Virus record (IMG/VR): IMGVR_UViG_3300027782_000036
Length of the DNA: 64,000 nt
From: a virus
Strand: one strand, 5' to 3'
Shown here: in pieces, positions 1-64,000 of the stretch
How positions within the stretch are numbered: position 1 is the first letter of the stretch
Layout: every line of letters begins with the position of its first letter
Program-made: the position numbers and the translations under genes
The notes under the pieces: generated by a model
What the model saw: only the letters and a program-made list of their open reading frames with translations
Databases searched by the model: none
What the model was told of the DNA's origin: nothing

Positions 1-67
1 TAGCGGTATATAACACCTCGACCTCATCATCCGTTAATTCTATGATGAATTTTCTTTTATTGCTCAT
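1..67 (-). CDS. Small early hypothetical protein, 5' part only (MSNKRKFIIELTDDEVEVLYTA..., runs off the left edge)
   Basis: ATG at 67-65 with AGGAGA RBS and a sigma70 promoter in the 60-bp repeat upstream; not in the ORF track. Confidence 0.65.
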   Translation of the reverse strand, partial: MSNKRKFIIELTDDEVEVLYTA

Positions 68-127
68 ATTTTCTCTCCTGATTAATATAGTACCATTATA
101 CATGAATACCGAAAAAAGTCAAGCGTT
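68..127 (-). repeat. 60-bp promoter+RBS cassette, copy 1 (TTGACT-16-TATAAT ... AGGAGA)
   Basis: Identical to 300-359. Confidence 0.9.
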
Positions 128-298
128 TTCTTTAATGATTCTATTAAAAAAGGTCGCCCATTCTCCAGCTTGATCTTGATTAAAAGTCCATACAGGATCC
201 AATAGGTCCTCTTCCGCTTGTATTTCAGCGGATTCCCAATTATCATGCTGTCCTAAACTATACATGGCACCATCGCCACCTAAGCAAAAATATAACAT
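119..298 (-). CDS. Hypothetical acidic protein, 59 aa (MLYFCLGGDGAMYSLG...KENA)
   Basis: Hand-translated; RBS and promoter lie in cassette copy 2; stop codon overlaps the next -35 box. Confidence 0.7.
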   Translation of the reverse strand: MLYFCLGGDGAMYSLGQHDNWESAEIQAEEDLLDPVWTFNQDQAGEWATFFNRIIKENA

Positions 299-299
299 A

Positions 300-359
300 A
301 TTTTCTCTCCTGATTAATATAGTACCATTATACATGAATACCGAAAAAAGTCAAGCGTT
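300..359 (-). repeat. 60-bp promoter+RBS cassette, copy 2
   Basis: Identical to 68-127. Confidence 0.9.
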
Positions 360-516
360 ATTTCAATTTTAATTGGTATAGGTCGTCCACGATATTTTGA
401 ATAGCACAATGCAATTCAAAGCATTCTTCCGTGTCTCCGAGCTGGTTTTGCAATTCATCGTCTGCGTCCATCAATAAGGTCGCTACTGTGACTAGTTTTT
501 CGTTTAATGTTATCAT
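358..516 (-). CDS. Hypothetical acidic protein, 52 aa (MITLNEKLVTVATLL...LKLK)
   Basis: Hand-translated; AGGAGA RBS; promoter at 543-570. Confidence 0.7.
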   Translation of the reverse strand: MITLNEKLVTVATLLMDADDELQNQLGDTEECFELHCAIQNIVDDLYQLKLK

Positions 517-542
517 ATACTCTCCTAATGTTTATAAGTGAT

Positions 543-570
543 ATTATACAGGAATCCATAGAAAAGGCAA
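543..570 (-). promoter_or_regulatory. Sigma70-type early promoter TTGCCT-16-TATAAT
   Basis: Near-consensus hexamers upstream of an RBS and ORF. Confidence 0.75.
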
Positions 571-593
571 GCAAATAATATAAAAGAAAATGC

Positions 594-877
594 TTGCCAT
601 TTTACCAGAAACCTGTATAATGGACACATACTGAAAAAAAGGTAGAGGGGACCCTGCGTGACGCTTTCGTGGCGCCGAAAGTGCTTGCCATTTTGCTCTG
701 ATTGTGATAGAGTGTCGGTTGCGGAATAGTATAGAGACAGGCAGAAAGCGCTTGCCTTTTCCACTGGTTCGTGTATAATATAGGTAGAGCGCTGTGCGTG
801 ACGCCTATGGAAATGCGGATGAGAATCATTATCATCCGCCGATAACGCTTGCCATTTTCTTTGGAGTGTGATAGAAT
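594..877 (+). promoter_or_regulatory. Array of four rightward sigma70-type promoters (594-621, 685-713, 752-779, 849-877)
   Basis: TTGCCA-16-TATAAT, TTGCCA-17-TAGAGT, TTGCCT-16-TATAAT and TTGCCA-17-TAGAAT, each preceded by GC. Confidence 0.7.
815..839. promoter_or_regulatory. Fur-box-like site 1 inside an 8-bp inverted repeat
   Basis: GCGGATGAGAATCATTATC matches 15/19 of GATAATGATAATCATTATC. Confidence 0.6.
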
Positions 878-960
878 GATCGGTTATGGTAAAATTGTGT
901 AAAACTCTGATACCCACTGATAACCGGCGAAATAAACTCGATAAAATGGTAGTGGTAACC

Positions 961-1240
961 ACTGCCGGATCTCTGCCGGAACCGCCGGAGCTACTCCGGC
1001 CGGCTAAGTATCTCTCGGAAATTCGGCAGGATCACACAGAGAGACTAAACTGACCATGGTTCCTCAGAGCCCGACTACCAAATATCAGCACACTACCGAC
1101 AACCTGCGACACTGGTTGCGAATGATTCTCATTTAGATTTAGAGGTAACTCTGAGGTTCGCTGAGGTACGCTTGAGGTAAAACTTCAGGTAACTTTACCG
1201 AAACAGCTGAGGTAAACTTTCAGGTAAAACTTGAGGTAGA
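961..1240. repeat. Iteron-like short repeats: CCGG units (965-1003) and eight (G/C)AGGT units (1142-1237) at ~10-12-bp phasing; candidate origin
   Basis: Read directly from the sequence; no credible ORF. Confidence 0.55.
1118..1136. promoter_or_regulatory. Fur-box-like site 2
   Basis: Reverse complement CTAAATGAGAATCATTCGC, 13/19 to consensus; shares the ATGAGAATCATT core with site 1. Confidence 0.55.
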
Positions 1241-1268
1241 CTCCACCGTAGGTAGTATTATTCCACTC

Positions 1269-1457
1269 TTCCTTACAGCCTACGCTTCTTGTCTTTATTC
1301 TATTCTATACTAGGTGGTTTGTATGTAATATTATGTCATTCCTTACAGCCTACGAGCTTTGTATCGCATTTTTGTCTTATTATGCAACACAAAATGGTTT
1401 GTCTCGCATTTATACTATACTATTGGTTTTGTATCGCATTTTTGTCTTATTATGCAA
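1269..1457. repeat. AT-rich direct repeats with a 70-bp offset (1269-1284/1339-1354; 1358-1387/1428-1457)
   Basis: TTCCTTACAGCCTACG x2; TTTGTATCGCATTTTTGTCTTATTATGCAA x2. Confidence 0.8.
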
Positions 1458-1962
1458 GACAAAGTTCTTTTCTCATTATGATACCACTTTCACCTGTATT
1501 AAAGAATGATGGTATGATACCAATTACATGGAAGTTTTCTTTCTCATAGATTAATCTTGCGGTTGTCCAGTTCTCATTGACTAGTAGAATAATTGATTGA
1601 ATATGGTAAAGTTGGACTATTCTTTCGATACAAGCATTGAATAGTTTTCGACCTAGTGATTTACTTCTATGGTCAGGATGAATGGTCATTGATGAGATAT
1701 ACAATTCGGTATTCTTATTGTCATGGACATTTTGAATAGAATGGTCAAGCTTGAATGAAGTTGTATCGGCAGGCCATAATTCTGATGAGATATAACCTAT
1801 TGGAATGGATTGGTCGGTCATGATTAAAAATCCATCAGCGAAAGTGTTTATTCTCTCGAGCATGGTGGATTTGGTTTCGTTGATTGATGAATGAAAGCCT
1901 AGGCGTTCCAATTCCATAATAGAATCTATGTCATTGGTTGTGGCGGGACGGATTTCTATCAA
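1450..1962 (-). CDS. GNAT-family N-acetyltransferase
   Basis: IRPAT..D N-terminus, YISSMTIHPDHRSKSLGRKL acetyl-CoA motif A, A..IYEKENF motif B. Confidence 0.85.
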   Translation of the reverse strand: MIEIRPATTNDIDSIMELERLGFHSSINETKSTMLERINTFADGFLIMTDQSIPIGYISSELWPADTTSFKLDHSIQNVHDNKNTELYISSMTIHPDHRSKSLGRKLFNACIERIVQLYHIQSIILLVNENWTTARLIYEKENFHVIGIIPSFFNTGESGIIMRKELCLA

Positions 1963-2228
1963 TCTTTCAGGTTCTTAAACAGGTCATAATTATCATTGAT
2001 AGATTCTTCCAGCTTATTCATCGTGTGCTGGTGTTTTTCTTTTGGTATGGTAAATATCTCTATCGGTATATCTTTTCTTTTATAGGCATTATCTCTGCCT
2101 TGTTTATAGCCTGCCTTCCATGCTTCCCACATCTTTTCATCATCATATTGGTGTTCTTTGATAGATGGTGATTGAGCATATACTCGATCATACCAATACC
2201 AAAACTCTTGACTATATTCTGGTTTCAT
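1959..2228 (-). CDS. Hypothetical protein
   Basis: Closely packed ORF with ATGA overlap. Confidence 0.7.
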   Translation of the reverse strand: MKPEYSQEFWYWYDRVYAQSPSIKEHQYDDEKMWEAWKAGYKQGRDNAYKRKDIPIEIFTIPKEKHQHTMNKLEESINDNYDLFKNLKD

Positions 2229-2231
2229 AGT

Positions 2232-2861
2232 TTAATCCCATAGTGACATATAATATTTACCAAATAATTTCAGGCCATTTTGAATACGAGCATAGTGCTT
2301 GGCATGGCCTCTCTTATCAAATTTAAGAGTATGTTTAGGTCCATGTTTCATTTGTAAGTCACCATTTTTGGATTTACTCCATTGTAGGTCGGATTTACCA
2401 GTCCAAAATTGGTCTTCCCATTTGTCATCTTTGATCTGATCGAAAGCCCATATCATTTGGTCCATGACATAATCCCATCGCTTGAAATAGTTATTGTCTG
2501 TGTCATAAAGTTTTAATACTTTTCTATTGCGTAGAGCTGGCGGGACGTCCTCATTATCAACGTGTGGCGCACCGTGTTTATTTGCTTTGAGTTGAATGAG
2601 CATAGACAGAATGATAGGCGTTAGAGTATGCCCCATGTCCCATGTATCCCATTTATCGATCTTGATATATCGAATATCACGGTTAAAGAATTGACGGATA
2701 TCAAATAGAATAGAGCAGAATGGTGATAGAATAGTATTCCAAAATTCTATGATAGGCTCATCATAATCAATATCAGCTTTCTTACGCCAAAACATGGCCT
2801 TCTCGATGATTGTGTATGGACTCAGCCAATTGTTCTTGGGTTTGTTAAAGTATATTTTCAT
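2232..2861 (-). CDS. Conserved phage hypothetical protein (Trp-rich)
   Basis: 209 aa; D.WDTW.M..TL..II and GLKLFGKYY..LWD motifs recalled from T4-like phages. Confidence 0.8.
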   Translation of the reverse strand: MKIYFNKPKNNWLSPYTIIEKAMFWRKKADIDYDEPIIEFWNTILSPFCSILFDIRQFFNRDIRYIKIDKWDTWDMGHTLTPIILSMLIQLKANKHGAPHVDNEDVPPALRNRKVLKLYDTDNNYFKRWDYVMDQMIWAFDQIKDDKWEDQFWTGKSDLQWSKSKNGDLQMKHGPKHTLKFDKRGHAKHYARIQNGLKLFGKYYMSLWD

Positions 2862-3094
2862 AGCATGCTCCTTACCTTTTTAAATACTTCTCGTCTATCA
2901 CTAAATTTAACTTTACCATGTAAGTCAACAGGACTAAAAAATGCTGTCCATCCATGATTACCATGAAATGTTCCTGTTACTTTTTTACCGTTGATAGTAT
3001 CAAAATAAATCCAAGGATAATTGGCAGCAAAGGTTACATCTATACCTAATTTATTAAGTCTTGACTTAAATGTTTTTATTCGATATTCATTCAT
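2858..3094 (-). CDS. Hypothetical protein
   Basis: ATGA overlaps; ANYPWIY motif. Confidence 0.7.
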   Translation of the reverse strand: MNEYRIKTFKSRLNKLGIDVTFAANYPWIYFDTINGKKVTGTFHGNHGWTAFFSPVDLHGKVKFSDRREVFKKVRSML

Positions 3095-3300
3095 TTTGTT
3101 TTCCTAAAATAATGGCGCCATAGTGATGATCGAATGATACTCACCACGGTATAGATAATGGTAATGCCGATAGAATCGAATATCGTGGGGTGTAGGCCAA
3201 ATAGTGGAAATATGGTGATCTGTATCAATAATGATAATAGAAAACCACTACCCACATCAATGGTGCTTTCAAGCAGAGGTCTGTTCATAATAATCCTCAA
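3091..3300 (-). CDS. Small two-helix membrane protein
   Basis: Two hydrophobic segments around IFPLFG; probable start at 3288. Confidence 0.7.
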   Translation of the reverse strand: MRIIMNRPLLESTIDVGSGFLLSLLIQITIFPLFGLHPTIFDSIGITIIYTVVSIIRSSLWRHYFRKTK

Positions 3301-3530
3301 TCATATTTACGATGTCATCGACAGCATCACAATAGCCTTCCATATATTTTTGGCCTAGTTCATCACCGACACCATGGTCTTGAATGAGTTCTATTATACG
3401 CTCTATGGTTTCTCTATCTAACATTATTGATTGAGTATAAAATCTTCAATAGACTTTACCAATTTAATAAAGTCTAGTGGATTCATATCATGGCCATATA
3501 GATTATAAAGGTCTGATATTTGTTGGTCGT

Positions 3531-3713
3531 TTAGTTGTTTTTTAGCCATTCATTAAACTCCTGTGCTGATATGATACCATTGACATAATGTTCAATCTCT
3601 ACCTTATATTCTTTGGTGAGCTTGAATTCTGGATTTTTCTTTTTAGTCTGCTCGATATAGTATCGTATAGCATACTCACGTGCTTTCTTGTTATCTTTAT
3701 TGGTGATTTTCAA
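3531..3713 (-). CDS. Hypothetical protein
   Basis: ATGA overlap with the upstream ORF. Confidence 0.6.
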   Translation of the reverse strand: MKITNKDNKKAREYAIRYYIEQTKKKNPEFKLTKEYKVEIEHYVNGIISAQEFNEWLKNN

Positions 3714-4021
3714 TCGTGTTCGCCACCAGGCACATACTTACTATCAAAGTCATCTTTGAGGACATTGTAATAGGAACTGTCTGAATCATAATGAATATCA
3801 CCAATATCGGTGTTCACATAGACATCATTTGGTTTATAAGTATCGACTTTAGTTTTATAATACTCGATCACCTTTAGCATGGCATCGGTGAGAGCATTAT
3901 CATCTAATACTGGATGCACATGATCCTCGACACCGCTTGCCACGGCAAACCTATATGATATAATATCATCGTGTTCGGCCTGTAATTCATTGACAATAAT
4001 GTTATTAAGATTGATTCTCAT
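3710..4021 (-). CDS. Hypothetical acidic protein
   Basis: AGGAG RBS; operon packing. Confidence 0.7.
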   Translation of the reverse strand: MRINLNNIIVNELQAEHDDIISYRFAVASGVEDHVHPVLDDNALTDAMLKVIEYYKTKVDTYKPNDVYVNTDIGDIHYDSDSSYYNVLKDDFDSKYVPGGEHD

Positions 4022-4023
4022 AA

Positions 4024-4248
4024 TTACTCCTGTAATAATGTAATGGTAAAGTCGCCTCTCACAAAGTCATCAGCTAATGCCTCGGCCATGGAAAGATAAC
4101 CACAATTTTCTTTTTTGATAACTCTACCATCCACTAGTAATTCTACTATGAAAGCAGTGTCGGTGGCAATAATCTTTGCGGTCTTTCCGTTATTATTACC
4201 ATCACCATAATATTCTGAAATAAGTTCGTTATTCATTTTGTTTCCCAT
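4024..4248 (-). CDS. Hypothetical protein
   Basis: AGGAG RBS; LISEYYG motif; start may be 4236. Confidence 0.7.
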   Translation of the reverse strand: MGNKMNNELISEYYGDGNNNGKTAKIIATDTAFIVELLVDGRVIKKENCGYLSMAEALADDFVRGDFTITLLQE

Positions 4249-4394
4249 TCTCCTGTGATTTTAGGTTTACGTTTAAGTTTAGATAGTTTAGATTGTTTAT
4301 ATGGATAGAATGGCGGTGTGACATAACCTTTTTTAGGTCGACTGAATAACTTTATTAACATTCTTAGCATACTCATACTTTTCTCCATAGTGTA

Positions 4395-4505
4395 ATATTA
4401 GTTTAGGACTTTCACAAGCTGATCAAGGCTCTGACCCATCGGAAGCTGACCTCGAGGACTAGTCCGCATATATGTTATTGATTGGCGAAAGCCCTAAACT
4501 AATAT
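4395..4505 (-). ncRNA. Candidate structured RNA closed by a 21-bp stem
   Basis: 4395-4415 pairs with 4485-4505; both mismatches are G-U pairs on the minus strand. Confidence 0.45.
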
Positions 4506-4819
4506 CATTTTCTTTTTATATAATGTCTTATTTTCTTTTTAATCACCATTGGTGGTTTATTGATGACTACTGGTTTAACCTCGACTGTCTCAATAGGTTG
4601 AACCGCTGAGATCCAATTCTTGTCCCACATATCGGCATGTGGATCATCTTTATAAAAGTCCTCTTTGGCCATCTTATCAAACTTAGCCTGTTTTTCTTTT
4701 GGTAATGCTGATGGTATTTTTGGTTCTTTAGTGACAACCTTTTCTACGATAGAATAGGCCATTGTGATTGGTGATGTATATGCACTCGCATCTGCCATAA
4801 TAATAACATCTAACATCAA
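4505..4819 (-). CDS. Hypothetical protein
   Basis: ORF track; overlaps the HNH stop codon. Confidence 0.65.
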   Translation of the reverse strand: MMLDVIIMADASAYTSPITMAYSIVEKVVTKEPKIPSALPKEKQAKFDKMAKEDFYKDDPHADMWDKNWISAVQPIETVEVKPVVINKPPMVIKKKIRHYIKRK

Positions 4820-5181
4820 TATCTCCTTTGGTTGGCATTATCGCCATTCATTTTACTTTTATAAGCATGACAACATTTACATAATGTCTGTAGATTGTCA
4901 GTCACATTGTGGTTACGATCAGCATTGATATGATCCAAATCTAACATACATGATGGCATCTTACGACCTCGAGCATAACATTTAAAACCAAGTCTGCCGT
5001 CTTTATTTTCACAAAATTCTTTTTTAATGGGTGTGACGCCTTCACTATATTGCCTTTTACCCATAGCAGCATGATGACACTTACCACAATATGGACGATA
5101 ATGTGTGGCACCTTTGGTACCACCTGAAGCATGACACGGTAAATCACAACCTATATTACAACATGTTGGTCGTTTACTCAT
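4816..5181 (-). CDS. Zn-binding HNH endonuclease (free-standing homing-type)
   Basis: LDHINADRNHN...NLQTLCKCCH; several Cys pairs; start placed at ATG 5181 (GGAG RBS, own promoter at 5194-5221). Confidence 0.85.
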   Translation of the reverse strand: MSKRPTCCNIGCDLPCHASGGTKGATHYRPYCGKCHHAAMGKRQYSEGVTPIKKEFCENKDGRLGFKCYARGRKMPSCMLDLDHINADRNHNVTDNLQTLCKCCHAYKSKMNGDNANQRRY

Positions 5182-5193
5182 TATAATCTCCAT

Positions 5194-5262
5194 ATTATAC
5201 ACGAATAAAATTACATGGCAACCAGCATTACGCTTGCCAAATGGTAATTATTGTGTTATAGT
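5194..5262. promoter_or_regulatory. Back-to-back promoters: leftward TTGCCA-16-TATAAT (5194-5221) and rightward TTGCCA-17-TATAGT (5234-5262)
   Basis: Hexamer matches. Confidence 0.6.
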
Positions 5263-5414
5263 CCAAAAACAAATCGTGATGACGTATTGCCTGATGGCCG
5301 GAGAATTGGTGACATATCAGCAATAATAAGTTCGTATGCTTGTATCAGTTCAACCTCATCAGGTCTAAATGCTTTTACTTCAGCATATTGTTTCTTTAAT
5401 TCTTCTAACAACAT
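5256..5414 (-). CDS. Hypothetical protein, 52 aa (MLLEELKKQYAEVK...)
   Basis: Hand-translated; AAGGA RBS. Confidence 0.55.
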   Translation of the reverse strand: MLLEELKKQYAEVKAFRPDEVELIQAYELIIADMSPILRPSGNTSSRFVFGL

Positions 5415-5498
5415 TTTATTTCCTTTTTAACCATTTTAGTAATTTACAAGGCGACCATTTGCATCCTTTAACGTTTTCTTTTTTACAAATTACACAGC

Positions 5499-5693
5499 TC
5501 ATTGTTGCACCTCTTTCACACATCTAACAGTTTGTTTAATATAACCCATATCATGCAATTGTATTAATCTATAGTGAGCGAATTCTTGACATGTTTCTAA
5601 ACTTTTGAATTCATAACGTGTGATCTCCTCATTACCTGTAGGGGTGATTGCACTCACTATCATATACCAAATAATGACCGTATTTAATTCCAT
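5499..5693 (-). CDS. Small, probably exported protein with two Cys
   Basis: Hydrophobic N-terminus; F.S.E.C ... C.K pattern. Confidence 0.65.
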   Translation of the reverse strand: MELNTVIIWYMIVSAITPTGNEEITRYEFKSLETCQEFAHYRLIQLHDMGYIKQTVRCVKEVQQ

Positions 5694-5884
5694 TTTTGAA
5701 TCTCTAATTTAACCTTCATTAAATGGGTATATTCCTCATTGGTCAATTCCAATGAGTCCAAATATTCCATTACACTTTGAGTTTCTAAAAATCCTCTAGT
5801 GAATTTATAGTGGTCAATATAATAGATATAGTTCCAATTGGTACATAAAACTACTTCTAATGCTTCTTCAACAATAGGACGCAT
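5684..5884 (-). CDS. Hypothetical protein
   Basis: TAATG coupling. Confidence 0.65.
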   Translation of the reverse strand: MRPIVEEALEVVLCTNWNYIYYIDHYKFTRGFLETQSVMEYLDSLELTNEEYTHLMKVKLEIQKWN

Positions 5885-6201
5885 TAATTTTTACCAAAAG
5901 AATTTATAAATGATGATAATGTTTGGTCATAACCTAAACTCGGTGCTATCGATGTGGCAGCACCAGCTACACTCAACATAGCATATGGATTATTATTTTT
6001 CATAGCATTTTGAGAACTATAAATTAAAGCACCAGTCTGTAAAATAGCGGCCAAAGGTATTTGAGCTCTCGTTTGTTGATATGATTGAATATCTCTATTC
6101 ATTGGATCACCACCGTATGGTCCTCTATAAGTTCTTAAAGGATCAGCAAGTGCTGATGTTGAGATTGCTACTAGACCTATTACTGCTAGAATCTTTTTCA
6201 T
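5884..6201 (-). CDS. Exported protein homologous to the C-terminal extension of this phage's gp54
   Basis: Sec signal MKKILAVIGLVAISTSALA-D; 33/54 identities to the segment encoded at 24110-24271. Confidence 0.85.
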   Translation of the reverse strand: MKKILAVIGLVAISTSALADPLRTYRGPYGGDPMNRDIQSYQQTRAQIPLAAILQTGALIYSSQNAMKNNNPYAMLSVAGAATSIAPSLGYDQTLSSFINSFGKN

Positions 6202-6357
6202 TCTGTTTCTTCCTTATTATTTAAAATCCTGTTGATGTCTTTTGTCATCATCCATAATTTTGCATAGACTACAATAGACATGATAAATGCTGCTAAGTCA
6301 AATCGCTGATACAAGCATGCAGCTAAAACACTAATAATACCAGCTAACTCAAACATT

Positions 6358-6609
6358 TTATGTGCCTTTCTTTTTAGTTGTAGGACGGCCTTTCTTATGC
6401 TTACTATCTATCCATTCGGTAGATCCATCTTTACGATAGAGTTTACCAATAAGAAAATAATCCTCATCTCTAAAACTAGGCATCTCATCATCACGGCCAG
6501 TTGGCAGGAATGAATTGAGATATTTGACGGCATCTTTTGCCGTGTCAAATTCTTTGACGTGCATTGTGTTGTTTAAGTTTGGTTTTGCAATATACATTAG
6601 TGAAACCAT
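6358..6609 (-). CDS. Hypothetical protein
   Basis: ORF track; likely start MYIAKP at 6597. Confidence 0.65.
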   Translation of the reverse strand: MVSLMYIAKPNLNNTMHVKEFDTAKDAVKYLNSFLPTGRDDEMPSFRDEDYFLIGKLYRKDGSTEWIDSKHKKGRPTTKKKGT

Positions 6610-6761
6610 CTTTCATTTTGTGATTCTTTTTTGTCAAATTCAATAGCATCGATCACTAGGCTTTCGTTACAACCTAGAATTGATGCTATCACCTTGGTGT
6701 CTTGAGTTTCAGTATAATAAAGCTCAAGCACGTTTTCTAATAATTGTTTCATGTGTAACAT
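6597..6761 (-). CDS. Small hypothetical protein, 54 aa, possible HTH (IASILGCNESLV)
   Basis: Hand-translated; AAGGAG RBS. Confidence 0.6.
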   Translation of the reverse strand: MLHMKQLLENVLELYYTETQDTKVIASILGCNESLVIDAIEFDKKESQNERWFH

Positions 6762-6780
6762 AATACTCCTTAAAAATTGG

Positions 6781-7019
6781 TGCTAGTTTTATTTTTATAG
6801 TCAAAAACTAGCAAAAACGGACTGCGGCAATTTATAGCTCTCTTTTAAAGTCATCAGCTAAAGGACGCAAATGTCCTGATGATGTTGACCGGAAATGTTT
6901 TAAGTCTCCTTCTGCCAAGTATTGAGGTTGCCTGCCACACTCGGTAGTCCAAGTGGCTCATTACGGTCGGTTTATTTCCGTTCCAGTCCTCTCTGTCCAC
7001 AGGCCTATGCCTACCTGTG
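6781..7019 (-). ncRNA. Candidate multi-stem structured RNA (~240 nt)
   Basis: GC-richer intergenic stretch with at least five complementary pairs. Confidence 0.4.
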
Positions 7020-7020
7020 A

Positions 7021-7323
7021 TTAGGCTCTTAAATATGGTACGCCAGCCCAATTCACACCTTCCCATTCCTCACGAAGGATATTACCACGTGGATGTTTTG
7101 GTGCTGGTGCCTTCCATGAGGCAGCCATTAAAATATTGCCTGTCATTTTGTCAATGAAAGAATGGACTCTGCGATGACCGTAATTGGTGACCACAATTTT
7201 AATATACTTTTGGCCTACTTGATGATCGACATCAAATTCACCTGTATGTTTTTCAACCTTGTAATAAGAATCTTTAAGCAGTTGCTTGTAATCTTCCAAT
7301 GCCATGTTTAAAATGTTTTCCAT
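7021..7323 (-). CDS. Conserved phage hypothetical protein
   Basis: KYIKIV...VHSFIDKMTGNILMAASWKAPA...RGNI motif. Confidence 0.8.
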   Translation of the reverse strand: MENILNMALEDYKQLLKDSYYKVEKHTGEFDVDHQVGQKYIKIVVTNYGHRRVHSFIDKMTGNILMAASWKAPAPKHPRGNILREEWEGVNWAGVPYLRA

Positions 7324-7535
7324 TATTGTTTCTCCAAAAATTCTGATATGTCAATGTCCATATCTTGACAATGCTCGATGAGCTTTTCATCATCGATGTC
7401 TTCCAAGTATTCCATTTGAGCATTGAAATAGTATTCTTCCAATGTTTGCATATCAGCACAATTCAACCAATCGTTTGCAAGCTTTTCCATGACCTCATAA
7501 CGGAAGTCCTTTTTAATCATATCAGCTCTTGACAT
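7323..7535 (-). CDS. Hypothetical acidic protein
   Basis: AGGAGG RBS; TAATG coupling. Confidence 0.75.
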   Translation of the reverse strand: MSRADMIKKDFRYEVMEKLANDWLNCADMQTLEEYYFNAQMEYLEDIDDEKLIEHCQDMDIDISEFLEKQ

Positions 7536-7969
7536 TATGCAACCTCCTTAGCTTCTAATTTAACCTGTTCAAGTATCCAAGCAAAGTATTCTGACCATGT
7601 GCCTGAAAATATCTCTTTATCGTAACCATACACAAGGATTCTATCTTGCTGAATGTGGTACTCATATTCTTGCCAGTGATCTGCATTTAATACTGGTGCA
7701 TGCAAATAGAATTGGCCTGCTTCGGTTTTAAAGTTGGCAACCAATTGAGCTGCTAAGCAACCCATGCCATTGGCGATCTTTTTGTCTTGGTCTTGAATAC
7801 CTAAACCATTGACAATATACATGCCGTTTAAATAGTCAGCCAGCTCAGCACCATGACCAGTTGGATATCCATCGTATTGGCGATACAAGCAAATAATAGG
7901 TTTTTCTACTTTATTACCTTGCTCATCTTTATAATTCTCATACACATACGTTAATGATCTTGTTCCCAT
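7535..7969 (-). CDS. Conserved phage early hypothetical protein
   Basis: MGTRS...YRQYDGYP.GHG.EL motif; promoter at 8002-8029. Confidence 0.8.
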   Translation of the reverse strand: MGTRSLTYVYENYKDEQGNKVEKPIICLYRQYDGYPTGHGAELADYLNGMYIVNGLGIQDQDKKIANGMGCLAAQLVANFKTEAGQFYLHAPVLNADHWQEYEYHIQQDRILVYGYDKEIFSGTWSEYFAWILEQVKLEAKEVA

Positions 7970-8001
7970 AATTTATTTCCTTCTCAATTGTTTAAGATAA
8001 C

Positions 8002-8029
8002 ATTATATCACATCTGGATATAAAGGCAA
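8002..8029 (-). promoter_or_regulatory. Early promoter TTGCCT-16-TATAAT
   Basis: Hexamer match. Confidence 0.7.
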
Positions 8030-8041
8030 GCATTATTTTGC

Positions 8042-8413
8042 TTAATTAGTATCGATCCAAACACGACCGAAAATCAATTCACCACCATTATTTTTAACAT
8101 AAAAATCATTAGGAAAATCAATCACATGACCCAAAGTAGTATCAATTTCTTCCGTAATGTCTTCCACTTTCATACAACCAATAGTACCAGAATCAACCGA
8201 ATAACCTTGGCCTTCCTGATCTCTATAAAAGCCATCACCATAAGCAGTACCGAACATGGCGAATCTGCGACCATCTTTAAGAGTGTGAGCACCTTCGATG
8301 CTACGGCCTCTTTTATCAAGGGTCAATTCACATACTTCCGACCATTCCTTGTCAATAACATAGCAAAGGTCTCCAACATAATACTTGCCTGCCGGCATTT
8401 TATCAATTATCAT
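8042..8413 (-). CDS. Conserved hypothetical protein
   Basis: YYVGDLCYV, TAYGDG.Y and VDSGTIG motifs. Confidence 0.8.
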   Translation of the reverse strand: MIIDKMPAGKYYVGDLCYVIDKEWSEVCELTLDKRGRSIEGAHTLKDGRRFAMFGTAYGDGFYRDQEGQGYSVDSGTIGCMKVEDITEEIDTTLGHVIDFPNDFYVKNNGGELIFGRVWIDTN

Positions 8414-8589
8414 ACAGCCCCCGTGATTAAAGTTTCAATATAACGTGTGGAGCTTTTAATATTGCAAAGCTCACCAAGTATTTGCTTACTAACCTTGTCA
8501 CCATCTTGTGGTGTTAGGTTATTAATGATACGAGCCATACTATCAATAGCTTCGATGGCTCTTATTCTATTTAAATCATTGTCAGTCAT
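8410..8589 (-). CDS. Hypothetical protein, 59 aa (MTDNDLNRIRAIEAIDS...)
   Basis: Hand-translated; AAGGA RBS; ATGA overlap. Confidence 0.65.
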   Translation of the reverse strand: MTDNDLNRIRAIEAIDSMARIINNLTPQDGDKVSKQILGELCNIKSSTRYIETLITGAV

Positions 8590-8603
8590 TTTGTGTCCTT
8601 TTT

Positions 8604-8648
8604 AAGTTTATGTGACCATTATACACGATCTGGTATAAAAGGCAAGCA
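8604..8648 (-). promoter_or_regulatory. Early promoter cassette TTGCCT-16-TATAAT
   Basis: 27 bp (8604-8630) identical to 8970-8996. Confidence 0.8.
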
Positions 8649-8954
8649 TTATTTTATAGCATTTACGATACGGTTATAGATGTCTTTTTTAGACATATAA
8701 TAAGCATAATCCTTGTCATTTTCTCTAAAATTAGACCATTGGTTGCTATTTTGGCGCTCTAGGATGGCGTCCTTAAGCTTGCCAGGCGCCTCATAATGTG
8801 ATATAAAGCCACCTTTATTATAATGAGCAATAAAACCATTGGCCAAGTATAAAAAGTTGTATGCTTTCTTGGTGAGCTTACTTGGATCAACCACAGCTCT
8901 TTTTACAGCGTTGATTATATGAAGCTTTTCTGCTTCGGTGTGTGGAACTAACAT
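8649..8954 (-). CDS. Hypothetical protein
   Basis: AAGGAG RBS; LTKKAYNFL..GFIAHYN motif. Confidence 0.75.
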   Translation of the reverse strand: MLVPHTEAEKLHIINAVKRAVVDPSKLTKKAYNFLYLANGFIAHYNKGGFISHYEAPGKLKDAILERQNSNQWSNFRENDKDYAYYMSKKDIYNRIVNAIK

Positions 8955-8969
8955 TTTTGTCTCCTTTTC

Positions 8970-9014
8970 AAGTTTATGTGACCATTATACACGATCCGGA
9001 CCAAAAAGCAAGCA
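8970..9014 (-). promoter_or_regulatory. Early promoter cassette TTGCTT-16-TATAAT
   Basis: Repeat partner of 8604-8648. Confidence 0.8.
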
Positions 9015-9143
9015 CTATTTTTGGTAAATAATCAAAAAAACGCTTGCCAAAGGCTAAAAAGTGTGTTACTATTAGTATGTGGTTGGTGATATAAGGTATG
9101 GACCTTAGCTACCATGTGATTTAAAAAACAAATCAAATAATGC

Positions 9144-9171
9144 TTGACATTCACCGAAATACCTGTATAAT
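9144..9171 (+). promoter_or_regulatory. Consensus promoter TTGACA-16-TATAAT at the divergence point of transcription
   Basis: Perfect hexamers; AGGAGA RBS follows. Confidence 0.85.
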
Positions 9172-9201
9172 GTTAGTTCTAATTGAGTAGGAGATTATAT
9201 T

Positions 9202-10002
9202 ATGATTCGTAAAAAACGTAAAGTAGTTGTAAAACGTCAACCAAAAGAAACGGACATCCAGATCCGTGAGAAGTTGGCAGTAAGATTTGATGCTCTACAA
9301 GTAATGTCCGATGCTACGGCAGTTGGCAAAAATCGTTCTTTGATCGTATCAGGACCAGCTGGTCTCGGTAAGTCATTCACGGTTGAGGCCGCTGTTAAGA
9401 AGCATGGTGACAAAATCAATGCGGTAAGTATTAAAGGTTATGTTAGACCTACTGGCCTATACAAAACTTTATATGAAAACCGTTTCAAGAATTCGGTCAT
9501 TATATTTGATGATGCTGATTCTATTTTTAGTGATGATGTATCGCTTAATCTATTGAAAGCGGCTACAGATTCTACTAAAGGCCGTAAGCTTCAATGGTTA
9601 GCAGAGACAAAAATGTTAGATGAAGAAGGTGATCGTATGCCTAGATTCTTTGACTTTGAAGGCTCTGTGATATTCATTACCAATTATGACTTTGATGAGT
9701 TCATTGACCGTGGCCATAAGTTGTCACCACACTTTGAAGCTCTTATCTCTCGATCACACTACCTCGACCTTGCTATGAAAACAAAACAAGATTATGTGGT
9801 TCGTATCGAGCAAGTTGTTGAAGCTGGTATGCTCAAAGATAAATTAAGCAATTCAGAAATTAAAATGATTATGGAATTTATCCGTGAGAATAAGGAACAT
9901 CTGCGTGAGCTTTCGCTTCGTATGGTGCTCAAGCTATCAGACTTATTCAAAATGAATCCAGCAAAATGGCAATCGCTTGCCAAAATTACTTTAATGAAGT
10001 AA
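9202..10002 (+). CDS. AAA-type P-loop ATPase
   Basis: Walker A GPAGLGKS, Walker B IIFDDAD, sensor IFITN, SR finger. Confidence 0.85.
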   Translation: MIRKKRKVVVKRQPKETDIQIREKLAVRFDALQVMSDATAVGKNRSLIVSGPAGLGKSFTVEAAVKKHGDKINAVSIKGYVRPTGLYKTLYENRFKNSVIIFDDADSIFSDDVSLNLLKAATDSTKGRKLQWLAETKMLDEEGDRMPRFFDFEGSVIFITNYDFDEFIDRGHKLSPHFEALISRSHYLDLAMKTKQDYVVRIEQVVEAGMLKDKLSNSEIKMIMEFIRENKEHLRELSLRMVLKLSDLFKMNPAKWQSLAKITLMK

Positions 10003-10013
10003 AATGGTATTAA

Positions 10014-10349
10014 ATGATATTACACACACACATTAAAAAACGTAAGGCTAAAAAGCCTAATGCAAAACAACGCCAGCAGAAGGCAAGCTGGCAAGCTTTG
10101 CTCAAAAAATATGATGTTAAACCTGGTGATAAGTTGATACCGGTCGTTAAGATCGATCTACCACCTTATCGCAGGGAGACACCATACTATCCTAGCCTCA
10201 ATTCGGGATTAGGTAGCACCACTAAAAAACAGGCTAATACCTATACAGGTGATGCTATGATCGGTATCGGTCAATTACATAAATCTAATGCTGTGCCTGT
10301 ATTTAAACAATCAGATGCGGAAGACTTGGCTAAAATGAGGCGTGGATAA
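10014..10349 (+). CDS. Basic conserved T4-like hypothetical protein
   Basis: YTG..MIGIGQLHKSNAVPVF motif. Confidence 0.75.
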   Translation: MILHTHIKKRKAKKPNAKQRQQKASWQALLKKYDVKPGDKLIPVVKIDLPPYRRETPYYPSLNSGLGSTTKKQANTYTGDAMIGIGQLHKSNAVPVFKQSDAEDLAKMRRG

Positions 10350-10630
10350 TGTTTGATAATTTAACAATTAACCAACAGTTTAAAGTTTATCTATTCAGTT
10401 CATACTTGTATTATAAGGAAGATTTGAATCCAATGCCTGATAGTCACTTTGATATGTTATGTGATAACCTTTCTAAAAATTGGGATAACATTACACACTA
10501 TCATAAGAGCTTAATTACTAAATCAGACCTTGAGGCTGGCACAGGATATGCCATACAATATCCAACAATAGTGATAGGTGCCGCTCGTGCTTGGTACCGT
10601 GATATGATGGGGATTAAAAGATATGAATAA
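10349..10630 (+). CDS. Stand-alone protein resembling subdomain Ia of NAD+-dependent DNA ligase
   Basis: SYLYYKEDLNPMPDSHFDML resembles the Y.YY..D.P...D.EYD.L motif. Confidence 0.6.
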   Translation: MFDNLTINQQFKVYLFSSYLYYKEDLNPMPDSHFDMLCDNLSKNWDNITHYHKSLITKSDLEAGTGYAIQYPTIVIGAARAWYRDMMGIKRYE

Positions 10631-10871
10631 TGCTTTTGCTAGAAAAATGGCCGCTGATGAGTTAAGAGAAACCATATGTTTTATGGGTTTAATTGATGAG
10701 TGGCATTGTAAGACCAAAGAGGTAGACAAGTCAGGTAAAACTTTCTACACTTTAGATATGAGCAAGTCAGGTAAAATTAAGGTGTATTCGCCTAAATTTA
10801 TTTTAATAAATGACGTAAAATTGACCTCCGTGAGTGAGGCAAAACGATATATAGGTAAGGAGTTTATATGA
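10623..10871 (+). CDS. Hypothetical protein
   Basis: Operon packing. Confidence 0.7.
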   Translation: MNNAFARKMAADELRETICFMGLIDEWHCKTKEVDKSGKTFYTLDMSKSGKIKVYSPKFILINDVKLTSVSEAKRYIGKEFI

Positions 10872-11044
10872 TTTTCAGTATTGGTTTTGTATTATTTGCT
10901 ATTGGTAATTTGTGGTATCGTGGTTCACCAAACTATGGTGATTGGAGAGATACCGTTCAATTCGCACTACAAGTTATTGGTGCTGTATTGTTAAGTGTCT
11001 CATTATTAACTTTAGCCGTAAGATATTTACCTTAGGAGATTTAA

Positions 11045-11302
11045 TTGCCTCTATACGAAATCGTAACAAGAGATACAGTTGAAAATGTTAGATTAGTTGA
11101 AGCAGTAGATGAGCAAGAAGCAGTAGAGTTAGCGTTAGATAGTGGTTATGTACCAAGTGAATTCGGACAAAAACATATCGGTGAAGCAATTCATATGATT
11201 CTCGAGCCTCAAATGAGTTCAATCGATGAATGGCTAGATAGAAAAGAATCCCAAGATTACCACATAAAAATTCACAAAAATGGTATTGCCAAACGAAAAT
11301 AG
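11045..11302 (+). CDS. Hypothetical acidic protein
   Basis: AGGAGA RBS; TTG start; VEA.DE.EA.E.A motif. Confidence 0.7.
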   Translation: MPLYEIVTRDTVENVRLVEAVDEQEAVELALDSGYVPSEFGQKHIGEAIHMILEPQMSSIDEWLDRKESQDYHIKIHKNGIAKRK

Positions 11303-11347
11303 TTGTGGTATAATGGTATCTGAAAAATTGAGAAAGGTTTATATATT

Positions 11348-12568
11348 ATGAATTTGACAAAAACACAAAAGCAATTTGTTGTAAAAATTGAAGAGCGTTT
11401 TGGTAAGGCAGCTACAGTGAATCGTGAGCAAGTTACCAAGATCGCAGAAGAAAATAAATTTGGTTTTCCATATTGGTTAACCAAAGCACCATATCGTATT
11501 GGCCTTGGCGAATACAAAGTACCAGCACTTGCTGAAGAGGTTGAAATTGCACCAGTTGCCGAATTACAGGCAAAGGTGTTACCATTCCAACCTGTTCAAC
11601 ATCAATTCAAAGAAGATGTGTCCATACCTGAGGTTTACCCAGACTATGTGCCATTTGGTTTCTATAAAGACCTCAAAAACATTTTAAAATCAAAAGCATT
11701 CTATCCTGTATTCATTACTGGTTTATCCGGCAACGGCAAAACATTAATGGTTGAACAGACATGTGCTGATTTAAAACGTGAGTGTATTCGTGTGAATATT
11801 TCTGTTGAGACTGATGAGACCGACTTAATTGGTGGTCCAACATTGGTGAATGGTAACGTGGTAAATCGTGATGGACCTGTGCTTATTGCTATGAAGCGTG
11901 GCGCTGTGTTATTGATCGATGAAGTTGACCGTGGTTCAAGTAAATTGATGTGCTTACAGGGTATTTTAGAAGGCAAACCATATTACAATAAAAAATCAGG
12001 CGAAGTTATTTATCCTAAGGATGGATTTAATATCGTTGCTACGGCAAACACTAAAGGAAGAGGCTCTGATGAAGGTAAGTATTTATCCCAAATCTTAGAT
12101 GACGCTTTCCTAGAACGTTTTCCGATCACGGTTGAGCAGGAATATCCAGCAGTATCCATCGAGAAGAAAATTCTAACCCCATTGATTGATGATGAGACAT
12201 TCATTGACAATCTAATTAAATGGGCTGATGTTATTAGACAAACATATGAAGAAGGTGGTGTGAGTGAGATTATATCTACTCGTAGATTAGTTCACATCGC
12301 TAAAGCATACAAGATTTTTGGTGAAAAGATGAAAGCAATTGAGCTTTGTGTTGCTCGTTTTGACGAGGATACAAAGATGTCATTCTTGGATCTTTACACT
12401 AAAATAGATGCAGGTGAAACTCTGAATCCAGAGGAAGCAGCTGCAGAAGTAGAAGTACCAAGTAGACCTAATGATACAATGTCACCAGCACAAGGTCCAC
12501 AAGGCGCACAAGGTGCTCCTTGGATACCAGCAGGTTCTAATTTATCAACAGGTAACACAACAATTTAA
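11348..12568 (+). CDS. cobS: CobS-like / MoxR-class AAA+ ATPase
   Basis: GLSGNGKT, DETDLIGG, LLIDEVD, ATANTKGRG, AFLERF, ISTRRLVHI as in the T4-like phage CobS family. Confidence 0.85.
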   Translation: MNLTKTQKQFVVKIEERFGKAATVNREQVTKIAEENKFGFPYWLTKAPYRIGLGEYKVPALAEEVEIAPVAELQAKVLPFQPVQHQFKEDVSIPEVYPDYVPFGFYKDLKNILKSKAFYPVFITGLSGNGKTLMVEQTCADLKRECIRVNISVETDETDLIGGPTLVNGNVVNRDGPVLIAMKRGAVLLIDEVDRGSSKLMCLQGILEGKPYYNKKSGEVIYPKDGFNIVATANTKGRGSDEGKYLSQILDDAFLERFPITVEQEYPAVSIEKKILTPLIDDETFIDNLIKWADVIRQTYEEGGVSEIISTRRLVHIAKAYKIFGEKMKAIELCVARFDEDTKMSFLDLYTKIDAGETLNPEEAAAEVEVPSRPNDTMSPAQGPQGAQGAPWIPAGSNLSTGNTTI

Positions 12569-12594
12569 TTTTTTATTATTAGGAGTATTATATT

Positions 12595-12879
12595 ATGGCA
12601 AGACGTGGTGAAGTTCACAATAAAATCGCAGTAGTTTTAAAATCAGCAGGTGGTAACACCGTAACGCTTGATGAATTAAAAACAGTATTCGCTGGCACAA
12701 AAATTGAGCCTGTGTTATACCGTATTTCAACTTACATTTGGAACATCAAAAAAGATGGCGGTGTAGTTCAATCAGTAAAAGATAAACGTAAACTTATCGG
12801 TTATCAATTGCTCAATCATGCTGAGTTCAATGACCAAGGTTATTGGGTTGGCAAGGCAGACGTTAAGGTGGCTGCATAA
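12595..12879 (+). CDS. Hypothetical protein, possible winged helix
   Basis: AGGAG RBS; YRISTYIWNIK motif. Confidence 0.7.
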   Translation: MARRGEVHNKIAVVLKSAGGNTVTLDELKTVFAGTKIEPVLYRISTYIWNIKKDGGVVQSVKDKRKLIGYQLLNHAEFNDQGYWVGKADVKVAA

Positions 12880-13085
12880 TGCAGTCATACCAAAAGAAAC
12901 CAGAGGTGTTCTTTGATGTGTCAAACGAAGAACACCGCTTGGCTGCTCAATATTTTATCAAGAATAATGCTTGGGGTTATCCATGGATTTTTGTATTAGA
13001 AAAAGGTTACAGGGATATTTCATGTATGGTTAAAGATAAGATGTTAAATTTTTACATAGAAAAGGATATTATCCATGTTGGATAA
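12879..13085 (+). CDS. Hypothetical protein
   Basis: TAATG coupling; FDVSNEEHR motif. Confidence 0.7.
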   Translation: MQSYQKKPEVFFDVSNEEHRLAAQYFIKNNAWGYPWIFVLEKGYRDISCMVKDKMLNFYIEKDIIHVG

Positions 13086-13236
13086 ACATTTCAGGTTGTC
13101 TAAAACAACCAAAAGATTGATGGCTCATCCTATCAATAATAAACTTAATGGTGTATATAAAGCTTTGATGTTAAGGGCTGAATCATCACGAAGTAAAGAA
13201 CGTGTTATTTTATCAAAACCCACAGATAAGGAATAA
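13075..13236 (+). CDS. Small basic hypothetical protein, 53 aa (MLDKHFRLSKTTKRLMA...)
   Basis: Hand-translated; AAGGA RBS; fills the gap between neighbours. Confidence 0.6.
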   Translation: MLDKHFRLSKTTKRLMAHPINNKLNGVYKALMLRAESSRSKERVILSKPTDKE

Positions 13237-13238
13237 TT

Positions 13239-13490
13239 ATGAGTATGTTCGTTGAAGTAGATTCAGTTGAAAAGAATTGTCCAGTTATTATTAATTTAGA
13301 TCAAGTGATTGAAATTGCACCATTATCTGCAGGTGGTTGTTTAATTAATTTCACCTATGATGGTGATATGGGTGTTCGTTCAATGAAAGTTAAGAATACA
13401 TATGAACAGTTCAAACAGTTTGCTATGCAGACGGTGACAGCTGAAGATATTCAGGCTCGTGTTGAACATATTAAAAAATTGGTTAAGTAA
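13239..13490 (+). CDS. Hypothetical protein
   Basis: AAGGA RBS. Confidence 0.7.
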   Translation: MSMFVEVDSVEKNCPVIINLDQVIEIAPLSAGGCLINFTYDGDMGVRSMKVKNTYEQFKQFAMQTVTAEDIQARVEHIKKLVK

Positions 13491-14290
13491 TGCAGTTATA
13501 CACCGTTATAGCCTTTCATTATGTTGAAAACAGGTTACAATATCTTGAACAAACATTATCTTCGTTGATTGACATCAATACCGATCACACCAAAATAGTT
13601 ATACAAACTAATGATGTGACAGATAAACAATTCAAACAAATGAAGATGTTATCAAGTCATCAACCTAAAAATGTTGAGATTGAGATTGAACCTGTTCGTG
13701 ACTTAAAAGATCCATTCATGCTGACATGGGCTCATAAATGTCGTATGTTAGATTTTAAAGAATCTACCTACACGCATTTCGCTTATCTTGAAGATGATAT
13801 GGTCTTGACACAAGATTTGATGGATTATTGGGTTAATACCCGAGCAGTGTTTAAAAAACGCAATCTTGATTTGATACCTGGTTTCTTTAGAATTGAATAT
13901 AAAGAAGGTCGTGCATATTCGGTTGACATCAAAGAACCATATCGTGTGAATAATCTAACCAAAGCCACTTTAGATCGTATCTATGTTTCATTACCACATC
14001 CATATCAAGGATGTTTCCTAATGGATCGAGAGTTGGTTGAAGAACATATTAGTTCACCATCATTTAGTCCCGAAACTTGTAGGCGTATTCCAAATACTGC
14101 CAATGATACGAGAGAACGTGCTAACTTTGGTAATACATATGAGAATATACCAGAAGGCTTTGCACATCGTATGTTGGTGCCTTTGGATATTTTTGTTGAA
14201 TGCTGGATTCACCATTGTGCTAACTCATATGTAAATATGCCTGACACACTACATGGTAAGTTACCAGCTGAACGTATATTTACCTATTGA
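13490..14290 (+). CDS. Putative GT-A-fold glycosyltransferase
   Basis: HFAYLEDDM DxD-like motif; NRLQYLEQTLSSL N-terminal helix. Confidence 0.65.
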   Translation: MQLYTVIAFHYVENRLQYLEQTLSSLIDINTDHTKIVIQTNDVTDKQFKQMKMLSSHQPKNVEIEIEPVRDLKDPFMLTWAHKCRMLDFKESTYTHFAYLEDDMVLTQDLMDYWVNTRAVFKKRNLDLIPGFFRIEYKEGRAYSVDIKEPYRVNNLTKATLDRIYVSLPHPYQGCFLMDRELVEEHISSPSFSPETCRRIPNTANDTRERANFGNTYENIPEGFAHRMLVPLDIFVECWIHHCANSYVNMPDTLHGKLPAERIFTY

Positions 14291-14385
14291 CAAGGACATT
14301 ATATTATGATACGATTGAGAACAATTAGAAATTGGTTTGTGGAATTGAAACGTAAAATTCAATATCACCCTTTTTGGATTAAATA

Positions 14386-14934
14386 ATGAATATCTTTTAC
14401 TTACATAATAACCCTAAAATTTGTGCTGAAATGCACAATAATAGCCATTGCGTGAAAATGATATTAGAGACCGCACAATTACTGTCTACGGCTCATCGTG
14501 TGTTAGATGGTCATGAAACAACTGTAATTACAGATAAAGGTCGAAAAGCTAAACGATGGATATTATCTGATGACAGAAATGAAGTATTGTATTCTGCCAC
14601 ACATATGAATCATCCATCGGCTGTATGGTGCAGGCAAAATAAAAGTAATTACTATTGGCTTTCATTATTACTTAAACAATTGTGTAAAGAATATACATAT
14701 CGTTATGGTAAAGTTCATAAATGTGAGCAATCAGGTTTAGTTGAAAAATTACAATGGACACCAAACAATATTCCTATCGGTGAGTTCACTGAACCTACTC
14801 CAGCCATGCCGGATATATACAAAGTAATAAATGATTCGATTACATCATATCGTAATTATTATAATGGCGCTAAAACACACTTGGCAAAATGGAAAAATAG
14901 GAATATACCTGAATGGTTTCAAGAACAATTGTAG
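14386..14934 (+). CDS. Pyrimidine-dimer DNA glycosylase-like protein
   Basis: MNIFYL...HCVKMILETAQLLSTAHR...H.NHPS..W...EYTYRYGKVH. Confidence 0.75.
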   Translation: MNIFYLHNNPKICAEMHNNSHCVKMILETAQLLSTAHRVLDGHETTVITDKGRKAKRWILSDDRNEVLYSATHMNHPSAVWCRQNKSNYYWLSLLLKQLCKEYTYRYGKVHKCEQSGLVEKLQWTPNNIPIGEFTEPTPAMPDIYKVINDSITSYRNYYNGAKTHLAKWKNRNIPEWFQEQL

Positions 14935-15539
14935 TCGATAGTTCCTATCATAAAACTGATTTATGTGTATTAGGTAAGTATTGTAATACAGATAAAAGTC
15001 CTTATGCTGAGAAAGGCACAGCCAATCATAGAAAAGGATATACAGCGGTATATGATATGTTATTTTCTCTATTTAAAAATAGGTCAATAAACTTTTGTGA
15101 AATTGGTATCGAACAGGGTGCCTCTTTACAGATGTGGGAAAAGTATTTTGATCAGGCCAGTTTATATGCCTTTGAATTAGATGATGAAAAGATTGAAAAA
15201 TGTAAATTATTGGCACCAAAAACAAATATATTAAAAACGGATGCAAGTAATGTTGAAGCTTTAGAAGAAACGTTTAAGAAAACGGAAGTTAAGTTTGATA
15301 TTATTATTGATGACGCTTCACATGATTTAGAACATCAACGTAATGTGTTAAAAGTGGCACCACAATATTTAAATAGTGGTGGAATATTAATCATTGAAGA
15401 TTTAGTGAGAACACAAGGTGAAGATATTTTTGATGAATTAATTCGAAATACTTTTATATTTGATTCTTTTATTATATGTATGCATGCCAATCAACAACAC
15501 GATTACAACGATAAAATTTGGTACGGAGTAAAAAAGTAA
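14913..15539 (+). CDS. Class I SAM-dependent (sugar O-)methyltransferase
   Basis: EIGIEQGASLQMW..YF, FDIIIDDASH, L.SGGILIIED. Confidence 0.85.
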   Translation: MVSRTIVVDSSYHKTDLCVLGKYCNTDKSPYAEKGTANHRKGYTAVYDMLFSLFKNRSINFCEIGIEQGASLQMWEKYFDQASLYAFELDDEKIEKCKLLAPKTNILKTDASNVEALEETFKKTEVKFDIIIDDASHDLEHQRNVLKVAPQYLNSGGILIIEDLVRTQGEDIFDELIRNTFIFDSFIICMHANQQHDYNDKIWYGVKK

Positions 15540-15811
15540 TGCCAAACTATGAATTTAAAAATACTGAAACAGATGAGATATTTGAAAAGAAAATGTCTTA
15601 TACTGAATTAGACCAATATCTATTGGATAATCCAACACATATTAGACATCATACAGGTACGCCTGTGTTATCTGATGGCTTACGTATGGATACACCAGGT
15701 ACAGGTAAACCAGATTCAACGTTTGAGAAGTATATCATCAACCGTATGAAAGAGACCATTCCAGGTAATACCATGAGTGGACATAAAACAAAAGGTCCTA
15801 GAGAGTGGTAG
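15539..15811 (+). CDS. FmdB-like small regulatory protein (Cys-less)
   Basis: MPNYEFKNTETDEIFE N-terminus typical of T4-like FmdB-annotated ORFs; start moved to ATG 15539. Confidence 0.65.
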   Translation: MPNYEFKNTETDEIFEKKMSYTELDQYLLDNPTHIRHHTGTPVLSDGLRMDTPGTGKPDSTFEKYIINRMKETIPGNTMSGHKTKGPREW

Positions 15812-15812
15812 T

Positions 15813-16475
15813 ATGACAATTTTTTATCATGGCAGTCCAAAGAAGTTAGACACAATAACATCAGTCACCAACGGAGATACTGGTAAAAGAGTATATCATG
15901 TATCTGGTGATGTCTTTTTACCATCTATTACTACCGTTTTATCTATTCTATCGAGAGATGGTATCGCTAAATGGCGTCAAAATGTAGGTGAAGAAGAGGC
16001 TAATAGAATATCACGCCATGCCTCTGGCCGTGGTACCTCCGTTCATTTAATGTGTGAGAAGTATCTACAAAATGACACGCATGATGGTATGCCAGACGCA
16101 AAAAGTATGTTTAATACCATTAAACCGCTCTTAAATAGCATAAATAAAATACAATACCAAGAACAGGGACTATATTCTACCAAATTAGGTGTGGCTGGTT
16201 CGGTTGATTGTATTGCAGAATATGAAGGTGTTTTATCAGTCATTGACTTTAAAACAGCCTCTAAACCAAAAAAGGAAGAGTTTATCGAAAACTACTTCTT
16301 ACAGACAACGGCATATGCCTTAATGTATGAAGAATTAATAGGTACACCGATCAATCAAATAGTTATTCTTATTGCTGTAGATGGCCAAGAGCCACAAGTA
16401 TTTAAGAAAAACCCAGCAGACTACATTAACAGGCTAGTCGAAGTTATCGATCAATATAAAAAGGAAAATAATTGA
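15813..16475 (+). CDS. PD-(D/E)XK exonuclease
   Basis: PSITTVLS, RGTSVH, GSVDCIAE...IDFKT, YFLQ..AY. Confidence 0.85.
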   Translation: MTIFYHGSPKKLDTITSVTNGDTGKRVYHVSGDVFLPSITTVLSILSRDGIAKWRQNVGEEEANRISRHASGRGTSVHLMCEKYLQNDTHDGMPDAKSMFNTIKPLLNSINKIQYQEQGLYSTKLGVAGSVDCIAEYEGVLSVIDFKTASKPKKEEFIENYFLQTTAYALMYEELIGTPINQIVILIAVDGQEPQVFKKNPADYINRLVEVIDQYKKENN

Positions 16476-16945
16476 AATTATTATACTCATTACTATTAAC
16501 TATTTCATTCTCAGCTTATGCTGAAGTGCCACAGAAACCAAATAGTGTTATGACACCTGGTGCTATCAATGTGGAAGCAAATAAAAATGTTATTTGTAAT
16601 GTTGGTTATACTGCTGGTGTGGATTCACATGGCAACAAAGTGCGTAATGTTCCTGAATCATTAAAACAACGTATCTATGATCAATATAAAATTGACCGTA
16701 AATCTGATAGATTTGAAATCGATCATCTTATCTCATTACAATTGGGTGGTTCAAATGACGCTAAAAATTTATGGCCACAGTCATATACGACCCAACCATA
16801 TAACGCATATATGAAAGATGATTTAGAAAATAAAATGAAAAAAATGATATGTGAAGGTAAAATTTCACAAGAACAAGCACAAAAAGAAATATCATCAGAT
16901 TGGACTAAAGCATATGAAAGTTATGTGCGTCCATACAAAAAATGA
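16472..16945 (+). CDS. HNH-fold nuclease-like protein with a Sec signal peptide
   Basis: MKLLYSLLLTISFSAYA-E; EIDHLISLQLGGSNDAKNLWPQ; two Cys. Confidence 0.8.
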   Translation: MKLLYSLLLTISFSAYAEVPQKPNSVMTPGAINVEANKNVICNVGYTAGVDSHGNKVRNVPESLKQRIYDQYKIDRKSDRFEIDHLISLQLGGSNDAKNLWPQSYTTQPYNAYMKDDLENKMKKMICEGKISQEQAQKEISSDWTKAYESYVRPYKK

Positions 16946-17024
16946 AAACTTTAATGGCATTTTTATTGATGGTAATAATTTTATTAATTGCATCAATTAA
17001 ATTACCATTATTGTTTTAAACGGC

Positions 17025-17053
17025 TTGACATAGTATGCTTTTTATACTATAAT
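17025..17053 (+). promoter_or_regulatory. Consensus promoter TTGACA-17-TATAAT
   Basis: Perfect hexamers upstream of the membrane peptide and porin genes. Confidence 0.85.
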
Positions 17054-17084
17054 ATATTATGGAAACTTAACAAAGGAGAAATAT

Positions 17085-17213
17085 ATGTTAGGAACAATCG
17101 TTCTAGTTTTAGTGGGAGTGCTTATTGGTTGGAATACAACACAACCAGCAGTAGTAGCATCAACACTAGGTAAACTCACAACTAAAGTGAAATCATTAGT
17201 CAAAGGAAAATAA
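17085..17213 (+). CDS. 42-aa membrane peptide (MLGTIVLVLVGVLIGWNTTQP...)
   Basis: Hand-translated; AAGGAG RBS. Confidence 0.7.
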   Translation: MLGTIVLVLVGVLIGWNTTQPAVVASTLGKLTTKVKSLVKGK

Positions 17214-17771
17214 ATGAAATATTCAGCATTATTCTTAGCACTATTTGCAACATTATCACAAGCAGGCGAAACAAGGGGTTTTATTACTCTTGAAGGTGAA
17301 CGTGAAAACATCCACGGCACAGGTAATGATGTAGATAGTTTCAACCTAATCCCTGGTATCAAATCAGGTGACTTTACATATGACTTAAAAGTTCAAGCTC
17401 AAAGTAAAGATGACAACAAAACTTCTGCTAATATCGAACCACGTATTAAATACGATCATAAAATCGGTATGACAGACTTCACAGTTTGGGGTCGATTAGG
17501 CTTAGGTGAAAAAATCACTAGTGATGGTAACTTCGGTTACTACACAGTTGAACCTGGTATCTCATACAACGTAATCAAAGGTGGCAAGTTGTTTGTGTCT
17601 GACCGTTATAGAGATTCATTCTCTGATGGTAAAGGTTATACAACAAACACAGTATACGTTGGTGGTAGTTATGATGTTAATAGTTTCGATACTATATCAG
17701 CAAAATTCTATCGCAAATATCAAGATACAGAATCAAACGGTATTGAAGTAGCGTATACACGTTGGTTTTAA
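17214..17771 (+). CDS. Outer-membrane beta-barrel protein (small porin-like)
   Basis: Signal peptide ending SQA; amphipathic strands; C-terminal beta-signal VAYTRWF. Confidence 0.8.
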   Translation: MKYSALFLALFATLSQAGETRGFITLEGERENIHGTGNDVDSFNLIPGIKSGDFTYDLKVQAQSKDDNKTSANIEPRIKYDHKIGMTDFTVWGRLGLGEKITSDGNFGYYTVEPGISYNVIKGGKLFVSDRYRDSFSDGKGYTTNTVYVGGSYDVNSFDTISAKFYRKYQDTESNGIEVAYTRWF

Positions 17772-17794
17772 TAAATAAGTAATACACTATAAAT

Positions 17795-17883
17795 CTAGTG
17801 CGATCCGAGTATGATGTTGTATTACATCTGCTTAAAACGCATCGGTAGTCACTAGCAGATTGGAGGGTTCTGTAAAACCTCCA
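17795..17883 (+). ncRNA. Candidate structured leader or small RNA
   Basis: Nested stems CTAGTG/CACTAG, CGAT/ATCG and GATGT/ACATC, then TGGAGG/CCTCCA. Confidence 0.35.
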
Positions 17884-17915
17884 CTTTTACACACACAACA
17901 CAAAGGAGCAATACA

Positions 17916-18179
17916 ATGAGTAATCTTACTCCGTTCGAGATTCGCCTTGAACTTTTAAAAATGGCGAAAGACATGTTATCCGAAGAATATCAAGGAAAAC
18001 GTGAATCAGTATCCAATGAATGGCATTCACAAGTTGAGGTAGCAAAACTCAATGGCGGAATAGTTCCAAATCATCCAGGATTTCCACCTTATCCCACAGA
18101 ACAAGATGTAGTCAAAAAAGCTCAAGAACTTAATGGCTTTGTTTCAAACATCGACACAAAAGTAAGCAAAAAGTCTTAA
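17916..18179 (+). CDS. Conserved T4-like hypothetical protein
   Basis: TPFEIRLELLKMAKDML...KAQELNGFVS; AAGGAG RBS. Confidence 0.8.
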   Translation: MSNLTPFEIRLELLKMAKDMLSEEYQGKRESVSNEWHSQVEVAKLNGGIVPNHPGFPPYPTEQDVVKKAQELNGFVSNIDTKVSKKS

Positions 18180-18188
18180 TAAAAGATT

Positions 18189-18211
18189 AGGGGCATTTAT
18201 TTGCCCCTTTT
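18189..18211 (+). terminator. Rho-independent terminator
   Basis: AGGGGCA/TGCCCCT stem plus T run. Confidence 0.65.
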
Positions 18212-18229
18212 CCCAATAAAGGAGAACGT

Positions 18230-18772
18230 ATGCGAAGAATTAACTTCAGCAACATTATAATGGTTTCAATAACAATATTTACAATACTAGCGTTATTTAA
18301 TTTTAGTAATTTCACAGTAGAAGCACACGAAAGTAAACCAATTAAGGTTACTTACAAAAATTTATCACCGACAGCCAAGAAACAAGTTGAGTGCTTAGCA
18401 CAAAACATATATTACGAGGCAGGTTGGGAACCAAAAAAAGGCCAAATAGCGGTGGCTATGGTAACATTAAACCGTGTAGAAGATGGCCGTTTTGCTAATT
18501 CAATATGTGGTGTTGTTAAACAGAAAACACAAAATACATGTCAATTTACTTGGTTTTGTGAAGGTAAGGCCTTGACAAAGATGAACCATTCAGTGTATAA
18601 TGAAGTTAAAGATTTAGCTGCATATGTGTATGCTAATCAACAAAAGATTAATGATCCATCAAAAGGGGCTTTATTCTATCATGCTGATTATGTTAATCCT
18701 GGTTGGAGAAATATGGTTTACTTGACAAAGATTGGTCGCCATAAATTTTATAATCGTAAGGAGAATGTATAA
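18230..18772 (+). CDS. SleB-like cell-wall hydrolase (Hydrolase_2) with an N-terminal membrane anchor
   Basis: CLAQNIYYEA, AVAMVTLNRV, CQFTW, GALFYHADYVNPGW, IGRHKFY. Confidence 0.9.
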   Translation: MRRINFSNIIMVSITIFTILALFNFSNFTVEAHESKPIKVTYKNLSPTAKKQVECLAQNIYYEAGWEPKKGQIAVAMVTLNRVEDGRFANSICGVVKQKTQNTCQFTWFCEGKALTKMNHSVYNEVKDLAAYVYANQQKINDPSKGALFYHADYVNPGWRNMVYLTKIGRHKFYNRKENV

Positions 18773-19023
18773 TGAGATTAAATAGTAATATTATAACCAT
18801 TTTATGTTTATCAGGTCTTTTAGTTATGGTATTGTTCGCTTTCACAACATACAAAATGAGAGATAGAGAATTGATGTCCAAAAACATTAATGAAGCTATC
18901 ACTAAAGGTATCGATCCATTAACTGTAAGGTGTTCTTATGCTTCAGAAACAGATAACATATGTGTAGCATTTGCTAGCATACAACAAAAACAACAAGAGA
19001 TAACAAATGCCAACAAAAGATGA
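18772..19023 (+). CDS. Small membrane-anchored hypothetical protein
   Basis: N-terminal TM helix; GIDPLTVRCSY motif. Confidence 0.7.
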   Translation: MRLNSNIITILCLSGLLVMVLFAFTTYKMRDRELMSKNINEAITKGIDPLTVRCSYASETDNICVAFASIQQKQQEITNANKR

Positions 19024-19231
19024 AGTGAGAGATTTTTCGTTAATGATAGAAAAGAAGGCATTAGATTTACGTTGTAGTCATATTGATGCTATACTAGAAT
19101 ATTGTAAGGCCACGGGTTTAGAAGTAGAAGTCGCATCATCTATGATTTCAGCCAAACTCAAATCAACGATTCGTGATGAAGCACATAGTCAGAACATGCT
19201 TAAGAAAGAAGGAGCTAGGTTACCTATTTGA
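19007..19231 (+). CDS. gp33: Late transcription co-activator
   Basis: FSLMIE...IDAILEYC...LKSTIRDEA...ARLPI; 33-59-32 synteny. Confidence 0.85.
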   Translation: MPTKDEVRDFSLMIEKKALDLRCSHIDAILEYCKATGLEVEVASSMISAKLKSTIRDEAHSQNMLKKEGARLPI

Positions 19232-19234
19232 TGT

Positions 19235-19840
19235 ATGAGTGAAAATTCTGGTTATGCTGCCTTTTGTTTATATCATGGTTTACATCTACACTTCACAACA
19301 TCATACGATTACCAAAAATATAATGGTAAAGTGAATGTTGGTAAAGATGCTTTCCTTAATCGTAGGGACAAATATGTCCACTATGCGATGTCTAGGAAGT
19401 ATTCTTTGGAAGAGTTAAAAAGCTATTATATAGCCAACCTATTCGTTAAACCTAACTCTTGGATAGGCGATCTTAATACATCTGAAGCAGAAGATGTCTA
19501 TAAAAAGTGGCAAAAAACGAACCAGAGCTTGACATATCGCTTGGAACAAGATATAATGTATCTGTTCAATAAGGTTAAATCCCCGAACGATATACTTCTG
19601 GTAAAAGACGGTCAAGAACCGATTCTATTAAAAGAGGTTTATTATGGAAACGTGGCATCTGAAACTTTGATCTTATTGAACACCCTATTGAATTTTTATC
19701 CTATGTGGCAGAAACAAATTAGTGACGATGTGGTATTTCCAGAGTTTCTCAATAGATGTAAGAAGTATGAACCATTTATTGTATATGATGGTAATAAATT
19801 TAAAAGTATGGTTACTAATATAGTGAAGTCACATAAATAA
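19235..19840 (+). CDS. gp59: Helicase loader
   Basis: Y.GL.LHFT.SYDY.KYNGK...F..RRDKY; synteny. Confidence 0.9.
   Translation: MSENSGYAAFCLYHGLHLHFTTSYDYQKYNGKVNVGKDAFLNRRDKYVHYAMSRKYSLEELKSYYIANLFVKPNSWIGDLNTSEAEDVYKKWQKTNQSLTYRLEQDIMYLFNKVKSPNDILLVKDGQEPILLKEVYYGNVASETLILLNTLLNFYPMWQKQISDDVVFPEFLNRCKKYEPFIVYDGNKFKSMVTNIVKSHK
19529..19557 (+). promoter_or_regulatory. Consensus promoter TTGACA-17-TATAAT inside gene 59
   Basis: Perfect hexamers ~380 bp upstream of gene 32. Confidence 0.7.
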
Positions 19841-19937
19841 AATATGAGCAGTAAATTTATAATGGCAACACCGTAGATTTTGTTATGTATAACGTGGACA
19901 AAAAAACTAAAACTAAATGTAGAAGGAGTAGAGCAGT

Positions 19938-20819
19938 ATGAGTAATTTTGCAAATCTAAAAAGTTCGTCTAATCTAGACAAACTCACCAAAGCAATCGAG
20001 CAGTTAAATTCCAACCAAGGCAGTCAAGATTCTAGTGATGATAATTACTGGCGTCCAGAAGTAGATAAAGCAGGTAATGGTTATGCCGTTATCCGTTTCC
20101 TACCAGCACCAGCAGTAGATGGTGATGATGGTTTACCTTGGACTAAAATTTACACACATGGTTTTCAAGGACCAGGCGGTTGGTATATTGAGAATTCTTT
20201 AACAAGTGTTAATAACGGAAAAGATCCAGTGTCAGAATACAATTCTGAATTATGGAATTCTGGTATTGAGGCTAACAAAGAAATTGCTCGTAAACAAAAA
20301 CGCCGTTTAACATATGTCTCTAATGTATTGATCGTTGAAGATCCAAAACATCCTGAGAACAATGGCCAAGTTAAGTTATATAAATTTGGTAAGAAAATCT
20401 TTGATAAAATCACAGATGCTATGAACCCACCACCAGAGTTTGGTGAAACACCAGTTAATCCATTTGATTTATGGAAAGGTGCTAACTTCAAACTTAAAAT
20501 CCGTAAAGTTGAAGGCTTTCAAAACTATGACAAATCAGAGTTTGATGCTCCTTCAGCACTATATGATGGTGATGATGCTAAACTTGAAGCAATTTGGAAA
20601 TCAGAATATTCATTAAAAGAAATTCTTGATCCTAAAAACTTCAAATCTTATGATGAATTAAAAGTTCGTTTAACAAGAGTATTAGGTGCGCCAGCGACAA
20701 CTGCTAAATCAGCAACCATTGAAACTGCTACACCATCTGTAAATGAACCATCCATTGAACCATCTTTAGATGAAGATGAAGATATGGCTTTGTTTAATTC
20801 ATTAGCTGAAGAAATCTAA
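19938..20819 (+). CDS. gp32: Single-stranded DNA-binding protein
   Basis: DKAGNGYAVIRFLP, HGFQGPGGWYIENS, GANFKLKIRKV, acidic tail. Confidence 0.97.
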   Translation: MSNFANLKSSSNLDKLTKAIEQLNSNQGSQDSSDDNYWRPEVDKAGNGYAVIRFLPAPAVDGDDGLPWTKIYTHGFQGPGGWYIENSLTSVNNGKDPVSEYNSELWNSGIEANKEIARKQKRRLTYVSNVLIVEDPKHPENNGQVKLYKFGKKIFDKITDAMNPPPEFGETPVNPFDLWKGANFKLKIRKVEGFQNYDKSEFDAPSALYDGDDAKLEAIWKSEYSLKEILDPKNFKSYDELKVRLTRVLGAPATTAKSATIETATPSVNEPSIEPSLDEDEDMALFNSLAEEI

Positions 20820-20829
20820 GGAAAATAAA

Positions 20830-21036
20830 ATGGAAATTAAATTAAACTTAACAATTGAAGAAGTAAATGCTGTAATTTCAACTATGGCAATGTTACCATT
20901 CAATCAAGTTCATGGTATTGTAAATAAAATCCGTGAACAAGCAATTCCTCAAGTTCAAGCTGCTGAAGCTGCTGCGAAAGCAGAAGCGGAAGCTGCAAAT
21001 GAACCTGCTGATTCAGAAGGCGGCGATGCTGCTTAA
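20830..21036 (+). CDS. Small hypothetical protein
   Basis: AAGGA RBS; L.LTIEEVN...LPF.QV..I..I..QA.PQ motif. Confidence 0.75.
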   Translation: MEIKLNLTIEEVNAVISTMAMLPFNQVHGIVNKIREQAIPQVQAAEAAAKAEAEAANEPADSEGGDAA

Positions 21037-21048
21037 GAAGTAATAGGC

Positions 21049-21082
21049 AAAAAGAAACCCGCTTCGGCGGGTTTTTTCTTTT
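21049..21082. terminator. Bidirectional terminator with a C(UUCG)G tetraloop
   Basis: AAACCCGC-TTCG-GCGGGTTT with A and T tracts, between convergent genes. Confidence 0.92.
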
Positions 21083-23069
21083 ATACCGGTCTTACTTTTC
21101 CGTATTGAACTCTCATCAGTATAGGTTCTTCATTTCTTATACTTGTGCCACCATTACTACCACCTCCACCGCCGCCTCCACCGCCCATAATATTAGTAGT
21201 TGATTTATTGATTGTAGGTGAACCTTGACTCATAGTAGCAGAAGGACCAACCAAACTTTGATTTTCAGAAACGGCTGCATTCACTCTTGCTGTCGATGGT
21301 GTTTGTGCACCACCAGATGGACTTGCAGAAGGTGAATTTGATGGACTAGAAGATGATGATCCTGTTGGTGAAACTCCTGGTGATCCTGTAGAACTTACTG
21401 ATGGTGTTGCTGATGGAACAGGAGAGGCTGTATCTTTTTTAACTTCTGATGCAGAACCTTTTTTATCTTCGACAAAAAAGTCATACATTTTTCCTGCTAA
21501 CCATCCACCAATTTTATCACCACCTAACAAAGCAGCGGCTGCACCACCAAGACCCCCAATAACTGTACCAACACCTGGAACTACTGAGCCGATTGCACCA
21601 CCTAATACAGGTAATAAACCTGCAGCTGCGGCCGAACCAATTGATTTTGTAATTTCTTTTTTATAATCAGCATCTGATATTTCACCTGCTTCTTTTTTTT
21701 CATTTACTTCTTTAATTCTCATTACAAGGTCAGCACCAGCAGTAATCAAACTTAATCCTGGAATTGATTTTAAAAATCCTAATAGTTTACCACCACCTTT
21801 TAATAATTTAGAAGCACCACTTGCAACTTTTGTTGCCATCTTTCCACCTTTAGCTAATGCTGATCCTGTTTTTTCAGCAGCTTCAGCTACTTTACTTGCC
21901 GTTCCGGCTTTAACTGCACCAAGTCCAGATTTAACAGCTCCACCAGCACTTGATGCTACTGAACTTATAGATTTAATTGCTTTACCACCAAAACCCATAG
22001 CAGATTTAACACCGCCTTTGATAAATGATCCTGCTTTACCTGCAAGTTTTGCGCCACCTTTTACAATACTTTTACCAGCAGAGACAACACCACCAACCAT
22101 TTTAGAACCAATATTACCAAGTGCCTTTAGTCCTAACATAGATGATAGTCCACCCATTAACATTCCAGGTAAACCTTTCATCATACTGAATAAACCACCA
22201 AGCATATCAAAAAGGCCAGATTTTTTCTCTTCTTTTTCTTTACCTTTTGGACCCTTGCCTTTTAAAATGGCATTGATAAGTTCTTTGTGTCTTCGTTCAT
22301 CTTCAGATTTTTTTTCTTCTTCAAAACTTTTATTAATTTCACGTAATTTAGTATCTTCTTCAAATTTATCAGATATTAATTTATAAATTTGTTTTAATGT
22401 ACCAGCACCGCCTTTGATTGTTTCGCCTTTACTTGAAACTTTTTTGGCTGTTTGTGTTTTCTCTGATCGATCACTTCTATTAGATACCGATTCAGTATAT
22501 GGTTTTTCCATATCCGAAGGATCAGCTGTAGGACGAACACCAGTAAAATATGATATGTCGGCATTTTTACGACCAAATTTTTTACCATAAGCAGTTGCGG
22601 CCAATGGTGAAATTTTCGATAACATATTCATAGGATCAAATTTCTTTTTGAAATTTGTAGCTTTAGCGGCTATTTTATCTTTAAAGGCTTCTTTAATAGA
22701 AGATCCTAAACCTTTACCAGACATCATTTTTTCTGATGCAAGATACCCTAAACCTTTACTCGATGTTACATCAGCAATTTCATATTTTGAAGCTTCATCA
22801 TCTCCACCACCACCATATGCAGATGTTGAAGTTCTATATCTTCTTCTTGTTGGTTTTCCAGATTTGGATGGTGTAAAATAATATTTGTTTTTAGATACAT
22901 TTGTAGGAGGTAGTTCAGTCGATTTTGGTTTACCCAATTTAGCACCAAGAGCTTTAGTAGCAGCGAGACCTAAATTGCCATCTTTACCTAGCTCAAACCA
23001 CCAGCCCTTACCATTTAAGGCATTTGGGCTCCAAGCATAGGTGATTCTACCAACGTTCTTTGTTATCAT
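21081..23069 (-). CDS. Putative tape-measure / hub protein (gp29-like position)
   Basis: 662 aa, G/K/A/S-rich, glycine zipper GGAIGSVVPGVGTVIGGLGG; downstream of gp26/gp51. Confidence 0.6.
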   Translation of the reverse strand: MITKNVGRITYAWSPNALNGKGWWFELGKDGNLGLAATKALGAKLGKPKSTELPPTNVSKNKYYFTPSKSGKPTRRRYRTSTSAYGGGGDDEASKYEIADVTSSKGLGYLASEKMMSGKGLGSSIKEAFKDKIAAKATNFKKKFDPMNMLSKISPLAATAYGKKFGRKNADISYFTGVRPTADPSDMEKPYTESVSNRSDRSEKTQTAKKVSSKGETIKGGAGTLKQIYKLISDKFEEDTKLREINKSFEEEKKSEDERRHKELINAILKGKGPKGKEKEEKKSGLFDMLGGLFSMMKGLPGMLMGGLSSMLGLKALGNIGSKMVGGVVSAGKSIVKGGAKLAGKAGSFIKGGVKSAMGFGGKAIKSISSVASSAGGAVKSGLGAVKAGTASKVAEAAEKTGSALAKGGKMATKVASGASKLLKGGGKLLGFLKSIPGLSLITAGADLVMRIKEVNEKKEAGEISDADYKKEITKSIGSAAAAGLLPVLGGAIGSVVPGVGTVIGGLGGAAAALLGGDKIGGWLAGKMYDFFVEDKKGSASEVKKDTASPVPSATPSVSSTGSPGVSPTGSSSSSPSNSPSASPSGGAQTPSTARVNAAVSENQSLVGPSATMSQGSPTINKSTTNIMGGGGGGGGGSNGGTSIRNEEPILMRVQYGKVRPV

Positions 23070-23266
23070 TACCTTTTTCTTTCAGCGTTCTGTTGTTTAA
23101 TCTTTTCATTTTCAGCTTCAATGTATTGAATTAACATTGAAACATAAATGTCTCTTTCCCACGGAATCATATTCTCAAGTTCCGCTAGGTTATACTTATG
23201 ATGTTGCATCAAAGAGAAATTAGTCCGATAATAATTTCCCAAATTATCATGACGAAAGGTTAGGAA
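23069..23266 (-). CDS. gp51: Baseplate hub assembly protein gp51-like; probably expressed by -1 frameshift from gene 26 (first ATG at 23209)
   Basis: Hand translation HDNLGNYYRTNFSLMQHHKYNLAELENMIPWERDIYV; absent from the ORF track. Confidence 0.8.
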   Translation of the reverse strand, partial: FLTFRHDNLGNYYRTNFSLMQHHKYNLAELENMIPWERDIYVSMLIQYIEAENEKIKQQNAERKR

Positions 23267-23982
23267 AAAAAATCATCAAGTCCTTGGACATTGATGTTAT
23301 GGTTAAATCCACATTTAGTGCAAATAAAATTAATTTTCTTTTCCAATTTAGGCATATTATCAATAAAAGATTCTAACTTATCAAATTGATCTTTTGTCAA
23401 AGTTTCTAAAAATGTCATCAATTCATCTTTTGGTGTTTCGTGTGCATAATATAAGTTATCACCATCATACACATAATCAATACAATCGATTACCAACTCA
23501 AATCCAATATCTGTAATTGTTTCAACTTCTTCTAATTTTTTAATTAGAGAAAAATCTGGATACTTCATTTTAATACCAATTGTTTCCGTTAATGGTATTA
23601 AATCATTTTTTTCTTCTGGAAAATTTACTTTACTATCTAAAATATTAAATGAAACATCATTAATATGACCACAAGTTTCTCCATTAACAACATTTTCACA
23701 TTTATATTTTGTTTCTATTACTTCACCTACTGACCTTGCTCTTAAATTTAAGAAATAATATTCAATGTCAATCAATGGTAAATTTTCAATATCTAAAGAA
23801 TCTAATGAACAGTTTTGTAATACTTGGCGAATATTATTTTCAATAACTTCTTTTTCACCAGATTCCATAGCCATTAAAAGAATCTTTTGTTCTTTGACCA
23901 AAAATGGTCTAAATTTTATTTTTTTGTTTGATGCCGGCAACAAGACCTCATAGGTTGGGGCATCAATTTTAGGCAAAGCCAT
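23260..23982 (-). CDS. gp26: Baseplate hub assembly chaperone
   Basis: MALPKI..PTY...FRPFLVKEQKILLMA, LRARSVGE, C..CG, GL.DFF. Confidence 0.88.
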   Translation of the reverse strand: MALPKIDAPTYEVLLPASNKKIKFRPFLVKEQKILLMAMESGEKEVIENNIRQVLQNCSLDSLDIENLPLIDIEYYFLNLRARSVGEVIETKYKCENVVNGETCGHINDVSFNILDSKVNFPEEKNDLIPLTETIGIKMKYPDFSLIKKLEEVETITDIGFELVIDCIDYVYDGDNLYYAHETPKDELMTFLETLTKDQFDKLESFIDNMPKLEKKINFICTKCGFNHNINVQGLDDFFS

Positions 23983-24004
23983 AATTAACTCCTTTTCAAA
24001 TCAT

Positions 24005-24835
24005 TTATAATGTAAATTTATTAGAAGTAGACGTTAATCCACCTATAGTAAATTTGTTAGCATTCACAGTAGAAGCATTTTGATCCATTTTTGAATCAAG
24101 AACACCTCTACCAGACGAATTTAATAAAGATGAAACAGTTTTTGTTCCACCAATACTTGGTATTACAGAACTAGCTGCACCAGCTACACTCAATAAAGCA
24201 TAAGGATTACCATTTGTTAATGCTTTACCTGAACTTACAGCAAGAGCTCCAATTTGTAAAGCAGCCGCCAAATTAAATGGACTATTGAGTGCTGTTGCTG
24301 AAACATGTTTAACTTCAGCTGTTGCTTGAGTTTCCCAATAAGTATATGCAAACACCACACTCAATTTGTGATATGGTGCATCACTTGACCAATCTAAATC
24401 TAATTGATTTACTGCAATTGGAAAAGCATCTATTAAATTAATTTTATGAACTTCATTATTAGAATTATCAAATTGAACAATTGTAATTGTAGAAACATAA
24501 TTTGCTTTGTATTCAAAATTCCAACTAGTTTGTGGATTTATTTTCTCCATCCATGCATCAAAAACTGCTTTTTCAATCATATTATCATCACATATAAAAG
24601 TTAATGTAATGTCTTCATATGTTGATTGATATGGATATTTTTCTGTTGGTCCATAAATTCTTAAATCAGATGTTGCTAGTGTTCTACCTGGTATTACAGC
24701 ATTTTCACATCTAAGTGCTAAGGTTCTTGTGTCGATGGTTGAACCAAGTGAAGCAGGTAAATTAATTATTACATGAAACCTTGATGGTTTAGCTAATTCA
24801 CCCGTAAAACTTGAACGAAAGTCTTGGATATTCAT
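24005..24835 (-). CDS. gp54: Baseplate tail-tube initiator (gp19/gp54 fold) with a ~100-aa C-terminal extension
   Basis: CENAVIPGR, Y.DITLTF, F.AWME.I, L.DAFP..VN...L.W, V.FAY.YW. Confidence 0.8.
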   Translation of the reverse strand: MNIQDFRSSFTGELAKPSRFHVIINLPASLGSTIDTRTLALRCENAVIPGRTLATSDLRIYGPTEKYPYQSTYEDITLTFICDDNMIEKAVFDAWMEKINPQTSWNFEYKANYVSTITIVQFDNSNNEVHKINLIDAFPIAVNQLDLDWSSDAPYHKLSVVFAYTYWETQATAEVKHVSATALNSPFNLAAALQIGALAVSSGKALTNGNPYALLSVAGAASSVIPSIGGTKTVSSLLNSSGRGVLDSKMDQNASTVNANKFTIGGLTSTSNKFTL

Positions 24836-24838
24836 ATG

Positions 24839-25480
24839 CTATTCTCTTTTTTCTCCAACCACAGAAGTCTGTGAAGTATGTCCTCTAATTTCTTGTATTG
24901 AATCTTGCCAAACTTCATTAACTTTAGCTTTTTGAAATTGTTGAGCAGGTAAAAATACAGCTGTTTCCCATTCACTAGCTTCAACTTTTAACATCTTACT
25001 TGCTATGTTTTTATACAAATATCGTTTAATACAAGGTCTAAATTCTTTGTATCGTTTTGATGCTGATACTATATCATAAGTTATTCTTAATCGTTTAATT
25101 TCATCATTGTCATCATAGATAGCAAAATTCATCAACTTATCCATAAATCCAGCACGAATTCTTGGTGGTAAGTAATGTAAATTCATTCCCAAGAAACCAT
25201 CATTATATCGTTCTAATGGTAATACTAATGGAAATGCGTCCCAATATGGTAATCTGTCATCATATTTGGCACTATAATAAAAGAAATACAATCCACCAAT
25301 CAAAAATCGATTACTATTTCTACTTGTTTCTTTTCTTATCTGATTAGCTAAAGCAATTGGATTTTTAAGATTATTGATTTTACTCGTAAACCACTTGAGT
25401 GATTTCATTGAGTATCGTTCTAATTCTAATCCATTCTTTTCAGAGGCTAATTTTGTTAATTTTGATGTCGTTGTCATCAT
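24839..25480 (-). CDS. gp2: DNA end protector protein
   Basis: LPYWDAFPLV, GFLGMNLHYLP, PCIKRYL, W..AVFLP..QF.K. Confidence 0.92.
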   Translation of the reverse strand: MMTTTSKLTKLASEKNGLELERYSMKSLKWFTSKINNLKNPIALANQIRKETSRNSNRFLIGGLYFFYYSAKYDDRLPYWDAFPLVLPLERYNDGFLGMNLHYLPPRIRAGFMDKLMNFAIYDDNDEIKRLRITYDIVSASKRYKEFRPCIKRYLYKNIASKMLKVEASEWETAVFLPAQQFQKAKVNEVWQDSIQEIRGHTSQTSVVGEKRE

Positions 25481-25481
25481 C

Positions 25482-25489
25482 TATTTATG
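25482..25489 (-). promoter_or_regulatory. T4-type late promoter variant CATAAATA
   Basis: One mismatch to TATAAATA; immediately upstream of gene 2. Confidence 0.55.
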
Positions 25490-25924
25490 TCAAAAATTAA
25501 GATGGTCTTCAGTTAATACCTTGAATTCCCAACCTCTATCTTTACAGTATTCAGTTGCGGCTTTCCATTTGGCTTGATTAATTGCATAAGTAACTACTTC
25601 ATTAATGTATTGTTTGGTGATTCTTGATTTGATTTCTGGTTCTGTGGCCTGTTTCTTAGGTTTAATCTCTAAAAGATATGAATTTAATTTACCATCTTTA
25701 CCTCGTATTTGAGCATAGAAATCAACAAAATATCTATGAAAACGACCATCAGCTGGTGATTTGTATGGAACTACAACCTCTTCTGACGACCAAGAGACTA
25801 CTTGTGAGTGTTTATCTAACCACAACATCACTCTTTTTTCCCACGATGAACGGTAGATGATATTAGTTGGATCACCTTTGTATTTTTGTGGGTTAATTGG
25901 TGTAAACTTGCCTTTATGCTTCAT
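25490..25924 (-). CDS. gp4: Head completion nuclease
   Basis: P.NP.KYKGDPTNIIYRSSWE, W.SEE, HRYFVDF, EIKP, NQAKW.AA. Confidence 0.95.
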   Translation of the reverse strand: MKHKGKFTPINPQKYKGDPTNIIYRSSWEKRVMLWLDKHSQVVSWSSEEVVVPYKSPADGRFHRYFVDFYAQIRGKDGKLNSYLLEIKPKKQATEPEIKSRITKQYINEVVTYAINQAKWKAATEYCKDRGWEFKVLTEDHLNF

Positions 25925-25929
25925 AAATA
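25922..25929 (+). promoter_or_regulatory. T4-type late promoter variant CATAAATA
   Basis: Upstream of gene 48; same motif at 30884-30891 before gene 25. Confidence 0.6.
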
Positions 25930-25965
25930 GTATGTATGTTGATTCTTAATCAAAGGTAAAATTGT

Positions 25966-27030
25966 ATGGCAGAAATTGGTGCAGATTTTCGTGGTGGTTA
26001 CTACGGTGAACAAATAGAATCTAGTGGTGGTGGATATGATCCATTGGCAGCCAATCCAAATGGACCATTAGCAAGTCTGTTTGCAAACGGTTATGATTTT
26101 TCTAGTCGTTTTTATCCTAGAAATTTAGGTTCAGAAACTAGAGGTCATTATATTAATTTTTATATAAATGTGGCAGAAAAATCACAATATCTTTCAGAAG
26201 GAAGATATACATTAGCTGGTGGTGCAGGTCGAACCGCAACGAATCAAGCAAATCAAGCTCAAGTGTTAGGTGCTGGTGTTGCTGGTACTGGTACTGCTGG
26301 TAATATTGTAAGTGAAATACAATCAGCAGTTACCACAAGAAAAACAAAACGAATTACCCAAGCTATTGCTTTATATATGCCTGATACTTTAAACGTCCAA
26401 TACAATGCTTCATGGCAAAGTGAGAGTTTAACAGATGCATTAGGTAAATATGTTGCCATGGGGCAGCAAGCTGCTTCAGCTGTAGATTCGTATCAAAAAG
26501 GCAAAGGTGCATCAGGCACAATTAAAAGTTTGGCACAAGACCCTGGTGTTGCTGAAGCTTTAGGCACAGCAACAGAAGGTAATATTTTAGGTTCAGGTGC
26601 AACAAGTTTCTTGTTATATGCGGGTGGTAATGCATTGAACCCACAATTACAAGTTTTATTTAAAGGTACTGATATGCGTCAGTTCCAATTTGATTTCTTA
26701 TTTGCACCATTTAGTCCTGATGAAGCAAAGAATGTTATGGAAATTATTAAAACATTTAAATTTCATCAGGCGCCTGAAGTTAATTCATCAGGTATGGGTA
26801 GATACTTTATTCCACCATCAGAATTTGATATCGACTTTTTACTTAATGGTCAAATCAATACTAAAGTGCATCAAATTGGTACCTGTGTATTGACAAATCT
26901 AAACGTTGATTATGCACCAAATGGTTGGTCAACATTTAGTGACGGAACACCAACACATATTAAATTAACATTACAATTTATGGAAACAGAAATCGTCACA
27001 AAAGAACGAGTTGATAAGGATAATTATTAA
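25966..27030 (+). CDS. gp48: Baseplate tail-tube cap
   Basis: IALYMP, NPQLQVLFKG..MRQFQFDF.F.P.S..EA, CVLTNL.VDY.P. Confidence 0.88.
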   Translation: MAEIGADFRGGYYGEQIESSGGGYDPLAANPNGPLASLFANGYDFSSRFYPRNLGSETRGHYINFYINVAEKSQYLSEGRYTLAGGAGRTATNQANQAQVLGAGVAGTGTAGNIVSEIQSAVTTRKTKRITQAIALYMPDTLNVQYNASWQSESLTDALGKYVAMGQQAASAVDSYQKGKGASGTIKSLAQDPGVAEALGTATEGNILGSGATSFLLYAGGNALNPQLQVLFKGTDMRQFQFDFLFAPFSPDEAKNVMEIIKTFKFHQAPEVNSSGMGRYFIPPSEFDIDFLLNGQINTKVHQIGTCVLTNLNVDYAPNGWSTFSDGTPTHIKLTLQFMETEIVTKERVDKDNY

Positions 27031-27638
27031 TGTCAAAATATTTCAGTAAGTTTCCTAAATTAATTTACACCAGACAGGGTGTATCTAATTTAGCAACAGA
27101 TATATTAACAAGAATAAACACCATCAAAGGTGTATTAGATAACACTTCTTTATTTTACACATATAGTATTCAAGAAGGTGATACACCAGAAATGATTGCA
27201 TCGAAGTATTATGGTGATTCTGAATTGCATTGGATTGTATTAATCTTTAATGAAATTATCGATCCATTTTATGATTGGCCTATGCACTATCGTCAATTCA
27301 TCATTTTCCTAACAGATAAGTATGGTTCACCAGCAACGGCACAAATGACTAATCATCATTATGAAAAAATTATAACATCTATTGATGGGTATACCGGTAA
27401 AGTGACCACTGATGTTTATCAAATTGATTTAGATTCATATAATCATATACCAGCAGAACCAACCACAGAAACTAGAGTTTTAAATAATCAAACTATAACT
27501 GTCACAACAAGTAGACGATCTATATCATGTTATGATTATGAAAATGAATTAAATGAATCTAAACGAGTAATTAAATTAATTAAAAATAATCTAGTTCCAG
27601 ACATAAAAAATCAATTTGAAATCTTAATGAGTGCATAA
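27030..27638 (+). CDS. gp53: Baseplate wedge subunit
   Basis: YFSKFP, GDTPEMIA.KYYGD..LHWIVL..N.I.DP..DWP, YE..LNESKR.I. Confidence 0.92.
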   Translation: MSKYFSKFPKLIYTRQGVSNLATDILTRINTIKGVLDNTSLFYTYSIQEGDTPEMIASKYYGDSELHWIVLIFNEIIDPFYDWPMHYRQFIIFLTDKYGSPATAQMTNHHYEKIITSIDGYTGKVTTDVYQIDLDSYNHIPAEPTTETRVLNNQTITVTTSRRSISCYDYENELNESKRVIKLIKNNLVPDIKNQFEILMSA

Positions 27639-29005
27639 TGGCTGACGGTTTAGTATTTCCACAGGATTTTACCCTAGAATCTTGCAAAATCATAACATCT
27701 CAAGGTAACCCTTTTGAGTTTAGATTTATGATGATTGAGTTAAATTACTTCGAAGATTTGTATAATAATACAATTTCTGGTAATATGTTTATCAATGATT
27801 CTAGTGGATTCCTATCATTATTGGGTTTTAATGGTAATGAATTTCTTTCAATTAAATTTGGTAAACCAGGTTCAGATGATAAAATTGATCGTGTTTTTAG
27901 AATATTTAAAGTATCTGATAGAAGAATGGTTAAAGATGGTAATGAGAATTATATTTTACATTTTACCTCAGAAGAAACAATTCTTTCAGAACAATATAAA
28001 GTAAGTAAATCATATCAGAATAAAAAAGTATCTGAAATTGTTATTGATGTTATGAATAACGATTTGCAGGTTGATCCTAAGAAATTTTTAACAACAAATG
28101 TTGAAGAAACAAGTGACACAAGAGATATAGTTTTACCTTTATTATCACCATTTGAGGCTATTAATTGGTTAGCAACACAGGCAATTTCTAAAACACCACA
28201 AACTCAAGGTTCACCATATTTGTTTTATGAAAACTATTATGGTTATAATTTTAAATCTTTACAATCATTGTTTGATTCACCAGTTTATGGCATATACAAA
28301 TATGAACCCAAGAATTTAACGATGCCTGATGATGCTCGTGTTCAAGACATGAGTTTAGAACTTAAAAATATTCTTGTGTATGAAATGGTAAATAATTTTG
28401 ATACACTTAATTTGATTGATTCTGGCGCTTTTGCAAATAAACTTATTGCTATTGATACTATTCGTTCAACTTATTCAACAACTGTTTTTGATTATGATAC
28501 TTATTTTAAAAATGCTAAAAAATTAAACACCTATGGAATTTTATCAAATTATAAAAACAGAAGAGGTGATGCGGCTAATACTACGTATGATGGTGTATTA
28601 AAGACTGTTACAACTAATACCGGACAATCTATAAAAAGTTCATATATTCAATCACATTATCCAGGTGTTAAAGATATTAATATTGAAACTCGTATACCAC
28701 ATAGAACAGCACAATTTGCACAAATTAATGCCATCAAATACAGAATAACTATTCCAGGCGATCCAAAAATGACTGTCGGTAATGTTATTGAAATGCAAAT
28801 ACCTGATATGATGGTCAATGATAAAGGTGGCCGAGATAAGGATAAGTATTACACAGGTAAATATTTGGTAACTGCTACTCGTCATAAAATTGACCAAGAA
28901 AACAAATATGTAACTCTTATCGAATTGAGTAAAGAAAGTATACCAAATGCTTATGATGCAATTGACAATGAATCACCAGCGTGGAAAGAGATTAAAGGTA
29001 AATAA
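27638..29005 (+). CDS. Baseplate hub protein (gp27-like)
   Basis: EDLY...ISG...I.DS, YLFYEN..G.NFKS, IPGD....G, TGKYLVTA.RH; lies between genes 53 and 5. Confidence 0.75.
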   Translation: MADGLVFPQDFTLESCKIITSQGNPFEFRFMMIELNYFEDLYNNTISGNMFINDSSGFLSLLGFNGNEFLSIKFGKPGSDDKIDRVFRIFKVSDRRMVKDGNENYILHFTSEETILSEQYKVSKSYQNKKVSEIVIDVMNNDLQVDPKKFLTTNVEETSDTRDIVLPLLSPFEAINWLATQAISKTPQTQGSPYLFYENYYGYNFKSLQSLFDSPVYGIYKYEPKNLTMPDDARVQDMSLELKNILVYEMVNNFDTLNLIDSGAFANKLIAIDTIRSTYSTTVFDYDTYFKNAKKLNTYGILSNYKNRRGDAANTTYDGVLKTVTTNTGQSIKSSYIQSHYPGVKDINIETRIPHRTAQFAQINAIKYRITIPGDPKMTVGNVIEMQIPDMMVNDKGGRDKDKYYTGKYLVTATRHKIDQENKYVTLIELSKESIPNAYDAIDNESPAWKEIKGK

Positions 29006-30888
29006 TGGCACAAGAAAATAATTTCATGGGATTAAATGGGTTTGTGTGGTTCTTTGGTGTGGTGGAGAACCGTGATGATCCATTAAAACTTGGTAGAGTT
29101 CAAGCTCGAATATTTGGTTGGCATACAGATAATAAGATGAAAATACCAACTACCGATTTACCATGGGCTCAACCTGCTTTTCCACCAAATTCATCAAATC
29201 TAACATCAGCACCAAAAGAAGGTGATATGATCTTTGGATTTTTTACTGATGGTGATGCAGCACAATTTCCAATATTTTTAGGTGTTTTACCAGGCATTCC
29301 AGATTTCACCCCAGCAGAAGGAACAGGTTTTTCTGATGCAAGAGTTCAAGAAAACTTGGATGGCGCTCCTACGAAACCCTATGCTCGTTCCATATACAAT
29401 AATGGCGTAAAACTCAAGTCATATTCAAAAACTAGATATCCAAGAGATTTAAATCAACCTACCACTTCTAGACTTGCCAGAAATGAAGATACTGCAAATA
29501 CCGTTTATCAATTCAGAAAAGATAATTGGATAACTGCCGAATCTACCAATGGTTCTAAATGGAAAGAACCATTTCCGTCATATAATGCACAATATCCTTT
29601 TGATAATGTATTAGAATCTGAATCTGGCCACATTTTTGAATTGGATGATTCAGCGGCTAATGAACGTGTGATGATTGCACATAGAACGGGCACCACTTCT
29701 GAAATGTATCCATCAGGTACCAAATTGGATAAAGTTGTTAAGGATAATTATACAATTGTTCACGGATCAGATTTTTGTTATGTGAATGGTAAAGTTGAAT
29801 TAACTGTGGAAAATGTGGCCAAAATAAGAATCAAAGGTAACACCACTATAGAAATTGATGGTAATGTTAATTGGAAAGTTGGTGGTGACATGAACTTATC
29901 AGTTGGTGGTAATTTAAATCTCAAGACGGCAGGTAACATGACTTCACAAGTGTCAGGTAACTATGCTGAGGTTGTAGGTTCTCGTAACGAGATGTCATTA
30001 GGTGACACATCAATTAGATATAATACTGATTTACATACTTGGGTTGGTGGTGATACATATACTAGAAAACAATCAGGTAGAACAGACTTTGGATGTCCAT
30101 CAGATACTAGAAGTGGAGGTTCTGATTGTGGTGATGTTGCATATCCAACAACTGCAAATTTAGGTTCACCAAATCCATACAATAATCCGGATGAAGTTCA
30201 ACCTACACCTGAAGTTGTTAGAACAGTTATCTATAATGGTCAAGTTGATGCCAACACGGCCGCTGCACCATTAACTGAAGCTTATGCAAGGCCTGTAGCA
30301 CCAACAGTTACACCTGAAGTTGCTAATGTGGCATCAGCTAATGTAGTTTCAACAGGATGCTTTACGTTTGAAATGGTTAAAGTAACTGCAAGTGTTAAAG
30401 ATGCTGAAGTGCAACAAATTACAGATGCTCTTAACAAAGCTTGTGAACCGTATAATATTAATACCAAATTACGTAAAGCTCATCTATTAGCTCAAATGTC
30501 ACATGAATCTGGTGGTTTTAAATACAAGAAAGAGATTTGGGGTCCAACAGCCGTTCAGAATAGTTATGAAGGTCGGGCCGGTCTTGGTAACAATCAACCA
30601 GGAGATGGTGAGAAATTTCAAGGTCGTGGATATATTCAAGTGACTGGTCGAGCAAACTATACCAATTTTGCCAATTTTGTTAAGTTGTCACTTGATGATA
30701 CAATTAAGTATTTAGAAACAATTGAAGGTGCGGTGATGAGTGCTGTTTGGTATTGGAATACTAGAGGTCTTAACAAATATGCTGATCAAGATGACATTAA
30801 ACAAATCACTAAACGTGTGAATGGTGGTTACAATGGACTTGATGATCGTATTGCTAGATATAATAAAATCTTACCTTTATCAACATAA
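29005..30888 (+). CDS. gp5: Baseplate central spike with a C-terminal GH19 (chitinase/lysozyme-like) domain
   Basis: OB-fold WFFGVVENRDDPLKLGRV, ESESGH..ELDD, V.G beta-helix repeats; AQMSHESGG, GRGYIQVTGRANY, NGGYNGLDDR. Confidence 0.92.
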   Translation: MAQENNFMGLNGFVWFFGVVENRDDPLKLGRVQARIFGWHTDNKMKIPTTDLPWAQPAFPPNSSNLTSAPKEGDMIFGFFTDGDAAQFPIFLGVLPGIPDFTPAEGTGFSDARVQENLDGAPTKPYARSIYNNGVKLKSYSKTRYPRDLNQPTTSRLARNEDTANTVYQFRKDNWITAESTNGSKWKEPFPSYNAQYPFDNVLESESGHIFELDDSAANERVMIAHRTGTTSEMYPSGTKLDKVVKDNYTIVHGSDFCYVNGKVELTVENVAKIRIKGNTTIEIDGNVNWKVGGDMNLSVGGNLNLKTAGNMTSQVSGNYAEVVGSRNEMSLGDTSIRYNTDLHTWVGGDTYTRKQSGRTDFGCPSDTRSGGSDCGDVAYPTTANLGSPNPYNNPDEVQPTPEVVRTVIYNGQVDANTAAAPLTEAYARPVAPTVTPEVANVASANVVSTGCFTFEMVKVTASVKDAEVQQITDALNKACEPYNINTKLRKAHLLAQMSHESGGFKYKKEIWGPTAVQNSYEGRAGLGNNQPGDGEKFQGRGYIQVTGRANYTNFANFVKLSLDDTIKYLETIEGAVMSAVWYWNTRGLNKYADQDDIKQITKRVNGGYNGLDDRIARYNKILPLST

Positions 30889-30895
30889 ATAGTAT

Positions 30896-31291
30896 ATGGC
30901 TTCCACAATACAAAATAGATATTCAGATTTAGACCTCACTTTTACTATGCATCCTGTAAAAAAGGACATAGTGTTGAGTGTTGATGACCAAGCTATTGCT
31001 CGTTCAGTTCGCAATCTCATATTAACAAACCACTACGAAAGGCCATTTCATCCAGAAATTGGTTCTAATGTTCGTAAAATGTTATTTGATCCTATTTCAC
31101 CACTTACTGCAAATTATTTGCAAAGGGAAATAGAAGATACTATTAAAAACTATGAACCAAGAGTAAAACTTCAACAAGTTATTGTTCAAGTAGAGCCTGA
31201 TAGTAATAGTTATTCGGCAATTATAAGTTATTATATCAACAATAGAACACAACCATCCACATTAAATTTGGTTTTACAAAGGTTAAGATAA
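30896..31291 (+). CDS. gp25: Baseplate wedge subunit
   Basis: YSDLDL.F..HP, SVRNLILTN.YERPF.P, YEPRV. Confidence 0.95.
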   Translation: MASTIQNRYSDLDLTFTMHPVKKDIVLSVDDQAIARSVRNLILTNHYERPFHPEIGSNVRKMLFDPISPLTANYLQREIEDTIKNYEPRVKLQQVIVQVEPDSNSYSAIISYYINNRTQPSTLNLVLQRLR

Positions 31292-31292
31292 T

Positions 31293-33365
31293 ATGGCAAC
31301 CGCAAATTCAAACATTCAGATATCAGATTTAGATTTTGATGCAATCAAGACTAATCTAAAAACGTTTTTACGATCACAAGATAAATTTAAAGACTATGAT
31401 TTTGAAGGTTCGGCTTTATCTAATCTATTAGATTTATTAGCTTACAATACACATTACAATTCATACTATCTAAACATGGTAGCTAATGAAATGTTTTTAG
31501 ATACAGCCGCTCTCAGAAGTTCAGCAGTTTCTCATGCCAAATTATTAAATTATACTCCTAAATCTGCAATAGCACCAACAGCCACTGTTAATCTTTCTGT
31601 TTCTGGTTTAACGACCACATCATTAACACTTCCTAAATTTACAGCGTTTTCATCAGAAGCCATTGATGGTGTGAACTATAGATTTATTACAAAAGATGCT
31701 AATACACAAAACGTTTCTGGTGGTGTTGCACAATTTATGGGCTTAGAAATTATTCAAGGCGAACCAATTTCTTTAACATTAACTTATTCCAGTTTATCAA
31801 ATCCAAAAGCTTTATTTTCTTTACCTGATTCTAATATTGATACTTCAACACTTATTGTTCAGGTTCAAAAATCTTCTATTGATACAACACTCGAATCTTA
31901 TAAATTAGCTACCGATGTTTTAAATGTAAATGAAAGATCAACCGTTTATTTCTTACAAGAAGGTTTAAATGGTAATTATGAAATATATTTTGGTGATGGA
32001 GTGTTGGGTAAACAATTGACAGATGGCAATATTGTTAGAGTTTCTTATGTTGTAACTAAAGGTAGTAGTTCTCTTGGTGCAAACAATTTTGTGTTGTTAG
32101 ATACAATTAGTGGTAGTGGTGTACCAACAATCTATCCGCTGACAGGTGCGACAAACGGTTCAGATAAAGAATCAATCGACTCAATTAAATATACTGCACC
32201 TAAAGCTTATTCAGCACAAGGTCGTGCAGTAACAATTGAAGATTATATTTCTGTTTTACAAAATAACAAAATTGGACTTACATTTGATTCTGTGAATGTA
32301 TGGGGTGGCGTTGATTATACTACTCCAGCATTTGGTCAAGTATTCATTTCATTAAAACCAAGTGGTGCTTATAATATTACTGATACACAAAAACAAAGAT
32401 TAATTAATGATGTATTGAAACCTGTTTCTGTGGTTACAGTTACACCAACTATTATTGATCCAGATTATACATATCTAAAAGTAACAGCGGATGTTGTATA
32501 CGAACAAAAGAATACTAGTTTAACATCAGCGCAAATTCATGAAAATGTAAAAACGGCTGTTAGAAATTTTAGTAATGCTTCATTGAATACATTTAATTCA
32601 TTATTTGATATGTCTGATTTATCAGCTGCAATTAAAGATGTTGATTCTTCTATTATTGCAACACAAGTTGATATTAAAGTTCAGAAAAAGTTTTACCCTA
32701 TTTTAGGCATACATAAAAATTATATACTTAATTATGGTGTGGCATTAGAAAGAGGAGTATTTACTGCTGGTATTGTATCTTATCCAACTATTAAATATTA
32801 TACAGATAATGGAGAATTAACGTTAATTAATGATGTATATCTTGAAGAAGTTCCTTTCCCTTCATCTGGTGTTGAATCTATTAATATATTAAACATTGGT
32901 TTTGGTTATACTGAAAATCCAATAATTATTATTACTGGTGATGGTGAAGGTGCTACCGCTACTGCATCTGTGGTTAATGGAAGTATTTCTAAAATTAATG
33001 TCACAAATTCAGGCAATAACTATACACAAGCTATTGTTACTATCCAAAATTCTCCTACAGATACAAATGGTAACTCAGGTTCAGCGTATGCTGTTTTAAA
33101 AGGTCAATATGGTAAATTAAGAAGTTATTATTATGATTTTAATAATAAGAAAACTATTTTAAATGATAATCTTGCTACTGTTGATTATTATAATGGAATT
33201 GTAACTTTTATTAATTTTAATCCTAACGATATAAATGATCCTTTAGGACAATTAACTATAACTGCAACACCAAAAATAACTATTATTGAATCTACAAAAA
33301 ATAGAATTGTTTCTATCGATGAGTTTGATCCTAATGCCGTTGTCGTAAATGTAACTGCAAAGTAA
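31293..33365 (+). CDS. gp6: Baseplate wedge subunit
   Basis: LDFDAIK.NLK, DYDFEGS.LS.LLD.LAYNTHYN, YEIYFGDG, Q.RAVT..DY. Confidence 0.95.
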   Translation: MATANSNIQISDLDFDAIKTNLKTFLRSQDKFKDYDFEGSALSNLLDLLAYNTHYNSYYLNMVANEMFLDTAALRSSAVSHAKLLNYTPKSAIAPTATVNLSVSGLTTTSLTLPKFTAFSSEAIDGVNYRFITKDANTQNVSGGVAQFMGLEIIQGEPISLTLTYSSLSNPKALFSLPDSNIDTSTLIVQVQKSSIDTTLESYKLATDVLNVNERSTVYFLQEGLNGNYEIYFGDGVLGKQLTDGNIVRVSYVVTKGSSSLGANNFVLLDTISGSGVPTIYPLTGATNGSDKESIDSIKYTAPKAYSAQGRAVTIEDYISVLQNNKIGLTFDSVNVWGGVDYTTPAFGQVFISLKPSGAYNITDTQKQRLINDVLKPVSVVTVTPTIIDPDYTYLKVTADVVYEQKNTSLTSAQIHENVKTAVRNFSNASLNTFNSLFDMSDLSAAIKDVDSSIIATQVDIKVQKKFYPILGIHKNYILNYGVALERGVFTAGIVSYPTIKYYTDNGELTLINDVYLEEVPFPSSGVESINILNIGFGYTENPIIIITGDGEGATATASVVNGSISKINVTNSGNNYTQAIVTIQNSPTDTNGNSGSAYAVLKGQYGKLRSYYYDFNNKKTILNDNLATVDYYNGIVTFINFNPNDINDPLGQLTITATPKITIIESTKNRIVSIDEFDPNAVVVNVTAK

Positions 33366-33366
33366 A

Positions 33367-36300
33367 ATGATACCAAATAATTATAAAACATCATTAAGAA
33401 TACCATCTCAACTTCCCGAATTTGTTCGGGACGATGTGAACTATGAAACCTTTGTTTCATTTGTTGAGGCATATTATGAATGGTTAGAATTAGCTAATAC
33501 AGCAAACGCCAATACTACTATAGCATCAACTTCAGGTGAAGGTGTTACTTACGCCTCTAAAAACTTATCAAACTATTCTGATGTAGATTCTACACTTGAT
33601 GGGTTTTTAAAATATTACATAAATGATTTTCTACCATACTTCCCAGAAGATGCTTTAGCAGATAAAACTAAAGTATTAAAAATAGCAAAACAATTATATC
33701 AAGCCAAAGGCACGCCGGCTTCTTTTAGACTATTATTCAGATTGTTGTATAATTCAAGTGCTGAAATACTAATGACAGGTGATTTAGTGTTTCGTGCTTC
33801 TGCTGGTGATTGGTACGTTCCTAAATATTTAAAAATTAGAGGAGACATTTCACTCTGGCTTACTGCTGGCATGGAAAGTTACAGAGTATTTGGTTTAAGA
33901 TCAAAATCATTTGCTACTATTGAGAAGGTTTTATTAGATGGTACAAAATGTAATGTTTATATTTCAAATATTCAGAGATTGTTTGAATCTGGAGAAGATG
34001 TAATTGTTGTTGATTCAAATAATCAAACCGTATATGTTAAAGATGGTGAAATTTTAAATAATCCGGTTGTTGGATCAGAAACCGTTACAGGTAAAGTTGT
34101 AGGTGCTTTATCATCTATTAGCATTAATCCTAAATTTAGAGGACTAACCTATAATGTTGGTGATCCTGTTGTTGTATATGGTGGATTATCATCTAATACT
34201 TTACCTAGTGCAACCGCTGAGATTTCAGAAGTCACAAAAGGTTCTATACAAAGAATTAATGTGTTAGACGGTGGTTTTGGTTATATTCCAGGTGAAGCTA
34301 CTATTAATTTTGCTACTTTTTCAAATACAACTATTAATTTTTTAAATAATGGTGGCGCTCTTGCACATGTTGGTACGTTTGATACAACTCCTGGTTCCAA
34401 TTCTACAATCAGTTCTGTTATCACCGATAGAATATCAGTAAAACAAAATATCATATTATCAAATTCTAATTACTTTTTCTCAAATAGTAACACAACATCA
34501 TCTGTAAATACAAATACAAGATTGGTCGATGCCTTTAGTTATTATGAAACAATAGGTTATCCTATAGATACCGTTATTGTAGATAATGGTGGTGGTGGTT
34601 TTTCACAATTACCTATAGCTATAGCTAAATCACATTTTTATGATGTTGATACTGGTGGTATTCATAATTTAGATAATTTTGGTCAATTAGCACCTATTGA
34701 AATTATACATCCAGGTTTAGGTTATAAAGTTAATGATAGAATAACTATTGACGGTGGCCGAGGATGGGGCGCTACAGCTAATGTTAAAACTGTAGATGCT
34801 AGTGGTTCAATTACATCAGTTGAATATGTTCGATACGAAGAATTTGACAAAATTTATCCAATAGGTGGAATGGGATATCAACCTGAAGATATTTTAGGTG
34901 AAGGTTTATCACCTCAATTATCTTGTAGTGTAAGTTCAAATGTTGCCGTGAGTTCTATTTCTCAAGGTGATTTTGATTTATGGGAAATTGTATTTCAATC
35001 TCCAGATTATACAATAGCTAATGCTACTTTTGGTGGTATCGTAAATGGAATTGACACAACGAAGAAAGCATTAAAAATATACAACGTTCAAGGAACTTTA
35101 GACAATACTTATCCTATTATTGGTGTCAATAATGGAAATACCGTTATGGCTACATCTAATTCAGTATCAGGTATTGCCGCTGAATTATTTGTTCCTGGCA
35201 TATTAGGTTATGGTGCTGAGTTTCAATTAACAACTGATCGAATTGGTTCTGTCACTAAAATTAAAATTACTGATGCTGGTGAAGATTATATTTCAAACCC
35301 ACAAATATCTTTACGAGTTCAAGATTTGTGTGTAACAGGTGTTAATGGTATTGAATATATAACTCCTGGTTCATTAATATTTCAAGGTCAAGATGCTAAC
35401 AATTCTACTTATGTTTCATATGTGGATAGAATTACTCCTATAGATGATTTAGGGGCTGTGGTTAATAACACTTATAATTTGAGAGTTTACAATTACACTA
35501 CCACTCCATCATTATATGATCCAACTAATTCAGCTAATACTATAATACAAGTTGGTGGTTTAGTTGATGCTAGTGCAAACATGATTTTAACAATCACAAA
35601 AGATGTAAGTTTAGGTTATTCAAATGGCGTAAAAAAATATGGTGATGGTAATGCTCGTGCCTCTTCTAAATTCTTAAATGGTCTAATATTTGGCCAAGGT
35701 ATCTACTTAGATACTAAAGGTCAACCAAGTTCATTTTCAGTATTACAAAGTAGAAACTATAACGATTATACTTATGTATTATCAGTAGAACAACCCATTT
35801 CAAAATATAGACAGATACTCAAAAACTTATTACATCCGGCTGGTATGAAAGTTATTGGCCGTGATTTATTAAATAGTCAAAAAGCGTTTGGTGTTAAACA
35901 TGATTCAGGAACATCATTAATCAAACCATTGCAATATTGGGCTAATTGGCCAGTGGGTAATCCATATGCTCGTGTGACTATGAATGTATCTGGTATTATT
36001 GCTAACTCCATGATTAAAATTGTTTCTGGTGGTACAGGATATTCACCAAGCACAACCGTATCAATTAATGCTATTGATGGTCGTGGTACGGGTGCAACCG
36101 CAGTTGCTAATATTGCCAACGGCGCAATTGTGTCTATTGATGTTACTGCACCAGGTAAAGATTATATTCTTAATCCGGTTATTACTATTTCTGATCCAAC
36201 AACTCGTGGTGGTAATTCAAATGCTTCGGTAACTGTTTCTGTGGATTTATCATCCAATGTGATGATTATCCAAAACATGAATGGTGGTGGTCTCGAACCA

Positions 36301-36849
36301 GTAACTCAAAATACACATTGGATTACTGTATATCCAGAACAAACTGGTGGTAATTGTAAAGTTTATTCTACCACAAAAGAATATGATGACGCAAATTCTA
36401 TTATTATTTTAGAAGATGATACCTTCTTAACGTTCCCTAATATCATTTATGGCCATGCTAATACCAATAATGTAGCTATCAATATTGCTGAATTTAGTGT
36501 GGCAAATACTCCTGTTTATGATATTATTAATAATGGCGAATATAGTAACACTAAAAATCATTTAGTAGATATAATCTATCCTGGTGATAATCTGACCGTG
36601 GCTGGTAATACTTACGTTATTCAGGCTGTTGATTATTACGCACATCTGATTTATATTTTAAATAATCAAGCTGTATTAGATACTCAAGACGGAAATCAAA
36701 TATTGACGGAAGATGGTGTTCCAGGTAACTCCAATAACATAATTGTTGGCGCTTATACATTATCTTTTGGAACTCTAGAAAATCCTGTTCCAATGACGAT
36801 AAATAGAAGTATATCTACGGGTAACGTATTCATTAAAGCATTAATATAA
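33367..36849 (+). CDS. gp7: Baseplate wedge initiator
   Basis: QLPEFV, F..AYYEWLE, Y.AKGT..S...LFRLLY, LLHPAG; G.GY repeats. Confidence 0.8.
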   Translation: MIPNNYKTSLRIPSQLPEFVRDDVNYETFVSFVEAYYEWLELANTANANTTIASTSGEGVTYASKNLSNYSDVDSTLDGFLKYYINDFLPYFPEDALADKTKVLKIAKQLYQAKGTPASFRLLFRLLYNSSAEILMTGDLVFRASAGDWYVPKYLKIRGDISLWLTAGMESYRVFGLRSKSFATIEKVLLDGTKCNVYISNIQRLFESGEDVIVVDSNNQTVYVKDGEILNNPVVGSETVTGKVVGALSSISINPKFRGLTYNVGDPVVVYGGLSSNTLPSATAEISEVTKGSIQRINVLDGGFGYIPGEATINFATFSNTTINFLNNGGALAHVGTFDTTPGSNSTISSVITDRISVKQNIILSNSNYFFSNSNTTSSVNTNTRLVDAFSYYETIGYPIDTVIVDNGGGGFSQLPIAIAKSHFYDVDTGGIHNLDNFGQLAPIEIIHPGLGYKVNDRITIDGGRGWGATANVKTVDASGSITSVEYVRYEEFDKIYPIGGMGYQPEDILGEGLSPQLSCSVSSNVAVSSISQGDFDLWEIVFQSPDYTIANATFGGIVNGIDTTKKALKIYNVQGTLDNTYPIIGVNNGNTVMATSNSVSGIAAELFVPGILGYGAEFQLTTDRIGSVTKIKITDAGEDYISNPQISLRVQDLCVTGVNGIEYITPGSLIFQGQDANNSTYVSYVDRITPIDDLGAVVNNTYNLRVYNYTTTPSLYDPTNSANTIIQVGGLVDASANMILTITKDVSLGYSNGVKKYGDGNARASSKFLNGLIFGQGIYLDTKGQPSSFSVLQSRNYNDYTYVLSVEQPISKYRQILKNLLHPAGMKVIGRDLLNSQKAFGVKHDSGTSLIKPLQYWANWPVGNPYARVTMNVSGIIANSMIKIVSGGTGYSPSTTVSINAIDGRGTGATAVANIANGAIVSIDVTAPGKDYILNPVITISDPTTRGGNSNASVTVSVDLSSNVMIIQNMNGGGLEPVTQNTHWITVYPEQTGGNCKVYSTTKEYDDANSIIILEDDTFLTFPNIIYGHANTNNVAINIAEFSVANTPVYDIINNGEYSNTKNHLVDIIYPGDNLTVAGNTYVIQAVDYYAHLIYILNNQAVLDTQDGNQILTEDGVPGNSNNIIVGAYTLSFGTLENPVPMTINRSISTGNVFIKALI

Positions 36850-36866
36850 GAAATATAGGACTTTAA

Positions 36867-37985
36867 ATGGCTAATATTAAATTAACCGAACTAACAGAAT
36901 TAACAACATCGAATAACACCAATACCATATTTTATGTGGCAAATTTGGCTGTTAGTCCAAATGTATCTCATTACATTAGATTGGGAACTTTCACTTCTGA
37001 TAATGCGATTGCTTATGTAGCTTTTGCTCATGCTAATTCAGCTTTTCTAAGAGCAAATACAGCACTATCAGTAGGTTGGAATGCAAATATAGCATTTAAT
37101 CAAGCCAATTCAGCATATAATCAAGCTAATGCAACATTCAACCAAGCTAATAATGCAGCCTCATTTGCCAATGGTGCTTTTGTTACTGCTAATAGTTCGG
37201 CTTCATTTGCTAATGGTGCTTTTACATCTGCTAACGTTTCTCAAGCAATCAATAATACTCAAAATACAAACATTAGCTCAGCTCAATCATTTGCCAATGG
37301 TGCTTTTACTAGAGCTAACTCATCTTATGGCTTTGCTAATCTTGCTTACAACCATGCTAATTCTGCTTATGATTTTGCTAATACTATTTCAGGAAGTGGT
37401 GCTTTTGATCGAGCTAATGCCGCTTTTGCACAAGCAAATAATGCTTTCAATGTAACTAATGTTGCTTTTAATACGGCAAATTCAGCAGCTTCATTTGCTA
37501 ATGGTGCTTTTACTAAAGCGAATAATTCTGTATTAAAAACAGGTGATGCTATTTCTGGTATTGTAACTGCACCAACGGCAGCAAATAATTCAAGCAACAC
37601 AATGTTGGCAACAACTAGATATGTTGATAATGCTGTTAAAAATGCCATTACTCCTGGTGTAATAAAAGCTTATGCTACTGTAGCTATTTCAGGATCTATA
37701 GCCTCTTTAGAAAGAGGATTTAATATTTCTTCAGTATCACGATTAGGTACAGGACGTTATCAAATTAACTTTACAACTTTAATGGCCACCACATCATACG
37801 TTGTTACTGGTGCAGTATCTACATATAATCCAGGGGATTCAGGCGCTAATAGAAATTTTGATCACACAATTAATATTGAAGCAACAACTACATCTGCAGT
37901 TATAGTTAATACTGGTGATCCAGGAGTTAATCCTAATAATACCCCACATGATGTAGCTAAAATTTGGATAATGATAGTAGAATAG
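36867..37985 (+). CDS. Short fibre-like virion protein with Ala-Asn heptad repeats
   Basis: IKLTEL N-terminal motif; ANxAxxF repeats; PTA..N.T.LATT.YV; C-terminal NISSV.R.GTG.Y.INF domain. Confidence 0.7.
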   Translation: MANIKLTELTELTTSNNTNTIFYVANLAVSPNVSHYIRLGTFTSDNAIAYVAFAHANSAFLRANTALSVGWNANIAFNQANSAYNQANATFNQANNAASFANGAFVTANSSASFANGAFTSANVSQAINNTQNTNISSAQSFANGAFTRANSSYGFANLAYNHANSAYDFANTISGSGAFDRANAAFAQANNAFNVTNVAFNTANSAASFANGAFTKANNSVLKTGDAISGIVTAPTAANNSSNTMLATTRYVDNAVKNAITPGVIKAYATVAISGSIASLERGFNISSVSRLGTGRYQINFTTLMATTSYVVTGAVSTYNPGDSGANRNFDHTINIEATTTSAVIVNTGDPGVNPNNTPHDVAKIWIMIVE

Positions 37986-37992
37986 GAAAAAT

Positions 37993-39375
37993 ATGTCAGC
38001 GAATACAGGAGTAGTCACCCACGGTGGTGCAACACATGAAGTTCAACAATATTATGATTCAGTTATTGTTCAGCTTCCAGATACTAATGTTACTAAAACA
38101 ACTAAGTATTGTTTTTTGTCTAGAGTTGATCCATGGGATGATCCTAATACGGAAGCTAATGAAGAAAATTTTCCACCAACACCATCATTAAGTCAAAAAA
38201 GTATCAATGATGTGTTTAAAAATATGTTTGTTATCAAACGTGTTTATCCACAAGATATGCGACCAATGATTGACCGTATCGACTGGATTACCGGATTTAA
38301 TTATGACATGTATCGAGATGATATTGATATTATTGCTCGTAATTCTAATGGTTATATGATTTATAAATTTTATGTAAAAAATAGATTTGATCAAGTATTT
38401 AAATGTTTATGGAATAATAACGGTGGTACTTCTACTGATGAACCTTATTTTCAACCAGGTACTTTAAATGCTAGTGGAATTTATACAGGCGCAGATGGTT
38501 ACAAATGGGTTTATATCTATACTATTGATGCAGCTTTAAAACAAAGATTTTTAGATGATGATTGGATGCCAACACCTTTAGCAATTCCAGCTGGTATTGG
38601 TGCAAATACAGTAAATTCTGGTAATGTTCCTGTTGTTAATCCTATAGTTAGGGGTTCAGGTTATGCATCCAACACAATTATTAAAATTATTGGTGCAAAT
38701 ACAAGACCGGCAGTCGCCACGGCTATAATTGAAAACGGCGAAATTGTTGATTATGTTGTCACTGATGCAGGTGAAGGATATACAAGTGCTAATGTGCAAA
38801 TCATTTCTACAACAGGTAGTGGTGCTATTGCTAGTGCTAATGTATCACCTATAGGTGGCCATGGTTCTGATCCATTTGAAGAATTTGGTGTTCAAAATAT
38901 TATGGTCACTAATACATTTACTGAAGATGAAGCTAGTTTAATACCGACAGATATTAATTATCGCCAAATCGGATTTGTTATTAATCCTGTTGCGAGGAGT
39001 GCTTTTCCTAATCAATGTCAGAAACCAATATATTCAACCACTACCGATTTGGTAGTTTCAAATGGTTTTGATTTTTATACATCCGATGAAGTTGTATATC
39101 AAGGAACTGATTTAGCTAATGCTACATTTAGTGGAACATGTTTAAGTTTTAATAATGATACCAATGTATTAAGGCTCATAAATACAACTGGAACAGCATC
39201 AAATGGTTTTACACTTATTGGTGAAACAACAGGAACTACCAGAACAGTTTTAAATGTATCTCTACCTGATTATATTCCTTATTCAGGATACATCACATAC
39301 ATAGAGAATAGAGCTGGAACACAAAGAAGTTCGGATGGTTCTGAGCAAGTTAGATTAGTTGTAGGATTTAATTAA
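37993..39375 (+). CDS. gp8: Baseplate wedge subunit
   Basis: R.DW..G..YDMY, VFKCL.N, DGYKW.Y.YTI, GGHG.DP..E, YRQIG...NP, YIENR. Confidence 0.88.
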   Translation: MSANTGVVTHGGATHEVQQYYDSVIVQLPDTNVTKTTKYCFLSRVDPWDDPNTEANEENFPPTPSLSQKSINDVFKNMFVIKRVYPQDMRPMIDRIDWITGFNYDMYRDDIDIIARNSNGYMIYKFYVKNRFDQVFKCLWNNNGGTSTDEPYFQPGTLNASGIYTGADGYKWVYIYTIDAALKQRFLDDDWMPTPLAIPAGIGANTVNSGNVPVVNPIVRGSGYASNTIIKIIGANTRPAVATAIIENGEIVDYVVTDAGEGYTSANVQIISTTGSGAIASANVSPIGGHGSDPFEEFGVQNIMVTNTFTEDEASLIPTDINYRQIGFVINPVARSAFPNQCQKPIYSTTTDLVVSNGFDFYTSDEVVYQGTDLANATFSGTCLSFNNDTNVLRLINTTGTASNGFTLIGETTGTTRTVLNVSLPDYIPYSGYITYIENRAGTQRSSDGSEQVRLVVGFN

Positions 39376-39385
39376 AGGATAAAAA

Positions 39386-42300
39386 ATGGCACTAAATTTT
39401 AACGTTGATCCGTATTATGATGATTTTGATCCAAATAAGAATTTTCATAGGATTCTTTTTAAACCTGGATATGCGGTTCAAGCACGTGAATTAACACAAT
39501 CCCAAACAATCTTACAAGATCAAATCTCTAAGTTTGCTAGCCATATATTTCAAAAAAATACACCGGTATCTGGTGCTAAAGTTACTTACAATTTAAAAGC
39601 ACAATATATTAAAATTAATACCGAAATGAATGGTTCACCAGTAGATGTTGCACTGTTTGATGGTATTTTAATTCAAAATGCAACCGGCGATGCTATCGCT
39701 CGTGTTCTTGCTGTTGCAGAAGAAGGTGGTGGTGATCCTGCAACACTAGTGGTTTCTTACTTATCTGGTTCGCAGTTCCAAGATTCTGACGTTATCTATT
39801 CGGTAGACAATGTAAATCTACAATGTCAAGCTATTAATTTAAATGCTACTGGTAGTAGTTCAGTTGCTTCGATTTCAGAAGGTGTATTCTATGTTATTAA
39901 TGGTTTTGATCAATCATTAATAACCGAAACCACATATTCTATTGGCAACTTTGTTAATGTATTACCACAAACAGTCATTCTAGAAAAATACGGCGTAACT
40001 CCTTCTTTAAGAGTTGGTCTTAATATTATAGAAACAATCTATGATTATGTTGATGATGTGAGTCTATTGGATCCTGCCGATGGATCACCAAACTATCAAG
40101 GTCCTGGTGCAGATCGTTATGTGATTCAATTAGATTTAGAAACTCGTCCTTTATCACTAGGTGATGATGACGGTTTTATTGAGGTATTACGTGTAGAAAA
40201 TGGTAATATACTTAAACAAATTGACGGCACAGTTTATTCTACAATCGATGATTATTTTGCTAAAAGAACATTTGAAGAATCTGGTGATTACATTGTAAAC
40301 GATTTTAAATTAGCACCATCAGCCAATACAAATAACAATGATTATTATGATTTAAAAATTGGTAAAGGTGTAGCTTATGTTCACGGATATCGTTTAGAAA
40401 ATCAATCAGAATTTACAATCACATCGTCAAGATCAAGAACAAAGAAAAATATTAATAATGATCCAACACTTATTCAATATGGTAATTATTTTTATGTAGA
40501 CTCAGCAAATGGTATTCCAGATTCATCAACAATGCCTACTGTTGATTTTCATATTGTTCCTTCAGCAAGTATTAGCACGATTGCTACCTCAGCTAATGCG
40601 GCTACATATAATTCTACCGTGGTTGGTACTGCTAAACTTAGAGCTATTGATTTTGATCGTTTAGGTGGAACTTCAAGTCAAACATCACAATATATTTACA
40701 AAGCATATCTAACTGATATTACTAATACAACATTGTCTTCAAATGTTAGAGTTGGAAGCACATCAGCTAATGTTGCTTTGTTTGACATTACAGGTAAATT
40801 CTCAACAGTAAATGATGCTTACGTTGGTGTAACTCTTACAGTTGATTCTGGTACAAGTGCTGGTGACACACGTAAAGTTACAGCATACAATCCAACAACA
40901 AAAACTTTAACTGTTGATGCTCCATTTACAGTCACTTTAGACACCACATCTAATATAACTTTAAGATTTGCAATTAAAGATGTTGAATGTTTGATGAAAA
41001 TAAATCCAGCAAATTATAAAATTGCTGCAAATGCAAATATTAGCGTTCAAAGTAAAGATAATAATTTGGCTACTGGTAATACAGTATTGATTGAAGCTTC
41101 ATCCAATCCAGAATTAGTATATCAACTTGGTTATCCGTATGTAGCTAATACTTCAGGTACACTCTATGAAACAACTTATGTTTTTAGAAATCAAAGTTTT
41201 GGTGCTACGACAGCAACTTTAAATTTAGGTTCAGCTCCTTTTGCTTTTTTAAGCACAGACCCAACAGATTATATTATTGTTAATGAATCTACTGGCGCTA
41301 TCGGTAATACTGCATGTATCAATAGTGTATCTTTATCACTTGATCAAAAAACAGCAACATTAAATATAAAACCAGGTTCACAACTTGCGAGTATCACTGC
41401 TACAGTATCTACTAAAGTTTCTGTTACAGATGCTGATGATGCAAATTATATTCGTAGAGTTAAAAATTTAAATACAGCAAATACAATATATGCCAATACA
41501 ACAGGTACAAAAATTACTTTATCTGGTGCAACTACGGCTAATGGAAATGTATTTGTTTCTTTAGTTGATGGCCAAACATTAATTCAAGCAAATGCTATCA
41601 CATCAATATCAACAGGCCAATTATTATATGTTTCTGATGTTAAACGTATTGTAAAAATTATTGATACTTTATCAAAAGATACTTTACCAACAGATTCAAT
41701 GTTAGATAATAACGCACATAATGTTACACCATATTATTCTTTAGATAATGGTCAACGAGATAGTTATTATGGTCACGCATCTATTAAATTAAATCCAGGA
41801 AAACCTGCACCAAAAGGTGATTTGTTGGTTTTATTTGATTATTATGAACATTCAGCATCTCAAGGTGACGGTTATTTTTCTGTTGATTCATACTTAGCAC
41901 CATTATCAGCACAACCAGAATCTTATGCACAAATTCCAACATACACTGCTAAAAATGGTAGAATATATTCATTAAAAGATTGTTTAGATTTTAGACCAAA
42001 AGTCGTAAATGCTCAAACATCATTTACGTTTGGCATTCATAATGCTTATTCATATATTCCTGTTAATGGATCAGTATTTTATGCAGATTATAGTTATTAT
42101 TTGGCAAGAAAAGATAAACTTATTTTAAGTAAAGACAAGAATTTTCAAATTATTGAAGGTACTCCAGCAGTTACACCTTTATATCCAACCGAACCTGATG
42201 GTTCTTTAGTTATTGCTAATCTATCTTTAGATGCATATACGGCTTACGTTCCAGGTGAAGTGAGGAGTGGAATTTTACCTAATCTATCAATTGAAAAAGT

Positions 42301-45300
42301 AAAACATAAACGTTGGACAATGCAAGACATTTCCAATATGGAAAATCGTGTTAATAATATTGAATACTATACAGCACTTAATGCGTTAGAAAAAAATGCT
42401 TATTCATTACAAGTACCAGATGTCAATGGTCTTAATAGATTTAAAAATGGCATTCTTGTAGATGATTTTTCTAGTTTTGCTACTGCTGATACAAGCAATT
42501 TAGATTTCAATTCTTCTATTAGTCGTAGAGAAAAAAGATTAACAGCTGCACATGATGTGTCTAATTTCCCATTGCAATCATTACAAATTCGTAATTCATT
42601 TGGACAATTGTCACCAACAACAGCTAACACTTTAGGATTTAGTGTAAAAACTATTGGTGAAACCACTATCTTTACATTACCGTATACAACAGCAAATCTT
42701 GCTTCACAACCTTTAGCAAGTAACACTGTTAATATTAATCCATTTGCTGTTAGAGTTAATCAAGGTACGATGATGTTGAATCCTCCAATGGACAATTGGG
42801 TAGATGATACTGCTCTTCCTGATTTATTAATTGTAGATCCAACATTACAAATATTCCAAGCAAGTAACAATGTTAATGTTTTACAAGTTGGTGACTGGAA
42901 ACCAGTTCCAGGAACATCAGCAACAAAAGCATCAACAAGTGTTAGTTCAGTAACAACGCCAACATCCGCTGGTGGTTCAACAATATCTACAACCACAACC
43001 ACAACAACTCAGACATATGCAACTTTATCACAATCAACTGTTTTAGGTGCTTATGATAGATTAGGTACAACATATAATCAAACAAATGGTTATATCACAG
43101 ATATTAGTATTTTACCTTATATTAGACCTCAACAGTTAGCATTCACGGCTAAAGGATTATTAACAAATACTCCTGTATCTGCTTGGTTTGATGGTGTAAA
43201 CGTTGATCGATATATTAATGCTACAGATACTATAGAATTAAAGGATGTTTTTGGAACATTCAAATCTGGTGATTTAATTGGACAATTTTTTGAGAGTAAT
43301 TTTTATCCTCTAGCTACGGTTAGTTCAGTTTACAGATACCCAAATACAAACGATGTTAGATTATCCATTATAGGTAATATTGGCACAACTCCAACTGGTG
43401 CCTCTAAGATTGAAAATTCTATATACGACACTACAGGTTCTAGAACAGGCAATACCGCTTTTGGAACACCAGTAACAACTAATACTATTATATCAATTCA
43501 TAGAAGTGGTTTAGTTTCTGGTGTTGGTGGTGGCGTTACTGCAAATACATTTGTGACTGATCCGAGTGTATCAACACCAGCCACTTTCACTTTCTATAGA
43601 GTTAGACCTTTTTGGTTGCTCTTCCCATGGCATGCAAGATTTGGTATCTGGAGCCGTCCAAATGGATTTGGGCAATTTTTAACAAATGCAACAGCAAATT
43701 CTACAATATTTAATTTTACAACCACTGGCGTATCTACTCACCATGTTAAAATTGGCGCTAATTGGTCTGATTTATCTTCTTTCCAGGTCAGAGTTAATGG
43801 TAATATTTTAAGCTTTACTGATGATGGAGATAATACAAGAAGAGCAATATTCACTACACTTAACGGAAGAAATAATGTTTCATTTACTGCAGTATCATCA
43901 TTAATAAATGGTAATTCTTTCCGAAATAATTGGTTTGGTTTAGCTATTGCTACAAGTCCTTGGTTGGGTTCCTTCACAACAGGTACAATTGTATTCAGCA
44001 CGGATGCACTGCCATCGGCAGCACCAATTACTAATGTTTCTTCAAACACAGGATTACCTGGTGGTGGTATTTACTATACTAAGGTTAGACAAATATCTTT
44101 ATCCGGTGTAGCTAATACAGCGAATGACTATTACAATAATTGTACCATTAAAATTAATTCAACAAATGTTTTATATGATACTATTACTAAAACTTATACA
44201 TTACAACCACAAACATATACTGCTAAAATTACAAAATATATTGGTCCAAATACAACCTGCTTTTTAGATTCAGATGTTAATATATCTATGGGTTATAATG
44301 CCAATGTTTCTAGTGATATTACCTCATCTTACAGTATTGATGGTACAGCCAATAATATAGTGATAGCAAGAACTGTTGGAGAAAATAGTGGAAATGGAAA
44401 CAATGTTCCTAAACTATCAACAGATGAAACGGGTTCTGTATCAGCTGTATTTAATATTCCCGCTAATTCATTTAAAACAGGTGAAAGATTATTTAAAATT
44501 GATAATCGTTTAATTCCTACTGATCCATATTCAGCAACAACGTTTGCCGAAGCTACATTTACTGCATCAGGTTTATCAACTAGATCACAAGGAATCGATT
44601 TTGCGGCTTCTCTTGATTCTGCTGCTGGTACATTTACTAGAACTGCAACTCAAGCAAATCAATTAATAAACACATCAGTATCTTCAAATACATCTGTGGT
44701 GACTATACCTCCACCACCACCACCACCTCGTATAGATCCAGTGGCACAAACATTTATTATCAGTAAAGAGAATTTTCCAAATGGTGCGTTTATCAATTCT
44801 ATTAAGTTATTCTTTAGAACTAAACCAACCACTACAAATTCTCCGGTTACATTAAGCATTCTTGGAACAGAAAATGGATATCCAAATGGTAAAATATTGG
44901 ATAATTCAATAGTAACTTTAACTCCAGATATGGTTAAGACTTCATCAACACCACATTATCTTGATTCAAATACATTTACTGAATTTGTTTTTAATAGTCC
45001 AGTTTATATTCAATCTAATATATTATATGCATTTATGTTAGAGTCATCATCATTAGATTATAATCTATTCTTGGCAGCTCAAAATGCAATAGCTATACCA
45101 TCATCTGTTAAGAATTTACCTTCAGACCCAATTCCTACTATTGTTACTAAAATTGGTGTTGCTCCGTATGTTGGTGGTTTATTTGAATCACAAAATGGTA
45201 TAACATGGTCTGTTGATCAAAGTAAAGCATTGATGTTTATTATTGATCGTTGTAGATTCAGAACATCGGCTACACCTAAAATACCTTTTGTTGTTCCAAG

Positions 45301-46408
45301 AAATTTACCTTATAGAAAATTAACATCACAAGCAGTTAAAACATTTTATGACGCCAATGGTGTTTCTAATTTATTTAATTTAATACCAGGTAGAGATGTT
45401 TTATCAGATGCGTATAATATAACAACTACAGATTTCGTACCAACAAATACTAGACTTAATTATACATTTAAATCAACAAAAGCTTCAGATTTAACATATA
45501 CAGCTGAAACTTCTGTCACTCCTGGTAAATTTGCTTGTCCAACATACGATGATATTACTTTAAATGATGGCCAAGGCCAAAGAGTATTGGTTTCTAATTC
45601 TAATTCATCATTTATATTATATGCTACACTATCATCTGGTGATGATACAGTATCTCCTGTTATTTCTGAAGATGGTTTATCGTTGTATAATATTGAATAT
45701 CGTATTAACAATATGGGATTATCTAATACGATTGTTACTATTCTTGATGGCGGGACAGGCTACGATCCAGTCAACACAGTTGTAACTATATCATCTCCAG
45801 ATGATCTAGCTGGTGTTCAAGCTATTGCAACCGCTAATGTAGTTGCTAATGTAATTCAGGATATTGTGTTTACTGAACCTGGTTCTGGTTATACAACAAC
45901 ACCGACAATTTCAATTACTGATCCTAACCGTGGTGGTAATGCTAATGTTTCAATTGTTGTTAGTGGTGAAACTGGTCCTAATGGTGGTAATGGTGTTGCT
46001 AAGTATTTTACTAAGAAAGTAGTATTAACACCAGGAAATGATTCTGGTGATTTGAGAGTTTATTATACTGCTTATAGACCAAAAGGCACAAATATTTATG
46101 TTTACTATAAGATTTTAAATAGAAATGATATTCAACCATTTGATGATTCTAGCTGGCAATTAATGACCACAACAACCGGATCTACAAATTACTCAGCATC
46201 TTCTGATAATTTAATAGAATTTGAATGTGCTCCTGGTTTAGATACGTATGCTGATGATACAGTTTCTTATACAAGCACAAGTGGTGTGACGTATACACAA
46301 TTCAGTCAATTTGCAATTAAGATTGTTCTCGCTACAAATGATAATACTAATGTACCATTTTTAACTGATGTCCGTGCATTAGCTTTACCACCAGGCACAG
46401 GTATCTAA
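39386..46408 (+). CDS. Large virion structural protein (VrlC / DUF4815-like)
   Basis: NVDPYYDDF, RILFKPG..VQARELTQ.Q, PGADR, DNGQRD, DFRP, RFKNG..VD.F, DPVAQTF. Confidence 0.85.
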   Translation: MALNFNVDPYYDDFDPNKNFHRILFKPGYAVQARELTQSQTILQDQISKFASHIFQKNTPVSGAKVTYNLKAQYIKINTEMNGSPVDVALFDGILIQNATGDAIARVLAVAEEGGGDPATLVVSYLSGSQFQDSDVIYSVDNVNLQCQAINLNATGSSSVASISEGVFYVINGFDQSLITETTYSIGNFVNVLPQTVILEKYGVTPSLRVGLNIIETIYDYVDDVSLLDPADGSPNYQGPGADRYVIQLDLETRPLSLGDDDGFIEVLRVENGNILKQIDGTVYSTIDDYFAKRTFEESGDYIVNDFKLAPSANTNNNDYYDLKIGKGVAYVHGYRLENQSEFTITSSRSRTKKNINNDPTLIQYGNYFYVDSANGIPDSSTMPTVDFHIVPSASISTIATSANAATYNSTVVGTAKLRAIDFDRLGGTSSQTSQYIYKAYLTDITNTTLSSNVRVGSTSANVALFDITGKFSTVNDAYVGVTLTVDSGTSAGDTRKVTAYNPTTKTLTVDAPFTVTLDTTSNITLRFAIKDVECLMKINPANYKIAANANISVQSKDNNLATGNTVLIEASSNPELVYQLGYPYVANTSGTLYETTYVFRNQSFGATTATLNLGSAPFAFLSTDPTDYIIVNESTGAIGNTACINSVSLSLDQKTATLNIKPGSQLASITATVSTKVSVTDADDANYIRRVKNLNTANTIYANTTGTKITLSGATTANGNVFVSLVDGQTLIQANAITSISTGQLLYVSDVKRIVKIIDTLSKDTLPTDSMLDNNAHNVTPYYSLDNGQRDSYYGHASIKLNPGKPAPKGDLLVLFDYYEHSASQGDGYFSVDSYLAPLSAQPESYAQIPTYTAKNGRIYSLKDCLDFRPKVVNAQTSFTFGIHNAYSYIPVNGSVFYADYSYYLARKDKLILSKDKNFQIIEGTPAVTPLYPTEPDGSLVIANLSLDAYTAYVPGEVRSGILPNLSIEKVKHKRWTMQDISNMENRVNNIEYYTALNALEKNAYSLQVPDVNGLNRFKNGILVDDFSSFATADTSNLDFNSSISRREKRLTAAHDVSNFPLQSLQIRNSFGQLSPTTANTLGFSVKTIGETTIFTLPYTTANLASQPLASNTVNINPFAVRVNQGTMMLNPPMDNWVDDTALPDLLIVDPTLQIFQASNNVNVLQVGDWKPVPGTSATKASTSVSSVTTPTSAGGSTISTTTTTTTQTYATLSQSTVLGAYDRLGTTYNQTNGYITDISILPYIRPQQLAFTAKGLLTNTPVSAWFDGVNVDRYINATDTIELKDVFGTFKSGDLIGQFFESNFYPLATVSSVYRYPNTNDVRLSIIGNIGTTPTGASKIENSIYDTTGSRTGNTAFGTPVTTNTIISIHRSGLVSGVGGGVTANTFVTDPSVSTPATFTFYRVRPFWLLFPWHARFGIWSRPNGFGQFLTNATANSTIFNFTTTGVSTHHVKIGANWSDLSSFQVRVNGNILSFTDDGDNTRRAIFTTLNGRNNVSFTAVSSLINGNSFRNNWFGLAIATSPWLGSFTTGTIVFSTDALPSAAPITNVSSNTGLPGGGIYYTKVRQISLSGVANTANDYYNNCTIKINSTNVLYDTITKTYTLQPQTYTAKITKYIGPNTTCFLDSDVNISMGYNANVSSDITSSYSIDGTANNIVIARTVGENSGNGNNVPKLSTDETGSVSAVFNIPANSFKTGERLFKIDNRLIPTDPYSATTFAEATFTASGLSTRSQGIDFAASLDSAAGTFTRTATQANQLINTSVSSNTSVVTIPPPPPPPRIDPVAQTFIISKENFPNGAFINSIKLFFRTKPTTTNSPVTLSILGTENGYPNGKILDNSIVTLTPDMVKTSSTPHYLDSNTFTEFVFNSPVYIQSNILYAFMLESSSLDYNLFLAAQNAIAIPSSVKNLPSDPIPTIVTKIGVAPYVGGLFESQNGITWSVDQSKALMFIIDRCRFRTSATPKIPFVVPRNLPYRKLTSQAVKTFYDANGVSNLFNLIPGRDVLSDAYNITTTDFVPTNTRLNYTFKSTKASDLTYTAETSVTPGKFACPTYDDITLNDGQGQRVLVSNSNSSFILYATLSSGDDTVSPVISEDGLSLYNIEYRINNMGLSNTIVTILDGGTGYDPVNTVVTISSPDDLAGVQAIATANVVANVIQDIVFTEPGSGYTTTPTISITDPNRGGNANVSIVVSGETGPNGGNGVAKYFTKKVVLTPGNDSGDLRVYYTAYRPKGTNIYVYYKILNRNDIQPFDDSSWQLMTTTTGSTNYSASSDNLIEFECAPGLDTYADDTVSYTSTSGVTYTQFSQFAIKIVLATNDNTNVPFLTDVRALALPPGTGI

Positions 46409-46409
46409 T

Positions 46410-46631
46410 ATGGGTGAATTAGTTAAAGTAAATGATTCTACTTTTGTTAGAGATGTTCAGAGTAGAGCTCTTATTAATCAAGACTACACTGGTAGAGATG
46501 AATATTATGCTAAGGTTAAGATGTTAAACAACCAAAAAACTGAAATAAATAAAGTAAATGCTGAGATCAACCAAATGAAATCTGAGATGTCTGAGATCAA
46601 AGATTTATTAAAACAATTACTACTAAAGTAG
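46410..46631 (+). CDS. Small coiled-coil protein
   Basis: VRD..S.ALIN, K.EMSEIK.LL; usual neighbour of VrlC-like genes. Confidence 0.8.
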   Translation: MGELVKVNDSTFVRDVQSRALINQDYTGRDEYYAKVKMLNNQKTEINKVNAEINQMKSEMSEIKDLLKQLLLK

Positions 46632-46638
46632 GACACAT

Positions 46639-49600
46639 ATGCCAGTCATAGAAAATTTAAGTTTAGCAAACACCTTTGGAGAATGGGTCAATATCACCAA
46701 TGATGCTGTTGATGCAATTAACACATTATATTTTGATAATTTTAATAAGCCGACAGGAACGTTATATTTAAGTGAACCAACAACAGGTTTAGTGGTTGCT
46801 AATAATTCTTTATTTCAAGGTTTAGTTCAAGTTGGCACTTCAGGTAGCATAGTATCTTATGGTCTGATTGAAGGTAAAGATAGTTTAGTTCTTTCAAATA
46901 CTAGTTCAAACAAAGTTGTTCTTACAGCAAATGGTATTGTTGAATTAATAGGTCCTAATGCTTCACTTAAAGTTTCTAATAATGCTATAATCTATGGTCG
47001 TTTAAACGTTGACAATATAGTTGCTAACACTATTACTGTTAAAAATTTCAATAATGATTTTTTAAATGCTGCTTTCAGTCAAGCCAACTCAGCAGCCTCT
47101 TTTGCTAATGGTGCTTTTACTAAAGCAAATACAACCAATGATTTAGCTTACTTAATTTATTCTTATGCTAATACTAGTTACACTCAAGCTAATAATGCGG
47201 CTAGTTTTGCTAATGGTGCTTTCACTAGAGCTAATACGACTAATGATTTAGCTTATATCATATATTCTTATGCTAATACTAGTTACACTCAAGCTAATAA
47301 TGCGGCTAGTTTTGCTAATGGTGCATTTAGTCGTGCCAATAGTGCTGCTTCATTTGCCAATGGTGCATTTACAACTGCTAACAATGCATTCAATGTAGCT
47401 AATGCAGCTTTCTTTCAAGCAAACAATGCATTCAATGTGACAAATGTAGTTTTTGGTGTTGCTAACAGTGCAGCTTCATTTGCTAACGGCGCTTTCGTAT
47501 CAGCTAACAGTGCAGCTTCATTTGCTAATGGTGCTTTTAATGCTGCTAATTCAGCAGCTTCATTTGCTAATGGTGCTTTCACTAAAGCTAATACGACTAA
47601 TGATTTAGCATACATCGTATATGCTTATGCTAATACAGGTTATGCTCAAGCCAATTCAGCAGCTTCATTTGCTAATGGTGTATTTACTACCGCTAATGCA
47701 GCTTTACCAAAATCAGGTGGAACATTAACAGGAGATATTACTGGTGCAAATGCTACATTTCAAAATATTTCTGCACAAGGTAATTTTACAATTAACGGCG
47801 TAACTGTTTATAACTCTGATGTATTTACATTAAATTCTGGTGCTGCAACTAATCAAAATGGTATATTCTCAAATTATAGACCTTCTGGTTCTTCTAATGC
47901 AGCTATTAGATGGAATGAATCTACCTTATCTTGGGGTATTAGAGATGTAAATAATACTGATACATCTACTGCTTATGCTAATGTTGTAACATCTAATACA
48001 ACATCATCAACAACACGTTCTGGTATTGTTCAATTAACTGATTCAATATCATCAACAAGCACAACTACAGCAGCAACACCTAATTCTGTTAAAACATCAT
48101 ATGATCTAGCACAAGGTTCTTTTAATCTCGCTAATACTTTGGTATATACATCAGGAGCATTTGATCGTGCTAACTCGGCCTATGCTCAAGCTAACTCAGC
48201 AGCCTCATTTGCTAACGGTGCATTTACAACCGCTAACTCAGCAGCCTCATTTGCTAACGGTGCTTTTGTTACTGCTAACAGTGCAGCTTCATTTGCTAAC
48301 GGTGCGTTTACTTTTGCTAATACAAGATATAGTGCATCAGGTGGTACTATCTCGGGTGATGTATCCGTAACAGGTAACTTAACAGTTAATGGTACAGCAA
48401 CATACATTTATTCTAAAGTAGTGGATATTAATGATTCATTAATTCATTTAGCTAATAATAATACTTCAAGTGATACTGTTGATATTGGTTTCTATGGAAC
48501 ATATAATACTGGTGGTTTTAACAGATATACTGGTTTGTTTAGAAAAGCAGCTGACAAATATTATTTGGTTCAAGCACTCACTACCGACCCATCACAAAAT
48601 ACTGTAACGTTTAATAATTTAAATCGATCAACCTTAGATGCAAACTTTACAGGTGGTACTGTTTCAGGCCTTTCATCTGCTATTCCTGTTGCTGACGGTG
48701 GTACAGGAACTACAACATCTACCGGTACAGGTTCGGTTGTATTACATACGGGTCCAGAACTTATTTCACCATCTATGTCTGGAATGCCTACTGCACCAAC
48801 TGCTGCAGCTGGTAATAATAGCACAATGGTGGCAACAACTGCATTTGTTCAAACTGCCGGCACCAATGTAATTGTTGCACCTTTCTTACAAGCTAACAAT
48901 TCATTTAATGTCGCTAACGCTTCATTTAATCAAGCAAATAATTCATTCAACGTAGCTAATGCTGCCTTTATTCAAGCTAACAATTCATTCAATGTAACTA
49001 ATGTTGCTTTCACTGCTGCTAATAGTGCAACTTCATTGATTAGAGGTTTTGGATTCTATACACAGAATGGTATAACTGCAAATACAGGTCCTGACGGAGT
49101 AAGATCAAGTAATAATGCTTTCATTGGATTAGCATCATCAGGTGTTTCTGTTGGCACATATGCTAATGCTAACACCATTTCTGTTGTTACCTATGATACG
49201 TATGGTCGTGCCACATATGCAGCTAACGTTCGTGTAGTTATCACATCATCACAAATTAGTGATTTATCAGCTACTATAACTCCACCTTTTGCACAAGCTA
49301 ATAATTCTTTTGCCCAAGCAAATAATTCATTCAACGTTGCTAATCTTGCATATACAGCAGCTAATGTAGCTTTTGGTCGAGTTTCAGTTACGGCAAATAC
49401 AGGCGACTTAATAGCTAATGGTATTAATACGGCAGTTGTTGGTAATGTAGTAATAGGTTTAGCAACAACTACTGTAGCTGCTGGCACATATGGTGGTACA
49501 TCACAAATTCCAGTAATTACAATTGATACTAAAGGTCGTGCTACATATGCAGCTAATGTCACCTTCTCTGGTGGTGCAACGATCACTGATGATATCACAA

Positions 49601-50010
49601 CAGATGCTACACGATATCCATTATTTGCTTCATCAACTTCTGGTACTTTATCGACTGCTTACACTTCATCTTCAGATTTAACTTATAATCCATCTACTGG
49701 TACTTTAAGTGCTGTAATCTTTACATCATTATCAGATAGAAGTGTTAAAGATAATATTCAAATTGTCACTGGTGCTTTAGATACTATTAAACAACTTGAG
49801 GGTGTATCATTTAATTGGAAAGAAAATGGTAACAAATCTTATGGTGTAATTGCTCAAGACATCGAACAAGTATTACCAGATATGGTACAAACTAATGATG
49901 CTGGTCTCAAGACTGTAGATTATCAAGCACTATCTGCTTTCTTAATTGAATCAATCAAAGAATTGAAAACAGAGATTGACACACTCAAAGAAAAGTTGTA
50001 TAATAAGTAG
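46639..50010 (+). CDS. Tail fibre with Ala-Asn heptad repeats and a C-terminal S74 intramolecular chaperone
   Basis: NTFGEW N-terminus; GIVQLTDS..STSTTTAATPNSVK fibre repeat; SDRSVKDNI...GVIAQDIEQVLP. Confidence 0.85.
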   Translation: MPVIENLSLANTFGEWVNITNDAVDAINTLYFDNFNKPTGTLYLSEPTTGLVVANNSLFQGLVQVGTSGSIVSYGLIEGKDSLVLSNTSSNKVVLTANGIVELIGPNASLKVSNNAIIYGRLNVDNIVANTITVKNFNNDFLNAAFSQANSAASFANGAFTKANTTNDLAYLIYSYANTSYTQANNAASFANGAFTRANTTNDLAYIIYSYANTSYTQANNAASFANGAFSRANSAASFANGAFTTANNAFNVANAAFFQANNAFNVTNVVFGVANSAASFANGAFVSANSAASFANGAFNAANSAASFANGAFTKANTTNDLAYIVYAYANTGYAQANSAASFANGVFTTANAALPKSGGTLTGDITGANATFQNISAQGNFTINGVTVYNSDVFTLNSGAATNQNGIFSNYRPSGSSNAAIRWNESTLSWGIRDVNNTDTSTAYANVVTSNTTSSTTRSGIVQLTDSISSTSTTTAATPNSVKTSYDLAQGSFNLANTLVYTSGAFDRANSAYAQANSAASFANGAFTTANSAASFANGAFVTANSAASFANGAFTFANTRYSASGGTISGDVSVTGNLTVNGTATYIYSKVVDINDSLIHLANNNTSSDTVDIGFYGTYNTGGFNRYTGLFRKAADKYYLVQALTTDPSQNTVTFNNLNRSTLDANFTGGTVSGLSSAIPVADGGTGTTTSTGTGSVVLHTGPELISPSMSGMPTAPTAAAGNNSTMVATTAFVQTAGTNVIVAPFLQANNSFNVANASFNQANNSFNVANAAFIQANNSFNVTNVAFTAANSATSLIRGFGFYTQNGITANTGPDGVRSSNNAFIGLASSGVSVGTYANANTISVVTYDTYGRATYAANVRVVITSSQISDLSATITPPFAQANNSFAQANNSFNVANLAYTAANVAFGRVSVTANTGDLIANGINTAVVGNVVIGLATTTVAAGTYGGTSQIPVITIDTKGRATYAANVTFSGGATITDDITTDATRYPLFASSTSGTLSTAYTSSSDLTYNPSTGTLSAVIFTSLSDRSVKDNIQIVTGALDTIKQLEGVSFNWKENGNKSYGVIAQDIEQVLPDMVQTNDAGLKTVDYQALSAFLIESIKELKTEIDTLKEKLYNK
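47158..47324 (+). repeat. 62-bp exact direct repeat (47158-47219 / 47263-47324) inside the fibre gene
   Basis: Offset 105 bp = five heptads. Confidence 0.85.
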
Positions 50011-50046
50011 ATAAATAAATTATATTATTTGAGAGGTAATTAATCC

Positions 50047-51651
50047 ATGTCTAAAGTGAAATTTCATACGGTTGATCAACCCGATTCAGACACAACCACC
50101 TTTGTATTATCATGTAATCGTCTTGATGTTCTAGACAAAACACTCCAATCGTTTTATGATACCAGAGACTATGTAACTAAAATGGTTATATTAGATGACT
50201 CAGCCGAGCCTGGTGTATTTGAAACTCTTGTTGAACGTTATGGTAAAGACTGTGATGTTATTTGTTTCCCACGTAATCGTTCACAATGGTTTGCCATGGA
50301 TTTTATGGTATCCTATTGTGATTCTGAATACATTTTCTATCTTGAAGATGATTGGGAACTCCGCCAGCCAGGTTATCTAAACAAATCAAAAGCTATTCTA
50401 CAAAAATACCGAGAAGTCGGTGTCGTTGATATCTCATGGAGAACGTTTGAGTTCCAAGGTATTGATTCATATGAAAAGAAACTTATCGATGGTGAATTCT
50501 TTTGGAAGAAACCATGGAAGATTACCGACAATCATGTAGCATGGCATCTATGGTGTGGCAGTCCTAATCTCAGACGTAGAGATGATCTTATTATGTTAGG
50601 TCGTGTAGAGAAGTGGCATAATGAATGGAACATTGATCGTAAGTTTACAGCATTAGGTTTCAAAGGTGTGTATCTTAATGGTGAATACGCAAGACATCTT
50701 GGAGATCATTGTTCTAAGATGGCTGGTCAAAGACCAGATGATTCTAAAACTCCATATGATTTTCTACCAGAAGAACTTAAAAGAAATCGTAGAGCACCTT
50801 ATATTAACTATAGGGAGATGGACTGGATCTATGAGTATCCTGCTGATGTAACATTAGTTACTATGGCTGTTGATATCTCTAGAGGTGATCGTGACTTTGA
50901 AGAACATTACATTAGAGGTCTTGATCAACTTCTTTCTGTTCGTAATCCTTTAGTTGTCTATGCTGATCCAAAATATCATGACTACATTAGAAATAAACGT
51001 AAAGAATTGAGTATTGCTACATCTAATAATCGTGTAGAGTGTAGATCATTGACATTAAGAGATTTAGAAACTAGAATACCTTTTAATGATATACAAAAAG
51101 TTATAACAGACACCAATTGGATTGATCAATCAGATTGGATTAAGAATTCACCTCTTATTAATCCTTATTATATACCACTCACTCTAATCAAGAATACAAT
51201 ACTTGAAGATGTTGCTGTTCAAAATCCATTGGGTTCAAAACGATTCTATTGGATTGATTCTGGTTTCTATAATAGCTTTGGTGTCACTGATCCAATCACC
51301 ACCTTCGACTTTCTAAAAATTACTAAAGATAATTTCTTACTTACATCTTATCCATATTCAACGAATTCAGAAATTCATGGACTTGATATTAAGTTTATGC
51401 AAGATACTATTGGTAAGAAACCGGAATATGTGTGTCGTGCTACAATCTTTGGTGGGACTAAAGATCAGATTCAAAAATTCAATGATAAATATTTTCAGTT
51501 AATGAGAAAGTCATTAGATGCTGGTCACATTGGAACAGAGGAAGCTTTGTTTACTATGGTTGAAATGATGTATCCAGATTTAGTCAAACGATATGTAATG
51601 CCTAATGGTGATATCAAAAATTATTTAATTAGTCTTAAAAAAGGTTTGTGA
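50047..51651 (+). CDS. Two-domain glycosyltransferase (GT2-like + HtrL/YibB-like)
   Basis: SCNRLD.L..TL.S, ILDDS, YIFYLEDDW; second domain VTLVT...D, YWIDSG, GTEEALFT. Confidence 0.8.
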   Translation: MSKVKFHTVDQPDSDTTTFVLSCNRLDVLDKTLQSFYDTRDYVTKMVILDDSAEPGVFETLVERYGKDCDVICFPRNRSQWFAMDFMVSYCDSEYIFYLEDDWELRQPGYLNKSKAILQKYREVGVVDISWRTFEFQGIDSYEKKLIDGEFFWKKPWKITDNHVAWHLWCGSPNLRRRDDLIMLGRVEKWHNEWNIDRKFTALGFKGVYLNGEYARHLGDHCSKMAGQRPDDSKTPYDFLPEELKRNRRAPYINYREMDWIYEYPADVTLVTMAVDISRGDRDFEEHYIRGLDQLLSVRNPLVVYADPKYHDYIRNKRKELSIATSNNRVECRSLTLRDLETRIPFNDIQKVITDTNWIDQSDWIKNSPLINPYYIPLTLIKNTILEDVAVQNPLGSKRFYWIDSGFYNSFGVTDPITTFDFLKITKDNFLLTSYPYSTNSEIHGLDIKFMQDTIGKKPEYVCRATIFGGTKDQIQKFNDKYFQLMRKSLDAGHIGTEEALFTMVEMMYPDLVKRYVMPNGDIKNYLISLKKGL

Positions 51652-52385
51652 TGTCCTCTTTGAGTTTTGTTCTATTTGGCTCTAATCAATTACAATCAGC
51701 TGATTTTGTTTTAGAGAATATTCGCAAACATTATCCTGATAATTATATTGCTTTACTTTCTGATTGTGGTGCCGATTATAGCAATCTATCTAAGAAATAC
51801 AATACAGAATACTTTTATTCTAAAAAGAAACTTAGTTATCCTGTTCAACCATTTGGTTGGAGAAAAGATAAAGTAATCGATTTTTTAGAACGACTATATA
51901 TAGCATGTCTGAGATGTAACACTACTCATATCATGTATGTTGAAGAAGATGTGATTGTATTTAAACAATTAGTAATACCAGATGATGCTGAAGTTATTGG
52001 ATTTAAAACATGTTATCCTGATGGCTCTAAATTCCCTAATGGATTTCCCGATGAGTTCATAAGAATCACCGAACAGTTTTCTGGTGTTAAACCAAATGTT
52101 ATTGGCTATGGCGCACAAGGTGGTGCAGTCTTAAAAGTTGATACATTCATAAACAACTTCTACAGAATTAAACAATTCTTATTAGATAATATGGATCATA
52201 TTCAAGACAATGTTTATCCAACAGCAGGCTGGATAGATTGTTTTCTAACTTGGTATTATCTATTATGTGGTAAAAAATATGTATTCAATCCGAATTACAT
52301 TGAAGTAAATGACCGTTTCGATTATAACAACCCACCAGCTCACGCTGAATTAGCAACACACTATCAAGGAAAATATGTAAAATGA
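51648..52385 (+). CDS. Putative GT-A glycosyltransferase
   Basis: IRKHYPD..I.LLSD.G.D, IMYVEEDV, YGAQGG. Confidence 0.65.
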   Translation: MMSSLSFVLFGSNQLQSADFVLENIRKHYPDNYIALLSDCGADYSNLSKKYNTEYFYSKKKLSYPVQPFGWRKDKVIDFLERLYIACLRCNTTHIMYVEEDVIVFKQLVIPDDAEVIGFKTCYPDGSKFPNGFPDEFIRITEQFSGVKPNVIGYGAQGGAVLKVDTFINNFYRIKQFLLDNMDHIQDNVYPTAGWIDCFLTWYYLLCGKKYVFNPNYIEVNDRFDYNNPPAHAELATHYQGKYVK

Positions 52386-52942
52386 CCGACTTTATTGAAA
52401 AGATTAGAAATAGGAATATTGAATTAAAAATTAGACCAGAGTTCTTAGATCATTTACGTATATCGGAACACAAAGGTTGGTGGGTAAACACTAAAGGTGA
52501 CCACTATGCACTCTTATGTTGGATCTCAGAACAATTTAATAACACTACAATCTATGATGTTGGTACTTTCAGAGGTATGTCAGCACTAGCATTAGCAGCT
52601 AACCCTACAAATAAAGTTGTAACCTATGATATACATCCATGGCCTGATGATCGTATTCTTAATCCACCATCTAATATTGAATTCATTGTTGGTAATTTCT
52701 TTGAAGATAAAGACATTTTAAAATCACCACTCATTATGTTTGATGTTGATCCACATAATGGTATTATTGAAAGAGAATTTCTAAACTGGCTAGACGCAAA
52801 TGATTACAAAGGCATTGTATTCTTTGATGATATTCATTTAAATCCATCAATGCAATCTATTTGGGATTCTATTAATAAAGAAAAGTATGACTTAACAGAT
52901 TTAGGCCACTATTCTGGTTCAGGTATTGCAATTTATAATTAA
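52382..52942 (+). CDS. Class I SAM-dependent methyltransferase
   Basis: [29 protein letters not shown]. Confidence 0.8.
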
Positions 52943-52956
52943 TTCGGGAGTATATA

Positions 52957-54099
52957 ATGAGTGAAAAAATGACGTTTCATATCCTAGGTTTGCCACACAC
53001 AGTAACATCTAAAGAGTATGTAGCTTGTGCCTACACACAGAAAGTGTGGAAGTTTGGCAAGATGATGACTGAACGTGGTCATAAAGTAATACACTATGGT
53101 CATGAAGAATCTGATGTGCCATGTACCGAACATGTAACAGTCACTACTAATAAAGACCTAGAGATTGCTTATGGTAACTATGATTGGCGTAAGAACTTCT
53201 TTAAATTTTCTACAGGCGACCATGCTTATCAAGAGTTTTATAAGAACGCAATTCGTGAAGTTGGTCTTCGTAAACAACCAAAAGATTTCATTCTTCCATT
53301 TTGGGGATCAGGTACTAGACCAGTATGTGATGCTCATCCAGATTTAATCACTGTAGAACCTGGTATCGGTTATGCTGGTGGTCATTGGGCTAGATTTAAA
53401 ATTTTTGAATCATATGCTATCATGCACGCTTACTATGGTTTAACAGCGGTAGGAACTTGTAAGAATAACTTCTATGATGTTGTTATCCCCAATTACTTTG
53501 ATCCTGATGACTTTACCTTTGCACCTGAAACTAAGGAAGATTACTTCCTATTCTTAGGTCGAGTTTATGCCGGCAAAGGTGTTGATATTGCTGTTCAAGT
53601 CACAGAGAAGATTGGTGCTAAACTCAAGATTGCTGGACAAAATCCAGATAACACAAAGTTTCCACCTCATGTTGAATTTGTAGGTTATGCTGATGTAGAG
53701 AAACGTAGAGAACTTATGAGTAAAGCTAAAGCATCATTTGTGTGTTCAATGTATGTTGAACCATTTGGTGGTGTTCAAGTTGAAAATCTATTTTCCGGTA
53801 CACCAACAATTACTACAGATTGGGGTTCATTCACTGAGAATAATATTCATGGTGTAACTGGTTATCGTTGCAGAACTTTTGAAGAATTCTGTTGGGCTGC
53901 CAAGAATATCGATAAGATTAAACCACAAAATTGTCGTGATTGGGCTATGAATTTTTCACTCGACAAAGTGGCAAAGATGTATGAAGAATACTTTCAAGCT
54001 GTTTTAAATATCCATGGTAAAAAAGGATGGTATGAAGAGAATCCAGATAGAACGGATTTGAACTATGCTAGAAAATTATATCCTGGAACTGAACTATAA
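52957..54099 (+). CDS. GT-B (GT4-like) glycosyltransferase
   Basis: [29 protein letters not shown]...E. Confidence 0.9.
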
Positions 54100-54112
54100 C
54101 ACATATAATTCA

Positions 54113-54120
54113 TATAAATA
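54113..54120 (+). promoter_or_regulatory. T4 late promoter TATAAATA
   Basis: Exact consensus, intergenic. Confidence 0.75.
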
Positions 54121-54155
54121 AGACCATATAAAAATCATTTATTTGAGTATAATAT

Positions 54156-54503
54156 ATGGCCACAGGTTATCAAGAACTATATCTAGAAAAAGGTGCTACA
54201 TTTAATGTTACTATTACATTAGATGCTGTTAATAATACCCCGTATAATTTGACAGGTTATACTGCAAATTCTCAGATGCGAACTTCATATTATTCAGCTA
54301 ATGCTGTAGCTACATTCTCCACTAGGATTGGAAATGATCCAACTAAAGGTCAAGTAATTCTTAATCTAACACATCAACAAACAGCTAATATATCTCCTGG
54401 AAGATATGTGTATGATATCTATATCTCCAATGGTTCAGATACGTGGCGTTCAAGAGTTTTAGAGGGAATTGTAAATGTCACTCCGTCTGTAACAGTATTT
54501 TAA
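54156..54503 (+). CDS. Small Ig-like virion/adaptor protein
   Basis: GATF, NLTGYTA.SQMR.SY, GRYVYDI, RVLEGIV.VTP.VT. Confidence 0.75.
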   Translation: MATGYQELYLEKGATFNVTITLDAVNNTPYNLTGYTANSQMRTSYYSANAVATFSTRIGNDPTKGQVILNLTHQQTANISPGRYVYDIYISNGSDTWRSRVLEGIVNVTPSVTVF

Positions 54504-54518
54504 GAATAGGTAAAATTA

Positions 54519-55646
54519 ATGCCAACCGTAGCCAGTGATTTATATACCGTAAACACTATACAATATGGAAGTGGTGAACCTGGTGCTACAGGTATCCAAG
54601 GTGCTAGTGGTGCTACAGGTACTCAAGGTGCTTCTGGTTCAGGTGCTGCTGGTGCAACAGGTATTCAAGGCGCTTCAGGTGCTACAGGTACTCAAGGTGC
54701 TACCGGTGTCCAAGGTGCCTCCGGCATAGGTGAAACGGGTGCCTCTGGTGCTGATTCAACGGTTCCAGGTGCTACCGGTGTTCAAGGTGCTTCTGGCATA
54801 GGTGAAATAGGTGCTTCAGGTGCCGACTCAACAGTTCCTGGTGCTACTGGAGAACAAGGTGCTACAGGTGTAGGTTTAACAGGTGCAACTGGTGTTGGTG
54901 GTTCTGGTGCCACTGGTTTATCAGGTGCTACAGGCGTAGGTTTAACAGGTGCAACTGGTGTAAGTGTTACTGGTGCTTCGGGCATAGCAGGTGCTACAGG
55001 CGTAGGTTTAACAGGTGCAACCGGTGTGAGTGTTACTGGTGCTACTGGTTTTGCTGGTGCTACTGGTATTGGTGTGGCTGCAATAACAACATTTAGAACA
55101 TCATCAACAGATCAAGTTGTCGTAGAAACAATCAATGCATCAACACAAAGAAGTGTTAAGTTTGAAATGCAATCAAATACATCTTCACAATTTCAAGCAT
55201 CAGAATTAAGATTATTAGTAGATTTACCTAACATATATCTCACTGAATATGGATCAATAGGTGAATCACTAGGCACATTTAAGACATATTATTCCCCAGC
55301 ATCTAATGATTATTCTTCACCTTATATAAATAATGGTGGACTTTCTGTGTGGAATGGAACAACATTGACTATCTACACAATTCATAATGAAGTCATTCAA
55401 GGTTTATTTTCAATGTATGCCGGTGATACATTTACTTTTAATGGTGGGGCTGCAACCGCCACATTAAGTTCAGTATTTACAGAAGTTTCTACTGGAATTT
55501 ATGAAGCAACTACAGCTGAAAATAGATCACCTCCATTATTATTATCAAGAATACAATGGACAGGAACTGGTAATATTGAATTAAGATATACACCAGTTAA
55601 TGCAGTAACAACATTAAGATATATTAAGGCAGAAATATCTGTCTAA
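54519..55646 (+). CDS. Collagen-like fibre protein 1
   Basis: GAT/GAS triplets; C-terminal RSVKF...TEYG domain. Confidence 0.85.
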
Positions 55647-55659
55647 CAACTTATTTTTT

Positions 55660-55667
55660 TATAAATA
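55660..55667 (+). promoter_or_regulatory. T4 late promoter TATAAATA
   Basis: Exact consensus, intergenic. Confidence 0.75.
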
Positions 55668-55711
55668 CAAGATAACAAAAGCACTAAAAATACCATCAAG
55701 GAGATAACACT

Positions 55712-57970
55712 GTGGCAACAAATAATTCAAAATTCGTAGTAAAAAACGGTCTGTCCGTAGGCAATGGTGCCACCGGTCCAATAGATGTCATTGACGAAAA
55801 TGGTAATTGGATAGGAGCTCAACTTCCTTCTGGTGCAACCGGTGCTACAGGTGCTCCTGGTGCCACAGGTTCTCTAGGTAATGATGGTGCGACTGGTTAT
55901 ACCGGCGCTACAGGTATTCAAGGTGCTTCGGGTGCCACAGGTATTGATGGTGCTTCAGGTCTAACAGGCGCAACCGGCATTGATGGTGCTTCAGGTGCAA
56001 CTGGTCTTCAAGGTGCTTCAGGTTTAACTGGAGCTACGGGTATTGATGGTGCTACGGGTATTGATGGCGCAACAGGTATAGATGGTGCTTCAGGTTTAAC
56101 TGGTGCTACAGGCATTGATGGTGCCTCAGGTGCGACTGGTCTCGATGGCGCAACTGGTTACACTGGTGCTACTGGTTCTGCTGGTCTTGATGGTGACAAA
56201 TATAACACCACATCATCTACATCATTATCAATTCCAGTTCTAGGTGCAACTGGTATCACGGTCGATGCTAATTTAGATTATTCACCTGCTCAAACTATCG
56301 TAATCGCAAAAGATGCTAACAACTATCAATTAGGTACAGTCTCATCATATTCAGGAACGACATTAGCTTTTGTTCCAACAACTTATGTAGGTACTGCCTT
56401 AAATCATACTTCATGGACCGTTAATCTAGACGGTGCTCAAGGTGTTCAAGGTGCTACTGGTTACACTGGTGCTACTGGTATCCAAGGTGCTTCGGGTGCT
56501 ACAGGCGCTGATGGTGCTTCAGGTGCCACTGGTTATACTGGTGCTACAGGTATTCAAGGTGCATCTGGCGCTACAGGCGCAGATGGTGCCACTGGTTACA
56601 CAGGTGCTACAGGTATTCAAGGTGCATCAGGTGCCACTGGTGCTGATGGTGCTACAGGAGAAACAGGAGCTACAGGTTACACAGGTGCTACTGGTATTCG
56701 TGGTGCATCAGGTGCTACAGGTTTTGATGGTGCTACAGGAGAAACAGGATCTACAGGTCCAACTGGCCAAGTAGGTGCTTCAGGTGCTACAGGTTCTCAA
56801 GGTTTAGATGGTGCTACAGGTATTCAAGGTGCTTCAGGTGCTACGGGTATTGTAGGTGCTACAGGTTTACAAGGTGCTAGTGGATCAACGGGTATCGATG
56901 GTGCAACCGGTTTAACGGGTGCTACTGGTATCGATGGTGCAACTGGTATTGATGGTGCTACCGGTTATACTGGTGCAACTGGTATCGATGGTGCTTCTGG
57001 TATTGAAGGTGCTACAGGTATTGGTGGTGCTTCTGGTGCTACTGGTCTTGATGGCGCCACAGGTATTGGCGGAGCTACTGGTTATACAGGTGCTACAGGT
57101 ATTGGTGGTGCTTCAGGTGCTGATGGAGATACATATCATGCTCTATCAACTTCAGTGTTTACGATTGGTGGATCTGGTCAAATCACAATAACATTAAATG
57201 CTACAACATACGATTACACTCCAGGCCAATCAATCATAGTTGCTTATAATGCAAGTAACTATCAATTAGGTACAGTTGTAAGTTTAACTACAAATCAACT
57301 TATATTTAATAAGACTACATCAGTTGGTTCAGGTGAACACGATTCATGGACAATAAACTTAGATGGTGCTCAAGGTGTTCAAGGCGCTACTGGTTATACT
57401 GGTGCCACGGGTTCTTCAGGTAATGATGGTGCTACCGGTGTTCAAGGCGCTACTGGTTATACTGGAGCTACAGGCGTTCAAGGTGCTACCGGTGAAACAG
57501 GTGCTACAGGTATTAATGGTGCAACTGGTGAAACAGGCGCTACAGGATATACAGGTGCTACCGGCGTTCAAGGTGCTACAGGCGAAACAGGCGCTACTGG
57601 TGCCACTGGTTCTGATGGTCTTGTAGGTGCTACTGGTTATACAGGTGCTACTGGTGCTGGTTTACAAATTGGTGCATCAGGTTTAACTACAACCGTTCCA
57701 AATCAAACAATCGACACATATGATGCTACTGTATATAGAACTGCTAAGTATATCATTCAAGCTACTCATAGTTCTGACGTTCATTCAACAGAAGTTATTG
57801 TAACACATAATGGAACAGATGCTTCAGTGACAGAATATGCTACACTCTACTCAACATCTAGTTTGATGACGGTTAGTGCACTTTATAGTTCTGGTTATGT
57901 TTATGTTAAAGTCTCACCAGTAAATACAAACACAACTATTGACTTCTTACGTGAAGCAGTATTAGCTTAA
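55712..57970 (+). CDS. Collagen-like fibre protein 2
   Basis: GTG start, AAGGAG RBS; F.VKNGL N-terminus; three G-X-Y tracts; RTAKYIIQA...TEYA C-terminal domain. Confidence 0.9.
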
Positions 57971-58011
57971 TACAATAAAAATAAAACAAAAATAATCTAG
58001 GGAGATTACTT

Positions 58012-61000
58012 GTGTCACTACCAACGAATGATATAAAATTTAATGTAACGAATGGCCTGGCGGTAGGTGCTTCTGGCATACAAGTAATTAATACATCAGC
58101 TGAATGGGTTGGTAATTCAGGTCCTGGTGAAAGTCCTTATGGCGCTACAGGTCCAGACGGTGTTCAAGGTGCTGATGGTGCTTCAGGTGTTAATGGTGCT
58201 TCGGGTGTAACAGGTCAAGACGGTGCAACAGGTATTGTTGGTACTCGAGCAGAAGATGGCGCTTCAGGTGCTGATGGTCTACAAGGAGCTACAGGTCCTC
58301 TTGGTGCTATAAAACTTCAACATGGATATGAGTGGACTAATGATCAATTACAATGGAGAGGTAATGCATACGCTGGCGGTGCATCTCCAGCAGTATCAAG
58401 ACTAGAATTTCTTCAATCAGATCCTATTTACTCATATTTAAATGCAATATCTCCAGGTACTTCGTTAGTTATAGATTGGACTGGTTTAACTGTTGCTACA
58501 GTTACCACTATAGGCACTGTTCAATCTCCAACAGCATATACTAATGGAAGACATTATCTACAAATAAGTGCAAATCCTGATGGATATTCTTCTGGTGGAT
58601 ATGGATCAACCAATGCATCTGATGTATTAATGATTGGCACAGGTCCACGAAATCAAGGTATTCGTGGAATTGCGGGTGTCGATGGTTCTACAGGTTTAAC
58701 AGGCGTTATAGGTACCGATGGTGCTTCTGGTGTAACAGGCGCTTCAGGTGCTCAAGGTTTAGACGGCGCTACTGGTGCTACAGGCGTAATTGGTATAGAT
58801 GGCGCAACAGGTGTGACGGGTGACGATGGTGCAACGGGTGTTTCAGGTGCAAGATACCATACAACAAGTTCAACTAATCTAGACTTTGGTACACTGTTCA
58901 CTACTTCTATTTTAGTAGATGACGATCACTTAAACTATTCAGCTGGTCAAACTATAATTATTAATGACCTTGCACACGCAGGTCAACATTTTCATGCTAC
59001 AGTTAATTACTATGACCAAGAAACACATGATTTAAACTTCACAGTTATTGACTATGTTGGTACTATATCATCAACTTCATGGGAAATTAACCTTGATGGT
59101 GCAGTAGGTCAAGTGGGGGCTTCAGGTGTAACTGGTACTAATGGTGATCAAGGTCAAATAGGTTCAGATGGCACACAAGGTTCTAACTTTGATTCACAAG
59201 GTGAGACAGGATCAAATGGTGACCAAGGTATTGATGGTTCATTAGGCACACAAGGTTCAAGAGGATCAAATGGGGTTCAAGGTGACCAAGGTATTGCTGG
59301 TTCTGACGGCACACAAGGTTCAAATGGAACACTAGGTGTAAGAGGTGTGACCGGTGAAAATGGCGATCAAGGTGTAGATGGTGATCAAGGAACTTCAGGC
59401 AATAATGGTGCAGTAGGTCAAGATGGTGCTACTGGTGCTCAAGGTGGTGATGGTTCCACCACAACTGGTCCCGTATCATTACTTTTTGGTGTAGCTTATT
59501 CAAATGTCTCTTGGGTAGATGTATCACAAGGTGCTATAGGAATAAATCGTATTGAATATGAATCAACAGAGCCAATAGCATCAACTCTAAATTATTTAAA
59601 CGTAGGTGATACTCTTACTCTAAATTGGGGATACACAAATGGCGGTGGATGGACACAAGCCATAGTAACGGTCACTGAAACATGGACAACAAATGGTGGT
59701 GCAACTGGAACATTTAATGATTGGTATATTGGTGTAGATATTAGTCCTATCACGGAAAGTGGACTTGGATCACCTTCTGTCATATTCTCTACTGCTCCAG
59801 GTGATACAATTGTTTATGAATCATTTACAGGTCCAACAAATACAGGTTATACAGGTTCAACTGGTGCCACAGGTCCTCAAGGAGATGTGGGTAATCAAGG
59901 TTATAATGCTGATCAACTCACTACTGGTAATCCACGTGGTGCATGGGATCCTTACACATTATACTATGTAAATGATATCGTAGTTACTGCTGCTCCTGCT
60001 GATTCACACAGATGTATAGTGCAAAATACAGGCAACGATCCAGATACTACTTCAGGATATTGGGTAACTACAGCTTGGGCTGGTGCTAGTGGTGCTTCAG
60101 GCACAGATGGTGCTTCAGGTGTTACTGGTGAAATTGGTACAGATGGCGCTTCAGGTATAACAGGAGCTAGCGGTGTTACAGGCGATAATGGTCAACAAGG
60201 TATATCTGGATATGATCAATTATATGGTGGTGCAACAGGTTCATTTGGTGCAACAGGTATCGATGGCGCTACAGGCGTTGATGGTGCTTCAGGTGTAACT
60301 GGCACTACTGGTGTAGACGGTGCAACAGGTTCAAACGGATTAAGATTCCATGCACTTGCTGATGGTACATATTCAATTCAAGGTGTAGGTACTAGCACAG
60401 GAGTTACATTATTACCTGACTCACAATCAGAAGATTATTCTTATTCATTTGCAGTTGGTATGTATATTGTTGTTGCTCGTGATGTCAATAACTACATGAT
60501 TGGTATAGTTACTGCATACAATAATACAAATGGTGCATTATCCTTTGACGTAACTACTTCAGTAGGTAGCGGTTCAGGTAGTGGCTGGATAGTCAATCTT
60601 GATGGTGCAGTAGGTATCGCAGGTGCAACTGGTGTAACTGGTCAAGATGGTGCTACAGGTGCTACAGGTACTATAGGTTCTCAAGGTGACCAAGGTGATA
60701 CTGGTTTATCCGGCACTTATGGTGTTCAAGGTACTACAGGTAGAACTGGCGCTACAGGCGTTAAAGGTGACACTGGTCAAAACGGATTAGTAGGTGAAAC
60801 CGGTTCTGATGGTGTCATTGGTGTAACTGGTTTAGATGGTGAACAAGGTGAAACTGGTGCTACAGGCGCTACTGGTGTTACTGGTCTAAAAGGTTTTAGT
60901 TTAGCACAAGGTTCAACTGGTTTAACTGGCACATCACAACAAACTATTAATATATTTGCTGCTAACGAAATTGGAACGGCTAAGTATCTTGTTCAAGGTG

Positions 61001-61509
61001 TATATAGTTCTAACGTTCAAGCTACTGAAGTTATTCTAACACAAAACGGTAGTGGTGTATACATCACAGAATATGCAACACTCAAAACTGGATCTAAAGT
61101 GATGGATGTAACCGCATCTAGTGACGGTTCGGTGATATCACTCAGAGTAACTCCAACAGTTTCTCCTACAACCTACAATTGGGTTCGTGAATCAATTAAA
61201 GGAAGAATTGGTGGAACAACTATAGAAGATATAACTGGAACTAGTTTCTTCTTTTCATATTCACATACAGATAATCCAGCAATTGCAGTAGGTAAAGCTA
61301 ATCTATATTTTGGAACATATTGGACAAACTTAATTAATTTCACATCATTAATTGGTTCAAGTGTAACATTTGATGAAGCTGGTGTTGGACCACAAAGTCC
61401 GGCAGTAGGTGTTGTTGATAGTTGGGACGGCACAACATTAGTTGTAACTATCTCAAGTGGATCATTTACAAATAGAACCACATTGGATAAAATCACCTAT
61501 GGCTACTAA
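58012..61509 (+). CDS. Collagen-like fibre protein 3
   Basis: GTG start; G-X-Y tracts interrupted by globular modules. Confidence 0.9.
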   Translation: MSLPTNDIKFNVTNGLAVGASGIQVINTSAEWVGNSGPGESPYGATGPDGVQGADGASGVNGASGVTGQDGATGIVGTRAEDGASGADGLQGATGPLGAIKLQHGYEWTNDQLQWRGNAYAGGASPAVSRLEFLQSDPIYSYLNAISPGTSLVIDWTGLTVATVTTIGTVQSPTAYTNGRHYLQISANPDGYSSGGYGSTNASDVLMIGTGPRNQGIRGIAGVDGSTGLTGVIGTDGASGVTGASGAQGLDGATGATGVIGIDGATGVTGDDGATGVSGARYHTTSSTNLDFGTLFTTSILVDDDHLNYSAGQTIIINDLAHAGQHFHATVNYYDQETHDLNFTVIDYVGTISSTSWEINLDGAVGQVGASGVTGTNGDQGQIGSDGTQGSNFDSQGETGSNGDQGIDGSLGTQGSRGSNGVQGDQGIAGSDGTQGSNGTLGVRGVTGENGDQGVDGDQGTSGNNGAVGQDGATGAQGGDGSTTTGPVSLLFGVAYSNVSWVDVSQGAIGINRIEYESTEPIASTLNYLNVGDTLTLNWGYTNGGGWTQAIVTVTETWTTNGGATGTFNDWYIGVDISPITESGLGSPSVIFSTAPGDTIVYESFTGPTNTGYTGSTGATGPQGDVGNQGYNADQLTTGNPRGAWDPYTLYYVNDIVVTAAPADSHRCIVQNTGNDPDTTSGYWVTTAWAGASGASGTDGASGVTGEIGTDGASGITGASGVTGDNGQQGISGYDQLYGGATGSFGATGIDGATGVDGASGVTGTTGVDGATGSNGLRFHALADGTYSIQGVGTSTGVTLLPDSQSEDYSYSFAVGMYIVVARDVNNYMIGIVTAYNNTNGALSFDVTTSVGSGSGSGWIVNLDGAVGIAGATGVTGQDGATGATGTIGSQGDQGDTGLSGTYGVQGTTGRTGATGVKGDTGQNGLVGETGSDGVIGVTGLDGEQGETGATGATGVTGLKGFSLAQGSTGLTGTSQQTINIFAANEIGTAKYLVQGVYSSNVQATEVILTQNGSGVYITEYATLKTGSKVMDVTASSDGSVISLRVTPTVSPTTYNWVRESIKGRIGGTTIEDITGTSFFFSYSHTDNPAIAVGKANLYFGTYWTNLINFTSLIGSSVTFDEAGVGPQSPAVGVVDSWDGTTLVVTISSGSFTNRTTLDKITYGY

Positions 61510-61552
61510 TAAATAACATATAACAATCGTATAACACCGGGGAAAATGAACC

Positions 61553-64000
61553 GTGTCAACAACAAATAAATCTTTTCTAGTAAAGAACGGCCTTGCCGTT
61601 GGCGGTGCGTCTGGCATCGTTGAAGTCATTGACACTTCTGGTGCTTGGATTGGTGCAACAGGAACATTACATGGTGCTACAGGATATACTGGTGCTACAG
61701 GATTAACTGGTGCAACTGGTGTTCAAGGTGCTAGTGGTTCTACAGGATTAACTGGTGCTACAGGTGTTCAAGGTTTACAAGGTGCTTCTGGTGCCACAGG
61801 AACTCAAGGCGACCAAGGTGCTAGTGGATCAACAGGATTAACTGGCGCTACAGGTATCCAAGGTTTACAAGGTGCTTCGGGTGCTACAGGCACTGATGGT
61901 ATTCAAGGTGCTTCTGGTGCCACTGGCACACAAGGTGCTTCAGGTTCTACAGGTTTAACTGGTGCTACCGGTGTTCAAGGTAACCAAGGCGCTTCTGGTG
62001 CTACAGGTATTGGTCAACAAGGTGCTAGTGGTTCTACAGGTCTTCAAGGTCCATCCGGACAATCATCGAGTTATTATAACTATAATGCAAAAACTAATCA
62101 GCAATCAGGTGATCCAGGTAGCGGTCATGTAAACTGGAATAACGTTACTCTATTATCATCTACATACCTTCAAATCAGTCATTTAACTGGTGATTCAGTT
62201 GATGTGGATTTATTCCTAAGTATCATTAATCTAAATGATATCATCATTATCCAAGAACAAAATGATTCTTCAAGATTTCAAAAATGGCAAGTCAATGGCA
62301 CTCCAATAGCTCATACGAATTCATACTATGAATTTCCAGTAACACTACTTGATAGTGGAGGTACTGGTATTGGTAATAATAATAGTATCATCGTAGCTAT
62401 CGTATCGACACCAGTTGATGGTGCGACAGGATCTCAAGGTGCTACTGGTTTAACAGGTGCTACAGGTGTTCAAGGTATAACAGGTGCTTCAGGTGCTACA
62501 GGATCACAAGGTAACCAAGGGGCTACCGGCACTCAAGGTATACAAGGTGCTAGTGGTTCAACCGGCCTCACAGGCGCTACCGGTATTCAAGGTTTACAAG
62601 GCGCTTCAGGTGCTACCGGCACTGATGGTGTTCAAGGTGCTTCAGGTTCAACAGGACTTACCGGTGCTACCGGCGTTCAAGGTGCTTCAGGTGCCACAGG
62701 TGCTACAGGTTTCCAAGGTGCTAGTGGTTCTACAGGTCTTACTGGCGCTACTGGCGTTCAAGGAATTCAAGGTGCTTCAGGTGCTACTGGTTTAACTGGT
62801 GCTACTGGTGAAGCTCCGGCAGTTACAATTTATACAGCAAATTCTATTTCTTTAACAGATGGTGTTTATGTTTCAGGTAACGTTCAAAGCATCCAAGCAT
62901 TTAATGATGGTGATCAATACATATTAACAGACGGAAGTCATGCAGGTCCAGCGTGGATATTCAATGTAGATTACATCAATGTAGATAAATTTAATATTGT
63001 TGATCTTAATATTCAATATACTCAGGCTTCAGGCCATACGGTCTATATACAATTATATAATAATAATACATCAACATGGGATTCAATTGGTTCATATAAT
63101 GGTTTAGCTGGTTATTATATGTTTGAACTAGGCGTAATCTCATCATTACCATATGTATCAGCTGGTGTTGTATTATTAAGACTATACCACTCAAATACAG
63201 GTAACGTTTCACATCAATCAAATATAGATTATATTGCTCTTGTAGATTCTATACAAGGCGGTCAAGGTCCTACAGGTAGACCAGGCGCTACAGGTATTTC
63301 TGGTGCTACAGGCGTTCAAGGTATACAAGGCGCATCAGGTGCTACGGGAGCTGCGGGTTCAAATGGTACTAATGGCGCCACAGGTGTTCAAGGTATTCAA
63401 GGTGCTAGTGGCGCAACTGGTATTCAAGGTATTCAAGGTGCATCAGGAGCGACTGGTTCATTCAGTGCATTCACTGCACAGTTTGGTCCACAGACAGCTG
63501 CGACTGGTGCGACAGGTTATGTATTTGTATTAGGTACATTAACAGTAGGTACAGGAGCAACTGGCGCCACTGGTATCACAGGTGCAACTGGTTCTATCAA
63601 TGCTTCAGGTGATATTACAGTTAGAGCTGGTTCGACTACTGGTTCTGCAACAATTACTACACCATCTACTGAATTAGTATTAACACAAACTGGTGATCAA
63701 TATGGTCCTTCAACTTTAAGGCTACAAAGTCGTACTGGCTTAAATGGCGCTTTATTTGATTGTTCCGCTAATCCTTATGCTTTAGTTGATTTTGGATTTA
63801 AAACATCTGCCGCACAAAGAGTTTTAAGATTTGAAACAAGACCTGTTTTTGGTATTATTACTCAAGTTACACCTCGTGAATTCCAAATTGGCGATGCAGG
63901 TACTCCAACTTTAGTTACTGACGATACTGTAGTATTAGTAAACAAAACTACAGCATCAACCTCTACCACCTCTGGTGCTTTACAGGTCAAGGGTGGAGCA
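61553..64000 (+). CDS. Collagen-like fibre protein 4, truncated by the window end (at least 816 codons)
   Basis: GTG start MSTTNKSFLVKNGLAVGG, paralogous to the previous two N-termini; missing from the ORF track, consistent with no stop before the window end. Confidence 0.88.
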   Translation, partial: MSTTNKSFLVKNGLAVGGASGIVEVIDTSGAWIGATGTLHGATGYTGATGLTGATGVQGASGSTGLTGATGVQGLQGASGATGTQGDQGASGSTGLTGATGIQGLQGASGATGTDGIQGASGATGTQGASGSTGLTGATGVQGNQGASGATGIGQQGASGSTGLQGPSGQSSSYYNYNAKTNQQSGDPGSGHVNWNNVTLLSSTYLQISHLTGDSVDVDLFLSIINLNDIIIIQEQNDSSRFQKWQVNGTPIAHTNSYYEFPVTLLDSGGTGIGNNNSIIVAIVSTPVDGATGSQGATGLTGATGVQGITGASGATGSQGNQGATGTQGIQGASGSTGLTGATGIQGLQGASGATGTDGVQGASGSTGLTGATGVQGASGATGATGFQGASGSTGLTGATGVQGIQGASGATGLTGATGEAPAVTIYTANSISLTDGVYVSGNVQSIQAFNDGDQYILTDGSHAGPAWIFNVDYINVDKFNIVDLNIQYTQASGHTVYIQLYNNNTSTWDSIGSYNGLAGYYMFELGVISSLPYVSAGVVLLRLYHSNTGNVSHQSNIDYIALVDSIQGGQGPTGRPGATGISGATGVQGIQGASGATGAAGSNGTNGATGVQGIQGASGATGIQGIQGASGATGSFSAFTAQFGPQTAATGATGYVFVLGTLTVGTGATGATGITGATGSINASGDITVRAGSTTGSATITTPSTELVLTQTGDQYGPSTLRLQSRTGLNGALFDCSANPYALVDFGFKTSAAQRVLRFETRPVFGIITQVTPREFQIGDAGTPTLVTDDTVVLVNKTTASTSTTSGALQVKGGA

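Follow-up and report, generated by a model that had tools for sequence, protein, structure and literature searches.

A predicted secreted phage protein shares a module with the C-terminal arm of a gp54-like tail-tube protein

Why should a phage encode, in a small protein with a predicted export signal, a segment that it also carries in a structural protein of its tail? The question is raised by a viral DNA of 64,000 nucleotides (hereafter, the window), in which a preliminary description had paired two ORFs through such a segment. Both are present on the minus strand in the ORF list: a small ORF at 5884–6201 encoding 105 amino acids, and a gp54-like ORF at 24005–24835 encoding 276 amino acids.

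Residues 50–104 of the small protein align without gaps with residues 189–243 of the gp54-like protein (33 of 55 identical, 42 of 55 positive; BLASTP, composition-adjusted E 1e-17), in agreement with the ungapped alignment described earlier. In a shuffle control for this A/S/G-rich segment, the observed local score was 159, as compared with a mean of 26 and a maximum of 61 over 5000 shuffles (z = 25.9). The DNA of the two module copies is 67% identical over 165 nt and 55% identical at third codon positions; the 17-bp identical run that had been reported was found at 5960 and 24177. A six-frame scan with a profile of the segment detected exactly two copies in the 64-kb window, one in each of these ORFs, and ruled out a third copy, including in the tape measure. 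The shared segment is a true and specific homology that had not been annotated.

The small gene and its immediate surroundings have the following features.

5884..6201, minus strand: small gene, encoding a 105-aa pre-protein composed of signal peptide, linker, and 55-aa module (stop codon included)
6145..6201, minus strand: predicted Sec signal peptide, codons 1–19, with a small-x-small cleavage motif before Asp20 (read from the sequence)
6055..6144, minus strand: Pro/Gly/Tyr-rich linker, codons 20–49, apparently dispensable, as it is mostly absent from short forms
5890..6054, minus strand: shared module, codons 50–104, predicted helix-turn-helix plus a short third helix
6209..6215, minus strand: ribosome-binding site AAGGAAG, 7 nt before the ATG (from sequence)
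6198..6356, minus strand: upstream 52-aa hydrophobic ORF, translationally coupled (from sequence, and from synteny in L001, L005, and L008)

The small ORF had no Pfam or PHROG match; the tube fold is absent from it, and its alignment to the gp54-like protein is limited to residues 50–104, after which only the last one or two residues of the small protein remain. It is not a tube protein, its homology being confined to the arm outside the tube fold. Searches for relatives of known function likewise returned nothing: there was no Pfam match at E up to 5 and no PADLOC match at E up to 1 to T4 Imm, Sp, or defence families, and the Pfam glycine-zipper models had no match at E up to 5 in the small protein or four of its relatives. 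Foldseek of the low-confidence model against the PDB gave generic helical hairpins only (E above 1), and ESM Atlas features gave no usable match.

Export of the small protein is predicted from its N-terminus, which has a Lys-Lys start, a hydrophobic core, a small-x-small motif, and no lipobox Cys. Taking a hydrophobic h-region of about 10–12 residues and small residues at −3 and −1 as the marks of a Sec/signal peptidase I substrate, we found these features along with a positive n-region; the call was made by eye, on the sequence itself and on an alignment of 15 homologues. The Kyte-Doolittle peak at residues 1–25 is 1.9. The n/h/c layout and the small residues at −3/−1 are kept in 15 of 15 aligned family members, even as the signal peptide evolves fastest, and the layout is retained in members down to 30% identity. 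The Sec signal peptide of the preliminary description is thus recognizable by eye and persists across divergent homologues.

The mature small protein has no hydrophobic stretch of transmembrane grade. Its module is rich in Gly/Ala/Ser with small-xxx-small spacing and is moderately hydrophobic (19-residue Kyte-Doolittle maximum of 1.0, and of 1.3 for the module in gp54). AF2 placed helices at residues 50–68, 72–85, and 95–102 at low confidence (pLDDT 50–66), which with the same low confidence would give a helix-turn-helix followed by a short third helix, matching the prediction for the gp54 arm. The models suggest that folding of the module depends on a partner.

The upstream 52-aa ORF and the small gene overlap by stop and start codon (ATGA), and the stop of the small gene in turn overlaps the next start. 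Together with other small ORFs, closely packed and reading leftward, the gene lies downstream of several sigma-70-like promoter matches. The 52-aa ORF is predicted to form one or two hydrophobic helices, and it accompanies this slot in several relatives, whichever cassette comes next.

If the N-terminus were instead an uncleaved anchor, or were unused, the small protein could take part in tail morphogenesis from the cytoplasmic side, chaperoning the partner of the gp54 arm or serving as an assembly factor for it. As a paralogue of a virion module it could compete for or hold a binding site, and the AF2 models, in which the module seems to require a partner, would suit such a role. However, the −3/−1 small-x-small residues are kept in every homologue while the hydrophobic core drifts, as is the case for a cleaved signal peptide; the gene lies among small accessory ORFs, 18 kb from the tail genes; and one phage has the protein together with a gp54 devoid of the module. 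We regard a role in assembly as very unlikely.

The second copy of the module lies among tail genes, of which the relevant ones are as follows.

24005..24835, minus strand: gp54-like tail-tube junction protein, 276 aa, with the tube fold at about residues 20–170 followed by a C-terminal arm (Pfam/PHROG, PDB profile, AF2 and Foldseek)
24107..24271, minus strand: paralogous module in the gp54-like arm, codons 189–243 (BLASTP; conservation among homologues)
25966..27030, plus strand: gp48-type baseplate tail-tube cap, 354 aa (phrog_230, E 1e-55; weak match to Pfam T4_tail_cap)
21081..23069, minus strand: 662-aa tape-measure-like protein, candidate partner; a hydrophobic stretch rich in Gly/Ala is conserved at about residues 472–520

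The tube beta-sandwich of the gp54-like protein is recognized by family profiles, which places the protein among gp19/gp54-type tail-tube proteins: it scored 31.7 and 27.1 bits against PF06841 and PF23849 (Phage_T4_gp19 and Phage_TTP_2), both above cut-off, and E 3e-45 against phrog_45. The AF2 model has a confident beta core, with a Foldseek probability of 1.00 to the T4 and KP1 tube chains and matches to further tube chains. A profile built from the protein and 19 relatives matched T4 gp19 and, at E 0.004, T4 gp54 in the PDB; of the solved T4 baseplate proteins, gp48 was not matched. Because of this PDB match and the presence of a separate gp48-type cap gene, we named the ORF gp54-like, and this assignment to the T4 gp54 type rather than to gp48 is justified; the preliminary description had likewise called it gene 54. 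Its neighbors encode gp2 (DNA end protector), gp26, and the tape-measure-like protein.

The module comes just after the last strand of the tube fold. Helices were predicted by AF2 in the C-terminal arm at residues 190–207, 213–221, 234–240, and 243–260, at low confidence. A profile scan of the gp48-type cap (25966–27030) gave no module match. The tape-measure-like protein has an invariant hydrophobic Gly/Ala-rich core at about residues 420–535, a Ser/Pro-rich low-complexity stretch at about 545–600, and a run of nine Gly near its C-terminus. Next to its gene, relatives carry a separate 46–47-aa gene between gp26 and the tape measure (L013 4522–4665, L014 4602–4745, and L099 11686–11826; window 23069–23260), with a weak match to Pfam Gp51_C.

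In a collection of 5.8 billion proteins, the small protein has ten real homologues: 105-aa forms of 86–92% identity, a 107-aa form of 65% identity, and short forms of 81–83 aa (P0007–P0010). The short forms are without most of the linker (about residues 20–41) and consist of little beyond signal peptide and module. Four divergent small proteins of 30–37% identity have the same architecture. A profile of the module, searched against 1.84 billion protein representatives, gave 14 matches at E up to 1e-3. Twelve of these are credible and fall into two architectures only, namely gp54-like tubes and small signal-peptide proteins, the latter of about 80–110 aa, beginning with the signal peptide and ending in the module; the other two are repetitive proteins with marginal scores. 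Generic repetition and compositional bias are thereby excluded as explanations of the module, which disposes of the concern, raised in the preliminary description, that a widespread repeat had been picked up. Polar positions are kept in both architectures, in the form of an Asn-Pro turn and a Thr-x-Ser-Ser-x-x-Asn stretch.

Among the 120 gp54-like homologues listed, 62 carry the module (phmmer, E up to 1e-3), the most distant of them at an overall identity of about 45%, and a few more divergent carriers were picked up with the profile; the remaining listed homologues have other or shorter arms. The module in gp54 is thus an exchangeable insert, flanked on one side by the tube fold and on the other by an acidic tail that is conserved more widely. 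Two further metagenome contigs, L098 (401–1255) and L097 (416–1264), carry module-bearing gp54-like genes, and L098 belongs to the P0069-71-type lineage, the arms of which group with small-protein modules.

The small gene had no match by blastn or tblastn among 50,697 cultured-phage records, and a scan of IMG/VR with the small-protein alignment yielded no confirmed hit. The module profile found nothing in five large IMG/VR contigs from more distant T4-like phages, in a scan that had no positive control; a scan of metagenome contigs with the module found two gp54-type loci only and is unsuited to a census. The module is restricted to a clade of T4-like phages, all uncultured. The phage itself is known only from metagenomes, has a GC content of about 33–36%, and had no cultured relative that we could find. 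In the window, GC rises to 0.43 at 56001–64000, as compared with about 0.33 in the preceding 30 kb, with a strongly positive GC skew; this region coincides with very long ORFs (55712–57970, 58012–61509, and 61550 onward).

Selection on the two genes was assessed with Nei-Gojobori estimates of dN/dS by gene and region. Values for the whole small gene were 0.18–0.34; by region, at dS of 0.1–0.5 or saturated, the module (0.06–0.20) was more constrained than the signal peptide (0.34–0.79). In gp54 genes, the module (about 0.09–0.35) and the tube core (0.16–0.33) evolve similarly. The small gene is conserved and under purifying selection. Neutral decay, which would have told against the preliminary proposal, is contradicted by the constraint on the module and by the conservation of homologues. 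The related idea of a non-functional remnant of a partial gene 54 duplication draws on the fact that only part of gp54 was copied, and it is effectively excluded by the selection data, with module dN/dS this low at dS up to 0.5 and beyond. It is also at odds with intact ORFs in at least ten protein clusters from many samples, with a ribosome-binding site and operon coupling that have been preserved, and with distant members that keep the same architecture.

One gp54 arm departs from this pattern. In P0039 (L014 3001–3813), from a close relative and set against window 24107–24271, the arm has a dN/dS of 0.71, as compared with 0.20 in the core, and has lost six residues; its dN is 0.60 against 0.12 in the core, and the rest of the protein is conserved. 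This divergence could reflect relaxed or diversifying selection.

The preliminary description took the small protein to be a copy of the C-terminal extension of the phage's own gp54. The near-family small-protein modules are on average 82% identical to each other, but only 54% identical on average, and 71% at most, to gp54 arms, with 60% identity to the resident arm. A tree of 81 modules places the near family with gp54 arms of the P0069-71 lineage (SH-like local support 0.96) and gives the four divergent small proteins a clade of their own (support 0.90) beside divergent gp54 arms; the tree rests on 55 columns and is indicative only. The nesting of near-family modules with P0069-71 fits capture from a tube gene rather than recent copying of the resident gene. 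What stands from the preliminary description is a homology that is real, specific, and maintained; what falls is its derivation from the resident gp54.

Co-variation between the small protein and the gp54 of its own phage, which had also been anticipated, is argued against by two contigs. On a 64,285-bp contig, the module of the small protein P0006 is consensus-like and the arm of the resident gp54, P0039, is degenerate. On a 156,638-bp contig, the divergent small protein P0143 occurs alongside P0103, a gp54 whose arm is of another kind and lacks the module. A 166-kb contig encoding gp54 P0059 had no small copy in the 31 kb around gp54, the syntenic slot lying outside the stretch examined. The small-gene family is an old, selectively maintained, and independently evolving paralogue with predicted export. 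Its most likely origin is the capture, behind a signal-peptide module, of a 3' segment of gp54 that came from a related lineage.

The position of the gene in relatives is consistent with a mobile accessory cassette. The small gene is found in the same slot as in the window in L003, L005–L009, and the contigs of P0007. In L001 and L002, the slot holds P0133 instead, and the module-bearing gene is 7.4 kb away. P0133 is a secreted-type protein whose signal peptide is almost that of the small protein and whose C-terminus is unrelated; P0011 and P0012, two additional hits of the small protein in the collection of 5.8 billion proteins, share only the signal peptide and the first linker residues, after which their C-terminus is also unrelated. 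Members of this second family (P0133, P0011, and P0012; L001 758–1078 and L002 2738–3058) end in a Gly/His/Tyr-rich stretch, a glycine-zipper-like hydrophobic patch, and a two-Cys tail. The sister cassette had no match to virion proteins and was rejected as a virion mimic for this reason.

As to what an exported copy of the module might do, we put at roughly 40% the probability that the small protein interferes with genome delivery of related phages by mimicry of the gp54 arm. Sec export would place a free module in the periplasm, the compartment that is entered by the tip of the contracted tube. There, the module would bind the usual partner of the gp54 arm, for which the candidates are the hydrophobic helix of the ejected tape measure, the distal tube rings, or a membrane surface. 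Such binding could disturb channel formation and genome delivery by related phages arriving later, and the small protein would then be a superinfection-exclusion factor that arose by exaptation of a virion module. The proposal of the preliminary description, of a decoy serving in superinfection exclusion, is in this form plausible.

The mechanistic idea is a reasonable fit to current work on T4. In a 2026 preprint on T4, a helix-turn-helix that comes after the tube fold of the distal tube protein gp48 (residues 241–282) is reported to close, once the tail has contracted, on a tape-measure helix assigned to its transmembrane segment and to flare outward on membrane contact; T4 Imm is reported to exclude by binding the helical bundle of the tape measure (doi 10.64898/2026.03.06.709160). 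In the ring next to gp48, the module described here provides the first helix to follow the tube fold, so a free periplasmic copy could compete for the partner of the arm. It resides in gp54, however, whereas the ring reported to clamp the tape measure in T4 is gp48. Because a profile of the module had no detectable similarity to the arms of T4 gp54 and gp48 (hhalign probability below 1%), the analogy to T4 is one of position only. An HMMER alignment running through the C-terminus of T4 gp54 was discarded as independent support, as it is carried by the tube fold. Complex prediction with tape measure residues 270–545 and the mature small protein, both supplied as alignments, returned a score of 0.00, which weighs neither way.

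Further observations count against a decoy. The small protein does not track the gp54 of its own phage and is present also where gp54 is without the module, which makes a role unconnected to gp54 possible; and the slot can hold a sister cassette that is no copy of a virion protein. Both would be expected of a periplasmic or membrane-peripheral accessory protein that has no link to incoming tails and serves instead in envelope remodelling, receptor masking, or lysis timing, with the module being a small-residue helical hairpin reused for packing or membrane association. The small-xxx-small Gly/Ala/Ser composition and moderate hydrophobicity of the module (1.0 and 1.3) would suit this role, as would the persistence of the small family where the gp54 module is absent or degraded. 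Arguing against a general-purpose element are the restriction of the module to two architectures among 1.84e9 representatives and the lack of a match to Pfam glycine-zipper or other families, and the conserved Asn-Pro turn and Thr-x-Ser-Ser-x-x-Asn stretch point to a specific shared contact. An envelope role of this kind is less probable than interference with genome delivery, though not by far.

Lysis control offers another route by which a periplasmic module could matter. The T4 protein RI is a small exported antiholin that acts in lysis inhibition, and the small protein resembles it in size class and compartment. A periplasmic sensor of superinfection would recognize the tube tip or the ejected tape measure of a second phage, a tail-derived logic that it shares with the decoy, and would signal to the lysis machinery; the coupled 52-aa hydrophobic ORF directly upstream might belong to such a pathway. 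In sequence, the small protein nevertheless proved similar neither to RI nor to any known family of holins or antiholins, its signal is of the cleavable type rather than a signal-anchor-release domain, and no lysis genes were identified nearby. We think a sensor very improbable.

Interference with genome delivery by mimicry of the gp54 arm is the reading that we favor. A bolder version of it, which we consider unlikely, holds that a lytic T4-like phage converted part of its tail-tube junction protein into a decoy secreted to the periplasm, where it would keep out later phages by occupying the partner of the arm, be this the tape-measure helix, the tube tip, or a membrane site, and that the degenerate or replaced gp54 arms of some lineages represent escape from such decoys.

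The steps by which the tip of a contractile tail engages the inner membrane and forms a channel for DNA are just beginning to be understood, and in T4 alone. That a free copy of the arm module occurs, with predicted export, marks the gp54 arm as functionally important, and a peptide of about 60 residues offers a reagent for finding the partner of the arm. Should the small protein exclude superinfecting phages, mimicry of a virion module would be a new design principle among the few injection-blocking mechanisms that are understood, and an arms race would be expected that could be read in the gp54 arm diversity of natural phage populations. If it does so as a decoy, it would be the first exclusion factor to have arisen by exaptation of a virion module and would reveal the role of the gp54 arm in genome delivery. 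With some other function, it would still represent an uncharacterised family of secreted proteins with an unusually clear evolutionary origin.

Comparison with known systems begins with T4 gp54 and gp48. What the 276-aa ORF has in common with them is the gp19-type tube fold followed by a C-terminal arm, an alignment with T4 gp54 in the PDB, and its gene neighbors (gp2, gp26, gp51, and tape measure). They differ in that the module has no detectable similarity to the T4 arms and the small protein has no tube fold. T4 Imm, like the small protein, is a small phage protein of the envelope that acts on incoming genome delivery, although for the small protein this action is a prediction. Imm is a polytopic inner-membrane protein unrelated to virion proteins, whereas the small protein has a predicted cleavable-type signal, no mature helix of transmembrane grade, and an origin in a virion module; the two have no sequence similarity. 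Other exclusion factors that act on tape-measure-dependent DNA entry are Ltp of Streptococcus phage TP-J34 and gp15 of HK97, small helical proteins, exported or located in the membrane, through which DNA injection is blocked at the step that involves the tape measure. Ltp contains helix-turn-helix repeats and is a lipoprotein, in contrast to the small protein, which has no lipobox Cys; to our knowledge, neither Ltp nor HK97 gp15 is a paralogue of a tail protein. The closest comparison by location is the P0133/P0011/P0012 cassette. Its C-terminus is unrelated, being Gly/His/Tyr-rich with a two-Cys tail and no virion match, whereas its signal peptide is nearly the same as that of the small protein, the first linker residues are shared in P0011 and P0012, and P0133 occupies the same slot in L001.
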